From: Turneriella sp.
Lineage (GTDB): Bacteria > Spirochaetota > Leptospiria > Turneriellales > Turneriellaceae
Reading direction: 5' to 3'
Length of the DNA stretch: 64,000 nt
Assembly (NCBI GenBank): GCA_965279515.1
Contig: CBDIID010000003.1
Coordinates: 1,824,001 to 1,888,000 of the forward strand
In this document: in pieces, positions 1 through 64,000 of the stretch
Layout: each line of letters opens with the position of its first letter
Position numbering within the stretch: position 1 is the first letter of the stretch
Notes under the pieces: generated by a model
What the model saw: the letters and a program-made list of their open reading frames with translations, nothing else
Told to the model about the DNA's origin: nothing
The model's database searches: none
Made by a program: the position numbers and the translations under genes

Positions 1-394
1 CTATGCCTTCGACAGCGGCGATGAGCAGCGGACGCGGCGACCTAACCAGCAGTTCGTCCAAGGTCGGCTGCGGCGGAACCTTGCCCACAGCCATCGCGCC
101 CTGGTGTAAATGATAACCGGCGATCGTTCCTAGCAGCGGCTTCTCGCCCACGTACACGGCGATCTCTTTTTCGGGACGCGCCCGCATGGATACTTCGAGT
201 TTTTCGAGCCAGGCAGGCGTGAGCAGCGCGGAAACGACCTCAAAACTACTCGCGAGTAGCCGCTGCACGACTTTCACATTGGTCGCAACCAGCACGCCGG
301 CGCGTTCATGTTCTTCGGTCCGGTGCAGCGTGCGGTATAACTCGAGTTCAGGAGCGTCGAGTGATTCGATGGGCGTAACGAGCAGTTTTGCCAT
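1..394 (-). CDS. TrmH/SpoU-family RNA methyltransferase (N-terminal part; runs off the window start)
   Basis: Hand translation from ATG at 394: MAKLLVTPIESLDAPELELYRTL...TIAGYHLHQGAMAVG...PLLIAAVEGI. The HQG motif and start of the SPOUT domain are visible. Absent from the ORF track because it has no stop in the window. Confidence 0.8.
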   Translation of the reverse strand, partial: MAKLLVTPIESLDAPELELYRTLHRTEEHERAGVLVATNVKVVQRLLASSFEVVSALLTPAWLEKLEVSMRARPEKEIAVYVGEKPLLGTIAGYHLHQGAMAVGKVPPQPTLDELLVRSPRPLLIAAVEGI

Positions 395-397
395 GCC

Positions 398-1144
398 CTA
401 AGTCATGCGTATGCCCGCGTCGAGGCGAATCACTTCGCCGTTGAGATAGGTGTTCTCAAAAATGTGCTGCACCAAAAGTGCGAACTCCGGCGGGCGGCCC
501 ATACGGTTGGGGAACGGAATTGTTTCGACGAGTTCCTCGGACGCCTTTTCGGGCAGGCGGGCAACCAGCGGCGTCTCGAACGCGCCCGGCGCGATCGCCA
601 TCACACGAAACCCATACTGCGCCATCTCGCGCGCCAGGGGTAGTGTCATACTGGCGACGCCGCCTTTCGATGCAGAATAAGGCGCCTGCCCGACCTTGCC
701 GTCGAATGCAGCGACCGATGCGACGTTGATGAACACGCCACGCTCGCCATCCTCATTGGGGTTTTGTTTGCTCATCGGCGTCGAGGCGATGCTGACGACG
801 TTATAGGTACCCATGAGATTGACTTCAATGATTTGCCGCGCCGCTTCGAGCGCACCAAATTTTCTACGCGACACTGTTTTCACGACATTGCCGATACCCG
901 CGCAATTGACGACGCCGTAGAGGCCGCCAAATTTGCTGAACGCGAGATCGACCGCCGCCTGAACCTGGTCGGGGTCGGTCACACTGGTCTTGATAAACAC
1001 GACTTCAGGGGGAGTGCTTGCGTCGGGTGTGCCTAAATCCGCATTGATGACATTGCCCCCCTCGGCGGCGAGGCGTTTGACTGTCGCAAGGCCCAGCCCC
1101 GAACTACCCCCCGTCACGAGAAAGGTGCTGCCGCGGATTTTCAT
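398..1144 (-). CDS. SDR oxidoreductase, 3-hydroxyacyl-CoA dehydrogenase type II (HSD10-like)
   Basis: TGGSSGLG, NCAGIG, ASVAAFDG, YSASKGG, YLNGEVIRLD. Confidence 0.9.
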   Translation of the reverse strand: MKIRGSTFLVTGGSSGLGLATVKRLAAEGGNVINADLGTPDASTPPEVVFIKTSVTDPDQVQAAVDLAFSKFGGLYGVVNCAGIGNVVKTVSRRKFGALEAARQIIEVNLMGTYNVVSIASTPMSKQNPNEDGERGVFINVASVAAFDGKVGQAPYSASKGGVASMTLPLAREMAQYGFRVMAIAPGAFETPLVARLPEKASEELVETIPFPNRMGRPPEFALLVQHIFENTYLNGEVIRLDAGIRMT

Positions 1145-1240
1145 AGGGAAGGCTCTTTGGTGCGCCGCAAAGCGTCAAAACTATTCCGACTTTTTGGCCC
1201 CCTGTGAACTACCGTACACCATCTAATATAGATAGATAAT

Positions 1241-1936
1241 ATGTTGGATATAGAGCTCTCCGATAAACAGAACAGTGATATCGAAAATGGCAAGAAGCTG
1301 TTCATTAAGGCCTACGGCATGGTCCGTACGACCGAAGATTTCCTGCGCACTGCTGTAAGGCGCATCATGGGCAGATTTAAGCGCCCCGATCTCGCTCCCG
1401 CCATTGAAATCATTCTCAAAGAGCTGACCATGAATGCCGCCAAGGCGAACTTCAAGAAAGTCTTCTTTCTCGAAAACCGGCTCAATATTGATAACCCCAC
1501 AGATTATGAAGAAGGCATGACTCTGTTCCGCGACTCGATGTCTGAAACCATGTTCCTGGATTATGGCCGCAAGGCGCGCGAGGCCAATCTCAGCGTGCTC
1601 ATTTCACTCGACTACGACGATGACCGCGTCGTGGTCGAGGTACGCAATAACGTGCCGATGTCACCTGACGAAGAAAAGCGCGCCCGGGAAAAGCTGCGGG
1701 TCGCGATGGGCTCGAACGACCTGACGCAACTCTTTGTCGACAACATCGACGAAAGTGAAGGCGCAGGGCTGGGCCTCATGCTGTGCCTTACGACGCTGCG
1801 CTCTTCTGCCATCGACCCACGTATGCTCTCGATTGCGACCGACTTCGAAAAAGAAACCATCGCACGCGTGGAAATCCCCCTGCACGAAAACTACATTCCC
1901 ATGCGCATGCGTTGGGCACCCGTGCTCGCCGTCTAA
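1241..1936 (+). CDS. Stand-alone HATPase_c (GHKL) protein, anti-sigma/kinase-like
   Basis: ELTMNAAKAN (N box), EVRNN and EGAGLGL (G2 box); no HisKA or sensor domain. Confidence 0.65.
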   Translation: MLDIELSDKQNSDIENGKKLFIKAYGMVRTTEDFLRTAVRRIMGRFKRPDLAPAIEIILKELTMNAAKANFKKVFFLENRLNIDNPTDYEEGMTLFRDSMSETMFLDYGRKAREANLSVLISLDYDDDRVVVEVRNNVPMSPDEEKRAREKLRVAMGSNDLTQLFVDNIDESEGAGLGLMLCLTTLRSSAIDPRMLSIATDFEKETIARVEIPLHENYIPMRMRWAPVLAV

Positions 1937-2004
1937 AGCGGATTCGATTGACACCGTCGCTTGCCATGGAATCGGCGAGCTTATTTTGCAGATTAAGGAC
2001 TACG

Positions 2005-2907
2005 ATGTTTAAAAGGAAAAATCATTTACTGTTACCGGCGTTGCTGCTGGTCACGGGTCTCACGGCGTGCAAGCAGGCCACGGCAGAAGGTGATCCGACG
2101 ATGCAGATCTGGAACCGGAACAAAGCCCTGCTGCTGCAAAATATCGCCGCGGTCGTCGACGGCAATGACGGTTTGCGCGGATTTTCTCCCGCAAAAACGA
2201 CCCTCAACGTATTTGATTTCGACCATACCCTTTCGGACAATACCACGAAAGTACCCGTCGTCACCGCCGCGGGTGCCACCAAAGCCCTCGACTCCAAATG
2301 TATTCTGCTCAGCGAGGGCGATAAGCCCGATTATTCGGTCTTTGACAACGAAAATGTTTATACGACCGCCCCCGTACAGCCGTCGCTCGCACGCCTGCGC
2401 GGCTACGTAAAAGATGCCACATACTGGAACGTGGTGCTGACTGCGCGCGGCGGCCGCCGTACCTTTCCGATGATACAGGAATACCTCTGGCAGCGCGGCG
2501 GCGAACCCGATGTCGTGATCGCGGCAAATTTCCCGCCCTTCCACAAAAGCCTGTGGGAGAAAATTGAATACCCCGGCGATCTGAAGAAACTGCCGCGCGG
2601 CGCAAAAAAAAGCCTGCTGATTGCTGCGCTCGTCGAGCTGGCAAAAACACGCGGCGCCAAACTCGAGAAGCTGAGGTACTTCGAAGACACCGACGAATAT
2701 CTCGCGGGCACTATGGTGCTGCTGCCGCGCCTGTTTCCTGAATTAAAGTTCGAATTTTTCGACTATGTGCGCAAGATAGAAAACGGCAAAGCGAAATATG
2801 CCGAAGTCGCTGTGGCGACCTCTGAAGCGGGAAAACTCTCTAAAGCCGACGGCACCGCGTTGACGACAGCCGCCGAATACGACAGCGGCGATTGTCCGAA
2901 ACAGTAA
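2005..2907 (+). CDS. Lipoprotein with HAD-superfamily phosphatase domain
   Basis: Start moved to ATG 2005, which follows AAGGA. Lipobox LTAC; HAD motifs VFDFDHTL, VLTARG, K, FEDT. Confidence 0.7.
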   Translation: MFKRKNHLLLPALLLVTGLTACKQATAEGDPTMQIWNRNKALLLQNIAAVVDGNDGLRGFSPAKTTLNVFDFDHTLSDNTTKVPVVTAAGATKALDSKCILLSEGDKPDYSVFDNENVYTTAPVQPSLARLRGYVKDATYWNVVLTARGGRRTFPMIQEYLWQRGGEPDVVIAANFPPFHKSLWEKIEYPGDLKKLPRGAKKSLLIAALVELAKTRGAKLEKLRYFEDTDEYLAGTMVLLPRLFPELKFEFFDYVRKIENGKAKYAEVAVATSEAGKLSKADGTALTTAAEYDSGDCPKQ

Positions 2908-2908
2908 A

Positions 2909-3319
2909 TTAAAGCGGCTGCCAGCCGAGCGCCGCCGCTGCCTCGTCTGAAATCCGCCTGACCTTGCCCGAAGTCTTGTCGACGCAGACATAATCAATCT
3001 TGCCCGAACAGAGCAATGCGCTGGCGCGAACCATGCGAAACTGCCAGTGTACGGTCGCACCCGAATAGGTTGGCGTCAGTTCTATGACCAGTTCGTCGTC
3101 GCTGCGTGCGGGTGCTTTGTAATCGAGCTCTGCATGCGATACATGAAAATCGAGACCATATCGGGCGACGAAATCGTGGTACGAGATTCCCTTGGCGCGG
3201 AAGTATTCGGTCACGGCGACGTCGAAATAGTTGAGATAGTTCGCATTGAAGACAATGCCCTGGGCATCCACTTCGGAATAGCGCACCCGCAGCGGAAATG
3301 AAAACACCGGATTCTCCAT
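2909..3319 (-). CDS. Acyl-CoA thioesterase, YbgC/4HBT hotdog family
   Basis: VRYSEVDAQGIVFNANYLNYFD; start MENPVF at 3319. Confidence 0.9.
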   Translation of the reverse strand: MENPVFSFPLRVRYSEVDAQGIVFNANYLNYFDVAVTEYFRAKGISYHDFVARYGLDFHVSHAELDYKAPARSDDELVIELTPTYSGATVHWQFRMVRASALLCSGKIDYVCVDKTSGKVRRISDEAAAALGWQPL

Positions 3320-3404
3320 AGGCAACGAAAATTTTATGCGGCGCTGGTTCGGCAAGCTTCAAACCAGCTTGACATGCCGTACGATCCACAGCCTGAACGC
3401 CGTT

Positions 3405-4103
3405 ATGAAATTTTTTCCGGTTTTGTTCGGCGTTTTGGTTTCGGCCTTGAGTGCCGCCCCCGAGGGCGAAGCGCTCAAGGCGCATCTGCAAAAACAACAG
3501 TTTGTGAGTGCCCCCGACGGCAACAACAGTGAAATAAAGTTTGAAGGCGACAAAATCGAAATGCAGGTGTTCGGGCCCGGCGGTATAGCCTGCTCGGGCA
3601 CATTTTCTGTCAGCGGCAAAACCATTCAGATCAAACTTTCTGCCGCCCAAGCGAACAATGAATGCGCGATCAATACCGATAAATGTACGTTTCTGAAAAC
3701 TCCCGATTCACCGGTCGCTATCGAAGCCCTGCGCTGTGGAAAAGACCTTTTTTTCAACCAGAACAAGGCGCCGCAACCAGGCAAAACCATACAGATCGAC
3801 GGAACTGCCGCTATCATTTCGAAGCCAGTCAAAAGCGAACTCACCACGGCTGCGGTATTTCGAAAAAAACCGGCAAAAAGCGGCGCGGCAATAAAATGCC
3901 AATTTGTCACCGCAGACATGAGCGGCACCGCTAAACCCGGGTTACCGCCGGGGTTTACGGTCTATGCGCGCACCAAAGAGAAAGTGAAAGTCGATAAGTG
4001 GGAGAACTATTGGTATTATGTTTTTTCACCCAGTTACGATACACAGATCTGCGATAGCCCATTCGGCTGGGTGTTCGCGGAATTTGTCCGCCCTTCGAAA
4101 TAA
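3405..4103 (+). CDS. Secreted protein with C-terminal SH3-like domain
   Basis: Signal peptide MKFFPVLFGVLVSALSA; C-terminus ARTKEKVKVDKWENYWYYV...GWVFAEFV is typical of leptospiral SH3-like domains. Confidence 0.65.
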   Translation: MKFFPVLFGVLVSALSAAPEGEALKAHLQKQQFVSAPDGNNSEIKFEGDKIEMQVFGPGGIACSGTFSVSGKTIQIKLSAAQANNECAINTDKCTFLKTPDSPVAIEALRCGKDLFFNQNKAPQPGKTIQIDGTAAIISKPVKSELTTAAVFRKKPAKSGAAIKCQFVTADMSGTAKPGLPPGFTVYARTKEKVKVDKWENYWYYVFSPSYDTQICDSPFGWVFAEFVRPSK

Positions 4104-5300
4104 TTACCGGCGGTAATCCCTGAGAATTCTTTTGCCCAGGCTTGACTTGTGCACTTCGTCGGCGCCGTCATAGATGCGCGCCGCACGCTCATGGCGGAAA
4201 AAATACGCCAGAATCGTGTCATCCGCCATACCGAGCCCGCCGTGAATCTGCAGTGCGCGGTCGATGATGCGGTTCATGGTGTTCGCCACGGTAAATTTGA
4301 TCATCGCCACTTCATCGCGCGCCTTTGACATACCGAGATTTTCAATCGCCCAGGCCGCCGACAGGGTCATGAGCCGCGCCGCGTGGAGTTCCGCCGCGAG
4401 CTCGGCGACATAGAACTGCGTGATCTGGCTATCGGCCAGGGTACCGCCGTCGTTGTGGATGACCCGCTGGTTCGCACGGCGGCACATCATTTCAAATGCA
4501 CGGCTGCTTATACCCAGCCAGCGCATGCAGTGGTGTATGCGCCCCGGCCCGAGACGCTCCTGCGCAAGTTTAAAACCGGCGCCTTCGCGGCCCAGCAGGT
4601 TGCCGGCAGGAATACGGCAGTTTTCAAACAAGACTTCGCTGTGGCTGTTGTAGTTGTCGCCGGCATGCCCCATGATCGGTATGTTGCGGATAATCTTAAC
4701 ACCGGGATTATCCATCGGTACGATGAACATGCTGGCACGCATTGCCGCGTTGGCATCCGGGTTCGTCACCATCATCGCAATCGCGAATGCAGCACCGTCG
4801 GCCGACGAAGTATACCACTTTAATCCGTTGAGCACATAATGGTCGCCGTCTTTGACCGCGCGCGCGGCGAGAAGCGTCGGGTTTGAGCCCGCTGTCGCCA
4901 CCTCGGTCATGGCAAAGCAGCTGCGGATTTTTCCCTGCGCGAGCGGCTCAAGCCATGTCTCTTGCTGCTCGTCGCTGCCGAACATATGCAGGATTTCAAT
5001 ATTGCCGGCGTCGGGCGCCTGGCAGCCAAAGACATAGTGACCTAAAGGCGAGCGCCCGAGCGCCTCGGAGACATAGCCATGCTCCACCAGGGTTAATCCC
5101 ATACCGCCTAATTCTTTCGGAATCTGCGGCCCCCAGAGCCCCAGTGCCCGTACCTTCTCGCGTCTCTTCTCAAGCTCAGGCACGAGCTCTTTGAAGGTCT
5201 TGGCGAAGAACTGCGGCTCGAGGGGTATCAGTTCGGCCGCGACAAAATCTTCGATCTGTTTCAGCAGGGGGGCAAGGCGTTCGGAAATGGCGAGATTCAT
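4104..5300 (-). CDS. Acyl-CoA dehydrogenase (ACAD11/LvaC-like subfamily)
   Basis: APDAGNIEIL, IRSCFAMTE, AQERLGPGRIHHCMR, ARIYDGADEVH; start MNLAIS at 5300. Confidence 0.9.
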   Translation of the reverse strand: MNLAISERLAPLLKQIEDFVAAELIPLEPQFFAKTFKELVPELEKRREKVRALGLWGPQIPKELGGMGLTLVEHGYVSEALGRSPLGHYVFGCQAPDAGNIEILHMFGSDEQQETWLEPLAQGKIRSCFAMTEVATAGSNPTLLAARAVKDGDHYVLNGLKWYTSSADGAAFAIAMMVTNPDANAAMRASMFIVPMDNPGVKIIRNIPIMGHAGDNYNSHSEVLFENCRIPAGNLLGREGAGFKLAQERLGPGRIHHCMRWLGISSRAFEMMCRRANQRVIHNDGGTLADSQITQFYVAELAAELHAARLMTLSAAWAIENLGMSKARDEVAMIKFTVANTMNRIIDRALQIHGGLGMADDTILAYFFRHERAARIYDGADEVHKSSLGKRILRDYRR

Positions 5301-5375
5301 GCGTACCGGTCGCGGCGCAAATCGTAGCGTCAAGTTCTGCTTGCCCCCTGAACCAACCCTGCGCATGTTGCTGGC

Positions 5376-7385
5376 ATTAAGCTTCAGGTACGGCACGTTC
5401 TATACATTCTGCAAGTTCTGTTCGTCGCGGCAGCCTATGTCGCGGGGGCTCAGCTCGGCTTTTTTCTCGCCTTTCTGCATTCACAGGTCTCGCCTGTCTG
5501 GCCACCGGAGGGAATCTCCCTCGCGCTCGTGTTGCTCATGGGCTATCGCATGGCACCGGGAGTTCTCCTGGGCGCGTTTCTTGCGAATTATTTCAATAAT
5601 CCGCATCTACCGACGGCGGCACTCATCGCCTGCGGCAACACGGCCAGCGTGATGCTCGCGGCATATTTTATCCGCAGGTATAATTCCACCGGAAACCCGT
5701 TTACCCGCGTGCGGGGTGTACTACTCTTTCTGACTATCGGCACGATGCCGGGCGCAGCGGTCAGCGCCTTTACAGGAGTCACATCGCTTCTCGTATTCGG
5801 CTTTGTGCCCGCCGAAGCCTACTGGCGCGTCGTTTTAACCTGGTGGACGGGTGAGATGCAAGGGCTTATCATCGTGGCGCCCTTTGTTTACACATGGGCG
5901 AAGCTGCCTGCGATACGCTGGTCGATTGACCGTGGCTTCGAAGTGCCGCTGCTCATCGCCTCGCTCGTCTCTTTGTCATACATTGTTTTCCGCGCGGGCT
6001 TCGACCTGACTTACCTGCCGATTCCCTTTATCATCTGGGCGATCTTCCGTTTTAAGATGCACGGCGCTGTGACCGCGATCAGTATTCTTTCTTTTACTTC
6101 GACATATTATACCATCCGCCAGTACGGCCCATTTGCCGTGATGCGCGGCGACCAGCTTTCGATCAACGATTCGCTGCTGTTGCTCGAACTCTACATCGGC
6201 GTCTTCACCGTCATGACGATGGTGATGGCGGCGACGATACAGGAACGTGAAGACTATCTCATCACCGAAGAGATGAAACGCGCGAATGCAGCCAAGGGGG
6301 ATTTCCTCGCGACGCTGAGCCATGAGATCCGCACGCCGCTGAACGGCGTGATCGGCTCCACTGAACTTCTGAAGACGACCGAACTCAATATTGAGCAGCA
6401 GAAATATGTCGGCACACTTTCCGGCACGGCAAAAACCCTCGCGGGCCTCGTGAATAATATTCTCGATTATTCAAAGCTCGAGGTTGGGCGTCTGCAACTC
6501 GAAAATATTGCCTTTGATCCCGCGCTGATGCTGGGTGAGATCAAGGCCATGTTCTCGCAGGCCGTCGCGAAAAAGGGCATCGAGTTTATTGTCGAGAGTG
6601 CAAACCTGCCGCCGGCAGTCATGGGTGATCCGCTGCGCGTGACGCAAATTCTGGTAAATCTCAGCGGCAATGCGATTAAATTTACCGAAAAGGGCTCTGT
6701 CACGCTGAGCGCCGGGTACGCCGACGGCCAGATGCGTTTTGCGGTACGCGACACCGGCATCGGCATGCGCATTGACGACCTGGAAAAACTTTTCACCCCT
6801 TTTCAGCAGGCGCGCACCGAAACCGCGCGCAAGTTCGGCGGCACGGGGTTGGGACTGCGCATCAGCTCGCAACTGACGAGGCTGATGGGGGCATTTATCC
6901 ATGTGGAAAGCACCGAGGGCCAGGGCTCACTCTTCCATTTCACAATCCCCATGCCTGAAGCTGCGGCGTCAGCCCTGCGCAATGAAACCTCCGCCGGTAT
7001 CGACGCCGACTTTGCGAAAAAATTTCCCCTGCGCATACTGATCGTCGATGACAGCGACGTCAACCGCATGCTGGCCGCAGCCATGCTCGACAAACTCGGT
7101 TACACAGCGGTAGAAGAACGCGAAGACGGCTTTACCGCACTGGAGGCGATTACAGCGGGTAATTTTGATCTGGTACTACTCGATGTACAGATGCCCGGTA
7201 TGGACGGCACCGAAGTGGCGAAAGCAGTCCATGAAAAGATGGCGCATCCGCCCCGTCTCGTAGCGGTTACCGGCAACACGGAACAAAAGGACCAGCAGGA
7301 TTACCTGCGCGTCATGGACGATTATATGTCAAAGCCGATATCATTCGGTACACTCAAGGCCGTGCTGATGCGGGCCCGGACCTGA
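5376..7385 (+). CDS. MASE1-domain hybrid histidine kinase (MASE1-HisKA-HATPase-REC); start uncertain
   Basis: LSHEIRTPLNG, NAIKFT, GGTGLGL, REC LLDVQMP. The frame stays open upstream of the track's GTG 5529 and includes MASE1 residues VSPVWPPEG. Confidence 0.85.
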   Translation: MKLQVRHVLYILQVLFVAAAYVAGAQLGFFLAFLHSQVSPVWPPEGISLALVLLMGYRMAPGVLLGAFLANYFNNPHLPTAALIACGNTASVMLAAYFIRRYNSTGNPFTRVRGVLLFLTIGTMPGAAVSAFTGVTSLLVFGFVPAEAYWRVVLTWWTGEMQGLIIVAPFVYTWAKLPAIRWSIDRGFEVPLLIASLVSLSYIVFRAGFDLTYLPIPFIIWAIFRFKMHGAVTAISILSFTSTYYTIRQYGPFAVMRGDQLSINDSLLLLELYIGVFTVMTMVMAATIQEREDYLITEEMKRANAAKGDFLATLSHEIRTPLNGVIGSTELLKTTELNIEQQKYVGTLSGTAKTLAGLVNNILDYSKLEVGRLQLENIAFDPALMLGEIKAMFSQAVAKKGIEFIVESANLPPAVMGDPLRVTQILVNLSGNAIKFTEKGSVTLSAGYADGQMRFAVRDTGIGMRIDDLEKLFTPFQQARTETARKFGGTGLGLRISSQLTRLMGAFIHVESTEGQGSLFHFTIPMPEAAASALRNETSAGIDADFAKKFPLRILIVDDSDVNRMLAAAMLDKLGYTAVEEREDGFTALEAITAGNFDLVLLDVQMPGMDGTEVAKAVHEKMAHPPRLVAVTGNTEQKDQQDYLRVMDDYMSKPISFGTLKAVLMRART

Positions 7386-7749
7386 CCACGTAAACGATTC
7401 CGGAAAGACAAGCGAGAGAAAACCCGATAAGGCTCGCGGCATAACACCAGGCAAGTATCGTGAAGTTTGCGGCGAAGACCAATATCAACGGCATACCGAC
7501 GAAAAAATACCCCACGAGGTTAATCCACAGCGGCGCGTAGACGACCTTGCCCAGCGCAAGCCGCGGCGAAAAATTTTTCATCGCGCTATTCACACCGGCG
7601 CGATAGACCAGCCAAAGCAGCAGCGCACCGGCGACCTGCATGCCGCAGATGACAGGCGCGTGGCCCTGCCAGAGAAAAAGGAAGGCGAGACCTAAGGGGC
7701 CGGCGAGAAGAAGATAGAGTGCAAGTGGAATAAAATTGCGGATTCTCAT
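7354..7749 (-). CDS. Hypothetical 4-TM membrane protein
   Basis: Four hydrophobic segments; short tail-to-tail overlap with the kinase. Confidence 0.6.
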   Translation of the reverse strand: MRIRNFIPLALYLLLAGPLGLAFLFLWQGHAPVICGMQVAGALLLWLVYRAGVNSAMKNFSPRLALGKVVYAPLWINLVGYFFVGMPLILVFAANFTILAWCYAASLIGFSLACLSGIVYVVRSGPASARP

Positions 7750-7841
7750 CGTATCAGGTATCGCATAACGAACGGGGCCGGCGCGTCAAATGCAACCGCG
7801 AAACCGGGTTTACGCCGCTTATCGGGAAATCTCCCTACCGC

Positions 7842-8309
7842 ATGCGCCGCCATCTGCTTTCCCTATGCGCCGCAATGACTTTGGTGTTGCCGGCTATTGC
7901 CAGCGGTGGCGGCCGTACAGAGAATGTACGAGGTATTGGTGTCGGTCTTGACGTTCACGGTGTAGGGCAAAACCCCGTCTACTCGGCCGGCCTTCTGCAC
8001 GCCACCTTTGGCATCATCAGCTACCAGGCCCGCCTCACGGGTTCATACCGCCCGAGCGACAATACCACTTGGGTCAGAGCCGGTGTCGGCGCGGGAGCCT
8101 TTTACCCGATCTTGCTCAACATCGACGTAACCTACCAGACGGGCCAGGCAAACAGCGCCGGTATGTTCGTCGGTCTCTCTGCTTTTCTTTCCGGTGCCGT
8201 ATTCACCCCCGAGATCTTTCTCGGCTACCAGGCGAATTTTTCCGGGACCAGCGAGAATTTTATTTTGGCGGGAGCCAAAGGATATCTTAACTTTGCAGAG
8301 ATCAAATAA
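7842..8309 (+). CDS. Hypothetical secreted protein, probable small beta-barrel
   Basis: Signal peptide followed by Gly-rich amphipathic beta strands. Confidence 0.55.
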   Translation: MRRHLLSLCAAMTLVLPAIASGGGRTENVRGIGVGLDVHGVGQNPVYSAGLLHATFGIISYQARLTGSYRPSDNTTWVRAGVGAGAFYPILLNIDVTYQTGQANSAGMFVGLSAFLSGAVFTPEIFLGYQANFSGTSENFILAGAKGYLNFAEIK

Positions 8310-8323
8310 CTTAAGGAAATAAA

Positions 8324-8806
8324 ATGTCTGAAACCATCTACGGATTTACCACGCAAACGCTTGCCGGCAAAGAGGTCAGCCTCGCCGATTATAAAGGCAA
8401 GGTTGCACTGATCGTCAACACCGCCAGCAAGTGCGGTTTCACACCGCAGTTCGCCGGCCTCGAAGCGATCTATGAAAAATACAAAGACCGCGGTTTTGTC
8501 ATTCTCGGTTTTCCCTGCAACCAGTTCGGCGCACAGGAACCCGGCACCGCCGACCAGATTCAGGAATTCTGCCAGCTCAACTACGGCGTTAAATTTCCGA
8601 TGTTCGGCAAGATCGACGTCAACGGTTCGAACGCGCACCCGCTCTTCAAATTTCTGACATCCGAAAAACCGGGCATCCTCGGCATCGAAGCGATCAAGTG
8701 GAATTTTACCAAATTTCTCGTCGACAAAGACGGAAATCCTGTGAAGCGTTACGCGCCTAACACCACACCCGAAGATATCGCCCCCGATATTGAAAAGCTG
8801 CTGTAG
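8324..8806 (+). CDS. Glutathione peroxidase family protein
   Basis: [33 protein letters not shown] ribosome-binding site. Confidence 0.95.
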
Positions 8807-8829
8807 CCGTTTCCTGAGAAAGGGAACTG

Positions 8830-9927
8830 TTACCAGGCTTCGTACACGAACGCAATACCGAGAAATCTGTAATTTGAAATGTTTCGCAACATACCGTAGG
8901 GATTGATGCCGTAATAACCGTGAAGGTAGACTCCTAATGACCCGGAAAACTCATGCGCCGACAGAAATTTATAGCCGATCATGGCATTAAATGTCCATGT
9001 TCGTTCTTCGGGAACCTCTTTCACCGTTGTCATCCCGTCTTTGAGAATGAAGGTTGGTATTCCGTACCTCACCCGATTTCTGACTTCAAAGGATATAATG
9101 TTGAGGGCGCGCGATGAGGCGAGCCAACCGGATGCGCGCTGAAATTCGTAGTTCAGGTAAACTTCGAATCTTTCGGTACTATTCCGTAATCCCAGGTCCC
9201 CGGTAAAATTCGCTTCGAAGTTATTTGTCACACCATACCAACCATATCCCCTGTTGCTTATCCTGACCATGGTGCCCAGGCGAAGGGCGTGGTTATTACC
9301 CCTGTGACCATCAGGGTCATTCAGTGTCACAAAGAGCTCTGTGTACTCGTAAGACACGTTCACCCGGGTAATCGGGAGATTCAGATTCTTTCGATATATC
9401 GTGATTTCATCTCCCAAATGCGTGCTTTCATGGAACCACGGCAGCCACGCCACGGAAATATTGCGAAAAAGGCCCGCATCCGTAAGCCTGTAGATTGCGG
9501 ATAACTTGGGCAACCCGAAACGAAAGTCGACATTAATCACGGGCGCCGTAAAAGAATCAAACATATCTTCAAAGACATGCATACTTGCGGGAAGCGTGAT
9601 TCCGAATCCCCAGGCGGGAGATATTTCTCCGGAATAGATCGGGATCTGCGTGCCCAGATCCAGGTTCAGGAAAGTCTTGAAATTCCGGTTTCTGTCTCCG
9701 CTATAATCTCCGGAAATATTATATTCATTTTGCACCTGAGTGGCGCCAATGTCGATTTTCACGACGGGGCTGTGCACCTGCGCAGCAAAGGGCCGCGTAA
9801 AAGTTAATGGCGTCAGCCAGCCCAAAGGCCTAAGGGGTTGCTGTGCATTGGACTTGGCAACCTCTGCGGCAGACAACAGACCAGGGAAAAAAGCCGCAAA
9901 TACCAGGGTGAGGGTCATCCATTTCAT
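8830..9927 (-). CDS. DUF1207-like outer-membrane protein
   Basis: Signal peptide from MKWMTL (9927); INVDFRFG and HESTHLGDE motifs; aromatic C-terminus (YEAW). Confidence 0.6.
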   Translation of the reverse strand: MKWMTLTLVFAAFFPGLLSAAEVAKSNAQQPLRPLGWLTPLTFTRPFAAQVHSPVVKIDIGATQVQNEYNISGDYSGDRNRNFKTFLNLDLGTQIPIYSGEISPAWGFGITLPASMHVFEDMFDSFTAPVINVDFRFGLPKLSAIYRLTDAGLFRNISVAWLPWFHESTHLGDEITIYRKNLNLPITRVNVSYEYTELFVTLNDPDGHRGNNHALRLGTMVRISNRGYGWYGVTNNFEANFTGDLGLRNSTERFEVYLNYEFQRASGWLASSRALNIISFEVRNRVRYGIPTFILKDGMTTVKEVPEERTWTFNAMIGYKFLSAHEFSGSLGVYLHGYYGINPYGMLRNISNYRFLGIAFVYEAW

Positions 9928-9989
9928 CTGGACGTTACGTCGAGGCGGCGCTTTTGCGCGTAAAGCGCGATCGTTAAACGAGACCGGAC

Positions 9990-11255
9990 TTGAGGAACTT
10001 CTTTCAATATCTCTCGCTATTGCCCGCCTTGGCAGCCTTGCTATCGCAGCCACTCTTTGCGGATATCGCCAGCCGCAACTATTTACCCATCGGAGACAGG
10101 TCGGCCTTATTAGCGAATACCGCTGCGGCGGATGACCAAACTGCGATGGGAGTCCTTTTTAATCCCGGAACCCTCGCGTTTGCAAAAAAGAACAAGATTG
10201 CCTTAAGCGGCAGTCTGTATTTCAAGTATTCCGTTACCTATGACCCTTACCCTGTATACCAGACTTTCGGACAGGGCATAACTTTTACGGGATTTAATTC
10301 TATTCCCAGTTCCGTCGTTTCACTGTTCCGGTTCGGCTCGCATGTGCTTGCTATTTCTGTGCTTATCCCTGATTTTTCGGAAGTGAGTGCTGTGCAACGC
10401 ATCGAGCAGCCAGGCATTTCGGGGGTAATGCAACTCAATGCGCGCGAACAAGACCTGTGGATCGGAGGGAGCTGGAGTTTTCGCCTCACGGAACGTTTTT
10501 CGCTGGGGTCAACGGTTTTTAGCACCCACTATTCCCGCTATACCGCCAGCAACTTACAGGCTGAAATTTTATCGCCCTCTGGCACATCGCACATTGGCAG
10601 AACTGAAACCACAGATGCCACTGCCCACTCTGTGATCCTAGTCGGCGGAATATATTTTCAGCCCACTGCCTCCCTCGCGTTCGGATTAAAAGGCACTGCC
10701 CCTAGTTTTCGCATCAGCGGTTCGGGAGATTATTTTCTTCAGGACAAAGCGATATCGGGCACAACCGTAACCGCCGATACTCAGGAACGCATTGCTTCGA
10801 CATTTTATTACTCACGGCCCGCAGATTTCTCGCTCGGCGCCAGATACACAATGGGCATCATTTCCTGCTACCTGGATCTTGGCCTGCAATTACCGATTTC
10901 TTACGATGAATTTCCCGGCTCTACCAGGCCACAACGATTCAGTCGCAGCTATTTGCCGAAGGTTTCAGCAGGCTTTGATATCGCTCTGCATAAAAGTTTC
11001 AGTATTCTTTCGGGAATAAGCTGGATACCTTCTGCGCAAGCCCCTCTCGAAACGCGCTCCGAATCCAGATACCGTGTTAACGACATTATGGGCACAGTGG
11101 GGCTCGTCTTTGCAGACGGCTTTCTCAGAATGGGGTTAGGCGGTTTTGCAGTGTTTGGTTCGGGGCGGCAAGTTATAGATCCCACCAACAATACCTCAGG
11201 GTCGATGACCATCACGGGCTATGGTGCCCTCTTAAGCTCTGCCTATGAATTTTGA
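9990..11255 (+). CDS. Outer-membrane beta-barrel, FadL/OmpP1-like
   Basis: Signal peptide; GDRSALLANT...FNPGTLA resembles the FadL-family hatch NPA motif; C-terminal YEF. Confidence 0.6.
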   Translation: MRNFFQYLSLLPALAALLSQPLFADIASRNYLPIGDRSALLANTAAADDQTAMGVLFNPGTLAFAKKNKIALSGSLYFKYSVTYDPYPVYQTFGQGITFTGFNSIPSSVVSLFRFGSHVLAISVLIPDFSEVSAVQRIEQPGISGVMQLNAREQDLWIGGSWSFRLTERFSLGSTVFSTHYSRYTASNLQAEILSPSGTSHIGRTETTDATAHSVILVGGIYFQPTASLAFGLKGTAPSFRISGSGDYFLQDKAISGTTVTADTQERIASTFYYSRPADFSLGARYTMGIISCYLDLGLQLPISYDEFPGSTRPQRFSRSYLPKVSAGFDIALHKSFSILSGISWIPSAQAPLETRSESRYRVNDIMGTVGLVFADGFLRMGLGGFAVFGSGRQVIDPTNNTSGSMTITGYGALLSSAYEF

Positions 11256-11317
11256 CATGGTCATATGCCTTTTTTGATTGGCGAAGTCTCAAGCGTTTCT
11301 GAAAGGTCAGGTTAGCG

Positions 11318-11584
11318 ATGATACGTTTCATAACCGATAGACTTTCCCTGACAATCCTAGCCCTGTTGCTGACGGGCTCTCAGCTTTCGGCCCAAGGCGC
11401 ACCGGATGCGTCCGGGGCGGAACAGAACATCGGAACTGCAGAGAAAGAAGGAAAAAAGGACAATGTGGATTCTGCAAAGTCCCGTCGCTCGAAAAATCGT
11501 GCTACCAAGCGCAAAGAGCGCAGCCACGACCGTAAAGAGCGCCGTGCAGCGCATAAAAGAAACCGCAGGCAGGGTATAGATTGA
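11318..11584 (+). CDS. Small secreted protein with Arg/Lys-rich tail
   Basis: Signal peptide ending LSA-Q; stop overlaps the next start. Confidence 0.55.
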   Translation: MIRFITDRLSLTILALLLTGSQLSAQGAPDASGAEQNIGTAEKEGKKDNVDSAKSRRSKNRATKRKERSHDRKERRAAHKRNRRQGID

Positions 11585-12489
11585 AAGCAAAACTTTATTA
11601 TTCCGCAGGGCTGATCTTACTTTCGATGTCCCCGGTTTTTTCGGATATTGGTGAATTGCCCATCGGCGGAAAAGTCGGTATCAGCGCAGAACGCGTGGCG
11701 ACGGAAGATCTCCAGTATTATCCGTTCAGCGCCTATGCCAAGATCGATTATAACGGCCTCGACACTTTTACCCCTTATACACGCCTGAAATATACGGGTA
11801 ACAGGCGTATCTTCGACGGTTTGGGCAATATCGAGACCATCGGCGTGATGGATTCTTATCTGGGTACAGAATGGGATCCAAACGATGATTTTACTTTTGA
11901 AGGTTTTTACCGCTTCGGTTTCGGCACGAGCAGCTTCCTCGCGCACGAAGGCTCGCTGGGTTCGACGTATACAGGAATCAGCCTCGCCGATTTTTCGATC
12001 AGTGCCAACTACGTCGCGGCGTCTTATATTTACCCCGGAACCACGACCCGGCTGAATATGGAAACGTTTTCTCCCGACGCCGATGTGTCGTTCCATATAA
12101 CGGATTCGTTACTCTTACCTGTGGGAGTCGAATACTCATTGATACAATACAGCACTTCAGATCCCTACTCTATCTGGACCGGGCATCTGGGATTCGACTG
12201 GGACCTGAACGAAAAAATAAATTTCGCTTCGAATATCCAGGGTGGCCGGGATTCGAGCAACTACACGGTTTGGGGTTTTGACGCTGAAATCAGCTATAAG
12301 TTCTGGAAGGCGATGACCCTTACGGTTTCAGTGGACTATATTCAGTATTTAGACAGCGTCGCATTGCGCGGGGGCAAGGGTAAAAAGAGCCTGAGTTCAG
12401 GCAATATCGGCGGAAAGAACAACCCACTGGGGAGCGACGACACCTTCTCGTATTTCACTTTAGGCGCAGAAATCAGTTACGCATTCTGA
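11581..12489 (+). CDS. Outer-membrane beta-barrel protein
   Basis: Signal peptide, amphipathic strands, C-terminal LGAEISYAF (BAM beta-signal). Confidence 0.7.
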   Translation: MKAKLYYSAGLILLSMSPVFSDIGELPIGGKVGISAERVATEDLQYYPFSAYAKIDYNGLDTFTPYTRLKYTGNRRIFDGLGNIETIGVMDSYLGTEWDPNDDFTFEGFYRFGFGTSSFLAHEGSLGSTYTGISLADFSISANYVAASYIYPGTTTRLNMETFSPDADVSFHITDSLLLPVGVEYSLIQYSTSDPYSIWTGHLGFDWDLNEKINFASNIQGGRDSSNYTVWGFDAEISYKFWKAMTLTVSVDYIQYLDSVALRGGKGKKSLSSGNIGGKNNPLGSDDTFSYFTLGAEISYAF

Positions 12490-12523
12490 CATTTTGACGC
12501 GGAGGCAGGCGCGGGGATAGACC

Positions 12524-13447
12524 ATCAAAAACATTCTTTGCGCGCTTATTGCTTTGTGTTTCGCCTGCGGAACGAAAACCTTCACAAATGATAAGCCGAT
12601 CACTCAGCGCATCGTGTATGTGCTTCCCGAAGCCTTGCCTGCTCCCTATGCGTGGCGCGTCCACGATCGGCCCGTTAGCACCGCGGTCTGGGTCGGCTAC
12701 CGCTGGGATAAAAAAGGTGCGCTGACCGCGGCCGAAGGCAAACGCATCACCGCGGAAGTTAAAAAAAATCCACAACTCGAACACCATTTGCTTTTGGGAA
12801 TTAAGAATACCCCAGCCGGGGTTAAGCTATTGACGCAGGGGGATATCCGCCATCGCGCCATACAAGCGCTGAACAATGTCTTGCGCACGATGCCCGGTAT
12901 CCGGGGTATACAATTGGATTTTGAATATTTGTCGCCGGCCCACGCCGATGCCTATGTCTCTTTCCTGATTACCCTGAAACAAAGTATCTCGCCGAAATTA
13001 AGAATCTCTGCTGCCGTATTTCCGCCCGTCGGGATGCCGACTGCATGGAGTGCCTTCCATAAATTACCCGAAATCGCTGCTGCCGCAGACGGCATTGTCG
13101 TCATGCTCTACGATTACCACAGGCAGGGGACAAAACCCGGCTGCGTGAGTGGCCTGCACTGGCTCGATGAAAATACGGCCATTCTGGCTAAGCTACCGCG
13201 TGACAAAGTCTGGCTCGGAGCGCCGCTCTACGGCTACAAATTTGCGCAGAAGAGGGCCACGGCAATCAGTTATAAAGGTTTTCAAAGAATTCCAGCGGCA
13301 GAAAATACGGCAGACGGCTGCCGCATGAAAACGACATCTAAGAACACAGCCTATTATCCCGCACCGGAACTCTATGAGCACTATGATGCGCTCACCCATA
13401 AATATGGTTTTGCCGGTGTCGCGTATTGGCGAGCAGGACTCGAATGA
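12524..13447 (+). CDS. Glycoside hydrolase family 18-like lipoprotein; start uncertain (ATC 12524 or TTG 12554)
   Basis: GIQLDFEY, VMLYDY, LGAPLYGY, GVAYWRAG. The lipoprotein signal is complete only if the gene starts at 12524. Confidence 0.75.
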   Translation: MKNILCALIALCFACGTKTFTNDKPITQRIVYVLPEALPAPYAWRVHDRPVSTAVWVGYRWDKKGALTAAEGKRITAEVKKNPQLEHHLLLGIKNTPAGVKLLTQGDIRHRAIQALNNVLRTMPGIRGIQLDFEYLSPAHADAYVSFLITLKQSISPKLRISAAVFPPVGMPTAWSAFHKLPEIAAAADGIVVMLYDYHRQGTKPGCVSGLHWLDENTAILAKLPRDKVWLGAPLYGYKFAQKRATAISYKGFQRIPAAENTADGCRMKTTSKNTAYYPAPELYEHYDALTHKYGFAGVAYWRAGLE

Positions 13448-14388
13448 AGCTTGCAATCATCGGTGACATGCACATGCAGTTCGATGAAGAAGACGTGCGC
13501 TTCTTCAATGCCTCGGACTACGATGCAATCCTGATGGTCGGAGATCTCGCTTCCAAAAACCCCGACAGCATGTTTCGGCTTTTGCCCTTGTTGAACCAGC
13601 TCACCAAACCCTCCTACTTTATCCCCGGCAACCACGACACAACCGGCGTACGACAACTGTTGGGCGAGCTGATGCACAATGAGACACTCATTCATTTCGG
13701 CGCAGCATCGCAAGACAGCCGTATGGCGCGCCTCAAAACCGAAATGACAGGCCCGGTCCTCTGTGGTTATTCAACGCACGATCTCGGCGCTTTGCGTCTC
13801 GTCTGCGCGCGGCCGTTTTCGATGGGTGACAGCAATGCCAATAAGACAGATCAGCCGCTGGATTTACCTGTGAACTTCAGGCCGTTTCTGCAAAAAGAAT
13901 ACGGGATCAAAACCCTCGGCGACAGTGCCGCTAAAATCAAAAGCCTCATCGACGCAGTAAATCCCCCCTATGTCATTATGGCACACCACGGGCCATTCGG
14001 GCTCGGGGCGAAGTCAACCGATATGTTCGGCGCCGATTTTTTGCCGGAAGAAACCGACTTTGGCGACCACGATTTAAGCGAAGCTGTCACTTACGCACAG
14101 ACGATCAAAAAACCGCCGCTCGCTGTGATTGCCGGTCATATGCATTACCCGACGAAGCATGGCAAAAAACCGAAGCAGTGGTGGCTCGAGCGCGACAACA
14201 TTCTCTACATCAACGCAGCGCGCTGGCCGCGGATTTTTAAGCATGAGGGTGACACGCTGCGGCACCATGTGCGGCTGACGATCGATATGCGACAGAAGGT
14301 CGTGAGCGAGGCGTGTTATGTCGCGGGTGATGCCATTCAAACGACGACCGATCACCGGGCGACACTGCCCCAGGCCAGGCCGGTTTAA
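13444..14388 (+). CDS. Calcineurin-like metallophosphoesterase
   Basis: GDMH, VGD, PGNHD, AHHGP, AGHMH; ATGA overlap with the GH18 gene. Confidence 0.9.
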   Translation: MKLAIIGDMHMQFDEEDVRFFNASDYDAILMVGDLASKNPDSMFRLLPLLNQLTKPSYFIPGNHDTTGVRQLLGELMHNETLIHFGAASQDSRMARLKTEMTGPVLCGYSTHDLGALRLVCARPFSMGDSNANKTDQPLDLPVNFRPFLQKEYGIKTLGDSAAKIKSLIDAVNPPYVIMAHHGPFGLGAKSTDMFGADFLPEETDFGDHDLSEAVTYAQTIKKPPLAVIAGHMHYPTKHGKKPKQWWLERDNILYINAARWPRIFKHEGDTLRHHVRLTIDMRQKVVSEACYVAGDAIQTTTDHRATLPQARPV

Positions 14389-15083
14389 ATCGCTTTTCCG
14401 CCGTGCGTGCGCGCTCTCAATGCTTTCAGAAATTGCTCCATTTCCACGACGCGTTGCTGGGCCTCTGTTTTTGCGGCCTGCGTGAAGAGCTTACCGGGAA
14501 GTTCTTTCTGAAATTTTTCCAAAGTGGCAGCGGCATCTGCCAATGTCGGCGCCCAGCGATGATTTCCCGTAACGGCAAGAATTCTTGCTACCCCAATGGC
14601 GCCCAGGAAGTCGAGCGTATCGGCATCGTGGAAAACGCGTGCCTCGGCTGAATGACCCACCTCGCTATAGAACATATGGCTGCGCATGGCCTCTTGCACG
14701 CGGGAAAATTTCGCCATCGGAAAGCCTGCCGTCTTTAAGATTTCCTCAGCGACCTGCGCGGCCCGTTCGGTATGGTCTACACCATCCTTTCGGTACGGAG
14801 TGAACACACCTATATCGTGCAAGAAGGCAGCGGCAAAGAGTACATCCGCATCGACAGTAAGTTTTTCATGCAAGGCAAGGCTCATCGCCAACTGGTAATT
14901 GCGCTCACAATGCGCAATACCCCATGACGGGTGCTGCAGCTTTTCGCGGGAGAATTTGTATACCGCTGTTTTCCATGGTGTGTCGAGTGCGATACCCGAA
15001 GCGGTTTGCTGAATAGGTTCGGCGGCGATCAGGGTCGTGGTCAGAAAACAAAGCAGGAAAAAGGTGGGTCTGATTCGATTCAT
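14385..15083 (-). CDS. HD-domain phosphohydrolase with signal peptide
   Basis: AHCER, AAFLHDIG, DH, HDADTLDFLG; N-terminus MNRIRPTFFLLCFLTTTLIAA. Confidence 0.85.
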   Translation of the reverse strand: MNRIRPTFFLLCFLTTTLIAAEPIQQTASGIALDTPWKTAVYKFSREKLQHPSWGIAHCERNYQLAMSLALHEKLTVDADVLFAAAFLHDIGVFTPYRKDGVDHTERAAQVAEEILKTAGFPMAKFSRVQEAMRSHMFYSEVGHSAEARVFHDADTLDFLGAIGVARILAVTGNHRWAPTLADAAATLEKFQKELPGKLFTQAAKTEAQQRVVEMEQFLKALRARTHGGKAI

Positions 15084-15113
15084 ACCCAAACTTATTTACG
15101 GAACATAATTTCG

Positions 15114-17777
15114 TCAAAAATTTTCAGGGCCCCCTTTGTTGGAAGCGACAGGCTGAGGAAACAGCACCGAGATCGAGAAGGATTGCCCCGCAACGGAAGC
15201 AACCTCCATCTTGCCCTGCGCTGATGCGACCATCTTGGCAACGATATCCATTCCCACGCCGCGGCCGCCATGCATGCTGGTCTCGACGCTGGTACTGACC
15301 GAAGGCTCAAAAATCAGCTGCACTGCTTCCGTATCGGACATGCGGTCTGCCTGCGCCGGTGTCAGGCGGTTCATTTTCAACGCCTCTTCTTTAAGGCGCC
15401 GGATATTTACCCCGCGGCCATCATCGCTGTATTGCAATTGAATTCCGTCTTTTCCCTGTTGGATGGACATCGATATCGTGCCGGCCTCTTGTTTTCCGGC
15501 TCCTTTTCTCGCCTCGGTAGATTCTATCCCGTGCACGGCAGAATTTCGCACCAATTGTACAAAAATGTCTTTAATAATCTTCCGCAATTCCCTGGGTACG
15601 ACCTTAAAATCAAAACCCGAAGTGTCGATTTCCACCTTTTGATCGGAACGCAGTACTTTTTCCATATTTTTCCGAACGGCGGTGACGAAAATTGCCAGGG
15701 GATCCGCGACGCGGGTTTCAATACCACTCTGGAATCGCCGGATTTTCTCCTGGAAATCAAAAATTTCCTCAATTCCTGTGCGCAACTGGTAAACAAACCG
15801 GCTGAGCTGGGAAAGTTCATCCAGGCGCAGCGCCTCTTTCCCGAGCAGGGCCTGCAGATGCTCCTCAAATACGTGCGCCTGTTCGCTGATGATGGTGAGT
15901 TGCAGGATGCCTGCCTCTCCCTTCACCGTGTGTACGGAACGAAAGACCTCTTGCAGCAGGGGCTTAAGCGCGGTGGACTGCGAATCATTTAATAATTCGA
16001 TGGCATGTTCGACATTTTCAATTTCCAGCAGCGAATCTTCGATGAACATCTCGAGCATTTTCGGATCGACATGAAGAATGCTGAAAAAATTGGCCCGGGA
16101 CTTTTGCAGACTGTCCTCTGCTTCAATGACGCGGCGACTCAACTCGGTTTCCGCTGTCACATCGCGCACCACCCCGAGCAAAAACTCGACATTGGAGTCT
16201 ACGAGTACGCGCTGAAAATAGAATTCCAGGTATTTTATCTGCAGCTCATCTTTGGCAGCCTGGACGGTCATTTCCACTTTATCAATGGGGTTGAGTTCAA
16301 TGAACATCTGCTCCGAAATAGAGTTCTTAAAACCGAGTTCGAGATAGGATGTCAGGGATTTCAGTTTTTCTTTCGTCAGGGATTTTGCGAGAATCTCATT
16401 TAGAGTACGACCCGCAATCACGGATTCCGAAAAGATAATCTTCGTCGCCTCTGAGAACTGCGTGGCTAGCTGCAGGTTGCGGCCGATGAGAAAGATTCCG
16501 TCGTTGACTGAAGATAAAATCGAATCAGATTCTGATTTTGCCAGCAACAATGCCTGGTTTTTTGAGGCAATGGAAGCGACCATACTGTTAAACGACTGCG
16601 ACAGCAGGCTGATTTCATTTTTGCCCGCGGCCTTTACCCTGACGGATAAATCACCCGCCGCAATTTGCCCGGCAGCTACCGAAAGGTCTGTAATGGGAAC
16701 AGACACCGATTGCGCCAGGCGGAAGCTGAATAATGTCGTCGCGAGAATAATTGCCAGAGCGGTGAAAATAATGAAAAACAGCCGCCAGCGCGTATCCCCG
16801 GAAAACTTACCCAGCTGAGCGGCGAGAAATGAAGAACCTTCAAGGTTTATTTCCTTCAGCGTCAGGGTTATGTCATGAAAATACAGTCCCAGGATCTCGA
16901 GTTCGGCCCGTGCCTCTTGTTTTTTTCCCGTTGCCAGCAGGGTAAATATTTCCCGCGACAGATCGCGCACTGAGTTGAGGGAAATCGCGGCGTCTGCAAG
17001 ACTCTCTTTCTGATTCTTCTGGCTTGTTTGAGTTATGAGATCTTCGAGCATAAACTTCATGCCATTCCACTGCGAATCAAACAAACCCGATTGATCCGTT
17101 TTGCCATAAACTACGGCCTGTTCGATGGTGCGCGAAAGCTCCAGTTGTTTCTGGCGGCTTTCCGTCAGCCGTCTGAAGAAGTCCATCCGTTGTATACCAA
17201 CAGGAGTATCGCTGCCCAGCTGGGCGCCTGCGCTGGTACTGATGAGCGTGTCTTCCATTTCGCGCGAAAGCTGCGCCATGGCGTCCTTGAACAACACCGT
17301 CAGGTCCCAGAAAACGACATCCAGGACTGCCGATTCTTCAAGCGCAGCCTTCGCTGCGCCGTTTTCCAGCTGCTCGGCGATACTTTGTGCCGGAGCATCG
17401 ATTTCTTTTATCTGATTCTGAACACCGCAGATCGGGTTTCCCGGTTTGTTATCCTTACAATCTTCGGGGAGATAAGGGGCAAGCCCCACCACTTCTGATT
17501 TGAGGATATTCAGCCGGGCCTGGGCCGATTTGAATTGCTCCTTATCGGCCGACGCCACCGCCTGAAAAACATCACGGATCAGCACACTTGTCTGTTCATG
17601 AACTTCAGACAGTTTGGTAAAATATTCCGCTTGCTTGTTGAGCCGTGTCGTGCTCTTTAAGAGCCGGTTCACCGGAATGAACAACAATGCGCTCACGATC
17701 AGGTACATACCCGCAACAAACCCCGCGAGCAGGTAGAGCCTTTGTTTTATGGAGAGGTTGGCCAGTAAAGAGCGCAT
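15114..17777 (-). CDS. Transmembrane CheA-like sensor kinase (periplasmic helical sensor-HAMP-PAS-like-Hpt-HATPase; no CheW domain)
   Basis: Two TM helices; HAMP GDLSVRV...NEISLLSQSFNSM; Hpt FRSVHTVKG; CheA-type LVRNSAVHGIE, DDGRG, GGRGVGM; ends right after the ATPase domain. Confidence 0.85.
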   Translation of the reverse strand: MRSLLANLSIKQRLYLLAGFVAGMYLIVSALLFIPVNRLLKSTTRLNKQAEYFTKLSEVHEQTSVLIRDVFQAVASADKEQFKSAQARLNILKSEVVGLAPYLPEDCKDNKPGNPICGVQNQIKEIDAPAQSIAEQLENGAAKAALEESAVLDVVFWDLTVLFKDAMAQLSREMEDTLISTSAGAQLGSDTPVGIQRMDFFRRLTESRQKQLELSRTIEQAVVYGKTDQSGLFDSQWNGMKFMLEDLITQTSQKNQKESLADAAISLNSVRDLSREIFTLLATGKKQEARAELEILGLYFHDITLTLKEINLEGSSFLAAQLGKFSGDTRWRLFFIIFTALAIILATTLFSFRLAQSVSVPITDLSVAAGQIAAGDLSVRVKAAGKNEISLLSQSFNSMVASIASKNQALLLAKSESDSILSSVNDGIFLIGRNLQLATQFSEATKIIFSESVIAGRTLNEILAKSLTKEKLKSLTSYLELGFKNSISEQMFIELNPIDKVEMTVQAAKDELQIKYLEFYFQRVLVDSNVEFLLGVVRDVTAETELSRRVIEAEDSLQKSRANFFSILHVDPKMLEMFIEDSLLEIENVEHAIELLNDSQSTALKPLLQEVFRSVHTVKGEAGILQLTIISEQAHVFEEHLQALLGKEALRLDELSQLSRFVYQLRTGIEEIFDFQEKIRRFQSGIETRVADPLAIFVTAVRKNMEKVLRSDQKVEIDTSGFDFKVVPRELRKIIKDIFVQLVRNSAVHGIESTEARKGAGKQEAGTISMSIQQGKDGIQLQYSDDGRGVNIRRLKEEALKMNRLTPAQADRMSDTEAVQLIFEPSVSTSVETSMHGGRGVGMDIVAKMVASAQGKMEVASVAGQSFSISVLFPQPVASNKGGPENF

Positions 17778-17799
17778 TGTCGTTTCGTTACCCGGAAAT

Positions 17800-18228
17800 T
17801 CAGAGTTCTAAAAGAATCCGTAAGCCTGTTGCGGATTGCCTGTCGACATAACCAATGGCACGCTCAACACGCTTGAGCGCCTTGATCGCCAATTCTTTCG
17901 ATGGCATCGCCTTGGGTTCGCGGATATTGCCCTGTAACTTTTGAGACTGCCAGTATTCCTGCATACTACGGCTGTTTTTCCCGAGCAGTTTCATTTCAAA
18001 CTCTTCACGTAGCCGGGAATTGCCGGGCATGTTCACCGGGATCGCATTGACCCCGTCGATTTGTTTGATTTTCCCGAGGTAGAGGTTGCGGATGTCCGTT
18101 TCGCTGACATTCTTGATCGGCGAATTCGGACTGACAACGACGACCATTCCGCTGCCTGCGGCATATGGGAGTTCTCCGATAAATACCAGGCTTATTAGAA
18201 CGAGAAGCTTTTGCACTTTCTTATTCAT
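17800..18228 (-). CDS. Small periplasmic binding protein (PstS/PBP2-like single domain)
   Basis: Signal peptide; VVVVSPNSP...IRNLYLGK...AIGYVD. Confidence 0.75.
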   Translation of the reverse strand: MNKKVQKLLVLISLVFIGELPYAAGSGMVVVVSPNSPIKNVSETDIRNLYLGKIKQIDGVNAIPVNMPGNSRLREEFEMKLLGKNSRSMQEYWQSQKLQGNIREPKAMPSKELAIKALKRVERAIGYVDRQSATGLRILLEL

Positions 18229-18238
18229 CTTTGACTCC

Positions 18239-19417
18239 TTAAAATAACCAGCTGACATTGATTAAAATGTCGTTACTGATGACGGGTTTTACAGAGTAAA
18301 TATACTCTGCAACGATCTTAACCTGCGTTACAGGCTTAAAGGACAAGTTGGCAATATGCCTTTCCTTGACGGTGCTATCTTTCGTATCCGTACGGAAATC
18401 GTAACGGTAGTAGCTGAAAAGCCGGTCGGTCAGAATATAATAACCCGCCTGACCATAATAACCTTCGTACTCCCGGTTCTTGGTGATTTTCACATAAGCT
18501 GCGGAAAGGTCGATACCCCATTTCTGAACCTGCATATAACCAATGACCGGGGTCTCTATGCCATAAGACAGTTCGTCACTGCGGATAGACGAACCCAGCG
18601 TTAAGTCAACAACGCCAAGGTACTTCATCTGCACATCAGCGTCGATCGCCTTCAGCTTATTGCCGTCGACCCGGTCCGGCTGATCGCCGCGACCGTTCGT
18701 CACATGCGCAGCGTAGGTGAACTCGAACTTGCTGAATGTCTGAATCCCGTTAATGCCGATACCGGTGCCGTTCGTAGGGAAAACATCGTCCCGCATATAA
18801 TCTTTGGTTAAGACGTGAACATTCGGAATCCAGTGGTTCCTGTTGATCAGGCCGTAGGGAGTAAGCAGCTTACCCGCTGAGACTTGAAAGAGATCGTGAA
18901 ACTCGTACTTCACGTACAGGCGTTCAATCTTAATCTCACCACCTGTGCCTTTAATGGTTTGTGGCGTTGAACTTACGCGTACATCCGAACTCTGCAGCAC
19001 GGCCCCATGTTCGTATTCGATCTCACCATAAGCCTGCCAATTTTCCGCGAAACGCGAATTCATAATCAGGTAGAGATGGGCCAGGTCAAAGGTGTTCGCG
19101 TCAGTCTGTTTGTTATGCTTAAAGGCAACGTCGCCCCATGCCAGCCAGTTAAATTTGTTGTCTTTCAACGCATCATCCAGGTCTTTATCTGACTCCGGTT
19201 CAGCAGCGTTATTTTTCGCCTCGGCAGCAACAGGTGCAGCTTCTGTTTTAGCTGTATCTGGCTGCGCTTCGGCCGTAGTTTGTTTTGTCATGACCTCTGC
19301 TTCAGCCGCAGCCGGTGCTTTTCTGGCCACGCCTCTGCGCCGCTTCTTTTGGGCGGGAAAAACCATGCTTGTCAAAACGACAAAAAGCACGGCCATCGAA
19401 AATAAATTTCTAATCAT
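18239..19417 (-). CDS. Porin-like outer-membrane protein
   Basis: Start 19417 after AGGAGG; EIEYEH, IKIERLYV, GKLLTPYG; C-terminal VSWLF. Confidence 0.75.
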   Translation of the reverse strand: MIRNLFSMAVLFVVLTSMVFPAQKKRRRGVARKAPAAAEAEVMTKQTTAEAQPDTAKTEAAPVAAEAKNNAAEPESDKDLDDALKDNKFNWLAWGDVAFKHNKQTDANTFDLAHLYLIMNSRFAENWQAYGEIEYEHGAVLQSSDVRVSSTPQTIKGTGGEIKIERLYVKYEFHDLFQVSAGKLLTPYGLINRNHWIPNVHVLTKDYMRDDVFPTNGTGIGINGIQTFSKFEFTYAAHVTNGRGDQPDRVDGNKLKAIDADVQMKYLGVVDLTLGSSIRSDELSYGIETPVIGYMQVQKWGIDLSAAYVKITKNREYEGYYGQAGYYILTDRLFSYYRYDFRTDTKDSTVKERHIANLSFKPVTQVKIVAEYIYSVKPVISNDILINVSWLF

Positions 19418-19461
19418 GTATCCTCCTGAAATTAAAATCTGTGTTTGAGAAAATCTGTAGA

Positions 19462-19917
19462 CTACGGGTTCACACCCACAACATAGTAGACCAAGTGCGA
19501 CCGCCACGCCACCGCAAAGGTGACGACCGGGGTTTTGATGTTTACGGAACCTTCTTTACCGAAAATCACCGCGGGAATGCTGATTTCAAAGGGTGTTGGC
19601 GTCGACTGCTGGCAGATGCCGCTGATCATGTTCGCCATTTCACCGGTGAGGTCCGCCAACATGTCATCGGTAAGCATATCAGGGCTAAAAGTTTCCTGCC
19701 AGAATTCTTTGAGGAACTCCCGGGTGCAGGTAAAATACGCGCAACCCCGGTAACCGCCTGTCATGCCGATAACACCGGTGATATCCAGGATGCTGCTGCT
19801 GCGAAAATCGTCGTTTCCGTAAACAATAGGAGCTTTGAAGATTGCATCGGTTTTTCCCGCCTGCTCGAAATAGTTTTTGAGGCCCGCACCGAATCCGTCT
19901 ATGATACGCTGATTCAT
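19462..19917 (-). CDS. cheX: CheX-family phosphatase
   Basis: ITGVIGMTG, GEMANMISG (ExxN), ISIPAVIFG. Confidence 0.85.
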   Translation of the reverse strand: MNQRIIDGFGAGLKNYFEQAGKTDAIFKAPIVYGNDDFRSSSILDITGVIGMTGGYRGCAYFTCTREFLKEFWQETFSPDMLTDDMLADLTGEMANMISGICQQSTPTPFEISIPAVIFGKEGSVNIKTPVVTFAVAWRSHLVYYVVGVNP

Positions 19918-19918
19918 C

Positions 19919-20281
19919 TTATTTGCCCCCTTCGACTGCTTCTAACGCTTCTTTCAAGGTAGGCGCCGAAAATGGCTTATTCAGATATTTCTTCGCTCCC
20001 AAATGCATCGCCTCAATGAGGGAATCCTTATTGGTGACCGCGGTTATAACGAGAATTTTCAGATTAGGGTCGAATTTGAGCAGCTCGGCCATGCATTTCA
20101 AGCCATCCATTTCCGGCATGGTGATATCCAGGGTGACCATATCGGGGCGTTTTTCTTTCACAAGTTCGACGGCCTTGACACCGTTTTCCGCTTCAGCCAC
20201 AATTTCATGGCCGCAATCCGTGGCAATTTTCGCAATGGCCATACGGATCATGCGGGAATCATCTATTACAATTATCTTCAT
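19919..20281 (-). CDS. cheY: CheY-like single-domain response regulator
   Basis: IDDS, TLDITMPEMDG, ITA, KPF. Confidence 0.85.
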   Translation of the reverse strand: MKIIVIDDSRMIRMAIAKIATDCGHEIVAEAENGVKAVELVKEKRPDMVTLDITMPEMDGLKCMAELLKFDPNLKILVITAVTNKDSLIEAMHLGAKKYLNKPFSAPTLKEALEAVEGGK

Positions 20282-20414
20282 ATCAAGAATTCAGGTCAAA
20301 TCAGCAATAGCCGTCAATCAGTTGGAATCCTTAGACTATGGAAAACCATAGTCTCGCAAAAATAAGGTTGTTTACGGTCACTATGAACGTAGCCTTTCGC
20401 CAGATTAGGTGTCG

Positions 20415-21050
20415 ATGACGGAAATTCCCGAAGCCAGAAGACTGATGACACAAGGCAAGGCCTCAGAAGCCGCCTTGATACTCGATCGTTACCTGAAGAA
20501 AAAACCTGGCCACAAAAAAGTGCGCCGTATTCTCACCGCGATCCGGAAATGTTACCTGACCATCGATGAAGAAAACGCACTTTTCGACCCGAAAGGAATG
20601 CAATACCAGGAGTTTTACTCCGATTTTAATCAGGTGCGTTTTTTTGCCATCATTCTGACACAGCATTTGCCGCCGCAAATTCAGGAACGCCGCTTGCTGG
20701 AGCAGCAAGTCAGCGAGATTGTTAAGAACGCAATCCGGCATGGCAACAAGGGTCACCTCCCGAAAAAGATAAAAGTTTGGTATGAGTTTGAACCCAGAAT
20801 CCGCTTTATTGTTGCCGACGAAGGCCCCGGTATGTCAAATATGGAAAACTGGAATGTTTTTAACCGCCAGCGCCGCAAGGCAGTTCGTGAAAACGACATG
20901 GAAACGCTGATGGACTTTGCGACATACCACGCAGACCACAGCGACCCGCATGATGGTGGAAACTCCCTCTTCGCCGCCCTGCAATTCTGGGATGAAGGCC
21001 TGATGTATAACACGCAACGCAATAAAGTTGTTGCTGTTAAGGGTTACTGA
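20415..21050 (+). CDS. RsbW-like HATPase protein with N-terminal helical (TPR-like) segment
   Basis: SEIVKNAIRHGN, VADEGPG, DGGNSL; alternative start GTG 20409. Confidence 0.7.
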   Translation: MTEIPEARRLMTQGKASEAALILDRYLKKKPGHKKVRRILTAIRKCYLTIDEENALFDPKGMQYQEFYSDFNQVRFFAIILTQHLPPQIQERRLLEQQVSEIVKNAIRHGNKGHLPKKIKVWYEFEPRIRFIVADEGPGMSNMENWNVFNRQRRKAVRENDMETLMDFATYHADHSDPHDGGNSLFAALQFWDEGLMYNTQRNKVVAVKGY

Positions 21051-21532
21051 TGCCCGAATATCACGACATCATAAACAACAGCCTGCAATCCTTACTGGAA
21101 CAATGGCTCGGTGAGCAAGTGTTCTACGAGCGCGATAAGATCACCAAACAATATGAAAGCAACCACGAAATAACCTGCCACATTTGTTTCTATGATTTCG
21201 CACTCAAAAGGGCCGGGGTTGCCCTGTTAAATGTGGATAAACAAGTGCTGGTGCGCCTTTGGGAGAAAGTATATAAAAGCCCGGTCGAAGACCTGGACTC
21301 TGTTGCAGAAATCGGCAGCGAGCTTCTCAATACCCTTACCGGCAGGGCATTGGAGGCTTTCAATGAGCGTGGCATGAGCATGCACCTTTCGCTGCCAAAC
21401 ATCATAGAAAACTCTCCCCAGCTAAAACTTTCGACATTCGGCAGGGATGATTTTTATTATTACGCATTCAGTGCAGCGGAAATCCGGTTCAGCTGGGTTT
21501 TATGCTTTTACGACGCTAAAGAGTTTGCCTGA
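21050..21532 (+). CDS. CheX/CheC-like protein (second copy, divergent)
   Basis: GSELLNTLTG (ExxN) followed by LSLPNII; start overlaps the upstream stop (TGATG). Confidence 0.65.
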   Translation: MPEYHDIINNSLQSLLEQWLGEQVFYERDKITKQYESNHEITCHICFYDFALKRAGVALLNVDKQVLVRLWEKVYKSPVEDLDSVAEIGSELLNTLTGRALEAFNERGMSMHLSLPNIIENSPQLKLSTFGRDDFYYYAFSAAEIRFSWVLCFYDAKEFA

Positions 21533-21592
21533 CCAGTTTTGGGCGGCAAAATGTTCCACGCGACAAGCTGAGCTTCGCGCAGAGATTGTCCT

Positions 21593-22588
21593 ATGCAGAA
21601 AGATAAACTGCAGGTCTACCTTTCCGCCCAGGCAGGCGCACCCGCTGAAATCACGGAGTTCCGCCAGCTCTCAGGCGGCGCCTGCCAGGATAACTACCTC
21701 GTACACCTGAGAGCCGGAGGCCGCGACGAGAAGCTCGTACTGCGCACCGACAAGGGCGGCGCGCTGCTCGGCAGTTTATCCCGCCCGCAGGAATACCAGG
21801 TGATTGAAAAAGCCGTAGCGGCCGGCGTACTCACACCGCCCGTCAAATGGCTCTCTGACGATACTTCTATCGTCGGGCATCCGTTCTATGTGATGCAAAA
21901 GATCGAAGGCACCGCTAACCCACGGGAAATTCTGAAGAACCGGAAAATCGATTTTAAGAAGCTTGCTGCGGATATTGCTCTGAATCTCGGAAAAATACAC
22001 AGCCTGAAATATCAATCCGACATTTTGCCATTCCTGGACCACAAGATCAGACCGGGCACAAACGAAATCAGCCTCGCGGCCATCGCACAGTGCCGCAAGC
22101 TGCTCGACGAACTGCCAGGCGGCTACCCCGGTATCGAGCTCTGCCTGAACTGGGCCGAGGCCAATGCGCCCGTCACCGACGAGCTCGTGCTGTGCCACAG
22201 CGATTTTAGAAGTGGTAATTTTATGGTGGCGGATGGAGCGCTCTCGGGGATTCTCGACTGGGAATTCGCGCATTGGGGCGACCGCCATGAAGATATCGGC
22301 TATCTCAGAATGCGCGACTGGCGCTTCGGCAAGGTGAAAAACGAAATCGGTGGGTTTGCGGCGCCCGAAGATTTTTATCCGCACTATGAAAAGGCATCGG
22401 GCACGAAGGTAGATCCTGACAAAGTACGCTACTGGGAAGTCATGGGCAACATTCGCTGGGCCATCGGCGCGGCGCAACAGGGCGAACGCCATCTTTCCGG
22501 AAAAGACAGAGGCATCGAGTTCGCCTCAATCGGCCGCCGCGTTGCCGAAATGGAATTCGAGGCGATGAAACTGATAGAGGGCAATTAA
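21593..22588 (+). CDS. Phosphotransferase, APH family (LvaA / ACAD10-11 kinase-like)
   Basis: LSGGACQ, CHSDFRSGN, ILDWEFAH, ASIGRR. Confidence 0.88.
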   Translation: MQKDKLQVYLSAQAGAPAEITEFRQLSGGACQDNYLVHLRAGGRDEKLVLRTDKGGALLGSLSRPQEYQVIEKAVAAGVLTPPVKWLSDDTSIVGHPFYVMQKIEGTANPREILKNRKIDFKKLAADIALNLGKIHSLKYQSDILPFLDHKIRPGTNEISLAAIAQCRKLLDELPGGYPGIELCLNWAEANAPVTDELVLCHSDFRSGNFMVADGALSGILDWEFAHWGDRHEDIGYLRMRDWRFGKVKNEIGGFAAPEDFYPHYEKASGTKVDPDKVRYWEVMGNIRWAIGAAQQGERHLSGKDRGIEFASIGRRVAEMEFEAMKLIEGN

Positions 22589-22981
22589 ATGCAATACCGT
22601 CCCGAGCACACCGATCTACTCGAAGCGATCCAGGAATTTCTCATTAAAGAAGTTCTGCCCTTTGTCAAAGAACAGGACGCGCTCGCTTACAAGACGTTGG
22701 TCTCATGGAACATGCTGGGTGTTGTTTCGCGCGAGCTGAAGGGCAGTCGGCCGCTGCTCGAAGAAGACGCCAAACTTCTGGGTACGCTGACCGGTCAAAA
22801 ACCCGATGTCAAAGGCATGGGCGACAGGGAACTACTCAAAAGCACGCATGATCTTGCACGCGCCGCGGCGCAAAAGATCCGCGCGCAGAAATCCTTGCCG
22901 GGCAGCGCAGAATGGAAGGCTGTAAAGGAAGTACTCAAGCATAACCTGCAGATCTCGAATCCCCGCTATGGTGCGGAATGA
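22589..22981 (+). CDS. Small helical protein, DUF6285/LvaB-like
   Basis: RP..DLLEAI..FL..EVLP at the N-terminus and LQISNPRY at the C-terminus; abuts the kinase gene. Confidence 0.7.
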   Translation: MQYRPEHTDLLEAIQEFLIKEVLPFVKEQDALAYKTLVSWNMLGVVSRELKGSRPLLEEDAKLLGTLTGQKPDVKGMGDRELLKSTHDLARAAAQKIRAQKSLPGSAEWKAVKEVLKHNLQISNPRYGAE

Positions 22982-23029
22982 ACTGTGGAAAAAGCTTTAC
23001 GCGTAATCCATTTGGTTCTCTGATAACGT

Positions 23030-23236
23030 GTGCTGGAAATTCATATTGAATTCGATCGCGAAGACGATGGTCGGTACATTGCAGAAGCAACGGAGTTGCC
23101 AGGCGTACTGGCCTATGGTAAATCCCGCGAAGAAGCCTTGGCGTCCTGCGAAGCCTTAGCCCTACGCGTCCTGGCAGACAAACTCGAAAGTGGTGAAGCC
23201 ATCGCCGATTCTTTTCGCATTTTGATTCCCGCCTGA
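23030..23236 (+). CDS. hicB: HicB-family antitoxin (short form)
   Basis: EDDGRYIAEATELPGVLAYGKSREEAL. Confidence 0.88.
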   Translation: MLEIHIEFDREDDGRYIAEATELPGVLAYGKSREEALASCEALALRVLADKLESGEAIADSFRILIPA

Positions 23237-23448
23237 TGGCCGACTGGTCAGCAAAGAAAGCCAAACAGGTTCTTGCAGCGCTGCTTCAGATTGGCTGGAT
23301 AGTGAAACGACAGACCGGCTCCCATAGGGTTCTAACCCATCCGCAGTTTCCGGATTATATCTTCGCATTCCATGATGGGGTCGAGATCGGCCCTGTAATG
23401 CTTAGAAAAATTGCGAAGCATACCGGTTTGAAACCTGATGATTTATGA
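23236..23448 (+). CDS. hicA: HicA-family toxin (mRNA interferase)
   Basis: GWIVKRQTGSHRVL...HDGVEIGPVMLRKIAK. Confidence 0.9.
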   Translation: MADWSAKKAKQVLAALLQIGWIVKRQTGSHRVLTHPQFPDYIFAFHDGVEIGPVMLRKIAKHTGLKPDDL

Positions 23449-24155
23449 CTGAACTCATCCTCATACGCCACGGACAGGCCAATAGCGCCGGCGAAAATTA
23501 CGATGAACTCACCGAGACCGGCCGTGAGCAGGCGCGCAGGGTCGGCGCATGGCTCGCGACGACGGGTTATAGTTTTGACAGGGTGCTGCACGGCGGCCTC
23601 AAACGCCAGGAACAGACCCTTGAACTCATTCAAGAGGAAATGCAAAAGGTCGATCGCCGTGTCGCCACAGCGGAAATCCACCCGGCACTTGCCGAATTCG
23701 ACCTGAAAATCTTTTACACACTCGCGGCCGAAATGCGCCACGGTAATCCAGAGTTCGCGGAAGTCTTGAAGGCCTGGAATAAAGCAAGGCACACCGACGC
23801 GCCGGAAAAAGGCGATGTCTTCAAACGCCTCATGGGTCTCGTCATCGGCGAATGGACAAAACGCGGCGAAGACTTTACTGCCGCAGAAAGTTTTCCTGCA
23901 TTTCAGAAACGCGTGCTTTCGGTTTTTGAACTCGCGTCAAATACCCCACAGCGGATTCTTGCAGTTACATCGGGTGGGCCGATTTCACTGATCGTGGGCG
24001 GGGCATTGGGTCTCGACACGACCGGGGCCCTCGGTCTCATCCGCCGTATCTACAACACATCGATTCATCATCTCACACTGACAGAGGCGCGGCGCGACCT
24101 TGTTTCATTCAACGCGGTACCGCACCTGACCTTGCCCGAACGAACACTCGTTTAA
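23445..24155 (+). CDS. Histidine phosphatase (phosphoglycerate mutase) family protein
   Basis: LIRHGQA, LKRQEQT, VTSGGPI, FNAVPHL. Confidence 0.9.
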   Translation: MTELILIRHGQANSAGENYDELTETGREQARRVGAWLATTGYSFDRVLHGGLKRQEQTLELIQEEMQKVDRRVATAEIHPALAEFDLKIFYTLAAEMRHGNPEFAEVLKAWNKARHTDAPEKGDVFKRLMGLVIGEWTKRGEDFTAAESFPAFQKRVLSVFELASNTPQRILAVTSGGPISLIVGGALGLDTTGALGLIRRIYNTSIHHLTLTEARRDLVSFNAVPHLTLPERTLV

Positions 24156-25384
24156 GGCTTCTTCAACCGCGAAGCCGGCACCCACTCATTCCAGTCGTCG
24201 CCAAAACCTTCATAAGAGACAAAGGTTTTCGCGCCGTCTTTCTTGAGGACGCGGCCGGGATACCACTTGCCCTTCCACTCAATGAGCACGCTGTCTGCGG
24301 TGACGATGCGATCGGCCATGATCCATTCATTCCATTCGGGCCCGAAGCCGCTATACGTAATGTAGTGAAAGCCGCCTTCTTCTTTAAGAACCTGCGCATC
24401 GTAAGATTTACCGTTCCATAGGGCGCGCACCTTGCTGCCAACAGGCGTTGCACGGAATTCGAAGGGTTTCAGCTGATCGGCGTCGAGCGATGCGGATTTC
24501 TTTTCGCTGTAGAAATAAAACTCCGCGGTGACTTTATTTCCGTTCCGGCCGATGATGCGGGCGGGGTTCGCGCGTTTCTCATAAGGGGCGATGACATAAC
24601 CGCCGGTATTCGCGGTCTTACCGCCCTGCGCAGATGCGATCTTAAAACTCCCGTCGATACCGGACAGGAAATAACCATTACGTTGACGCTCGCGGTATTT
24701 CATCGCCTCGGCAACCTCTTCATTCACTTCAGAAAGCAGAATCGTGCCGTCGCCGTTGCGGTCGCAGAACGGCGAACCGCTTAGGCAGTCAATGAACGTC
24801 TGGGTAAAAGTCCAGTTACCGCTCGACGTGTTTGAGGCTGTGGCAGAAGCCACGACCGCGACTTGTTTGCCTTTGGCTGCAATAATGCGCATCGCCTGTT
24901 CGAGCGCACCCGAATAACAGAAGTCACCGCTTAAGATCACAAGCTTACCCTTGAAGTTGGCGGCGATCAGGTCGGCGATTGCGCGGATGCTGACTCCGGT
25001 CGCCTCGCGGTTCGAATCAATATCAGAATTGGCAATCATCGCACCGCTCTTGATCTGTATGCCATGACCCGCGTAGTAGAAGAAGAATGTTCCGTCGGCC
25101 GGCGCAGCAGCTGCGGCCTCGCGCACCGCCGTTTCGATTTGTTTTTTCGTGCCCTGCGCATCGATGAGTATCTTGATATTCTTCGCGCCGCGCTTTGCCA
25201 ACAGGGCGTGCAATTCGCGGTCTTTGCGTAGTTTATCTGAGAATGGTGAAAGCGATGCGTCTTTCCATTTTAAGACGCCGACAATGACGCCATAGGTCTT
25301 TTCGAATTGCCACTCTGCAGCGTGTGTGGCCGCGACGGCGGAGAGGAAAAAAACAGTCAGGGAAAGTAGCTTAAATATGCGCAT
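24152..25384 (-). CDS. Secreted caspase-family (C14) peptidase with C-terminal Tudor/Agenet-like repeats
   Basis: Signal peptide; dyad in YYAGHG and DFCYSG; two Y.GFG..WNEW repeats. Confidence 0.8.
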   Translation of the reverse strand: MRIFKLLSLTVFFLSAVAATHAAEWQFEKTYGVIVGVLKWKDASLSPFSDKLRKDRELHALLAKRGAKNIKILIDAQGTKKQIETAVREAAAAAPADGTFFFYYAGHGIQIKSGAMIANSDIDSNREATGVSIRAIADLIAANFKGKLVILSGDFCYSGALEQAMRIIAAKGKQVAVVASATASNTSSGNWTFTQTFIDCLSGSPFCDRNGDGTILLSEVNEEVAEAMKYRERQRNGYFLSGIDGSFKIASAQGGKTANTGGYVIAPYEKRANPARIIGRNGNKVTAEFYFYSEKKSASLDADQLKPFEFRATPVGSKVRALWNGKSYDAQVLKEEGGFHYITYSGFGPEWNEWIMADRIVTADSVLIEWKGKWYPGRVLKKDGAKTFVSYEGFGDDWNEWVPASRLKKP

Positions 25385-25435
25385 CGTCCGCAATAGCCGG
25401 GGCGCGGCGCTCGGAAAGCGAATTTTTTCCGGGAC

Positions 25436-25795
25436 TTACCCTCCGGTTTCTTGCCAAAGTTCGATCTTATTGCCATCCGCGTCATAGATCCACGCAAAAC
25501 GGCCGTAATCTTCGTCCTGGCGTTTTTCGTCGATACGAACGCCCTTCGTCTTGAGTTCATCAATGAGGCCATCGATATCTTTCACACGAAAATTCAGCAT
25601 CACGGATTGCGGGTCCGGGAAATACGTGGAGTCTTTTTTGAAAGGTGCAAAAACCAGTGGCCCCGCTGCAACGGACCAGATCTCGCCGCTATTTCCGAAA
25701 GGGATGCCGAGATGTTCTTTATACCATTCTGCAAGCTTTTCAGGATCTTTCGAACGGAAGAAGATGCCGCCGATTCCAAGGACGTGTGAACTCAT
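25436..25795 (-). CDS. VOC/glyoxalase family protein
   Basis: GIGGIFFRSKDPEKLAEWY...GRFAWIYDADGNKIELW. Confidence 0.9.
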   Translation of the reverse strand: MSSHVLGIGGIFFRSKDPEKLAEWYKEHLGIPFGNSGEIWSVAAGPLVFAPFKKDSTYFPDPQSVMLNFRVKDIDGLIDELKTKGVRIDEKRQDEDYGRFAWIYDADGNKIELWQETGG

Positions 25796-25845
25796 AGGTC
25801 GCTCCTTACCTTGGCAGACGCCACCGCAAGCGGATTTATGCGGAG

Positions 25846-26604
25846 TTATACTGCGTTGAGGTGAGTGAGAATGACCGGTGCACCGTCGGTGACCACAATC
25901 GTGTGCTCGTGCTGCGCAACAAAGCCACCCTTATTACCGACCAGAGTCCAGCCGTCGCTGAGTGTTTTTGCCATTGTAGAACCCGTTGAAATAAAGGTCT
26001 CGATCGCCACGACTGAGTTCTTCTTAAAACGCCGCTTGTTGCGGTTATCGCGCCAGTTGAGAATTTCATTCGGCTCTTCGTGGAGGCGACGGCCGACACC
26101 ATGCCCTGCAAGATTGCGTATTACGGAAAAGCCCGATTTATTCGCCTCGCTTTCCATGAGGCCGCCGATATCAGCGATTCTGACTCCGTCACGGATAGAA
26201 GCAACCGCGCGGTGTAATATTTTCTGCGAGGCATCGACAAGTTTCTGGTGCCCGTTCGTGTCGCGCCCGAGAACGAACGATCCGCCGTTGTCAGACCAGA
26301 AACCGCCCCGCTCTGCGGAAACATCGATGTTGATGAGATCACCGTCGTGCAAAACTTTATTCGCATCGGGAATCCCGTGCGCGATCTCTTTATTCACACT
26401 GATGCAGGTATGTCCGGGAAAACCGTAAGCCAGCTTTGGCGCAGATCGCGCGCCCTCGTCAGAGAGCAGCTTACCACCAAACCGGTCTAGCTCAGCTGCT
26501 GACATGCCGGGTTGCGCGTACTCGCGCATTCTTCTGAGCGTCAGTGCGACGATATCGCTGATGCGGCGCATGCCTTCGAGTTCTTCTTTAGATTGTATCG
26601 ACAT
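25846..26604 (-). CDS. map: Type I methionine aminopeptidase
   Basis: CISVNKEIAHGIP, NIDVS, SD, GHGVGRRLHEEP, AIETF, AQHEHT. Confidence 0.95.
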   Translation of the reverse strand: MSIQSKEELEGMRRISDIVALTLRRMREYAQPGMSAAELDRFGGKLLSDEGARSAPKLAYGFPGHTCISVNKEIAHGIPDANKVLHDGDLINIDVSAERGGFWSDNGGSFVLGRDTNGHQKLVDASQKILHRAVASIRDGVRIADIGGLMESEANKSGFSVIRNLAGHGVGRRLHEEPNEILNWRDNRNKRRFKKNSVVAIETFISTGSTMAKTLSDGWTLVGNKGGFVAQHEHTIVVTDGAPVILTHLNAV

Positions 26605-26624
26605 AGTCTATATACCTCTTTGGC

Positions 26625-27794
26625 TCAGAATTTATTAAAATATCCGGATTCGATGACGGGAGCACAAAGTGAGCCGATCGATTTTGTGTCTATGATTAGT
26701 ATCGGGTTATTGGTTGCATTCGGAATACCGTAAATTTTGCCGTTCGCTGCCAAAACGCCACCCACCCAGCCACCGCTGCCGGGGCCGAACGTCCGGGTTT
26801 GTGAGGTCGTGGGGTCGAACTCAATGACCGCTGTTGCCGCATTGGGAATAAAATAAATTTTACCATTGGGCGCGTATACAGCGCCCGCGTAGTTCGCCGC
26901 AGTCAGCGCGAAACTCCCCCATGTCTGCGTTGTCCGCGTCGTCGGATCAATTTCCAGTATCGTACCTGTGATCCCGGGTGACGCGTAATAGCGGCCGTTA
27001 TTGCCCATCGCTCCGCCGATCCATTTTGCCCCAGCGCCAAACGTGCCAAATTCCGACGTGGTATCCGTTGCCGGATCAATTTCCAGAACAGTCGTTCCAT
27101 CGGTAGGGGGGGCATAGATTTTTCCGTTCGGCGCGAGAAATGCACCGCCCCATTTTCCAACGCCGGCGCCTCCTAATGAACCGAAATAACTATGTGTGTC
27201 GGTATTAGGATCGATTTTCAGAACACTCGTCGCCCAATGCGGAATGCCGTAAATGAAACCCTGCGGAGCAACTGTCATTCCCAGGATAGCGTTGTTGGTT
27301 CCGGAGACGGTGCCGGTGAAAGTGACGACCGTCGAGGGCGGTGTAAACACACGCGGCAGGTTTGTCACCGAATAAGGACTCCAGTAAATTTTTCCGTTTG
27401 TGGCCAGAACCCCGCTGGCATGCGCTCCCCCACCCGGAGCCGTGCCGCTGGTTGTAAACGAATCGGTGGCGGGATCTATTTCCATATTGGCCGTAGCCAC
27501 AAAGGGATTCCCATAGATCTTCCCGTTTGCGCCTAACACACCACCATGGTACGGATTCGTCGCTGTGGGACCAGATATAGTCGTCACCACAGGATCACCG
27601 GTCGTACCTTTTTGGGCTACCTCTTGCAGATATTTTTGCACAGCAGACCAGTTCGCAGGTTGAATCACTTCGAGGCGTGATAGCGTACACACATCAACCG
27701 TTGGCGATTTGGATAGTTCCCAAAAGTGACCCCAGCTTTGCCCACACGAAAAGCAAAACATTGTGCCCAGGATCGGTATTAACGTTCGGCGCAT
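26625..27794 (-). CDS. Lipoprotein with seven ~42-aa NGKIY repeats (beta-propeller)
   Basis: Lipobox-like CFSC; repeats of the form GGVLAxNGKIYxxP. Confidence 0.75.
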   Translation of the reverse strand: MRRTLIPILGTMFCFSCGQSWGHFWELSKSPTVDVCTLSRLEVIQPANWSAVQKYLQEVAQKGTTGDPVVTTISGPTATNPYHGGVLGANGKIYGNPFVATANMEIDPATDSFTTSGTAPGGGAHASGVLATNGKIYWSPYSVTNLPRVFTPPSTVVTFTGTVSGTNNAILGMTVAPQGFIYGIPHWATSVLKIDPNTDTHSYFGSLGGAGVGKWGGAFLAPNGKIYAPPTDGTTVLEIDPATDTTSEFGTFGAGAKWIGGAMGNNGRYYASPGITGTILEIDPTTRTTQTWGSFALTAANYAGAVYAPNGKIYFIPNAATAVIEFDPTTSQTRTFGPGSGGWVGGVLAANGKIYGIPNATNNPILIIDTKSIGSLCAPVIESGYFNKF

Positions 27795-27883
27795 GCGTCG
27801 CAAAATCGCTGCGGCTTTGCACCGTCAAAACATATGTAACGAAAACTGCGTTTACCCCGTGCCCGATGCATATGCTCTGCTCC

Positions 27884-28609
27884 ATGGCACAAAAAACCGT
27901 ACTCATTACAGGCGCGACACGCGGCATCGGCAGGGGGATTGCCCTCGGATTTGCCGCCGCCGGCTACCAGGTCTATGGCACAGGCCGCAATTTAGAGGGC
28001 GGCGATTGGGCGAAAGAAAAGGGCATCATTTTGAAACAAGCCGATGTCTCCGACCAGGCGGCTATGGCGCAGATCATGAAAGAGATCCAGGAAAAACATG
28101 GCCGCCTGGATTGTCTTGTGAATAATGCCGGTGTCGCATCCAACACTCCGGCGTCGGGTCTCGACGACGACGAAATTGCGAAAATCATCGATACCAATTT
28201 CAAGGCAGTCTTTCAATGCTGCCAGAGCTATTACAAAATGCAGCGCAAATCGGGCGGCGGCAATATCATCAATATCTCGAGCGTACTGGGTATCGTCGGG
28301 ACATCCCTCGCCTCTGTCTATTCAGGCACGAAGGGCGCCGTCATTTCCATGACGAAAGCCCTCGCCATCGAATGGGCGAATTCCGGCTTTCGCGTGAATG
28401 CCATCTGCCCCGGCTTCATCGACACCGACATGACCGAGATGATCAAAAAACGCGAGGCGGTTTACCAAAAGATGCTCGAGTACATTCCGTTAAAACGCCT
28501 CGGCACTCCGGAAGATATCGCAGCCCCGGCTGTAATGCTCGCTTCTGACGGGGCATCTTATATCACGGGGCAAATCATCGTCGTCGACGGCGGATTGACC
28601 GCGCAATAG
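27884..28609 (+). CDS. SDR family oxidoreductase (FabG-like)
   Basis: TGATRGIG, NNAG, YSGTKG, VDGG; start MAQKTV. Confidence 0.9.
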   Translation: MAQKTVLITGATRGIGRGIALGFAAAGYQVYGTGRNLEGGDWAKEKGIILKQADVSDQAAMAQIMKEIQEKHGRLDCLVNNAGVASNTPASGLDDDEIAKIIDTNFKAVFQCCQSYYKMQRKSGGGNIINISSVLGIVGTSLASVYSGTKGAVISMTKALAIEWANSGFRVNAICPGFIDTDMTEMIKKREAVYQKMLEYIPLKRLGTPEDIAAPAVMLASDGASYITGQIIVVDGGLTAQ

Positions 28610-28751
28610 TTGTCATTTAAAATATCCGAATTCACGGATAGGCAATCTCTTGCACTATAGGTGCTTTTTTGACAAAACTCTTGACGCGGCCCGCTTGCTG
28701 TTATCCACCTGCTGAATACCTTCCGGGACCAAGTTGCCCCGATAACATTCC

Positions 28752-31700
28752 ATGGCATCCCGATTCAAATCACTGCAACCGCACCACTGGCGCAATGCCG
28801 CAATTGTTCTAGCCATTTTTGTAACAATGATCGCTGTTGCCGTGTTATGCGGCTGGGCCTTCAATATTCCCGTACTTAAGAGCGTTATACCTGGTTTAGC
28901 GGCCATGAAGGTCAATACTGCCCTGGGGATGTTATTTTCAGGTGCAGCACTCTCGGTTGCTTTAATCCGCGGCGCCGCACCTTACAAAAAAATCATAGTT
29001 CTTATTCTGGCGCTATTGCTCTTCGTGCTGGGCTTGGCAACACTCACCGAGTACTTTCTGGATGTTGATCTAAAAATCGATCAAATGCTGTTCGCCGATT
29101 CCGACAGTGTTGAAACCTCTCATCCGGGACGGATGTCGCCCTCCAGTGCCTTCTGTTTTCTGATTGTTGCAACAGCGCTTTTACTTTCACTGCGGGAAAA
29201 ATCGAACCTGCGCCTGCCACTCGTATCCGCGCTTGCCGTTACCCTTACGCTGATTGGCTCACTCAACCTCCTGGGGCAGCTAACGAACTATCTTCTCGGA
29301 TGGCAATGGTGGAATTATTCCGGCGTTGCTTTGCATACGGCGGCTTGTTTTATTCTAATCGGTCTCGCCCTGATGACTTTATTGCGCAGTGAGATCAATG
29401 CCGTTTGGTCCCTGAGCCTTGTGATGACGACCGGTTTCGCCGTTTGCATCATATCGCTACTGGCCATCGGTACAATTTCTTTCCATTTTACCAAACGCCT
29501 GAAGCAAACGTCGCAGCTGGTTCATCATACTCACCGTGTGCTAAAGGAAATTGAAAATGTCCGGGCTGCTTTATCCGATCTCGAAAGCAGCCAGCGCGGT
29601 TTTTTGATTCTGGGACGTGAGAGTATGCTCACGGGTAGAGAGGCCGTTAAAAGAGAAATCCGGATAAATCTTCAGGCAATCCGTGTGCTAATGGCGGACA
29701 ACCTCACCCAGCAGGAGCATCTTAGCCGGCTGATAAAGCTCATCCCTGAGCGCATTAAATTCGGCGATCTCACGATCGCAGCGCGTAAAACCCAGGGTTG
29801 GCTTCCAGCGCAGGCGCTGGTGGCCACAGGTAAGGGCATCGAGCTCACCGAAAAAATCCATCTGCTCCTAAAAAACCTGCGTGATGAAGAATACCGCTTA
29901 GGCCTGCTACGCGAACAAAATGCCACCAGAGCGGTCACATCCACATTTCTCTTTTTGCCGCTCGGTATCTTTCTCAGCCTGGCAATGGTAATATGCGGTG
30001 TATTTTTGCTAAACGCAGGAATCAGCGATAAGCAGCAAGCAGAATCGCACGTGGCGTTTCAGGCGAGCCTCTTAAGCCAGATTAACGACGCCGTCATTGC
30101 CGTGGACGCCGAATCGCATATCACGGCCTGGAATCACGCCGCTGAAACCCTCTACGGCTGGCGCGAAGCTGAAGTCCGTGGCAAACCTTCGTCGCAAATC
30201 ATACGGTCCCTGCTGACTCCCGAAGCACGGCAACAAATCTGGCAACAGATTATGGACGACGGGTCGTGCCGCCATGAATTTGTGCAGGTACACCGGGACG
30301 GCACCGTACTGCACGTCGAAGGCAATACGATCGCCCTGCGCGACGAGCAGGGTACATTCACGGGAGTGCTGAGCGTTAACCGCGATATCGGCGAGAGAAA
30401 ACGCGAAGAAGCACGAAGATTGATTTCTGAAGAACGCTACCGCGCGTTATTCGAAACCCTGATCGAAGGGTTTTGTACTATTGAACTGATCTTCGACGAA
30501 GAAAACAAACCTCTCGATTTCCGGTTCATCGAGGTTAACCCCGCTTTCGAAAAACAAACCGGTTTGCGCGATGTCGAAGGGCGGCTCATAAGCGACGTAA
30601 CCCCGGGTCTCGAAAAATACTGGCTTGAGACTTATGGGAAAGTTGCTTTGACGGGCGAACCGCTGCAATTCGAGAACGAGGCGAAGGTTTTGGGTCGCCA
30701 TTTTTACGTCTGCGCCTACCGGGTAGGCGAGAACACCGGCCAGAGAGTTGCCATACTCTTCAACGACATCACGGAACGTAAAAATGCCGAAGCAAAAATA
30801 CTGAACATCAACGCCGAACTGGAACAACGAGTCATGGATCGTACCCGCGAGCTACAGAGTCAGACAAACAAACTGCAACAGCTCATCGAATCTTCACCCG
30901 ATGCGATTATCACGCTGGACCTGACAAGGCGATATGTCACCTCGTGGAACAATTCGGCGGAATCCATGTATGGTTACACGGCCGCTGAGGCCATCGGCAA
31001 GACGACCGACGAACTCGTGACAACCGAACGCGTCAACGCCACGCCGGAAAGCGTTTCGCAGAGCCTCGCCGCAACCGGGCGATGGCAGGGTGAGATTATT
31101 CAGTATAACAAACGGGGCGAGAAACTTTATCTGCTCTGCTCCGCAGCTTTCGTACGCGACGGCGACGGCAAGCCCACAGGACTCATTTCCATCAACCGTG
31201 ATATCTCCGCATTAAAAGAACATGAACAACAGCAGCGCGAACTCAACATAATCCTCGAAAAAAATATGGACCAGCTGACTGCCGCCAATCGCGAACTTGA
31301 GGCCTTTTCTTATTCGGTGTCGCATGACCTGCGGGCACCGCTCAGGGGTATCGACGGCTGGAGCCTGGCGTTACTCGAAGACTACGGAGACCAGCTCGAC
31401 GCCCAGGCACGGCAATACCTCGAGCGGGTTCGCTCCGAAACCAAACGTATGGATCTGCTGGTGGACGCGATGCTCGATCTGTCACGTATCAGCCGCGCAG
31501 AAATGCAGCCCGAAAAAACCGATATCAGTGCCATCGCCCGCACCATTTCAGAACGGCTGAACGAATCGGATAAGGGCAGAAAAACCGACTGGCGCATACA
31601 ACCCGGCCTTTGGATCATGGGCGATCCTCCACTCGTGGAAATTGCGCTCTCTAACCTGTTGGGCAACGCTTTCAAATTTACGAAAAGAACGGAGAACGCC

Positions 31701-31961
31701 TGCATTGAGTTCGGTCAAAACCAGGACAATAAACGGCGGCCATTCTTTATCCGCGACAACGGCGCCGGTTTTGATATGAATTTTGCGAAAAAACTCTTCG
31801 GCGCATTCCAGAGAATGCATAAAGCCTCCGATTTTGCGGGAACCGGAGTCGGGCTTGCCACCGTACAGCGCATTATACACAGACACGGTGGGGAGATCTG
31901 GGCTGAGTCCGCTGTCCATAAAGGGGCAACTTTCTATTTCACCATGGGAGAAATGATATGA
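28752..31961 (+). CDS. Multi-TM CHASE3/PAS sensor histidine kinase
   Basis: HPGRMS TM region, CHASE3 LESSQRGFLI, three PAS domains, FSYSVSHDLRAPLR, GTGVGLA. Confidence 0.9.
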   Translation: MASRFKSLQPHHWRNAAIVLAIFVTMIAVAVLCGWAFNIPVLKSVIPGLAAMKVNTALGMLFSGAALSVALIRGAAPYKKIIVLILALLLFVLGLATLTEYFLDVDLKIDQMLFADSDSVETSHPGRMSPSSAFCFLIVATALLLSLREKSNLRLPLVSALAVTLTLIGSLNLLGQLTNYLLGWQWWNYSGVALHTAACFILIGLALMTLLRSEINAVWSLSLVMTTGFAVCIISLLAIGTISFHFTKRLKQTSQLVHHTHRVLKEIENVRAALSDLESSQRGFLILGRESMLTGREAVKREIRINLQAIRVLMADNLTQQEHLSRLIKLIPERIKFGDLTIAARKTQGWLPAQALVATGKGIELTEKIHLLLKNLRDEEYRLGLLREQNATRAVTSTFLFLPLGIFLSLAMVICGVFLLNAGISDKQQAESHVAFQASLLSQINDAVIAVDAESHITAWNHAAETLYGWREAEVRGKPSSQIIRSLLTPEARQQIWQQIMDDGSCRHEFVQVHRDGTVLHVEGNTIALRDEQGTFTGVLSVNRDIGERKREEARRLISEERYRALFETLIEGFCTIELIFDEENKPLDFRFIEVNPAFEKQTGLRDVEGRLISDVTPGLEKYWLETYGKVALTGEPLQFENEAKVLGRHFYVCAYRVGENTGQRVAILFNDITERKNAEAKILNINAELEQRVMDRTRELQSQTNKLQQLIESSPDAIITLDLTRRYVTSWNNSAESMYGYTAAEAIGKTTDELVTTERVNATPESVSQSLAATGRWQGEIIQYNKRGEKLYLLCSAAFVRDGDGKPTGLISINRDISALKEHEQQQRELNIILEKNMDQLTAANRELEAFSYSVSHDLRAPLRGIDGWSLALLEDYGDQLDAQARQYLERVRSETKRMDLLVDAMLDLSRISRAEMQPEKTDISAIARTISERLNESDKGRKTDWRIQPGLWIMGDPPLVEIALSNLLGNAFKFTKRTENACIEFGQNQDNKRRPFFIRDNGAGFDMNFAKKLFGAFQRMHKASDFAGTGVGLATVQRIIHRHGGEIWAESAVHKGATFYFTMGEMI

Positions 31962-32401
31962 CGTCTAAAATGATTTTGCTCGTTGAGGATAATCCCAGCG
32001 ATATCGAACTGACAAGACGTGCCCTGACGAAAAGTAAAATCGTCAATGAGCTCGTCGTCGCTGAAGACGGCATTGAGGCACTGGACTTTCTGTTTGGCAG
32101 GGAAAAACACGCGGGCCGCAACACCGCAGACCTGCCCGGCCTGGTATTGCTCGACCTGAAACTGCCACGCCTCGACGGTCTCGATGTCCTCAAAGAGATA
32201 AGGGCAAACCCAATGACGCACCGGCTCCCTGTGGTAATCCTGACTACTTCGAAAGAAGACCAGGACGTGGCTATGAGTTATGATCTGGGCGCGAACAGTT
32301 ATATCCGTAAGCCTGTGGATTTTGTACAATTTGTCGAGGCTGTCCAGCATCTGGGACTCTACTGGCTTGTGCTGAACGAAATGCCTCCAAAAAATTCATA
32401 A
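31958..32401 (+). CDS. Single-domain response regulator (Rcp1-like)
   Basis: LVEDNPSD, LLDLKLP, LGANSYIRKPVDF. Confidence 0.92.
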   Translation: MTSKMILLVEDNPSDIELTRRALTKSKIVNELVVAEDGIEALDFLFGREKHAGRNTADLPGLVLLDLKLPRLDGLDVLKEIRANPMTHRLPVVILTTSKEDQDVAMSYDLGANSYIRKPVDFVQFVEAVQHLGLYWLVLNEMPPKNS

Positions 32402-32403
32402 CG

Positions 32404-34704
32404 ATGTCTACGCCGCTAGCGGTTCTGATCGTTGAAGATGACGAGAGCGATGCCGACCTGGTGTTGCGGCTATTGCGCAAAGCAGATTATGATCTGACCT
32501 GGCAGAGGGTCGACACGGCAGACCAAATGCGCTCTGCGCTCGCAGCCCGTGAGTGGGATATAATTATTTCCGATTATAATTTGCCGCAGTTTGATGGCTT
32601 TGCCGCACTCGTGCTCTTGCAAGAAACCCAGCGGGATATCCCCTTTATTGTTTTATCGGCGACGATGACAGAACAGACCGCCGTGGATCTCATGAAAGCC
32701 GGTGCGCGGGACTATATCGTGAAAGCGCGCAAGACCCGACTGGTGCCGGCGATTGCGCGCGAACTCATCAGCCGTGACATGCGCCGCAATAAGCAGAAGA
32801 GCGAGCAGGCGCTGCTCGCCGCAAACCGCGAGCTGACGCTGCTCTACAACAATTTACCCTATGCCATGTTTTCCCTGGATGTGGCTGCGAAGAAAATGCT
32901 GCAGGCTTCTGCCGGGCATCAGGCCGTTTTCGGTTACCCGCCTGCCGACTTCTTGAAAAAACCGGGGTTATGGTATGAGCTGATCGTGCGTGAAGACAAA
33001 CCCATTGTCGATGCAGGCAATGCTAAACTTGCAGCGGGAGAAACCGTTCAGCATGAATTCCGCATCGTCAGACCCGACGGTGAGACCCGCTGGATTCAGG
33101 CCCTGATCATGCCGACGCTGGGCGCCGGGGATAAACTCGTGCGCATCGACGGCATCGCGTCTGACATTACGGAGAGCAAAAAGATCACGGAGACTCAGGC
33201 CCAGCTTGCGGCGATCATCGGTTCGTCAAATGACGCCATCATGGGTGTCTCCCTGAACGGCAACATCACCAGCTGGAACAGGGGTGCCGAGCGGGTCTTC
33301 GGCTACAAACCGGAGGAGATTATCGGCCGGTCGATCACCCTACTGGTGCCCGACGACCGAACCAGCGAAGGGCTCGAGATCGTGAAGCGCGTACTGCGCG
33401 GTGAAACGGTTCGTAATTTTGAAACGGTTAGAAAACACAGCAGCGGTAAACTCATCGACATTTCGCTGAGCGTCTCACCCATCATCAACGCGCAGGGAGA
33501 AATTACCGCCCTGGCAGGTATTTCACGCGATATCACCGATCGCGACAAATTGCAGGAACAATTACGGCAGTCGCAGAAGCTAGAAGCGTTTGGCCAGCTC
33601 GCCGGCGGCGTGGCGCACGACTTTAATAATCTGCTGATGGTGATCAACGGCAACCTTGAAATCTTACAAAACGAAATGGCTTCGGGAAATCCCGTTGCCG
33701 GCTTTATCGCCGACATCAGGGATGCCGCGCAAAAGGCCCAAGCGCTTACAAAACAACTGCTGGCTTTCAGCCGGAAGCAGGTTCTAGCACCAAAGGTGCT
33801 CGATCTGAATGAGGTCGTCAGCCGCACCGAAAACATGCTGGCGCGACTGATCGGTGAAGATATCAGGCTCCACAGTATTCTGGACCCTGCGCTGTACCGG
33901 GTCAGAATCGACGCAAGCCAGCTCGACCAGGTACTCATCAATCTCGCTGTCAATGCACGCGACGCGATGCCACGCGGCGGCACCCTCACTTTTGAAACGC
34001 GCAATCTCGAATGGCCCTCCGGAGACCGGGAAACGGAACCCGATCTGGAACCGGGTAGTTATGTCATGCTTTCCGTATCGGATAACGGCATCGGTATGAA
34101 TGCAGCGCTCAGGGCTAAGGTATTTGAACCCTTTTTCACAACGAAGCCGTTGGGCACAGGCACGGGCCTGGGATTGGCAACGGTTTTCGGCATTGTCAAA
34201 CAGAGCGGGGGGCATATCCAGCTTTATAGCGAAGAAGGTGTTGGAACTTCTTTCAAGATCTACTTGCCGGCAGTTTTTGAGAGCGAAAGCCCGCAGGCAA
34301 AATCCGAAAATTCCATGAAAACCCTGGGGGGTACGGAAACAATCCTGCTTGTTGAAGATGAAGCCGCCGTGCGTAAGATTGTCAAAAGAACCCTGGAAAG
34401 CCGGGGTTACCACGTCATCGAAGCCGTTAACGGGGAAGACGCGATCAGGCTCAGTGAAACACACAAGGGAAAAATACACTTACTCGTTACGGATGTTATC
34501 ATGCCTGAAATGGGCGGGCGGCAACTGGCACAAATTCTGCGGGACCGCACCCCCGGCTTTCGCGTACTTTTTATGAGCGGGTATACCGACGACGCCGTAG
34601 TGCGCCACGGCATCATCCATGAGACGGAATCCTTTCTGCAGAAACCATTCTCTTCAGCGGCGCTGATCGGGAAGGTGCGCGCGATGCTCGATGACATGAG
34701 GTAA
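32404..34704 (+). CDS. Hybrid kinase REC-PAS-PAS-HisKA-HATPase-REC
   Basis: AGGVAHDFNNLL, FEPFFTTK, GTGLGL; receiver domains at both ends. Confidence 0.92.
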   Translation: MSTPLAVLIVEDDESDADLVLRLLRKADYDLTWQRVDTADQMRSALAAREWDIIISDYNLPQFDGFAALVLLQETQRDIPFIVLSATMTEQTAVDLMKAGARDYIVKARKTRLVPAIARELISRDMRRNKQKSEQALLAANRELTLLYNNLPYAMFSLDVAAKKMLQASAGHQAVFGYPPADFLKKPGLWYELIVREDKPIVDAGNAKLAAGETVQHEFRIVRPDGETRWIQALIMPTLGAGDKLVRIDGIASDITESKKITETQAQLAAIIGSSNDAIMGVSLNGNITSWNRGAERVFGYKPEEIIGRSITLLVPDDRTSEGLEIVKRVLRGETVRNFETVRKHSSGKLIDISLSVSPIINAQGEITALAGISRDITDRDKLQEQLRQSQKLEAFGQLAGGVAHDFNNLLMVINGNLEILQNEMASGNPVAGFIADIRDAAQKAQALTKQLLAFSRKQVLAPKVLDLNEVVSRTENMLARLIGEDIRLHSILDPALYRVRIDASQLDQVLINLAVNARDAMPRGGTLTFETRNLEWPSGDRETEPDLEPGSYVMLSVSDNGIGMNAALRAKVFEPFFTTKPLGTGTGLGLATVFGIVKQSGGHIQLYSEEGVGTSFKIYLPAVFESESPQAKSENSMKTLGGTETILLVEDEAAVRKIVKRTLESRGYHVIEAVNGEDAIRLSETHKGKIHLLVTDVIMPEMGGRQLAQILRDRTPGFRVLFMSGYTDDAVVRHGIIHETESFLQKPFSSAALIGKVRAMLDDMR

Positions 34705-34861
34705 TGTGGCTACACGCTAGTCGCTTTCCCCTGGGGATATCCGCCCATTTTTGCCATGACGCTGCTTATGGAGCGGGCGCACCAGGCTCAGCAGAGTTTT
34801 TCGAGTGACCTGCAATAGGCATAATGGCTTGACCGCCAACCCCTTCTAAAAACTGACAGCC

Positions 34862-36007
34862 ATGTCAGAAACAATCGGAAAACAAAAACTTTCCTGGCCG
34901 ACCATTGCCTTTCTCACAGGCACGCCGCCCCTTGCCGCTGCGGGAATCTTTTACTGGTTCTATGCGGGCATGTTCAACTGGGCAACCTTCATTCTCTTTC
35001 TGCTGATGTGGACTGCGGTTGGCATTTCCACAACTGCTGGCTACCACCGCCTGTTCACGCACCGCGCCTACGAAGCCTCATGGCCTGTTCGCTTGTTTTT
35101 CCTGCTGTTCGGTGCGGCATCCTGGGAAGCGTCAGCATGGCGCTGGACGATGGACCACCACAAGCACCACCGCTATGTCGACACCGAACGCGATCCTTAC
35201 AACATCCGGCAGGGCTTTTGGTATGCGCACCTGCTCTGGCTGTTTAAAGACCGCGAATACGACCACGCTTCGCCGCTGGGCATCGAGTATGGCAAAGACC
35301 CGCTGATTCGCTTTCAGCATAGATTTTATTACCCGATCGCCATTGGTTTTGCTTTTGTACTGCCGGCGGCGATCGCCGCGATTTGGGGTGATGCCTTCGG
35401 CGGATTTATTCTCGCGGGGCTGGGTGTGGTTGTGATCAACCACCATTTCACATTCTCGATCAACTCATTCTGCCACTGGTTGGGTAAACAACCCTACTCC
35501 GATAAACACTCGGCGCGCGACAGTGTGTTTCTCGCCTTCTTTAACTACGGCGAGGGTTACCACAACTACCACCACGAATTCCCGAACGACTATCGTAACG
35601 GCATCCGCTGGTATCACTGGGACCCGACAAAGTGGCTGATCCGCACTCTGTATGCGCTGAACCTCGTGAAGAACCTGAAATCCGTGTCCGCAGAACTCAT
35701 CGTGAAGCGCAAGATCGCCATGCAGCAAAAACAGGTACAAAATGCTGTCGTGAGCAAGATGCCGTCGTTTGCCGAAATGGCGCAGCAGATGTCTGCACTG
35801 GCTGCCGAACATGCGCTCAGCGCCGCGCGCAAGTGGAGCGAGCTCAGGAAAGAATACGCGCAGTTAAAACAGCAGAAGACCGCCGAGATGCGGGCACAGG
35901 TCGAAGAGGTCAAACGCCGCATGATACTCGCGCGGCGCGAGTTTGAGCTTTTGTTCGAGCGCTACAGAAATCTCAACAAGGGATTTCTGAAAATGGCCGA
36001 GGCATAG
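34862..36007 (+). CDS. Acyl-CoA/acyl-lipid delta-9 desaturase
   Basis: His boxes YHRLFTH, HHKHH, YHNYHH; DPTKW. Confidence 0.92.
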   Translation: MSETIGKQKLSWPTIAFLTGTPPLAAAGIFYWFYAGMFNWATFILFLLMWTAVGISTTAGYHRLFTHRAYEASWPVRLFFLLFGAASWEASAWRWTMDHHKHHRYVDTERDPYNIRQGFWYAHLLWLFKDREYDHASPLGIEYGKDPLIRFQHRFYYPIAIGFAFVLPAAIAAIWGDAFGGFILAGLGVVVINHHFTFSINSFCHWLGKQPYSDKHSARDSVFLAFFNYGEGYHNYHHEFPNDYRNGIRWYHWDPTKWLIRTLYALNLVKNLKSVSAELIVKRKIAMQQKQVQNAVVSKMPSFAEMAQQMSALAAEHALSAARKWSELRKEYAQLKQQKTAEMRAQVEEVKRRMILARREFELLFERYRNLNKGFLKMAEA

Positions 36008-36058
36008 AACATACAAAATACGATTGAAGACCTGAAATCAGACCGAAACCCGGAACAA

Positions 36059-36547
36059 ATGAAAATCCACCCCCCAGGTTTAATGCTTATCTTATTTGCG
36101 ACGGTCTCTGGTGCTTTGTTCTTACATGCGACGCAGGAAACGATTATCGAAAGCGAAGCCCGGCAGTTCGGCGAGCGTGCAATTACGCGCGGATTTCAGT
36201 GCCGCACAGAGGTGCACCGGAAATCAGGCCTTAACTTCGACGTTCCGATTGAAATGGATAAGAACATTCTGTACCACATCGCAATTGTCACAGGTAGGGG
36301 AGAAAATACAATACACCCGGTAAGTGTCGCCCTGATCAATCAGGATAAAAAAACTATTCGGATCGATACACAAAACACGATATTCGGTGCCGAACTAAAA
36401 CTGCATCCGGTGACTACCGGGCGGAAAACGCTGAAGGTTCAGTTTTCAGGCAAGACCGATTATTCGCTGGTTTTATGTGCCAACTACGCCTCGCTCTACC
36501 ATACAGGAGAGAAAGACGCAGCGGCCACAGACCACTCGCATTTTTAG
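36059..36547 (+). CDS. Hypothetical secreted protein
   Basis: Signal peptide ending LHA; beta-rich mature region. Confidence 0.6.
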   Translation: MKIHPPGLMLILFATVSGALFLHATQETIIESEARQFGERAITRGFQCRTEVHRKSGLNFDVPIEMDKNILYHIAIVTGRGENTIHPVSVALINQDKKTIRIDTQNTIFGAELKLHPVTTGRKTLKVQFSGKTDYSLVLCANYASLYHTGEKDAAATDHSHF

Positions 36548-36548
36548 C

Positions 36549-37457
36549 TCAGGCCGACTTCGCTTCAATATACTTCGCGGCTTCAGCAAAGAACTCTTTC
36601 GCCAAAAGATCATTATCTGAATCGTCCGGATGGAAATCCGGGCGAACATAAGGCAACACACTCTTCAGGGTTTCTGTAACGAGTTTAAAATACGTGGGCA
36701 CCGATTCGGCCATCGCCTGCGGCAGGGAAACCTTGCTCATCTCTTTATCGGCCATGAGGTAGTGCCCCCAACCAAGGCCGATGTAATAGAGTAGATAAAA
36801 CGAACCGAACGTGAAGCCCAGCATGCGTTCGCCATAGCCGCCTTTTGCGACGTCTTTAAAGACATCAAAGGCGACAGACTTATGTTCAATTTCTTCCGCT
36901 GCATGCCATAGGAACATCTGGCGCATATCGTCAGGCATGCCCGCCGAAATATCCGGATTTCTCAGAACGGTTTCGGCAATCGAAGCAGTGTAGTGTTCCA
37001 ATGCGGCGGTGATCGATAGCCCGATGCGCTGCTGCGCCTCTTTGCCGACCACTTTTTCGAGCAGATCAAACCAGACAGACTCGTGGCTTGCCTTACCGTC
37101 GCTGCGGTAGGCATTTTTCTCATACCACTGAGACCAGGCCGAACCCTCAAGGCCCATCTTGTCGAGGCTCGCGAGAAATTTTTCATGCTGCATGCCATGC
37201 TGAATTTCCTGACCGATGAAGGCCTTCACGCGCTCTTTCAGTTCGGGGTTCTGTATCTGCTTGTCGAACCATTTCACACTGCGCACAAAATACCGCTCAC
37301 CCGCAGGAAAAACCGAGTGCAGGGAATTCATAAAATGTGTCATAAACGGGTTGCCGCGAAACCAATGGCGCTCCATGGTCTTTTCATGGCCGAATGCGAT
37401 GCGGCGCACGGTGATGTCGGATTGTTTTTGGGGAGGATTATTTTTTACGAGTTCCAT
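36549..37457 (-). CDS. Predicted metal-dependent hydrolase family protein (ferritin-like di-metal motifs)
   Basis: FPAGERYF, GQEIQH, ALEHYTA, WHAAEEIEHKSVAFD, FHP. Confidence 0.85.
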   Translation of the reverse strand: MELVKNNPPQKQSDITVRRIAFGHEKTMERHWFRGNPFMTHFMNSLHSVFPAGERYFVRSVKWFDKQIQNPELKERVKAFIGQEIQHGMQHEKFLASLDKMGLEGSAWSQWYEKNAYRSDGKASHESVWFDLLEKVVGKEAQQRIGLSITAALEHYTASIAETVLRNPDISAGMPDDMRQMFLWHAAEEIEHKSVAFDVFKDVAKGGYGERMLGFTFGSFYLLYYIGLGWGHYLMADKEMSKVSLPQAMAESVPTYFKLVTETLKSVLPYVRPDFHPDDSDNDLLAKEFFAEAAKYIEAKSA

Positions 37458-37496
37458 ACCTCAAACTGCGCAAAGGTGAACAATCCGTCAATTAAA

Positions 37497-37514
37497 AATG
37501 AACACTTGTTCATT
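37497..37514. promoter_or_regulatory. Perfect palindromic operator AATGAACA-CT-TGTTCATT (TetR-type)
   Basis: 8+8 bp inverted repeat just upstream of the minus-strand TTGACG (37486-37491) of the 36549..37457 gene. Confidence 0.6.
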
Positions 37515-37592
37515 AATGACGTTGCCGTGGGTTGCCGAAAAAGGATCGAAAACCGAAAGCCTCGCCGTTTGCTACTAGCTCTCTGCACTTTT

Positions 37593-38078
37593 TTAGGCAA
37601 CCTTTCCTTGCTCCAGCTCCAAAAGCTTCTTCTTTCTTGGTAATCCCCCGCCATAACCTGTCAGTGTGCCGTTCGCGCCGATGACACGGTGGCAGGGAAC
37701 GATAATCGCAATCGGATTCTTGCCGTTCGCGAGGCCCACCGCGCGCGATGCCTTGGGACTGCCCACGCGGCGCGCCAGTTCGCCATACGAAATCGTTTGC
37801 CCGAACGGAATTTTCGTGAGCTCGCCCCAGACACGCTTTTGAAACTCGGTGCCGCGAAACGCCAGCGGCAAATCGAAATGATCGAGCAGGCCAGCGAAGT
37901 AGGATTTCAACTGTTCTGCAGCCAGCTTCAGCGCCGGCACATCGGCCTTCTGTACCCAGTCGGCGCCGATTTCAGCCGCATACTTTTGTTTATCCATCGA
38001 CACACGAATCAGGTCTTTGCCGTCAGACACAAGCAAGAGCTCGCCTATCGGACTTTCCACTTTTGTATAATAGGTCAT
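37593..38078 (-). CDS. ogt: Methylated-DNA--protein-cysteine methyltransferase
   Basis: GTEFQKRVW, NPIAIIVPCHRVIG; ATGA overlap with the upstream gene. Confidence 0.95.
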   Translation of the reverse strand: MTYYTKVESPIGELLLVSDGKDLIRVSMDKQKYAAEIGADWVQKADVPALKLAAEQLKSYFAGLLDHFDLPLAFRGTEFQKRVWGELTKIPFGQTISYGELARRVGSPKASRAVGLANGKNPIAIIVPCHRVIGANGTLTGYGGGLPRKKKLLELEQGKVA

Positions 38079-39505
38079 TTTTCCTCCGAAAAATTTTTCC
38101 ACAGATGTATAACTGCATACGAACGCCATGGCCGCCAGGCCTCTGCCTGCGACAGAACCTTCCGCGGATCCTTTTCCTTCATGGCTTTCATCACAACGAG
38201 ATCCGTATGCGGAAAAGCATCGGGCCAGCTGAAGCAACGCATGGCAATATATTGCGCAGTCCACTCGCCGATGCCCGGTAATGCCGTGAGGGCTTTAATT
38301 TGCGCTGCGACGTCCACCTGCGGTTCGAGGGAGATTTCTCCCCGGACAATGCCCCGCGCCAGGGCCAGAATCGACTCAGCACGTTTGGAAATGATCCCCA
38401 GTTTTGCAATGTCTGCAACCGTTGCCTGAGCCACACGTTCCGCAGTGGGAGTTAAATGGCTGAGGCCTGCCATTTCCGTCGCGAATTTTTCGCCGAACCT
38501 TTCGGAGAAACGGCTCGCGAGGGTGGTGGCGGCTTTCACCGTGATCTGCTGCCCCAGAATCGCGCGCACGGCAATTTCAAAGGCCTCGAAGGCACCCGGT
38601 ACACGCAACCCGGGATTTTTCACCGCGAGAGATCCCAACTGTTTGGCGATCTGCACCGGGTCGGCGGCGAGATCAAAGAGCTTCTTGAGCCGGGACAGTA
38701 CCGGGACAAGCACCGGCAACAAGGCAGGGCTTAAGCGGGCAGTGAGGGTATTCGGTTTAGCGCCTTCACCCACGACAACAATGCCGCGTACTTTGCCGAG
38801 TTGCGCAGTGCGCATATAAAGACCGTCGGCCATTTTTTCGACGCCTGTCACCGCACGCAGGGCAAGAAAGGCCGTCATCGCCTGCCAGTCGAAGGGCGGG
38901 CGGTAACCGAGATCGCAGAGAATAAAATCCCCCCCTTGTTTCTGGCGCCGCGTTTCCCGGAATTTTTTTGGCTGCAGGCGGTAGCGTTCTTTGAACAGAG
39001 TGTTGAAACGCCTGAGGCTTGAAAAACCGCTGGCAAAAGCAATGTCGGTGACCGGCAAATCGGTGTCTGTCAGCAACCGCTTCGTCAGATGCAGGCGCTG
39101 GGTCTGCGCCAGCTCAATCGGCGAGACTCCGAGCTCGCTCTCAAGCACGCGGCGCAGATGGCGGTCTGTGACGCCAAATTCGTCGGCGAGGTCGGCAACC
39201 GAGGCACGGGTTAAGGCACCCTCGTCGATGCGTGCCATGGCAAGGCGGGCCAGGCGGCTCACCGCATCCATCGACGAATTGCCGGGCGCCAGCTCGGGGC
39301 GGCAGCGCAGGCAGGGCCGGTACCCCGCCTCTTCGGCTGCGGCGGCCGTGGGATAAAACGTGCAGTTCTTTTGTAGCGGCGTCTTCACGCGGCAGATTGT
39401 ACGGCAGTAGATTTTCGTGCTGGCAACGGCGATATAGAACATGCCGTCGAAACGTGCATCGCGCGTCAGCACCGCCTGGTAACAACCTTCGTCGTTCAGC
39501 TTCAC
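38075..39505 (-). CDS. alkA: Ada Zn-binding/AraC - AlkA DNA-3-methyladenine glycosylase fusion
   Basis: IYCRTIC, RPCLRCRP, AraC HTH, RAILGQQI, LPGIGEWTA, WRPWRSYA. Confidence 0.92.
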   Translation of the reverse strand: MKLNDEGCYQAVLTRDARFDGMFYIAVASTKIYCRTICRVKTPLQKNCTFYPTAAAAEEAGYRPCLRCRPELAPGNSSMDAVSRLARLAMARIDEGALTRASVADLADEFGVTDRHLRRVLESELGVSPIELAQTQRLHLTKRLLTDTDLPVTDIAFASGFSSLRRFNTLFKERYRLQPKKFRETRRQKQGGDFILCDLGYRPPFDWQAMTAFLALRAVTGVEKMADGLYMRTAQLGKVRGIVVVGEGAKPNTLTARLSPALLPVLVPVLSRLKKLFDLAADPVQIAKQLGSLAVKNPGLRVPGAFEAFEIAVRAILGQQITVKAATTLASRFSERFGEKFATEMAGLSHLTPTAERVAQATVADIAKLGIISKRAESILALARGIVRGEISLEPQVDVAAQIKALTALPGIGEWTAQYIAMRCFSWPDAFPHTDLVVMKAMKEKDPRKVLSQAEAWRPWRSYAVIHLWKNFSEEK

Positions 39506-39601
39506 GCAAACAATATGATAAAACTCACCGCCACCGACTCGCCATTTTCGGACCTGATAATTTCCCGCTCGACGCCCGGCCGATCGGCAGAGGCATACCC
39601 T

Positions 39602-39898
39602 ATGCGATCAATCCTGTTCTTCTTTGCCATCGGGCTCGTTGCCGGTTTACCGGCGGCAGACACGGCAGCCGATGAGGTCCGCTCTGTCGAAACCCAGTCG
39701 GCCGAATCGAAATATTGCAAGTCCAATGAAGTGCCCTACTTCGAGGCCGGCTGCACGGGTAAGGGTACGGTGCGCTGCTGGCCGCAGAATCTCCGCCCGA
39801 CGCCCATGGAAGCCTGCCTGTGCAACGGCAAACAGGGCAATGCGCCGCTGCCCGGCGGTGGCCTGCGCTGGCGCCACGCGGGTAAATGTAAGAATTGA
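39602..39898 (+). CDS. Small secreted Cys-rich protein
   Basis: Signal peptide MRSILFFFAIGLVAGLPA; six Cys in the mature part. Confidence 0.65.
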   Translation: MRSILFFFAIGLVAGLPAADTAADEVRSVETQSAESKYCKSNEVPYFEAGCTGKGTVRCWPQNLRPTPMEACLCNGKQGNAPLPGGGLRWRHAGKCKN

Positions 39899-39982
39899 CT
39901 TTTCGACCGCCTGAAAAGGTCAAAATCGGAGTCTCATTTTTAATTTGACGCGGCTGCCGAACACGCCGACAAACACCGGCCG

Positions 39983-40570
39983 ATGAATATTTCCTGGCTC
40001 GGACTTTTCGCCGCCGTGGCAAGCGCCGCCACGAAAGCCGCTGATTTTATGTCGCGGCTGATGCCTTACCGCGAGCGGCTCTTTCGCCTCGCGCTGGGGC
40101 AACTGCAGAATACCAGCGACGCCGAAGACGCCGTGCAAGAGGCGCTGATCAAGGCAGGCCGCAACGCCCAGACCTTCCGCAGCGAATCGAGCGAATATAC
40201 CTGGGTCGTTCGTATTCTCATCAACCACTGCCACGATGTGCAGCGCAAGGTCTCGCGCCGGCAAAAGCGCGAAGTCGCTGGGGATGTCACCAGTGAAAAA
40301 GGCACGCAGATTGCCGATACCCGGGCCTCGGCCGAACAAAATATCGAACTTTCGGACATATCACGGCATCTAATGGATGCAGTGAACGAATTGGGCCAGA
40401 ATTATAAACCACTGATACTCATGCGCTACTTTGAAGAGATGAGTTATGAAGATATTGCCCAAAGCCTCGAGATCAACCTCGGGACGGTGAAGTCGCGCAT
40501 GAATCAGGCCAAAACCCTGCTCAAAGAGAAGCTGACCGAGCGCGGCATCGGGGGGGATTACTTTGGCTAG
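39983..40570 (+). CDS. ECF sigma-70 factor
   Basis: DAEDAVQEALIK, YTWVVRILIN, MSYEDIA...GTVKSR. Confidence 0.92.
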   Translation: MNISWLGLFAAVASAATKAADFMSRLMPYRERLFRLALGQLQNTSDAEDAVQEALIKAGRNAQTFRSESSEYTWVVRILINHCHDVQRKVSRRQKREVAGDVTSEKGTQIADTRASAEQNIELSDISRHLMDAVNELGQNYKPLILMRYFEEMSYEDIAQSLEINLGTVKSRMNQAKTLLKEKLTERGIGGDYFG

Positions 40571-41600
40571 AAAAAATCCCCCCGCCGAAGACCCACGCTT
40601 CGAAGCGTTTCTGCAGAAACAATTCGCTGAGTTAAAGCGCGAGCTCGCAAAATATCCGGCTCCGGGCGCCGCGAAGCAGGGTAAGATTCTGCAACTTGCG
40701 CAGGCGCCCCAGGCGCGCGCGGGCAGAGGCTCATGGAGATACGGTATCGCCGCCGCCGTGCTCGTTGCCGTCGCCGTGCCGATGGTAATACAACTCAACC
40801 AGCAAAAAGCCGAACTGGCGTCAAAAATGGAAGCACCGGCGCCGGTACCAGAAGCGGAGCGTACTCTACCGAAATTGGCAGAAAAACAAACCGCGCGCAA
40901 AGCAGAGCTCGACAGCCTCGACGCCAGGAAAAGTGCCGCCGATCTGGATGAAGCAGAGGAAAAATCACAGGGTTATCTGAAGAATTCACCGGCAAAAGCT
41001 AAAAAGAAAGGTGGTCCCGGCCGCATCGACGATGTCACGGCCGGCGAACGCCCCGCGGCGACGCTCAAAGCCAGCCGTGAAGAAGCCGCGCCGAAAGATG
41101 CCATGGCAACCGGCAAGGCCGAAGAAGGCCGGGTAACCAACGCTGTGCGTGAAAACGAATCCGATAGATTTTTCGCAAAAAAGGAAGCGGTAAAACCGAC
41201 ATTGGCACAGGATAGCCGGTCCCATAGAGGCGATGAGTCACCATCCGCTGTCGCACCCGCAGCACCGCGAGCTGCGGCACCCGCGCCACAACCAGCCATA
41301 ACGCGCAGCGCCGCACCGGCTACGGAAATTTCCGGCGGTGACCAAGGGGCCGCGATGGCCGACAAGCCGGCACCAGCAGAATTAAATGCCCGCTCTATAG
41401 CCGTCGACGATGCGAAGACCAGGCTCAAGAAGCTCGATGCCAGCAACGAAGAAAAGGCCGAGATGGAAAAGCTCTGGAAAGAATTCGAGAAAGACCCGAA
41501 ATCCTTCAACCAGGATAAAAAGCGCAGCGCACGCCTGCGCACCCTGCTCTCGCGGCACAACGAAAAATCCCGCGCAAAGCGGATGAAAGCGGTTCAATAA
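40563..41600 (+). CDS. Single-TM protein, probable anti-sigma factor
   Basis: Overlaps the ECF gene; short cytoplasmic N-terminus, one TM helix, long Ala/Lys/Glu/Pro-rich region. Confidence 0.6.
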   Translation: MARKNPPAEDPRFEAFLQKQFAELKRELAKYPAPGAAKQGKILQLAQAPQARAGRGSWRYGIAAAVLVAVAVPMVIQLNQQKAELASKMEAPAPVPEAERTLPKLAEKQTARKAELDSLDARKSAADLDEAEEKSQGYLKNSPAKAKKKGGPGRIDDVTAGERPAATLKASREEAAPKDAMATGKAEEGRVTNAVRENESDRFFAKKEAVKPTLAQDSRSHRGDESPSAVAPAAPRAAAPAPQPAITRSAAPATEISGGDQGAAMADKPAPAELNARSIAVDDAKTRLKKLDASNEEKAEMEKLWKEFEKDPKSFNQDKKRSARLRTLLSRHNEKSRAKRMKAVQ

Positions 41601-41629
41601 AATAAAAAACCGGCTCGAGGCCGGTCTTT
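41601..41629. terminator. Probable bidirectional intrinsic terminator
   Basis: A-run, then ACCGGC-tcgag-GCCGGT, then CTTT, between convergent genes. Confidence 0.55.
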
Positions 41630-41641
41630 ACGAAACGGGGG

Positions 41642-41666
41642 TCTTAGGGGGCTAAGCCCCCTAAGA
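41642..41666. repeat. Perfect hairpin TCTTAGGGGGC-taa-GCCCCCTAAGA
   Basis: 11-bp stem immediately downstream of the hppA stop. Confidence 0.7.
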
Positions 41667-41670
41667 TACG

Positions 41671-44148
41671 TCAGCTTGCTTTTTCGTTCTTGATTCTCAT
41701 GCCGTAGAATGAGCGCCAGACGAAGAACATGCTGCCGACAAAGAACGCGATGGCAAGGGCCGTGCGCAAAGTTGTCGGTGTGCCGTCAGGGTTCTTGAGT
41801 TCGACAGCGAGCTCAACAGCGAGAAGGCCGAAGAGTGTTGTGAACTTGATCACCGGGTTCATCGCGACAGATGAAGTATCTTTGAACGGGTCACCCACTG
41901 TATCGCCGACAACAGTTGCGTCGTGCAGCGGTGTGCCTTTCTGTTTCAGTTCGACTTCCACGAGTTTCTTCGCGTTATCCCAGGCACCGCCGGCATTCGC
42001 CATGAAGATCGCCTGGTAGAGACCGAAGATCGCGATAGAAATGAGGTACCCGATAAAGAAGAATTCATTCACGAAAGCAAAGGCCAGCGTGCTGAAGAAG
42101 ATACCGAAGAAGATGTTGACCATCCCCTTTTGAGCATATTGCGTACAGATTTCAACAACGCGCTTGCTGTCTTTCATCGACGCTTTGGTCGCGCCGTCGA
42201 GCTTGATGTTAGCCTTGATGAATTCGACCGCGCGGTATGCGCCCGTCGAAACAGCCTGCGTTGAGGCACCAGTAAACCAATAGATCACCGCGCCGCCGGT
42301 GATGAGACCCAGCAGAAACGGAGCGTGCAGCAGTGACAGGTTGCCGATCGCAGTCTGGTTGCTGAAGTTGTTGGTGAGCATGCTGATGATTGAGAAAATC
42401 ATCGCTGTAGCACCGACAACCGCTGTACCGATCAGAACGGGTTTCGCTGTAGCTTTAAACGTGTTACCTGCACCGTCGTTCGCTTCGAGGAAGTGTTTCG
42501 CTTTTTCGAAGTTGAGGTCAAAGCCGAAGTCTTTTTTCACTTCTGCTTTAACGTTTGGTACATCTTCAATGAGAGAAAGTTCATAAACCGACTGTGCGTT
42601 ATCGGTTACCGGGCCGTAAGAGTCGACCGCAATCGTTACCGGGCCCATGCCCAGGAAGCCGAAAGCCACGAGGCCGAAGGCGAAGACCGCAACCGCGTAT
42701 GGGTTCATCAGTGCACCGAGGCCGGTGAGGGCCACATAATAAGACACACCCATGAGCGCCACGATGGTAATCCCCATCCAATAGGCGGAGAAGTTACCGG
42801 CGGTGAGACCGGCGAGTACGTTGAGGGATGCGCCGCCTTCTTTGGAGGCAGTCACAACTTCATGCACGTGCGCCGATTCTGTTGAAGTAAATACTTTCAC
42901 AAGTTCAGGAATGATCGCACCCGCAAGAGTACCGCAGGTAATGATCGTAGAGAGTTTATACCACAGTGTTCCGTCGCCGAGCGTTGGAATCAGCAGGTAA
43001 GAGACAAGGTAGGTAAGGCCGACTGAAACAATAGAGGTAATCCAAACCAGCCATGTCAGCGGGGTTTCAAAGTTGAAGCTGTCTGCTTTTTTGAAACGTG
43101 CGCTGGCGATCGCGCTGTTCAGCCAATACGAACCAAGTGATGCGAAGATCATCACGATACGCATCGCGAAGATCCACACCAGCAGTTGCACCTGGAATTG
43201 CGGGAAAACCGCGAGCAGGATAAGGGAAATGAGCGCAACACCTGTCACGCCATAAGTTTCGAAACCGTCGGCTGTTGGACCAACAGAGTCACCGGCATTG
43301 TCACCGGTACAGTCGGCGATTACACCGGGGTTACGGGCATCGTCTTCTTTGATTTTGAAAACGATCTTCATGAGGTCTGAACCGATGTCGGCGATCTTGG
43401 TAAAGATACCGCCGGCGATTCTGAGCGCCGAAGCACCGAGTGATTCACCGATCGCAAAACCGATAAAACAAGGACCCGCGAAGTCGGCGGGAATAAAGAG
43501 CAGAATCGCGAGCATCAGTACGAGCTCGACTGAGATCAGCAGCATACCGATAGACATACCGGCACGCAGCGGGATTGCATACGTGTTGTAAGGTTTGCCC
43601 GTCAACGCAGCAAAGGCTGTGCGCGAGTTAGCGAATGTGTTAATACGGATACCGAACCAGGCGACGCCGTAGCTGCCGGCGATACCGACAACCGAGCAGG
43701 CGAGAATAGCGGCGACTTTAGAGACACCGTAGCCATGGATCGCTTTGCCGGCGGCGTCGAGACCACCTTGTGCCAGAAAGCCAAAGTAGTAGACCATGAT
43801 CGCCGCGATGAAAATCCACAGGAAAGCAAGAAATTTGCCCTGGGTGATCATGTACGTTTTGCAGGTTTCATAGATAAGCTCTGAAACTTCGAGCATGACT
43901 TTATGCACCGGCAGGTTTTTCAGGCGCACGTACTCGACGAGGCCGAAAATCAGGCCCAGAAAGCAGGCACCGAGGCCTACCATCAAAAGCGTGCGTCCGT
44001 CCAGACCCAGAAAGCTTTGGCTTGCCAGATTGGGAATTTTGAGGTCGGCTTCGCTCGCCATAAGGGGCGACGCTGAAACCACGAGCAAGGTAATTAAACC
44101 CGCCCAGTTACGAATGTTAAACATAGAGGTCTCCTGGATAGTTTTCAT
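41671..44148 (-). CDS. hppA: Membrane-bound ion-translocating pyrophosphatase
   Basis: GGIFTKIADIGSDL, EDDARNPGVIAD, GDNAGD, GGAWDNAKK, VGDTVGDPFKD; alternative start 44124. Confidence 0.95.
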   Translation of the reverse strand: MKTIQETSMFNIRNWAGLITLLVVSASPLMASEADLKIPNLASQSFLGLDGRTLLMVGLGACFLGLIFGLVEYVRLKNLPVHKVMLEVSELIYETCKTYMITQGKFLAFLWIFIAAIMVYYFGFLAQGGLDAAGKAIHGYGVSKVAAILACSVVGIAGSYGVAWFGIRINTFANSRTAFAALTGKPYNTYAIPLRAGMSIGMLLISVELVLMLAILLFIPADFAGPCFIGFAIGESLGASALRIAGGIFTKIADIGSDLMKIVFKIKEDDARNPGVIADCTGDNAGDSVGPTADGFETYGVTGVALISLILLAVFPQFQVQLLVWIFAMRIVMIFASLGSYWLNSAIASARFKKADSFNFETPLTWLVWITSIVSVGLTYLVSYLLIPTLGDGTLWYKLSTIITCGTLAGAIIPELVKVFTSTESAHVHEVVTASKEGGASLNVLAGLTAGNFSAYWMGITIVALMGVSYYVALTGLGALMNPYAVAVFAFGLVAFGFLGMGPVTIAVDSYGPVTDNAQSVYELSLIEDVPNVKAEVKKDFGFDLNFEKAKHFLEANDGAGNTFKATAKPVLIGTAVVGATAMIFSIISMLTNNFSNQTAIGNLSLLHAPFLLGLITGGAVIYWFTGASTQAVSTGAYRAVEFIKANIKLDGATKASMKDSKRVVEICTQYAQKGMVNIFFGIFFSTLAFAFVNEFFFIGYLISIAIFGLYQAIFMANAGGAWDNAKKLVEVELKQKGTPLHDATVVGDTVGDPFKDTSSVAMNPVIKFTTLFGLLAVELAVELKNPDGTPTTLRTALAIAFFVGSMFFVWRSFYGMRIKNEKAS

Positions 44149-44198
44149 CGGAAAGAGATGTGGGGGTTAGAATCTCGTCGAAAATCAGGGGGTAAAGT

Positions 44199-44222
44199 AA
44201 AAAAGGCGGGATAACCCGCCTT
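44199..44222 (-). terminator. Intrinsic terminator after the three-gene envelope operon
   Basis: Minus strand GGCGGG-ttat-CCCGCC followed by TTTTTT. Confidence 0.8.
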
Positions 44223-44247
44223 CAAAGCTATTTGCTCAGTTACAGGA

Positions 44248-44835
44248 CTAATAATCCAGACTTGTAGGACGGCCAAAAGCATAACGAAGGGTCAGAGAAA
44301 CGACCGGTCCCGAAAGGTTGAGTGAATCCGGAAGCTCAACGGCCTTGCTGTATGCAAAACCAATCCGCGGTATTGCTGAGATCTCATGTGTAAGATGAAT
44401 CTCCACACCGGCTCCAAATTCCGTATAAAACGCAGACACATTGGAGCCCAAGGTACCATCCGCCCGGACCAACTTCACCATAAAGACGCCGATGTTTGCG
44501 TACGGCAACAAGGTTAATAGGTTAGGCACCAGTCTAAATTTTCCCTCGATTTGTAGCACTGGATTCAGCGATAAGCGGGCACTGCTGGCTGGGTCAACGA
44601 TCATCGCTTGTGGCCGAAGTATCAGGTTAAGATCTCTAAATGCGAAACCGAGACCCACTCCACCACCCAAAGCGGCCGGTGCCGATGTTGGCACCAAGGC
44701 AGTTCCGGTTCCCTCAAGAAAAATGCGGTCACTGAAAGTGGATTCACTTTTCTGAGCGTGAGTTGCGCCACCCAGCAGGGTTGTCACAGATGCTATGATG
44801 ATTGCCTTATACACGATTTTCATATTATTCTCCAT
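44248..44835 (-). CDS. Small outer-membrane beta-barrel (8-strand, OmpA/OmpW-like)
   Basis: Signal peptide ending THA-Q; LPYANIG, FGAGVE, LRYAF. Confidence 0.65.
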   Translation of the reverse strand: MENNMKIVYKAIIIASVTTLLGGATHAQKSESTFSDRIFLEGTGTALVPTSAPAALGGGVGLGFAFRDLNLILRPQAMIVDPASSARLSLNPVLQIEGKFRLVPNLLTLLPYANIGVFMVKLVRADGTLGSNVSAFYTEFGAGVEIHLTHEISAIPRIGFAYSKAVELPDSLNLSGPVVSLTLRYAFGRPTSLDY

Positions 44836-44839
44836 TTAC

Positions 44840-46414
44840 TTAATTCTGTCCTTGCGTCATACTAAAAATATCCTGTACGATTCCCTGTGAAATCTCATCG
44901 ACTGTGTTGAATAGCCTGACATCGACGGGCGATTCAGTCACAGAACCACCGATGGCCTTTTTCTTAACCAAATCATAGACCTTAGATTCTATGGTAATAT
45001 TTCCCGTTTTGTTATTCAGCGAATAAAATCCGAATATCAGGTAATCCGCCCCTGTAGCCTTTTGAAACTCCTTGAGCTTATCGGGAGTGATATCTGACGG
45101 GGATTTAAAAATCCGGTTACCGGCCTCGGTACTTTTTTTTTCTTCGTTGCGGTCGTATTCGAAAATCTTCTTCATCGAATCGTCGACGGCTGCAGACAAA
45201 CTCGAACTCAGCCAGGTATAGAGCACGGTATTTGTGCGATCGTAGAAATCCAGAATCGCAACACTGGCGAGCCCGCCGGCCGCGCCCTGCGCCGACATCT
45301 TATCCTTTTCCTGGGCCAGCGTTTCAAACTGCTCTTCAGGCAGTGTTGCCGTCGGCCGCTGCATTTCGGTGATCATCGCTGCCAGCACTTCTCCGGCATC
45401 GTTCGACTTTGACGGGAATGAATCCTGAAACCAGATCATATTGCCCTGGTGCAAATCAAAGCCGCGGGCAAAAGATTTCTTGCCATCGGGCTTTAAAACC
45501 AGCAGGTAATCGGCCTTGGTACGCGACTGTATTGCCGTGAGGGACTGCCCCAGTTCGCGGTCAAAACCCGCAACCATACGCGACTCGAGCGCCGCAAACT
45601 GTTCATACTCAGCGCGGTCGGCGTCATTGTCAGCCGCGGCGGAATACGAAGGGGGAGCATATGCGGTGACATCTTTGACAACAGCGTAGGCCAGTTTCTG
45701 CGACTCGATATGCCGCAGAGATTCCATCTCATTCACATAGAGGGCGGAATTGTCGAGGCCAGTCAGCACCCGAACATCAAATTTCGACTGCATCAGATAC
45801 TCGTAAAAACCGTTGAGATTTGAACCCTCGAGCGGGGTAATAATAGCAATTTTGCTTTCGGCGGGAATCGGCTTTGCCAGGTAGCGGCCCTCTTCGAGCG
45901 GCAAGAGATGGCGCACCATGTCACGCACCGCCGTTTCGGGGGTTGAGTACATGTTAAACGATACCATATTCCGCGTCACGGAGTCATAATGGTGCAAGCG
46001 AAGGAAGACAAATTTTTTATCCGGTAAATCCTGGGGTTTCGCTTCTTCACCGGGCGCCGGCTTTTGTTGCTGCTGGTATTCGTAAATTTCAGCGGTGATG
46101 AGATTGCCGTCGCTGATCAGAGGTTTGATTTTATCATACTCCGCTGTGGTATATCTGACACGGTTTTCAATCTGCTTCTCTTCCCGGAGTTTGATAAACT
46201 CATTCGGGTACATGACCCGGCCCTTTTGGGCCTTGGTATAGGCTTTATTGAGCAAGATCGGAAAGCGAAGGGAAATTTCTTTCGAGAGCGGGCTGTCAAA
46301 CCGGCGGTAAAACATACCGACCGCTGTTGTGCGGCTTGCCCCGAGGGTATCTGCCAGAACGAAAAAAAATCCGGCCAGGCAGAGAGGCTTAAAGATGCTG
46401 CGGAATCGGCGCAG
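44840..46414 (-). CDS. Secreted protein with CsgG/TolB-N-like alpha/beta domains; start uncertain (CTG 46414 or ATG 46315)
   Basis: VAILDFYD...GADYLIFGFY...ITIESKVYDL; a signal peptide is encoded only upstream of ATG 46315. Confidence 0.65.
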   Translation of the reverse strand: MRRFRSIFKPLCLAGFFFVLADTLGASRTTAVGMFYRRFDSPLSKEISLRFPILLNKAYTKAQKGRVMYPNEFIKLREEKQIENRVRYTTAEYDKIKPLISDGNLITAEIYEYQQQQKPAPGEEAKPQDLPDKKFVFLRLHHYDSVTRNMVSFNMYSTPETAVRDMVRHLLPLEEGRYLAKPIPAESKIAIITPLEGSNLNGFYEYLMQSKFDVRVLTGLDNSALYVNEMESLRHIESQKLAYAVVKDVTAYAPPSYSAAADNDADRAEYEQFAALESRMVAGFDRELGQSLTAIQSRTKADYLLVLKPDGKKSFARGFDLHQGNMIWFQDSFPSKSNDAGEVLAAMITEMQRPTATLPEEQFETLAQEKDKMSAQGAAGGLASVAILDFYDRTNTVLYTWLSSSLSAAVDDSMKKIFEYDRNEEKKSTEAGNRIFKSPSDITPDKLKEFQKATGADYLIFGFYSLNNKTGNITIESKVYDLVKKKAIGGSVTESPVDVRLFNTVDEISQGIVQDIFSMTQGQN

Positions 46415-46418
46415 AGCC

Positions 46419-46997
46419 TTATTTCCCCTTTTGCATTGTTTCGATCATCTGGCCGACGACAGTCTTCAGATCATCCTTGCGGGCTGCGGAATAGTTCTGC
46501 ACAAATACGAGTTCCATATTGTCGAGTTTGATCGCACGCGCCCAGGCATAGCCGGTATCCCAGCGTGTCAGCGAGAGAAGAATGACGTAGCGCACTCCCA
46601 TTTTGACGCGCATATTCTGTAGCATTTCGGCCTTCAGGTTTTCAAAATTAAAAAGATGGAGTTTGTAAATATTTTCAAAGACTTTGTCCGCCACGGCAAC
46701 CTGCCGCTGCGAATTTTTCGGATCAAACAGGTTACTCACAAATGCCGTTTTTTTCAGCGCTTTCACATCCAGCACATCGTCTGTCGTATAAAAATCCGTC
46801 GCGTTGAATGCCTTCACGGCATAACCCGCATTCATGAACTCGGTAAAAACCGCATTCTTGAGATCATTTTCCCCTTCGATCAGAATCGCCACGTTAGAAT
46901 TTTTAGGGATAGCTTCTTTAATCGCGTACGTATTGCGCGCAGACCTGCAAGCACTTGCCAGCGCACTGAGACATAATACCCAAAGGAGATTTTTCAT
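46419..46997 (-). CDS. Lipoprotein (LpoB/CsgG-like fold possible)
   Basis: MKNLLWVLCLSALASAC lipobox. Confidence 0.7.
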   Translation of the reverse strand: MKNLLWVLCLSALASACRSARNTYAIKEAIPKNSNVAILIEGENDLKNAVFTEFMNAGYAVKAFNATDFYTTDDVLDVKALKKTAFVSNLFDPKNSQRQVAVADKVFENIYKLHLFNFENLKAEMLQNMRVKMGVRYVILLSLTRWDTGYAWARAIKLDNMELVFVQNYSAARKDDLKTVVGQMIETMQKGK

Positions 46998-47070
46998 ATA
47001 GTTACCTATCGGCCGACTTCAGGCCCTTGTCAAGAAAATCGGCAAATAAAAAAAGAGTGCGTTGTCGTCC

Positions 47071-48282
47071 TTAGAGCTGGGAGATCATGTGCTCCCAGAA
47101 GCTGGACGCGGCAAAACGCACATTGAGATCATAGGAATCAGCAATAGTTTCCGCGACATCGGCCAAAGTGGCGCGAATACCGAGATTTGCCTGGCGGCGT
47201 GGGCGGAACATCCTAGAGTAGACCAGAAGAGGCACGTACTCGCGGGTATGGCTCGTACCCTCAGCCGTCGGGTCATTGCCATGGTCTGAGACGATATAGA
47301 GCATGTCTTCGTTCTCCATGGCGCGGAACAGGCGGGGCAAGTACTGGTCGAGCGTCTCAAGCGCATCAATGTAACCGAGGGCATCGCGGTTGTGGCCAAA
47401 CTGGCCGTCGAGGTCAGGCAGTGTCGCAATGATAAAACTCTGCTTGGCCCGGTTCATCTCACCCTCGCGGATCAGTTCATTCAATGCCTCGAGGCATTCA
47501 GCATTGTTTTTTACTTCTTTGGAATCTTTAATCGCGGCGCCTTCGATCATCTCCGAAACCTTGCCAATCGTATATACCGGAATACCGGCATCGGCGAGAT
47601 GCGTCGCCAGCGTCGGCGAGCGCGGCGGCGAATGAAACATCGCGGTGGGCGAATCTGTATCTACGGAAAAATTGGCGATATCACCTTTGAAATAATGCAC
47701 ATGCAGACGACCAATGCCGTGCCGCGAGAGTACATCCCACGCCGCATGGCCCAAAAGATAAAATTCATCGGGCTGAAACTTTTCGCCGTGTACATGAATG
47801 TGCGTCAGGGAATCGTCTGTCACCAGCAAAATAGGATTTCCCGTTTCGAGATGCGTTTCACCGTACTTCGTCAAAAACCCCTGCTGCACATCGTTGGTGT
47901 TTCCCAAAAAGCTGCGGCCAGTGGCATGGCCCAGTTCCTGCAGAATAGCGGGGGTCACGCCCGCCGGATACGTCAGGTACTTATCTTCCTGGAAGGTGCC
48001 TAACAGTTCGCGGTGCCCGCCAATCGAATCGTTGCCCTCGTTGCGTTGCGTCACCTTCGCAAAGAAGCCGATCGTCTCTTCTTCGCGCGGCCACCCCTTG
48101 GTGTAGGTCAGGTTGGTGAGCCCCATGCGGGCAAAATTGGGGATCTCCATCTTCGGGCGCAGCTCTGAAATATGCGACAGGGTATTCGCACCGCGCTTGC
48201 CATAGAGGTAGGCGTCGGGCTGCTCGCCGACACCGAGGCCGTCGATGACGAGTACGATCGATTTACCGATACCGAGCGACAT
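47071..48282 (-). CDS. deoB: Phosphopentomutase
   Basis: VIDGLGVGEQPDA...GANTL, DLDGQFGHNRD, SDHGNDP, HTREYVP; start MSLGIG. Confidence 0.9.
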   Translation of the reverse strand: MSLGIGKSIVLVIDGLGVGEQPDAYLYGKRGANTLSHISELRPKMEIPNFARMGLTNLTYTKGWPREEETIGFFAKVTQRNEGNDSIGGHRELLGTFQEDKYLTYPAGVTPAILQELGHATGRSFLGNTNDVQQGFLTKYGETHLETGNPILLVTDDSLTHIHVHGEKFQPDEFYLLGHAAWDVLSRHGIGRLHVHYFKGDIANFSVDTDSPTAMFHSPPRSPTLATHLADAGIPVYTIGKVSEMIEGAAIKDSKEVKNNAECLEALNELIREGEMNRAKQSFIIATLPDLDGQFGHNRDALGYIDALETLDQYLPRLFRAMENEDMLYIVSDHGNDPTAEGTSHTREYVPLLVYSRMFRPRRQANLGIRATLADVAETIADSYDLNVRFAASSFWEHMISQL

Positions 48283-48382
48283 GGTTGGGAAAGAAGCCGC
48301 CGCGCACTCATGCCTGCAACCGGGATTGCCCACGTGCCCGGAGATTTGCTGTGCGCGGCAAGTCGCGTCGCGACCTTCACCG

Positions 48383-49204
48383 ATGCGTTTTCTACCGAGC
48401 TGCGCCATCCTGGGCGTTCTTGTCATAACCTTCTGCAATCCGGGCACAAAGCATCCCCACAAGGAGCTGGGTTTTAAGGCCGGCGCCGTTGAAAAAAAGC
48501 TGCCTTTGAGCGAACTGCGGCGCCGTTTTGGCGCAGAGACGGTGCAAGTGGAAGATTACTACCTGAAACGGCCGATGCGCTATCAGGCTCTTCCGATGAG
48601 GAAAATCCTCACGGCCTTCGCCGCCGAGGCCCCGGGTTTCGATGAAATTATCTTCCGCTGCGCGGATGGCTATCTGGCACACGTGAGCCGCGCCGACTTT
48701 GAGGCGGGCAAACTGGACAGTTTCTATTTGGCATTCGGTGAGGATGGCGATAATTTCAAGACGGATATTCCGCAGGGTAAGGCGTTACTTTCGCCCGAAC
48801 CGTTTTACGCCATCGCGACTGACAAGGCGGGGTTTAGTACGCTGTCGTGGCCCTATGAACTCGTGGCTATCGAACTCATAAACTTCAAGGCGATGTTTCC
48901 CAAACTCTATTTTGCAGGGTTAGAAACGGACGCGCAGGTCAAAGCCGGGTTTGATATTTTCCGCAAAGAATGCCTCAAATGCCATTCAGTAAATTTGCAG
49001 GGCGGCGATATCGGCCCCGAGCTCAATATTCCGCAAAACGTCACAAATTACCGCGATGAGAAATACCTGCGTGCATTTATCCGCAATGCGTCGTCGTACC
49101 GGGCGAAATCCAAGATGCCGCCCTTCCCCAATCTCAAAGACGAAGAGATCGGCCAGGTCATCAGTTATCTGCGAAAAATGAAAGCGCACCAGGCAGGGCT
49201 TTAA
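48383..49204 (+). CDS. Cytochrome c with N-terminal molybdopterin-oxidoreductase-like domain (probable lipoprotein)
   Basis: CLKCH heme motif and KMPPF distal Met; N-terminal FRCADGY...WPYEL. Confidence 0.75.
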   Translation: MRFLPSCAILGVLVITFCNPGTKHPHKELGFKAGAVEKKLPLSELRRRFGAETVQVEDYYLKRPMRYQALPMRKILTAFAAEAPGFDEIIFRCADGYLAHVSRADFEAGKLDSFYLAFGEDGDNFKTDIPQGKALLSPEPFYAIATDKAGFSTLSWPYELVAIELINFKAMFPKLYFAGLETDAQVKAGFDIFRKECLKCHSVNLQGGDIGPELNIPQNVTNYRDEKYLRAFIRNASSYRAKSKMPPFPNLKDEEIGQVISYLRKMKAHQAGL

Positions 49205-50316
49205 ATCGCCCGATGAGCCGTGCGCGCAAATTTCTGGCGATAAGCCTTGGGCGACAAAGACGCAAATTTAGCGAAATAGCGGTGGAATGCGGAAGTGGAA
49301 TTAAAACCTACCTGGTAGGCGATCTGCAGAATATTTTGTTCGGGATTTTGGATGAGCAGTTTTTTTGCTTCCTCAACCCGAAACTGGTTCACATAGCCTG
49401 AGAAATTAATATTGAAGTGCGTATTGATAAACTCGGAGAGCTGATGCACACTGAGCCCTGCGAGCGCCGCCAGCTTACCCAGCGTTAGATCCGGCTCATG
49501 GTAGATTTTCTCGTCCCTCATCAACGCCTCGAGTCTGCTTTTGATAACCCCGAGGTCAAGCGCGGCGATGTACGACTGTTTGTTGCTCACCGCCTGGACG
49601 ATCTTGATGAAACTCTGTGAAATTTCAGGATAACGGTAACCCGCGACGAGAATCATCCCCATACTCAGGGCCAGGAGCGCCGCGCTGATTCTGAAGAATA
49701 AATAGATGCGTGTCGACATACACAAGATGGCAAGGCCGATGGTCAGCGCCGATATGAACAGCATGATCGTGGTAACTTTGGTACCCGGCTCATAGCGCAG
49801 GTTTTTATCCTTCCAGATCAATGACATTTCTTTCGTGATATAAGCCACATAGAACATCGCGATCAGTGTACCGCCGGGATAAAGATAGTCATTAAAGAAG
49901 ACTTTCTTCAGCACGAAAACATCGTAGGGCCGGTTAATTTTTTCTGCTACCGGCAGCAGGTAATAGTTGAGTGCAAGGACAAAGATGAGCGGCGGTATGA
50001 CAAAGTGCCGCCAATAGCTCTGCTTTTTATCCGGGTTAATCGATTCCTGGTAGATGATATAGAGCAACGGACCGATACAATACAGCAGCGGAATATCGAG
50101 ATAGGATAGCCGGGGAAAAATGTAACGCATCTCGAGATCGGCATTCCAGTTAGAGAACTCAATGGTGGCTATACAAAGGTAAATCAGGATAAACGCATAG
50201 TTTCGCAGCCGCTTATCCGGAACAATGAGCTGTCCGACCGCCAGAAGCACTGAAAATCCCACGCCCATGAGTGCCATGAAGCGGAGCATCCCATTCAGCG
50301 TTTCCATATCAAGCAT
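49201..50316 (-). CDS. Membrane-bound (6-7 TM) AraC-family regulator
   Basis: Hydrophobic N-terminal half; HQLSEFIN, VNQFRVEEAK, IAYQVGFNS. Confidence 0.9.
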   Translation of the reverse strand: MLDMETLNGMLRFMALMGVGFSVLLAVGQLIVPDKRLRNYAFILIYLCIATIEFSNWNADLEMRYIFPRLSYLDIPLLYCIGPLLYIIYQESINPDKKQSYWRHFVIPPLIFVLALNYYLLPVAEKINRPYDVFVLKKVFFNDYLYPGGTLIAMFYVAYITKEMSLIWKDKNLRYEPGTKVTTIMLFISALTIGLAILCMSTRIYLFFRISAALLALSMGMILVAGYRYPEISQSFIKIVQAVSNKQSYIAALDLGVIKSRLEALMRDEKIYHEPDLTLGKLAALAGLSVHQLSEFINTHFNINFSGYVNQFRVEEAKKLLIQNPEQNILQIAYQVGFNSTSAFHRYFAKFASLSPKAYRQKFARTAHRAI

Positions 50317-50485
50317 CTGCTGATATTCCCACTGCTATCATTTTCGGTCGTTTAAGGATGCCGGTTGAACGGATCTAATACCCACATTATAAACAGGGCG
50401 CATCTTTTTGGGCATGGTTTATAAATCAGGTTGAAAACCGCAAAAAACCAGGGTAGATCACTGAATCAAAGCAAAGGAGCTTTCC

Positions 50486-51628
50486 ATGAAAATAAACGAT
50501 TTTGTAAAGACGGTGACCAACAAACGCGCCGGTCGTTACGCAAAGAACAAGGTAGAAATGGGCCACTTTATCGACGATTACGTCAAAGGGCTCGTCGATA
50601 TCAACGGCGATCTGCTGAAAATCCTGGATCACAAAGACGAGATTTTTAAATTTAACTATGTCTGGCAACACTACAAGTTCGTGCTGACACGCATGATACC
50701 CGAGGTAGCGATCCACTCGATTAAGCAGGATAAACGCATCGTCAAAAAACACTACGACAACAAGAACGATCTGTTCAGCTGGTTTTTAGGGCCACGCATG
50801 ATCTATACCAGTTGTTACTTTAAGAATGAGAACGAAACCTTAGAAGCAGCGCAGGATAATAAAATGAATCTGATCGCGCAGAAAATGCAACTGAAACCGG
50901 GCGAAACACTGCTCGATATCGGCTGCGGCTGGGGCACTCTCGTCGCACACATGGCGAAACATTATGGCGTGCAATCGACCGGTGTCACCATCGCCGGTGC
51001 GGGCGCAGAATGGGGGCGCAGGCAGATTGAGGAATACGGCGCCACGGGCAAAGCCGACATCATGGTGATGGATTACCGCGAGATCCCGCGCAAGAAATAC
51101 AACAAGATTTCCTGCCTTGAAATGGCCGAGCACGTCGGCATTAAGAACTTCCGTAAGTTCATGCAGCAGTGTTATGACATGCTCGAAGACGACGGCATCT
51201 TCTATGTGCAGATTGCGGGTCTGCGCGAACGCGACAGCCTGTTCCAGAAACGCAACCGCGAAGATTTAGTTTGGGGCCTCTTTATGAACGAATACATCTT
51301 TTCGGGCGCCGACGCCAGCATGCCGATCAACTGGGATCTGCGCCATATGGAAAAGGTCGGCTTCGAGGTGCAAAGTGTCGAAAACATCGGCATCCATTAT
51401 TCGAAGACCATTAACTACTGGTACGACAACTGGCTGAGCAACAAAGACAAGGTGATCGCGAAGTACAGCATCGAAACATTCCGGATTTACGAGATCTTTC
51501 TGGCCTGGTCGGTTGTGATCGCCAAACACGGCGGCTCATCGGCATACCAGATTGTCTGCCACAAGAACCTCAATAAGCTGAACCGCAAGCGGTATATCGG
51601 CAAGACCGCCCTAGGCAACGCGGCCTGA
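50486..51628 (+). CDS. CFA-synthase superfamily SAM methyltransferase, sphingolipid C9-methyltransferase-like
   Basis: HYD...WFLGPRMIYTS, LDIGCGWG, CLEMAEHVG, EDLVWGLFMNEYIF.GADAS; AAGGAG ribosome-binding site. Confidence 0.85.
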   Translation: MKINDFVKTVTNKRAGRYAKNKVEMGHFIDDYVKGLVDINGDLLKILDHKDEIFKFNYVWQHYKFVLTRMIPEVAIHSIKQDKRIVKKHYDNKNDLFSWFLGPRMIYTSCYFKNENETLEAAQDNKMNLIAQKMQLKPGETLLDIGCGWGTLVAHMAKHYGVQSTGVTIAGAGAEWGRRQIEEYGATGKADIMVMDYREIPRKKYNKISCLEMAEHVGIKNFRKFMQQCYDMLEDDGIFYVQIAGLRERDSLFQKRNREDLVWGLFMNEYIFSGADASMPINWDLRHMEKVGFEVQSVENIGIHYSKTINYWYDNWLSNKDKVIAKYSIETFRIYEIFLAWSVVIAKHGGSSAYQIVCHKNLNKLNRKRYIGKTALGNAA

Positions 51629-51769
51629 TTTTCATCAGGGTATCGGGCCCGCGGAGGGCCTGTCATATTTCTTTTCACCACCCTGTGTCTTTTAAGCAAT
51701 TCATAATTCCATACTGGTTCGGAAAAATCCGGTCGACCTGCGTCACGTACTAATTTATGTGCCTCACCT

Positions 51770-52276
51770 ATGATAACTAAATTGCATGTAAAAATCATCC
51801 TCTTTGCGGCGCTGTTCACCTACAGCTGGGTTGTCAGTCAATCTTACATGTACGTAATTGCGCTTGAAAATGTGCAGATGATAATGAATGCCCCCGCTTA
51901 CATTGAACTGCGTCATCTGCTCGACGCAAGTTTCAGGGCGAATTTCAAGTTTGTTTTGATTGGCGCACTCGCAAGCAACCTCTTGCTTGTGGTTATGACG
52001 ATTCGAAACTACCACAGCATGCTATTTATCGCAGCCGCATTTTCATTTCTTGCGTTACTTGTGGATCTTCTATTGACCTTGAAGGGAAATGTCCCTATCA
52101 ACGATCTCATCAACACATGGACTGCAACCAACCACCCCATGGATTGGTCGGCGACTCGCTCAGAGTGGCTCAGAATTTTCCACTATCGTCAGATAGCGAA
52201 TGTTTCTGGTTTTGTGATCCTGCTTGCAGGAGCGATCTTCGGGCTGCGCAGCTCAAACGCTTCCGCAACCCGATAG
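51770..52276 (+). CDS. DUF1772-like membrane protein
   Basis: NVPINDLINTW...WSATRSEW...R. Confidence 0.7.
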   Translation: MITKLHVKIILFAALFTYSWVVSQSYMYVIALENVQMIMNAPAYIELRHLLDASFRANFKFVLIGALASNLLLVVMTIRNYHSMLFIAAAFSFLALLVDLLLTLKGNVPINDLINTWTATNHPMDWSATRSEWLRIFHYRQIANVSGFVILLAGAIFGLRSSNASATR

Positions 52277-52289
52277 ATTCGTGAACCGA

Positions 52290-53285
52290 TCAGGGCCCTA
52301 TATACTTTTTCTTCGCCGCGTTATGCTCTTTAAAATCTTTTGAGAAATGGTGGGCATCATCGCCCTTGAGGACGAAGAATTTATAGTCGGTTTTTTCGGG
52401 ATTCACCGTCGCGTTGATTGCCGCAAGGCCGGGTGAGCCGATCGGCCCGGGGGGTAATCCCTTCACCTTATAGGTATTATAAGGAGATTCCACTTCAAGG
52501 TCTTTGTAGAACAGGCGTGCCTTGGGTTTTTCAAACAGATACTGCACCGTCGCGCACGATTCCAGCGGCTCGCTGTCGCGCAGGCGGTTGTGAAAGACAG
52601 CGGCAATCAGCGGGCGTTCGTCTTTGCGCTTGGCTTCGCGCTCGACAATGCTCGAAAGAATGATCATCTCGTGGATCTTGCGCGGATCGCTCGGGAAATT
52701 TTTTACCTCTTTGACTTTTTCGTAAAAATGATCGATCATGTGCTCGATGATTTTATCTTTGGGATAACCTTGCGGCAAAAAATATGTGTCCGGAAAAAGG
52801 TAACCTTCGACCGACTGCGCGGGGATCTTATACTTATCGAGAATAGATTTTTTTGAAGCGTACTGCATAAACTCTTCGCGCGATGTGAAGAACTTCTTCG
52901 CGACGAAGAGATCCGCAATCTGGCGGTCATGCAGACCCTCGGCAATCGTGACGCTGACGGTCTTGGTTTTACCGCTCGTCAGTGCCTGTGCGATCTTCGA
53001 CGCCGACATGCCGTCGGTCAGGTCATAGATGCCGAATTTAATCTTCGACGCCTTGCCGGTCATGCGCATATAAATCTTAAAGAAGAACTGGCTTTGTATG
53101 AGATTGGCTTCGGCGAGGCGCGCCGAGACCGACGCGAGGTTCGAACCCGAGCGCACGGCAAAATCCACGTGGCGCGAACCATCGGCAGTGGCGCGTAAGC
53201 TGAAGAACATGACACCGAGGCCGATCAAAATTACCGCGGCCACGGAGGCCATAATCACCACGAAAGGCTTTCTGAGCTTATGCAT
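52290..53285 (-). CDS. mltG: Endolytic transglycosylase MltG
   Basis: EGYLFPDTY, SIVEREA, SPYNTY..GLPPGPI; start MHKLRK after AGGA. Confidence 0.93.
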   Translation of the reverse strand: MHKLRKPFVVIMASVAAVILIGLGVMFFSLRATADGSRHVDFAVRSGSNLASVSARLAEANLIQSQFFFKIYMRMTGKASKIKFGIYDLTDGMSASKIAQALTSGKTKTVSVTIAEGLHDRQIADLFVAKKFFTSREEFMQYASKKSILDKYKIPAQSVEGYLFPDTYFLPQGYPKDKIIEHMIDHFYEKVKEVKNFPSDPRKIHEMIILSSIVEREAKRKDERPLIAAVFHNRLRDSEPLESCATVQYLFEKPKARLFYKDLEVESPYNTYKVKGLPPGPIGSPGLAAINATVNPEKTDYKFFVLKGDDAHHFSKDFKEHNAAKKKYIGP

Positions 53286-53352
53286 GTTATCCTGCAACAT
53301 TCGGCCCGTTACAATGGATTGACATGCTGTAAAGAGTGATAGGTCTTCTACG

Positions 53353-55533
53353 ATGCGCTCTTTTTTCCTCGCCCTCTGCTCGCTTTTTATTGCCTGCAAG
53401 GCCCCCTCTGCGGTCGACGACCTGCTAAACCGTTATGCAAAAACCGATGCGGCAAACCCGAACAGCTATCTCACCTTCTATGCCCAGGGTTTGAAGCTCA
53501 GCGAAAAAAGCCAGCTCGCCGGTAAAATGCGCGCATTTTTCCTCGCGGCGATGCTGGAACCCGATCTCAAAAATCCCTGCTCGCAGTGGGATTGCCTGCT
53601 GACCGGACTTAAGGACCTGAAAGAAAAGCGCCGCTCTGCACTTTTCCCATATGCCCTCTATCAGTTGGGGCTTATCGCCGAAAAACAGAACCTGTTTAAT
53701 GAGGCCCTGCAGCTGATGGCGATCGAAGCGTCGCCACCCCTGCCCCTCGAACGCAAGATGTCCCTGCTCAAGGGGCGCCTGTTGCAATTCACTGCTTCTC
53801 CGGAGACGGCGGCTCATTTCCGCAAACACGCCGAAAAATTCAGCGACGCGGAAAGCTTATACTTTTCCGCTGCGGCCCTCGACCGCGCAGGCGATAAGCA
53901 GGGTGCGCTCAATATCGCACTCAAGGTGCTCGATAAACCCGAAGCGGATTCCCCGTTTTCGCAGAGTGGGCTACTGATACGCAATATCATGAACAAGGGC
54001 ATCTACACGATGCCCGATACCACACAGCGCATTCGGCTGATGGAAGCGCTGCGCATCGCCAAAGATAAACAGAGTGCATTGAAACTCTTCGACACCCTAA
54101 AGCCTGCAAAACTCAGTGGCAGCGACGCGTTACTATTCACCCACTACGGCGCGCGCCTGATGATCGACCAGGGCAATCTCGCGGCCACAGCGAACCTGGT
54201 TTCAACACACGCCCATGAGTTTTTGGGCGAAGGCAATGACAAACCGGCGCTGGATATCTGTGAACGTCTCTTAAAGAAGAAACAGTTCGGGCTCGCCGCC
54301 TCGCTCTACGCGATCACTCCCCCTTCGAAAGCCCGGCTGCAATGCCAGCTGCGGCGCGTACAACGCGAAAGCAAACTCGATGCCGCGGCGCGCAAGATCG
54401 CGGCGCAGTACATCAAGGACTTTGACGGCGACTCGACATTGGCCGAGCGCGTGTTCCTCAGATCATGCCTGCCCGAAACCCGCAGCAGGCGCGGCGAAAT
54501 CTCGATACCCTGCCTCGAAGAGCTGCGCGAAGTATCGCGCGGTAAATCGGTCGGGGCCGGCGCGCGTTACTACCTCGCGCGTGAATACGATAGGGCGGGT
54601 CAGGCAGAAAAGGTGCGCGAGCTCTTGGGCGAAATCGCAGCCGACTATAACGATGATTTCTATTTTTTCCGCCTGATGGAAAAACCGCTGCGCGCACAAA
54701 AGGAATTCGCCGCGTCCCTGCCGTCGTCTAAAGATAGAAATACGAAAATTCTCGCGGCGCTGCTCTCTGCCGATCTCTCGCTCGCGCAGGATGTCGATGT
54801 GAATCCTCATCTCAAGGATCTCGAAAAAGAGATAAAAAACCTCGGTAAAGATTTCGATGCCGCCCGGCAAATGGCGCTGCTGTTATTCGCCGCCGACAGC
54901 CGCGACGAGGCGCGCGAGCTCATGCGCGGCGATGAAAAAATTCAGATCCATAAGAATCTGATCGCCATGGGGGCAATCGCCGATAAGGCCGACATCGCGC
55001 TGTTCGGGGTAAGACAATACCTGCGCGAAAAGAAGCTAAAACCCTTCCTGTTTGAAATCCCTCCCTATCTGCGCAGCCTGCTCTACCCGACGACGTATGC
55101 CGCGCATGTTGAAAAATACGGAAAAAAACAGGGCATCGAAATGCCCGAAATCTTCGCGCTGATCCGCCAGGAATCGCAGTTTTTTCCGGGGGCGCTCAGC
55201 ATCGCCAATGCGCAGGGCCTCATGCAGCTTCTACCCTCGACCGCCAAACTGGTCGCGAGAAAAGAGGGTATGGCCTCGTATAACCTGATGAAGGCAGAGG
55301 ACAACATCCGCCTCGGCACCGGTTTTATGCGCGATATCATGGACAATTACACGGCAGACTATGTCGGCATTGCCATTGCCTATAACGCGGGCCCGGGCCG
55401 CTATACGCAGTGGAAAAAGAAGTACTCTAACGACGACGACATCTTCATCGAGGAAATCCCCTTTCAGGAGACCTACCACTACGTGCGGGTTTTGCTTGCC
55501 GACCGCGCGAAGTATCGGGCTATCATGCGCTAA
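53353..55533 (+). CDS. slt: Soluble lytic murein transglycosylase (Slt-like), lipoprotein with TPR-like scaffold
   Basis: LFIAC lipobox; IRQES, GLMQL, AYNAGPG, IPFQETYHYV. Confidence 0.88.
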   Translation: MRSFFLALCSLFIACKAPSAVDDLLNRYAKTDAANPNSYLTFYAQGLKLSEKSQLAGKMRAFFLAAMLEPDLKNPCSQWDCLLTGLKDLKEKRRSALFPYALYQLGLIAEKQNLFNEALQLMAIEASPPLPLERKMSLLKGRLLQFTASPETAAHFRKHAEKFSDAESLYFSAAALDRAGDKQGALNIALKVLDKPEADSPFSQSGLLIRNIMNKGIYTMPDTTQRIRLMEALRIAKDKQSALKLFDTLKPAKLSGSDALLFTHYGARLMIDQGNLAATANLVSTHAHEFLGEGNDKPALDICERLLKKKQFGLAASLYAITPPSKARLQCQLRRVQRESKLDAAARKIAAQYIKDFDGDSTLAERVFLRSCLPETRSRRGEISIPCLEELREVSRGKSVGAGARYYLAREYDRAGQAEKVRELLGEIAADYNDDFYFFRLMEKPLRAQKEFAASLPSSKDRNTKILAALLSADLSLAQDVDVNPHLKDLEKEIKNLGKDFDAARQMALLLFAADSRDEARELMRGDEKIQIHKNLIAMGAIADKADIALFGVRQYLREKKLKPFLFEIPPYLRSLLYPTTYAAHVEKYGKKQGIEMPEIFALIRQESQFFPGALSIANAQGLMQLLPSTAKLVARKEGMASYNLMKAEDNIRLGTGFMRDIMDNYTADYVGIAIAYNAGPGRYTQWKKKYSNDDDIFIEEIPFQETYHYVRVLLADRAKYRAIMR

Positions 55534-55538
55534 AGGCC

Positions 55539-57401
55539 ATGACCGGAAAAAAGCTACTCGAGGTTGCCCGCAAAAGTCCGCTCTTCAGAACTATCGGCGA
55601 TCGCCAGCTCAGAACTATCCTGAAGCATTTTCATATACGCCGGCTGGAAAAAGGGGAGTATCTTTTCCGCGCTGAAGAACGCAGCCGCGTCATGTACTTT
55701 ATCACCGACGGCAAGCTGCGCGTAGAAAAGCTCACCACAGAAAACCAGGTCATTAAGATCGCAGCACTCACTCCGGGTGATATCGTGGGCGAAGTGGCAC
55801 TATTGACCGGAGAGCGCCATTCGGGGCAGGTACGGGCGATGACCGATGCGCAGCTCGCGGGCATCAGCAAAAAAGAACTGGGCCCATTGCTGCGCCACTA
55901 CCCCAGACTGTTACAGAATCTGACACGTATCGAAGCACTGCGGCTACGCCACAATATCGTACGCGAGCACCAGGGTCTAAAAGAACTCGGCTTTATCGTC
56001 CATCTCTACTTTACGACACCTTCTGATTACGGCGCAGCGCTGCCGAATATCAACTCGGCGCTCTCCGGGCAAAAACTGAAATCGGTGCTGCTGCTCGAGC
56101 CACAGTTTATGCGCGGTGTCGGCGATGACAGCGATGAATTGCGGCGCAGGGTCAGCCAGATTCTGCTCAAAAACTCATCGGTCTATCTCTACGTTTCCGC
56201 TTCGAGTCAGGACCCCCGCATTCTGCATGCTTTGATCCGTATGGCCGACCGCCTCGTGATCACGCTCTCTGAAGACCGGGAATCGGTGCAGCGTGCCGCG
56301 CAGATTCTGACAACCCGGCAACTGCGGGACCGCGTCGCGATGCTGAACCCCTATGTCATTACGGTGCACCATGCATCGCGCGATAACTACGTTACTTCAG
56401 ACATCGAAAAACAGATTCGCATGCCGGTAAAGAGCCGGTTAAGGCTCGGTAAAGATTACTGGCAGAGTGCGGAGAACCGCCATGTGCGCATCCAGTGCGG
56501 CACGATCGCCCGGGCAATCTGCAATGCATCGCAGGGTATCGCTTTCGGCGGCGGCGGAGCCAGGGCACTCAGCGAAATCGGCATTATTTCAGAACTCGAA
56601 CGCCACCGCATTGAATTCGACCACGTCGCGGGCACGAGCATGGGTTCGCTGATCGGGGCACTCTATGCGCAGGGATTAACCTCGCGCGAAATCAGTGATC
56701 GTTTTCAGACTTTTCTTCCGACCGACAAAGGGCTCTTGCGCTATAACCTTCCCTTCATTTCATTCTTTCGCGATAAGAGCGTAAACCGCATTCTGCGCCG
56801 CCTGTTCGGCAAAACCCGGATTGAAGACCTGCCCAAACCGCTGACGATCATCGCGGCTGACCTGATCTCGGGACAGGAAATCCGCATGACCCGGGGCCTT
56901 GTATGGCGCGCCGTGCGGGCAAGCATGAGCCTGCCGGTTATTTTCGCGCCGGTTAAATACCACGGCTACTACCTGGTCGACGGAGGCGCGATCAATAACG
57001 TGCCCGGAAACGTGCTGCGCGACCAGGGAGTTACCAGTGTGCTGGGCATCAACTGCACGCCCTTGGCCGATGATGCTATCAAGGCATACCTGGCATCGAC
57101 AAATCTGTTTCAGTTGCTCAAGCCCGGTGATAAATTCTGGCGTAACCTGCGGCGTTTTTTCAAACTGCTGCGGCTTTTTTTTACCCGGCCGCCGATTCTG
57201 CAAATCGCCAACCGCGCGATGATGCTCGAGGGTTCGGAGCTTATCCGCCAGAAGTCACGCGAGTTCGATTTATTGTTGAGTCCCGACGTGGCGCGGTTTG
57301 GCCTGTTTGATTTTGAGCGCCGGGAAGAGATTATCGACGCCGGGCGCTATTATGCCCGCTCGCATGCGGGTGATTTAAAGAAGCTATTCCGAAAGAGCTA
57401 A
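55539..57401 (+). CDS. cNMP-binding patatin-like phospholipase (NTE family)
   Basis: cNMP GDIVGEVAL; patatin GGGGAR, GTSMG, DGG. Confidence 0.9.
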   Translation: MTGKKLLEVARKSPLFRTIGDRQLRTILKHFHIRRLEKGEYLFRAEERSRVMYFITDGKLRVEKLTTENQVIKIAALTPGDIVGEVALLTGERHSGQVRAMTDAQLAGISKKELGPLLRHYPRLLQNLTRIEALRLRHNIVREHQGLKELGFIVHLYFTTPSDYGAALPNINSALSGQKLKSVLLLEPQFMRGVGDDSDELRRRVSQILLKNSSVYLYVSASSQDPRILHALIRMADRLVITLSEDRESVQRAAQILTTRQLRDRVAMLNPYVITVHHASRDNYVTSDIEKQIRMPVKSRLRLGKDYWQSAENRHVRIQCGTIARAICNASQGIAFGGGGARALSEIGIISELERHRIEFDHVAGTSMGSLIGALYAQGLTSREISDRFQTFLPTDKGLLRYNLPFISFFRDKSVNRILRRLFGKTRIEDLPKPLTIIAADLISGQEIRMTRGLVWRAVRASMSLPVIFAPVKYHGYYLVDGGAINNVPGNVLRDQGVTSVLGINCTPLADDAIKAYLASTNLFQLLKPGDKFWRNLRRFFKLLRLFFTRPPILQIANRAMMLEGSELIRQKSREFDLLLSPDVARFGLFDFERREEIIDAGRYYARSHAGDLKKLFRKS

Positions 57402-57427
57402 ACGGCAGCATTACGCCCCGCAGGGCG

Positions 57428-58225
57428 TCACTTAATCCGCGCCTGCTGCATGGTAAAATCCATGCCCGCAGAGAATTTTTCGATTTCGAGCATCGTTTCG
57501 CGCGTTGTGTCCATCTTGGTTGTGATCGCTTCGACCTGCTTCGCAATCAGCTGCGGATCGAACACCTGGACAGACTGGTCGCGCAGGTATTTGAACGTCT
57601 CTTCGATCATCTCGATCTGTGCAATGAGCTTCTTTTTGCTGGCTTCGGCATCGCGGACAATATCGCCGCGCTTCTGCACAAGCTCAATGCGGCGCGTCAG
57701 CGCATCGCGGGTCTCTGGCGCCGTGTCGGCAGGCAACGCGCCCAGATCTGCCTTGAGTTTATCAAGCTCCGCATCATGCCCGGTGCCCGCCGCTTTTTGC
57801 ATGTCGTCGAGACGACAGTAGCTGTTCAGCAGTTGCACAAAATTCTTTTCGAGTTCGTCAAGCCCCGAAAGCATCGCTTCGCTCGATGACACGGATGCCT
57901 TGCTGTTTTGCCGCGTGTTCTGCTTGATACGGCGGATGATATCTTCAGCGGGAGACATCTTCGCCTTCATCGGCGACTGCGAACCGTACACGGCATTGCG
58001 CATGCGGCGCACTTCATCTTTCTCTTTTTCGCCGCCTTCGATGGCATCGACCGCGCGCTGAAAACGTTTATTCGTCGCGGCGCCGATCAGGTAAAGCGTC
58101 TCAAGAACGAAGATGACCGGATACCAGAGCGCATTCGACCAGGTGAAGAAAATGCCGGCAACCAGCGAGCCGCCGAAAACCAGGAGGTTCCATTTGTTGA
58201 TTAAGGCATGCCAGATGTAACTCAT
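57428..58225 (-). CDS. Hypothetical 2-TM coiled-coil protein
   Basis: N-terminal hydrophobic hairpin and long helical C-terminus; ATGA overlap with the upstream gene. Confidence 0.65.
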   Translation of the reverse strand: MSYIWHALINKWNLLVFGGSLVAGIFFTWSNALWYPVIFVLETLYLIGAATNKRFQRAVDAIEGGEKEKDEVRRMRNAVYGSQSPMKAKMSPAEDIIRRIKQNTRQNSKASVSSSEAMLSGLDELEKNFVQLLNSYCRLDDMQKAAGTGHDAELDKLKADLGALPADTAPETRDALTRRIELVQKRGDIVRDAEASKKKLIAQIEMIEETFKYLRDQSVQVFDPQLIAKQVEAITTKMDTTRETMLEIEKFSAGMDFTMQQARIK

Positions 58226-58647
58226 CCCAGCACCTCTTTCGCAACAGCCGACGCCAGTTTGCCGTCATATTGCCCGTCATGGTTTGTTTTGAGATATTTC
58301 ATCGCTTCGCCGATATTCGCGGCACCCGATTTTTTCAGTGCAGCTTTGAGGTCATCGGCCGACATCTGTTGCGGTAAATAAGACAGCAGGATATCCCTCT
58401 CGACCTTAAAGGCATCGGCGCGTGTGGCGTCCATTTTACCCTGCGCTGCGAGGGCGAGGTTTTCTTCGACAGCTTTGAGGAACTGTTTGACGACTTTCAT
58501 GACGTCTGCTTCAGTCACAGCGCGGTGTCCATCGTCGAGAGCGAGCGCCTTGATCTGTGAAATCGCGGTGGTGAGCACGGCAGCCTTGGCTGTATCGCGC
58601 GCCTTGCGCGCCTCAAGACTCTCTTTCTGCATACGTTCGAAAAGCAT
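58222..58647 (-). CDS. GatB/YqeY domain protein
   Basis: ARKARD, E..IL.SYLPQQMS, IGEAMKYLK...YDGK. Confidence 0.88.
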   Translation of the reverse strand: MLFERMQKESLEARKARDTAKAAVLTTAISQIKALALDDGHRAVTEADVMKVVKQFLKAVEENLALAAQGKMDATRADAFKVERDILLSYLPQQMSADDLKAALKKSGAANIGEAMKYLKTNHDGQYDGKLASAVAKEVLG

Positions 58648-58688
58648 GAGTGAAAACGGCGTAAGAACAGAAGGCGTCAAGCCTTCTT

Positions 58689-58721
58689 AAAAAGCCCGGC
58701 CACAGGCTGTTGCCTGTGGCC
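58689..58721 (-). terminator. Probable intrinsic terminator
   Basis: GGCCACAGGC-4nt-GCCTGTGGCC 10-bp stem with a T-run shortly after on the minus strand. Confidence 0.65.
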
Positions 58722-58737
58722 AAAAGGGTTCAATAAA

Positions 58738-59313
58738 CTATGGGGCAACGCCGTCGAGAAGGGCGGTTGTGATATCACGCGCCTTCAACGGCATTTGGGC
58801 GACGACGCCAGTATCCACAACGGTTGTGCTGTCACTGACCGCAGTTGTTACCGTTTTCGAACCGATATCATAGACTGCACCAAAAAGATCCATCTTGATC
58901 GTTTTAGGGACTGCCATGCCGCTGCCCTTTTCTGCGCCCACGAAGATAATCGTATCAAACTTGCCGAGGCTTGATGCAACTTTTAGCACTTCGCCGAGGG
59001 CGACGGCTTTTAGGTTGGTCTGGTCTACCGCGCCGCCATTGTTAATCCCAAACTCGGCATATGCTTTGGATATACCCTGTGCCGGGCCCGGAACGGAGGG
59101 CAGTATTTTCACCGTGCCGACCTTCTGCGCGACCGATGCCGCAAACGCTTTAGATGCCGCTGAGTCGCCCGAGGCATTGTCTTCAGCGACAATCAGAACG
59201 CTTTTTCCAGTCAGGTTGACTTTTGTCGATTTATCCGGGTGGCGGGCAGCGCCGCTGCCGCAGGCGATGAACGCTGCAGCACACAATGCTGTTACAATTA
59301 TTTTCATTTTCAT
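58738..59313 (-). CDS. Lipoprotein, unknown function
   Basis: MKMKIIVTALCAAAFIAC lipobox; GGAG ribosome-binding site; has its own terminator. Confidence 0.8.
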   Translation of the reverse strand: MKMKIIVTALCAAAFIACGSGAARHPDKSTKVNLTGKSVLIVAEDNASGDSAASKAFAASVAQKVGTVKILPSVPGPAQGISKAYAEFGINNGGAVDQTNLKAVALGEVLKVASSLGKFDTIIFVGAEKGSGMAVPKTIKMDLFGAVYDIGSKTVTTAVSDSTTVVDTGVVAQMPLKARDITTALLDGVAP

Positions 59314-59480
59314 AATAAGTTCTCCGTTGGTTTTTGATCGTTACTTGTCTCAAGAGGCAAGCGTATGGCTCTAGTCGACCCCAGTGGCAGCGTCGATGAT
59401 TTTTCCCTTTCTGTCTACGCTAAGGCGCCGTAGGACGCTATTTTGGTTGACCTAAGGTTTACGGCACATGCGCATGAACA

Positions 59481-61451
59481 GTGGTCTCGCATATCTATTT
59501 CGACCCCAGCCTTTCCCGGATCACCCTGGAATCCTTCCGTGACCAGATCCATTTCGCCACTTTAGGCGATAATCTCGCCATTAAACCGCAGAGTTCAGAC
59601 GAAGAACATGCCGTGATCTGGCTCATGACTTCGGCGGCGCTCACCGAAAATGCGGGCCTCGTTGCAAACTGGCTGCAAAAGTACCCGCAGCACCGCTCGC
59701 GCATCATCGTGCTGGGGGACCATGAAATTTCAGAGAAGCGCTACAGCCCGCTAAACGAAGACCAAATCAGCCTTTACCTTCCGGCAGCAATACCGATGGC
59801 ACAGGTACGCAAGGCCTGCGACATGCAGTTAAACGCCCTGCACGCCGAATACGACAGACTCAACCTGCAAGAGAAACTCGCCAACAGCTATATCGAGATC
59901 CGCCGCCTGACAACCGTCGGCCAGGCATTGGCGACCGAGCGTGACTTTGATCGCCTGATCGAGCTCGTGCTCAATTCGGCCATTGAACTCACCAGCGCCG
60001 ATGGCGGCTCGATTTACCTGAGTGAGAAACACGATGCGGGTGAGAAACCCAGCCACATCCGTTTCAAGAAATCGGCGATGCAGCTCGACGCCGGCGAGTT
60101 TTTGCTGCCGATCGACAAAAAATCCATCGCCGGCTATGTCGCGCTGACCGTTGAACCGCTGCTGATCGACGATGTGCACCAATTGCCGGTCGACGCGGGT
60201 TATACGTACAACTCAGAATACGACCGGGCGCATAACTACTACACCAAATCGATGATGGTGATTCCCATGAAAAATCACCATGAAGAAGTCATTGGCGTCA
60301 TTCAGCTCATCAACCGCAAGCGCGACGGCGATGTCAAACTGACGCTCGAAGAGCTCAAGGGCAATGCCATTGTTTCTTTTACCCGCAAAGACTATTCGCT
60401 CGTGAGCGCCATGGCCGGGCAAGCGGCCGTGGCGATCGAAAACAACCAGCTGCTGCAAGATATCCAGAATCTTTTTGAAGGCTTTGTCAAAGCATCGGTC
60501 ACTGCGATTGAACAGCGCGACCCCACGACGAGCGGGCATTCGTTCCGTGTCGCCGACTATGCCGTGAATATCGCGATGGCTGTGAACCGCGACACGAGTT
60601 CGCGTTTCAACGCGGTGCGTTTCACGCGCAACCAGATCCAGGAACTGCGCTACGCTTCGTTGCTGCACGATTTCGGCAAGGTTGGGGTACGTGAGGATGT
60701 CCTCATTAAGGCGAAAAAGCTCTATCCGCAACAGCTGGAGCTCATCCGCTGGCGCTTCCACTATATCAGAAAAGATATCGAGACCAAACTGCTGCAGCGC
60801 AGCCTGGCTGAACTCAAACAATCTCCCCAGCAGAAATGGCCTGAAATCGAAGCAAAATTTCAAGCCGACCTTGAGAAGAATCTTATCGAGGCAGAAGAAA
60901 TGTTTTCCGCAATCCTATCGGCCAATGAGCCTACGGTGCTTGCCGGCGGTTCTTTTGAATTCCTGAAGAAGATCGCCGAAAACAAAGTGAAGGTTACCGC
61001 CGAACACGAGGTGCCCTGGCTTTCAGACCAGGAACTCGTGATGCTGTCGATACGCAAGGGCACGCTCGACGAGCGCGAACGCCAGGAAATCGAGTCGCAT
61101 GTCACGCACACGTATAACTTCCTCAAACAGATCCCCTGGACGCCGAACCTGCGCTGGGTGCCAGAGATCGCCTACGGCCACCATGAAAAACTCAACGGCG
61201 GCGGTTATCCGCTCAAGCGCCGCGACCCCGAAATTTCTCTGCAAACCCGCATGATGACGATTGCCGATATCTACGATGCGCTCACCGCCTGGGACCGCCC
61301 GTACAAAAAGGCGATTCCGCCCGAGAAGGCGATCGACATTCTCGGCATGGAAGTGAAAGACGGCCACGTCGACGCCGACCTGCTCAAGATTTTCGTCGAT
61401 GCGAAAGTTTTTGCGCGCATCGACGAGCTCAGGGCAGTCGAAACGCGGTAA
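59481..61451 (+). CDS. GAF + HD-GYP cyclic-di-GMP phosphodiesterase
   Basis: GAF IGVIQLIN; TSGHS.RV, LHDFGK, HHEKLNGGGYP, ADIYDALT..RPYK. Confidence 0.92.
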   Translation: MVSHIYFDPSLSRITLESFRDQIHFATLGDNLAIKPQSSDEEHAVIWLMTSAALTENAGLVANWLQKYPQHRSRIIVLGDHEISEKRYSPLNEDQISLYLPAAIPMAQVRKACDMQLNALHAEYDRLNLQEKLANSYIEIRRLTTVGQALATERDFDRLIELVLNSAIELTSADGGSIYLSEKHDAGEKPSHIRFKKSAMQLDAGEFLLPIDKKSIAGYVALTVEPLLIDDVHQLPVDAGYTYNSEYDRAHNYYTKSMMVIPMKNHHEEVIGVIQLINRKRDGDVKLTLEELKGNAIVSFTRKDYSLVSAMAGQAAVAIENNQLLQDIQNLFEGFVKASVTAIEQRDPTTSGHSFRVADYAVNIAMAVNRDTSSRFNAVRFTRNQIQELRYASLLHDFGKVGVREDVLIKAKKLYPQQLELIRWRFHYIRKDIETKLLQRSLAELKQSPQQKWPEIEAKFQADLEKNLIEAEEMFSAILSANEPTVLAGGSFEFLKKIAENKVKVTAEHEVPWLSDQELVMLSIRKGTLDERERQEIESHVTHTYNFLKQIPWTPNLRWVPEIAYGHHEKLNGGGYPLKRRDPEISLQTRMMTIADIYDALTAWDRPYKKAIPPEKAIDILGMEVKDGHVDADLLKIFVDAKVFARIDELRAVETR

Positions 61452-61454
61452 CGC

Positions 61455-62207
61455 ATGCAAGCTTTGCCCATACACCCGCTGCTCACCGGCATTGTGGGGC
61501 AGGCATGGCTGACCCGGCATTCAGGCGTTGATTCTTACCGGGTGTTGCCCAGCATCTATACCGTCATTGGCTTTCAGTTTTCCGGCAGGATTCACCACGT
61601 CGGCGAAAACCGTGCGTTAAGTACCTTCGGCGTCACTGGCATTCTCGATAGCTGGCGGGCGTTCCGCAGCGATGCATCCACACAGTCTCTGCTGATCTTT
61701 TTTAACCCCGGCGGTTTTTACCGCCTGTTTGGCGCAGTCGCCGGTGAGCTCGGCAGCGCCAGCCTGGCACTCAGCGATGTGTCACAACCCGCGATCGCTG
61801 GCGACTTCACGGATATCTTGTCTGCTGCAGGTCCGATCGCCGAGAAATGGCGGCTGCTGCAAAACGGCTTTCTCAAACGACTCGGCCGCGAGCTTTCACC
61901 CGAATCGCGGGGTGCGCTGTATCATATGAGCCAGGCAAACGGCACAAGACGAATCGAAGAAATCGCGACAGAGCTCGGCGTCAGCCGACGCACTGTAGAG
62001 AGAAAATTTGCGGCCGAAATCGGCACTCCCCCGAAACACCTGGCGCGGATACTGCGCTGGCGCCATACCATGAAAAACCTGGCAAATTACGCCGATCTTT
62101 CAACCGCCGCCCTCGCCCACGGTTATTTCGACCAGGCGCATTTTATCCGCGAAACGCAAAGCCTGGGCGGCATTTCGCCGTCAAAATTCGGTAGCGCCGT
62201 TTTTTGA
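61455..62207 (+). CDS. AraC-family regulator (DUF6597-type N-terminus)
   Basis: RVLP N-terminus; SRRTVERKF...IGTPPK; GYFDQAHFIRE. Confidence 0.88.
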   Translation: MQALPIHPLLTGIVGQAWLTRHSGVDSYRVLPSIYTVIGFQFSGRIHHVGENRALSTFGVTGILDSWRAFRSDASTQSLLIFFNPGGFYRLFGAVAGELGSASLALSDVSQPAIAGDFTDILSAAGPIAEKWRLLQNGFLKRLGRELSPESRGALYHMSQANGTRRIEEIATELGVSRRTVERKFAAEIGTPPKHLARILRWRHTMKNLANYADLSTAALAHGYFDQAHFIRETQSLGGISPSKFGSAVF

Positions 62208-62213
62208 AACACT

Positions 62214-62230
62214 TGTCGCATTTATACAAT
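62214..62230 (+). promoter_or_regulatory. TGTCGCATTTATACAAT candidate AraC target site
   Basis: Lies between the araC stop and the next gene; resembles a motif I recall at the 3' ends of genes in this AraC subfamily. Confidence 0.45.
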
Positions 62231-62264
62231 CCGTTATTTTACAGCAGTGTAAATTCGGTTCACT

Positions 62265-62888
62265 ATGAAAAGAGAACCTATATTCGACCTTCCCCATAAG
62301 GGCCTGCGGATCGCCCTGTCAGAGCTGACTGCCGCCGCCACAGGCAATGATTTCTCCGTGACGGCGGAGCGTGCCGGTTTCGAAAGCCTGTTCCGTTCGG
62401 TTTGGGAGCTCATCGATGCACACAGCCATACCGAAGAGCACATGACATTCACGGAACTGGATGGCCGGGCACCCGGCGCGAGTGATGCCCTGCGCCTGGA
62501 GCACCGCGAACTCGACAAGGCATACGACGCGCTGCGAAACGCCGTTGAAAGCGGAAGCTATGCCACGTCGGCAGACAAATTCACTGCGGATCTCAACCGT
62601 TTCAGTGCGGCATTTCAGGCGCACATGAACCGCGAAGAAGACGAGCTGGAACCCCTGATGTGGCAACATTTCAGCGACGCGGAAATCCAGGAACAGCGAC
62701 GCCATATTATGGCGGCCGACGGCCCGGAAAAGCTGCTGAAATATTTCCGGTTCGTATTCTTCGCGCTGACGGAAAAACAAACGACGGAATTTCTCGGACG
62801 GCTGAAAACGATGTTTCCCGAAGCGGCGTTCGCCGAAGCGCAAAGGCTCGCGGCGGCGGCATCACGGCGCCGCATGGCGCGGCTTTAG
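62265..62888 (+). CDS. Hemerythrin-like (HHE) domain protein
   Basis: PHKGLR, HSHTEE, EH, HMNREE. Confidence 0.85.
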   Translation: MKREPIFDLPHKGLRIALSELTAAATGNDFSVTAERAGFESLFRSVWELIDAHSHTEEHMTFTELDGRAPGASDALRLEHRELDKAYDALRNAVESGSYATSADKFTADLNRFSAAFQAHMNREEDELEPLMWQHFSDAEIQEQRRHIMAADGPEKLLKYFRFVFFALTEKQTTEFLGRLKTMFPEAAFAEAQRLAAAASRRRMARL

Positions 62889-63512
62889 CTAGAGCCGCCA
62901 GTGAATGCCTAGTCCCCCGCCGATGGCTTCGTAGGATGGATTGTACGAAACCAGCCCCTGGCCATTAGAGACATGCATCCAATGGCCAAAAGCATGCAGC
63001 GCCATGCTGTCAGATAAGCGGATGCGCACATAAGGCCCGATACGCCCCATGAAGTTATAGCTGCGCCCGCCGGCGGGAAAAGGCGAGCTATAAAGCATGA
63101 TACCGCCCAGCGCCTCGACGCCCAACGTAAGGTTATCGGTGCGCAGGGGTTCAAACCGCAAAAGACCGGTACCGCCCGCCGAAGCCGCATTGTTCGCATA
63201 TACACTTTCGCGTAAGCTACCGGCTTCGAACGAGCCTTCGAGCTGCATGATTTCGCCCCAAGCATAACCAGCCGAGACTCCGCCGCCGACCACGAGCATA
63301 CCGTTCCGTGTAATGTTGCGCCCGAAAAGCACGTCCGTTGTTACGGTATAGATGCGGCGGTCGGCTTTCGTCGGAACCATGTATTCCGCGGCAGTGAGCA
63401 GAAAGGGATTTCCCCCGGAGGCAAAAGCCCAGCCACTGAAAAGGACAACGGCATAAATAACAGGAAACATAAGCGGCAGACCCAGAGACGGCAAACGGCG
63501 TTCCAAAGCCAA
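62889..63512 (-). CDS. Acyloxyacyl hydrolase, PagL-like outer-membrane barrel
   Basis: YNF...WMHVSNG...NPSYE resembles the PagL HxSN catalytic region; signal peptide ending AFA. Confidence 0.7.
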   Translation of the reverse strand: MALERRLPSLGLPLMFPVIYAVVLFSGWAFASGGNPFLLTAAEYMVPTKADRRIYTVTTDVLFGRNITRNGMLVVGGGVSAGYAWGEIMQLEGSFEAGSLRESVYANNAASAGGTGLLRFEPLRTDNLTLGVEALGGIMLYSSPFPAGGRSYNFMGRIGPYVRIRLSDSMALHAFGHWMHVSNGQGLVSYNPSYEAIGGGLGIHWRL

Positions 63513-63552
63513 AGAACTCTTTACCCTATTGCGGTTCCTCCGGGCTTAACCC

Positions 63553-63939
63553 ATGGAAATTCTTCTCAAATCGGGCGCGGCGCTGCTCATCGTTTCACTG
63601 ATCCTCGCATGGCTGCTGGTGGCAGTGAAATACCTGGGGCTCTTCAACAACATCTTCGTGAACCAGAAGTATCTGCTGAGTGCACACCTCGACTATATCT
63701 TTATGGCTATTCTTAACTGGCTGGTCTATACGATTGTCGGCAGCACGCATGGTAATGATATCATGGCCTACCTGATCGTCGCGGGTTCGGCGCTAAACCC
63801 TTTGCTCTTTCTCGTGATGTCGGTTAAACCCGATATTAAAAAATCACCGTTCTCACCCTTCGGCATATTCTCATCATTTTCATTCACGCTGACAACAGCT
63901 GGTTATGGCTGGGCGGCTGTCGAAGTTTTGCGTAATTAA
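63553..63939 (+). CDS. Hypothetical 4-TM membrane protein
   Basis: AHLDYIFM, GSALNP; four hydrophobic helices. Confidence 0.7.
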   Translation: MEILLKSGAALLIVSLILAWLLVAVKYLGLFNNIFVNQKYLLSAHLDYIFMAILNWLVYTIVGSTHGNDIMAYLIVAGSALNPLLFLVMSVKPDIKKSPFSPFGIFSSFSFTLTTAGYGWAAVEVLRN

Positions 63940-63941
63940 TC

Positions 63942-64000
63942 TCAGAGCGGGCTCGAAGCCGTCGCATAGAGTTTTGCGGGGATTGCCCCCGCGAGAAATC
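63942..64000 (-). CDS. Possible C-terminal end of a gene entering from beyond the window
   Basis: One minus frame reads FLAGAIPAKLYATASSPL-stop; too short to assign. Confidence 0.3.
   Translation of the reverse strand, partial: FLAGAIPAKLYATASSPL

Follow-up and report, generated by a model that had tools for sequence, protein, structure and literature searches.

Analysis of a locus within a 64,000-nucleotide stretch of DNA from Turneriella sp. (the window) has resolved it into three separable modules: a class III-type histidine kinase with CheY and CheX; an outer-membrane porin paired with a half-size periplasmic binding protein (half-PBP); and an RsbW-like ATPase coupled to a second CheX. 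The half-PBP is predicted to be a lid that covers the porin's periplasmic opening rather than a free ligand shuttle, and that predicted geometry is what is new in this analysis. In the reading favored here, which we give about an even chance of being correct, the lidded porin serves the kinase, CheY and CheX, with the lid relaying an outside signal to the kinase.

Organization of the locus

All seven open reading frames named in a preliminary description of this DNA were present and judged real in an ORF check of the window. Five of them lie co-oriented and tightly packed on the minus strand, as had been stated, in the order cheY (19919-20281), cheX (CheX1; 19462-19917), porin (18239-19417), half-PBP (17800-18228, with its ATG at 18228) and kinase (15114-17777), separated by 1, 44, 10 and 22 base pairs. 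The porin start is likely ATG 19417, with GGAGGA upstream; the longest-ORF start, GTG 19507, overlaps cheX. On the plus strand, the RsbW-like gene (20409-21050) and CheX2 (21050-21532) overlap by 1 base pair, confirming the divergent, coupled pair described earlier, and the former shares a divergent intergenic region of 127 base pairs with cheY. A further gene that had been overlooked (14385-15089, minus strand; Pfam HD 3e-11) is co-oriented, lies 24 base pairs 3' of the kinase gene, and is a possible sixth member of the operon; its HD-domain product has a signal-peptide-like N-terminus (judged by eye), and the gene was found in none of the five congeners searched.

The locus occupies a variable insertion site, filled by unrelated genes in four of five congeners, and could therefore have been assembled by chance. 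The complete set of five plus two genes was found in none of the other genomes searched, an outcome that the preliminary description had itself named as counting against its proposal. The G+C content of the region (49.2%, versus 53.1 +/- 2.4%; 8th percentile) is at most weak evidence of transfer. No MCP, CheW, CheR or CheB gene is present among the eight genes of the insert, in agreement with the earlier account; elsewhere in the genome there are six MCPs (MCPsignal matches) and four separate CheA-type loci. A promoter scan was uninformative, its best minus-strand site overlapping the cheY start codon, and four metagenome sequencing runs provided short pieces only, none of them bridging genes.

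The kinase, CheY and CheX

The 887-residue kinase contains Pfam HAMP (354-403), Hpt (574-667) and HATPase_c (738-874) domains, and its N-terminus comprises a membrane helix (approximately 14-36), a periplasmic region of about 300 residues and a second membrane helix (approximately 332-354) leading into the HAMP domain. The kinase thus has its own sensor, as proposed originally, and the CheA-type motifs cited for its Hpt and ATPase domains, FRSVHTVKG (His616) and RNSAVHG (Asn745), were likewise confirmed. The two halves of the periplasmic region match each other (E 3e-4), and are likely to be two four-helix-bundle repeats; the look-alikes of this sensor in the atlas are 4HB_MCP_1/TarH. A PAS-like region that had also been proposed aligns with the same region of paralogous kinases, but is not recognized by Pfam.

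The suggestion that the kinase ends without a CheW (P5) domain was borne out by an HMM domain scan, in which Pfam CheW was not detected (a control CheA gave CheW at 8e-19) and the C-terminus fell 13 residues past the HATPase_c match. No Pfam match to H-kinase_dim was found either, using a model that is described as insensitive (PMC10542144); the distance from the histidine to the N box is 128 residues, versus 323-345 in three true CheAs, and leaves no room for a dimerization domain (P3). In the same source, the surveyed CheAs carry the CheW domain in 100% of cases and the dimerization domain is listed as core (PMC10542144). The best NCBIfam matches of the kinase are nevertheless CheA models, spanning residues 712-878 and far below cut-off. 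The protein resembles a class II kinase (CheA) in its Hpt (HTVKG), its ATPase and its CheY and CheX partners, but differs in lacking CheW and dimerization domains and in possessing its own membrane sensor.

Class III kinases reportedly combine an N-terminal sensory input with an Hpt placed directly before a CheA-like ATPase, have no dimerization or CheW domain, and are said to be found in neighborhoods containing a single-domain response regulator and CheX. Each of these features is present here, where the sensor and HAMP precede an Hpt histidine that lies directly before the ATPase, and where a single-domain CheY and a CheX adjoin the kinase. Many such systems, although not all, reportedly include an unorthodox soluble chemoreceptor; here, in contrast, none of the six MCPsignal matches in the genome is near the locus, and a porin and half-PBP lie within the operon. 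The class is also said to co-occur with a type IV pilus marker gene and to have been proposed to modulate type IV pili; in this genome, no pilT exceeded cut-off and one PilB/GspE-sized match (568 residues, 173 bits) was found. Rather than a class II kinase of new design, as first proposed, the kinase, CheY and CheX fit this described class (Adebali et al. 2017, J Bacteriol 199:e00218-17, as paraphrased in PMC6501615), and the same genome encodes five further class III-type paralogues.

CheY (120 residues; Pfam Response_reg 2e-29; best NCBIfam match CheY_Halo, below its cut-off) is a single-domain response regulator in which D7, D8, D52, T80 and K102 can be read from the sequence, with D52 the likely phospho-acceptor. 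The phosphatase CheX1 (151 residues; Pfam CheX 1e-14, over cut-off) displays the ExxN motif as E93-x-x-N96. The kinase very likely works with these adjacent proteins: cheY and/or cheX adjoins five of the six class III-type kinases of this genome, and the order cheY-cheX-kinase was found in another spirochaete. The kinase core gave zero plasmid matches and one locus in genome contigs.

The RsbW-like/CheX2 pair

The RsbW/SpoIIAB-like protein (213 residues; Pfam HATPase_c and HATPase_c_2; NCBIfam spoIIAB 7.5e-6, below cut-off) is a GHKL ATPase without HisKA, and its N box and G1 box are kept in all four aligned copies. CheX2 (160 residues), the divergent second ExxN protein noted earlier, does carry the motif (E91-x-x-N94, kept in 4/4 orthologues), with Pfam CheX at 1.2e-5, just below cut-off. 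RsbW-like orthologues were found in three other genomes (G001, G003 and G023), where CheX2 travels with them and the five-gene operon is missing (on both flanks in G003, and on short contigs in G001 and G023). Since the pair forms its own unit in those genomes, the partner-switch output envisaged originally is unsupported, and the pair is probably a separate unit and a bystander. In addition, no STAS, PP2C or sigma gene is present in the insert, and none was seen by eye among the flanking ORFs in the three genomes. In favor of a link to the operon are the divergent region shared with cheY and the records of a porin at 93% identity and of an RsbW-like protein at 89% identity, each on a 5912-base contig that is probably one and the same, from a close relative.

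The porin and its predicted lid

The porin (392 residues) was assigned from its predicted fold, Foldseek comparisons and a weak Pfam Porin_O_P match; an NCBIfam family was found for none of 49 aligned members. It comprises a signal peptide, an Ala/Glu-rich linker and a predicted barrel at residues 86-392, and its AlphaFold2 model (pLDDT 77) displays general-porin features, including 16 strands, an internal loop after strand 5 and a C-terminal Phe. The best Foldseek matches to that model are OmpT, OmpU, ChiP and OmpC. All but one of the rows in the porin alignment used diverge strongly from the window's porin, at 11-25% identity. Elsewhere in the genome there is another porin homologue, which lacks an adjoining half-PBP. 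Membership in the PopA lipid-trapping superfamily, which is characterized by a tight built-in plug, an oligomerizing loop 8 and a radial oligomer (PMC12228718), was considered and found unsupported, with a weak profile match to 9ga1 (E 3e-4) and PopA absent from the Foldseek rows listed.

The half-PBP (142 residues) was modeled with high confidence (pLDDT 96.7) as one PstS-type lobe, corresponding to the contiguous second lobe, plus a family-specific helix. In PstS chains, its profile aligns with residues ~77-190 alone, and the TM score is about 0.7 when normalized to the query and 0.35 when normalized to the target. While it thus shares the fold of the PstS second lobe (PDB 4q8r, 1twy, 4gd5), it differs in being half the size, in having one lobe without a cleft, in its added helix and in the loss of the phosphate motif: positions aligned with GSGT read G-N-S-R-L-R, and SG[TS] occurs in 11 of 136 short family members. 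A further difference is that no ABC permease is nearby, either in the insert or among 69 flanking ORFs scanned at related loci, which contained one ABC ATPase domain. The annotation 'phosphate ABC transporter substrate-binding protein', under which databases list this family, is probably wrong.

Structure prediction of the porin together with the half-PBP gave a complex score of 0.77, versus 0.02 for the best of three controls. Among solved pairs, 116 of 157 attain the mark for this score, as against 2 of 215 among mismatched pairs, figures that are approximate for alignments of our own making. At least 94% of the contacts recur between runs, and partner pLDDT is at least 88. In the predicted complex, the half-PBP caps the periplasmic opening of the 16-stranded barrel, where its residues 62-77 (the family-specific helix, in folded-chain numbering) and 19-31 contact the internal loop and five of the seven turns on the periplasmic side. 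Residues 41-49, equivalent to the ligand-binding face of PstS, remain exposed in this model, and family conservation on the free face is high (R49 79%, F52 99%, W68 97%).

Distribution of the pair

Sequence surveys indicate that the porin and half-PBP are a widespread gene pair, as the suggestion that the two belong together would have it. Of 80 metagenome loci, 71 have the porin directly beside the half-PBP, and a single natural fusion of the two was identified (P0056; porin profile E 4e-10). In eight spirochaete regions, each of the 11 half-PBP ORFs called has a porin-like gene as its direct neighbor (10 of them by BLAST). The half-PBP family contains 2494 representative clusters, and tandem two-lobe proteins account for nine of 150 listed homologues. 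Single-protein word searches were insensitive, returning three matches for the porin and only itself for the half-PBP; hits of 270-360 residues in 53 of 58 other matching spirochaete genomes, as well as one of 352 residues in G014, were set aside by length as full-length PstS-type proteins. No study of a porin plus single-lobe PstS-like pair was found in searches of full-text literature that is mostly open access.

Among 29 dereplicated loci with both flanks, a transducer is the immediate neighbor of the pair in 12: an MCP in eight, a GGDEF protein in three and a kinase in one. In 14 of 19 neighboring signaling proteins examined, a sensor of 146-162 residues, helical by alignment, lies between two membrane helices, the same general fold as the repeats of the window's kinase. 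A class III kinase or CheX was found beside the pair in none of the 80 metagenome loci (within three genes) and in none of the eight spirochaete regions.

A possible relay and its alternatives

In the favored reading, the lid would be shifted or released when a molecule enters the pore or when the outer membrane changes, and once freed it would contact the four-helix sensor of the kinase. The HAMP domain would alter autophosphorylation at His616, the phosphate would pass to Asp52 of CheY, and CheX1 would remove it. The output would most likely bias the flagellar motor (FliM is present and no PilT exceeds cut-off), and this is the weakest step.

Tar-type four-helix bundles bind small ligands directly. 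It is accordingly conceivable, if unlikely, that the lidded porin admits a small ligand through a gated or selective channel, and that the bundles of the kinase bind this ligand with the lid never touching the kinase; the predicted covering of the pore mouth would suit such a channel. The pair adjoins sensors of several folds (4HB-type, CHASE and dCache-like), which are easier to reconcile with a shared ligand than with one protein interface. Also favoring a channel, a profile of 10 cassette-associated sensor domains missed the kinase sensor (E 0.16 and 0.47, not among the top genome hits) and so pointed to no cognate sensor family, a result that also weighs against the favored relay; a by-eye motif likeness between the kinase and cassette-associated MCPs was dropped after that test. 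Yet the proteobacterial neighbor MCPs have one sensor subfamily in common, neither transporter nor catabolic genes recur next to the pair, and a plain channel has no obvious need for a lid that is conserved and keeps an exposed, likewise conserved face.

A less probable alternative, and a distinctly doubtful one, is that the pair has its own job in the outer membrane (structure, plugging, assembly or uptake) while the kinase senses something else. The placement of the pair between cheX and the kinase, with the short gaps given above, argues against it. Transducers usually represent a few per cent of genes, far below the 12 of 29 neighbors counted here, although related loci are not independent. 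No transducer adjoins the pair in the other 17 of those loci, none of the five paralogous kinases has a pair, tandem repeats of the pair occur in G327, and the locus lies in an insertion hotspot, all of which would fit such a separate job.

The original proposal, that a freely diffusing binding protein carries porin-passed ligand to the kinase with an RsbW-type partner switch and second CheX as output (or, as a variant, that two half-PBPs pair to rebuild a complete cleft, made plausible by the tandem homologues), is very improbable given a single lobe without a cleft, the rarity of the SG[TS] motif, the predicted seat on the porin and the independent occurrence of the RsbW-like/CheX2 unit.

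Implications

Relays of the general kind favored here have analogues. In YfiB-YfiR-YfiN, a binding-protein-like periplasmic relay at the outer membrane controls an inner-membrane signaling enzyme, while YfiB is a lipoprotein, YfiN a diguanylate cyclase and YfiR of a different fold class. In Pseudomonas aeruginosa, the barrel MipA co-purifies with a periplasm-side partner, MipB, and is proposed to signal to the kinase ParS, a precedent for combining a barrel, a periplasmic partner and an inner-membrane kinase; MipB, however, is a lipoprotein with a beta-lactamase fold and ParS is a kinase of the classical type (PMC10936184), and homology to the porin, half-PBP or class III kinase is not established.

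Class III kinases have apparently been described from sequence only, and this compact operon unites a kinase, CheY, CheX and candidate input in a single unit open to reconstitution in vitro. The porin/lid interface is predicted at the residue level; if it holds, the common annotation of the half-PBP family would be corrected, and either a new mode of porin gating or a new outer-to-inner-membrane relay would be indicated. More tentatively still, the pair may represent an undescribed trans-envelope signaling device, in which a detachable lid seals the porin from its inner side and signals to interchangeable inner-membrane transducers. Were that true, the lid would report pore occupancy or the state of the outer membrane, allowing a signal to be sensed without import, and the device would be spread over thousands of protein clusters, its transducers including MCPs, diguanylate cyclases and phosphatases, with a class III kinase in the present case.

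Gene content and context of the locus

All seven open reading frames placed at this locus by a preliminary description were found at those positions. Five lie on the minus strand, in the order cheY (19919-20281), cheX (CheX1; 19462-19917), a porin gene (18239-19417, ATG at 19417), a gene for a small protein of 142 residues (17800-18228, ATG at 18228) and a kinase gene (15114-17777), with spacings of 1, 44, 10 and 22 bp; a co-oriented HD-domain gene lies 24 bp past the kinase. On the plus strand, a divergent pair encodes an RsbW-like protein (20409-21050) and a CheX-like protein (CheX2; 21050-21532). Pfam assigns Response_reg to the cheY product, CheX to CheX1, Porin_O_P (weakly) to the porin, HAMP, Hpt and HATPase_c to the kinase, and HATPase_c/HATPase_c_2 to the RsbW-like protein, with CheX below threshold in CheX2 and zero matches for the small protein.

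The same description treated these genes as a set of five plus two; their context suggests that the set was put together locally, a single close relative perhaps having it too. The coupled RsbW-like and CheX2 genes are found without the operon, the small protein was not found in the remaining 33 genomes searched from this order (some of them incomplete), and the 7.2-kb block occupies a variable insertion site (14389-21592) between phosphoesterase and APH-family genes, which directly abut in one congener (G004) and enclose unrelated genes in four others (G002, G005, G007 and G011). The divergent pair is probably separate from the operon, to judge from gene order: the RsbW-like gene was found in 3 of 60 relatives (G001, G003 and G023), and is translationally coupled to CheX2 in these three too. 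In G003 both flanks could be inspected, and neither cheY nor a porin or class III kinase gene is adjacent; the G001 and G023 copies sit on short contigs. The unit (20409-21532), a GHKL ATPase coupled to an ExxN protein, has 25 homologues, those named being from spirochaetes.

The kinase

Class III kinases, as Adebali et al. in 2017 are said to have defined them, possess sensory domains, lack a dimerisation domain and are accompanied by a single-domain regulator and CheX. The preliminary description proposed a class II kinase of new design lacking a CheW domain; the absence was confirmed, as Pfam finds neither CheW nor H-kinase_dim, and the class was revised. The protein is not a CheA, since the excerpted text of a CheA survey (PMC10542144) records a CheW domain in every CheA (100%) and places the dimerisation domain among the core parts. 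His616 is separated from the N box by 128 residues, versus 323-345 in the three of the genome's four CheAs in which both motifs matched, and the N box from the C-terminus by 144, versus 274-493 in all four. By spacing and missing domains, the kinase is very probably a member of class III. Its best cytoplasmic matches in 40 relatives are only 31-33% identical, and this copy is therefore strain-specific. The kinase's periplasmic region (residues 36-331) resembles a pair of four-helix bundles.

Five further class III kinases (CheW-less Hpt-ATPase proteins) are encoded in the same genome, on contig C3, at 2517082-2519724, 3562027-3564072, 3572022-3574715, 593195-595141 and 4285082-4287418, with varied inputs (none recognised, GAF, 7TMR-DISM, MASE6, HAMP). 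cheY and/or cheX lie beside four of these five, and thus adjoin five of the six in the genome; in a second spirochaete record cheY, cheX and kinase are consecutive. After one of the five comes a gene with an adenylate/guanylate cyclase domain, which may serve as an output.

A porin paired with half a binding protein

The small protein amounts to one half of a binding protein (half-PBP). Its model (pLDDT 96.7) superposes onto one lobe of PstS, with TM values against PstS-type proteins of about 0.7 by query length and 0.35 by target length, and a 133-row family profile matched PstS chains only at residues about 77-190. The GSGT phosphate motif has been lost, and an extra helix bears conserved Y-W, F, G and P-P positions. 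The family numbers 2494 representative relatives; among 150 listed, 136 are of at most 200 residues and nine are tandem two-lobe forms. NCBIfam holds no family specific to it, a weak PstS-model match appearing in 52 of 133 members. One homologue of 602 residues (P0099) combines the half-PBP with a lytic transglycosylase (SLT) domain, so that some members may be connected with the cell wall.

The porin, predicted to be a 16-stranded barrel (pLDDT 77), resembles OmpT, OmpU and OmpC, and none of 49 family members has an NCBIfam family. Porin and half-PBP are one unit. They are adjacent in 71 of 80 metagenome loci, a sample biased by selection on a proteobacterial motif, and several of the other nine stop at a contig edge; a porin-like gene abuts all 11 half-PBP reading frames called in eight spirochaete regions; and, of 19 plasmid or chromid records with a match, eight were inspected, the half-PBP gene adjoining a porin gene, or a hypothetical gene of porin size, in all seven annotated ones. 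A single protein (P0056) joins both parts, the pairwise BLAST match being by itself weak (E 1e-4). Across the phylum, 58 of 400 other genomes contain a half-PBP match, which is a short protein in five.

Several related arrangements were observed. One spirochaete (G327) has seven half-PBP matches, with the porin/half-PBP pair in tandem, three times over and twice over (L043 5682-12965; L046 6108-10215); on an Alteromonas plasmid the pair lies beside type IV CRISPR genes (L008 3890-8255), which shows that plasmids can carry it; and a second porin-family homologue of the Turneriella genome (L150 3536-4903; C3 about 4734500-4735900), with no half-PBP there, has as neighbours, by eye, a TonB-dependent receptor, a PepSY protein, an FMN-binding protein and ApbE.

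The predicted complex

ESMFold2 scored the porin with the half-PBP at 0.77, against 0.02 for the best of three controls, with contact agreement of at least 94% between runs and partner pLDDT of at least 88; the score mark used passes 116 of 157 solved pairs and 2 of 215 mismatched ones, rates that are only rough, the alignments being self-supplied. The porin contacts comprise turns 40-41, 89-90, 142-147, 245-246 and 279, the second-last residue, the internal loop 108-114 and alternating residues close to the periplasmic ends of strands 1-3. When mapped onto the predicted strands, with the barrel oriented on the usual convention of both chain ends in the periplasm, these place the predicted lid site at the porin's periplasmic mouth. 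The lid contributes residues 19-31, 36 and 62-77, added helix included; residues 41-49, the PstS ligand face, are not among the listed contacts, and unlisted positions are uncertain. Profile and structure searches of the PDB with both proteins showed no similar complex. The two proteins are likely to form a complex, and the prediction supports binding of lid to porin.

A proposed relay and its rivals

The most likely arrangement, held with about even confidence, is one in which the lid would be held on the porin, a signal at the pore would shift or release it, the lid would then act on the four-helix sensor of the kinase, which would phosphorylate CheY, and CheX1 would reset the signal. Confidence is greater for the parts than for the coupling between them. 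The likeliest output target is the flagellar motor, because the genome encodes FliM and PilT was not found above cut-off.

Genes beside the pair elsewhere bear on this relay. Dereplication of the metagenome loci at 85% gave 48 clusters, with both flanks visible in 29 representatives (69 of 70 flanking frames scanned, one overlapping shadow frame left out). An immediate transducer neighbour occurs in 12 (MCP 8, GGDEF 3, kinase 1), 17 have none next door, and no ABC permease was found; spirochaete neighbours include MCPs and SpoIIE phosphatases. A sensor of 146-162 residues between two membrane helices is present in 14 of 19 neighbouring signalling proteins, while CHASE, dCache-like or HDOD domains occur in others. 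MCPs beside the pair at L074, L083, L086, L110, L113, L120, L126, L003 and L010 share a helical sensor subfamily of about 155 residues that Pfam does not recognise above cut-off.

Two results count against the relay: a profile of ten neighbour sensors did not single out the kinase among 14,548 genome frames, and no class III kinase lies beside the cassette in the 80 metagenome loci or eight spirochaete regions. A gated porin channel, with the kinase sensing its ligand directly, is the strongest rival, if a somewhat unlikely one; that porin and half-PBP are an unrelated passenger pair, despite the operon spacing, is less probable again. The freely shuttling binding protein with partner-switch output of the preliminary description, for which the divergent RsbW-like gene might speak, is the least probable, as the predicted complex favours a porin-bound lid.

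Relation to known systems

YfiBNR is one of two systems that resemble the proposed relay, the likeness being in working rather than in any shown homology. The other is MipA/MipB-ParS, likened in its working to this locus from an excerpted account (PMC10936184). Literature searches, of incomplete coverage, returned no study of the porin/half-PBP pair. The signalling core is of an already known kind, and the new element is the lidded porin, in its predicted geometry.
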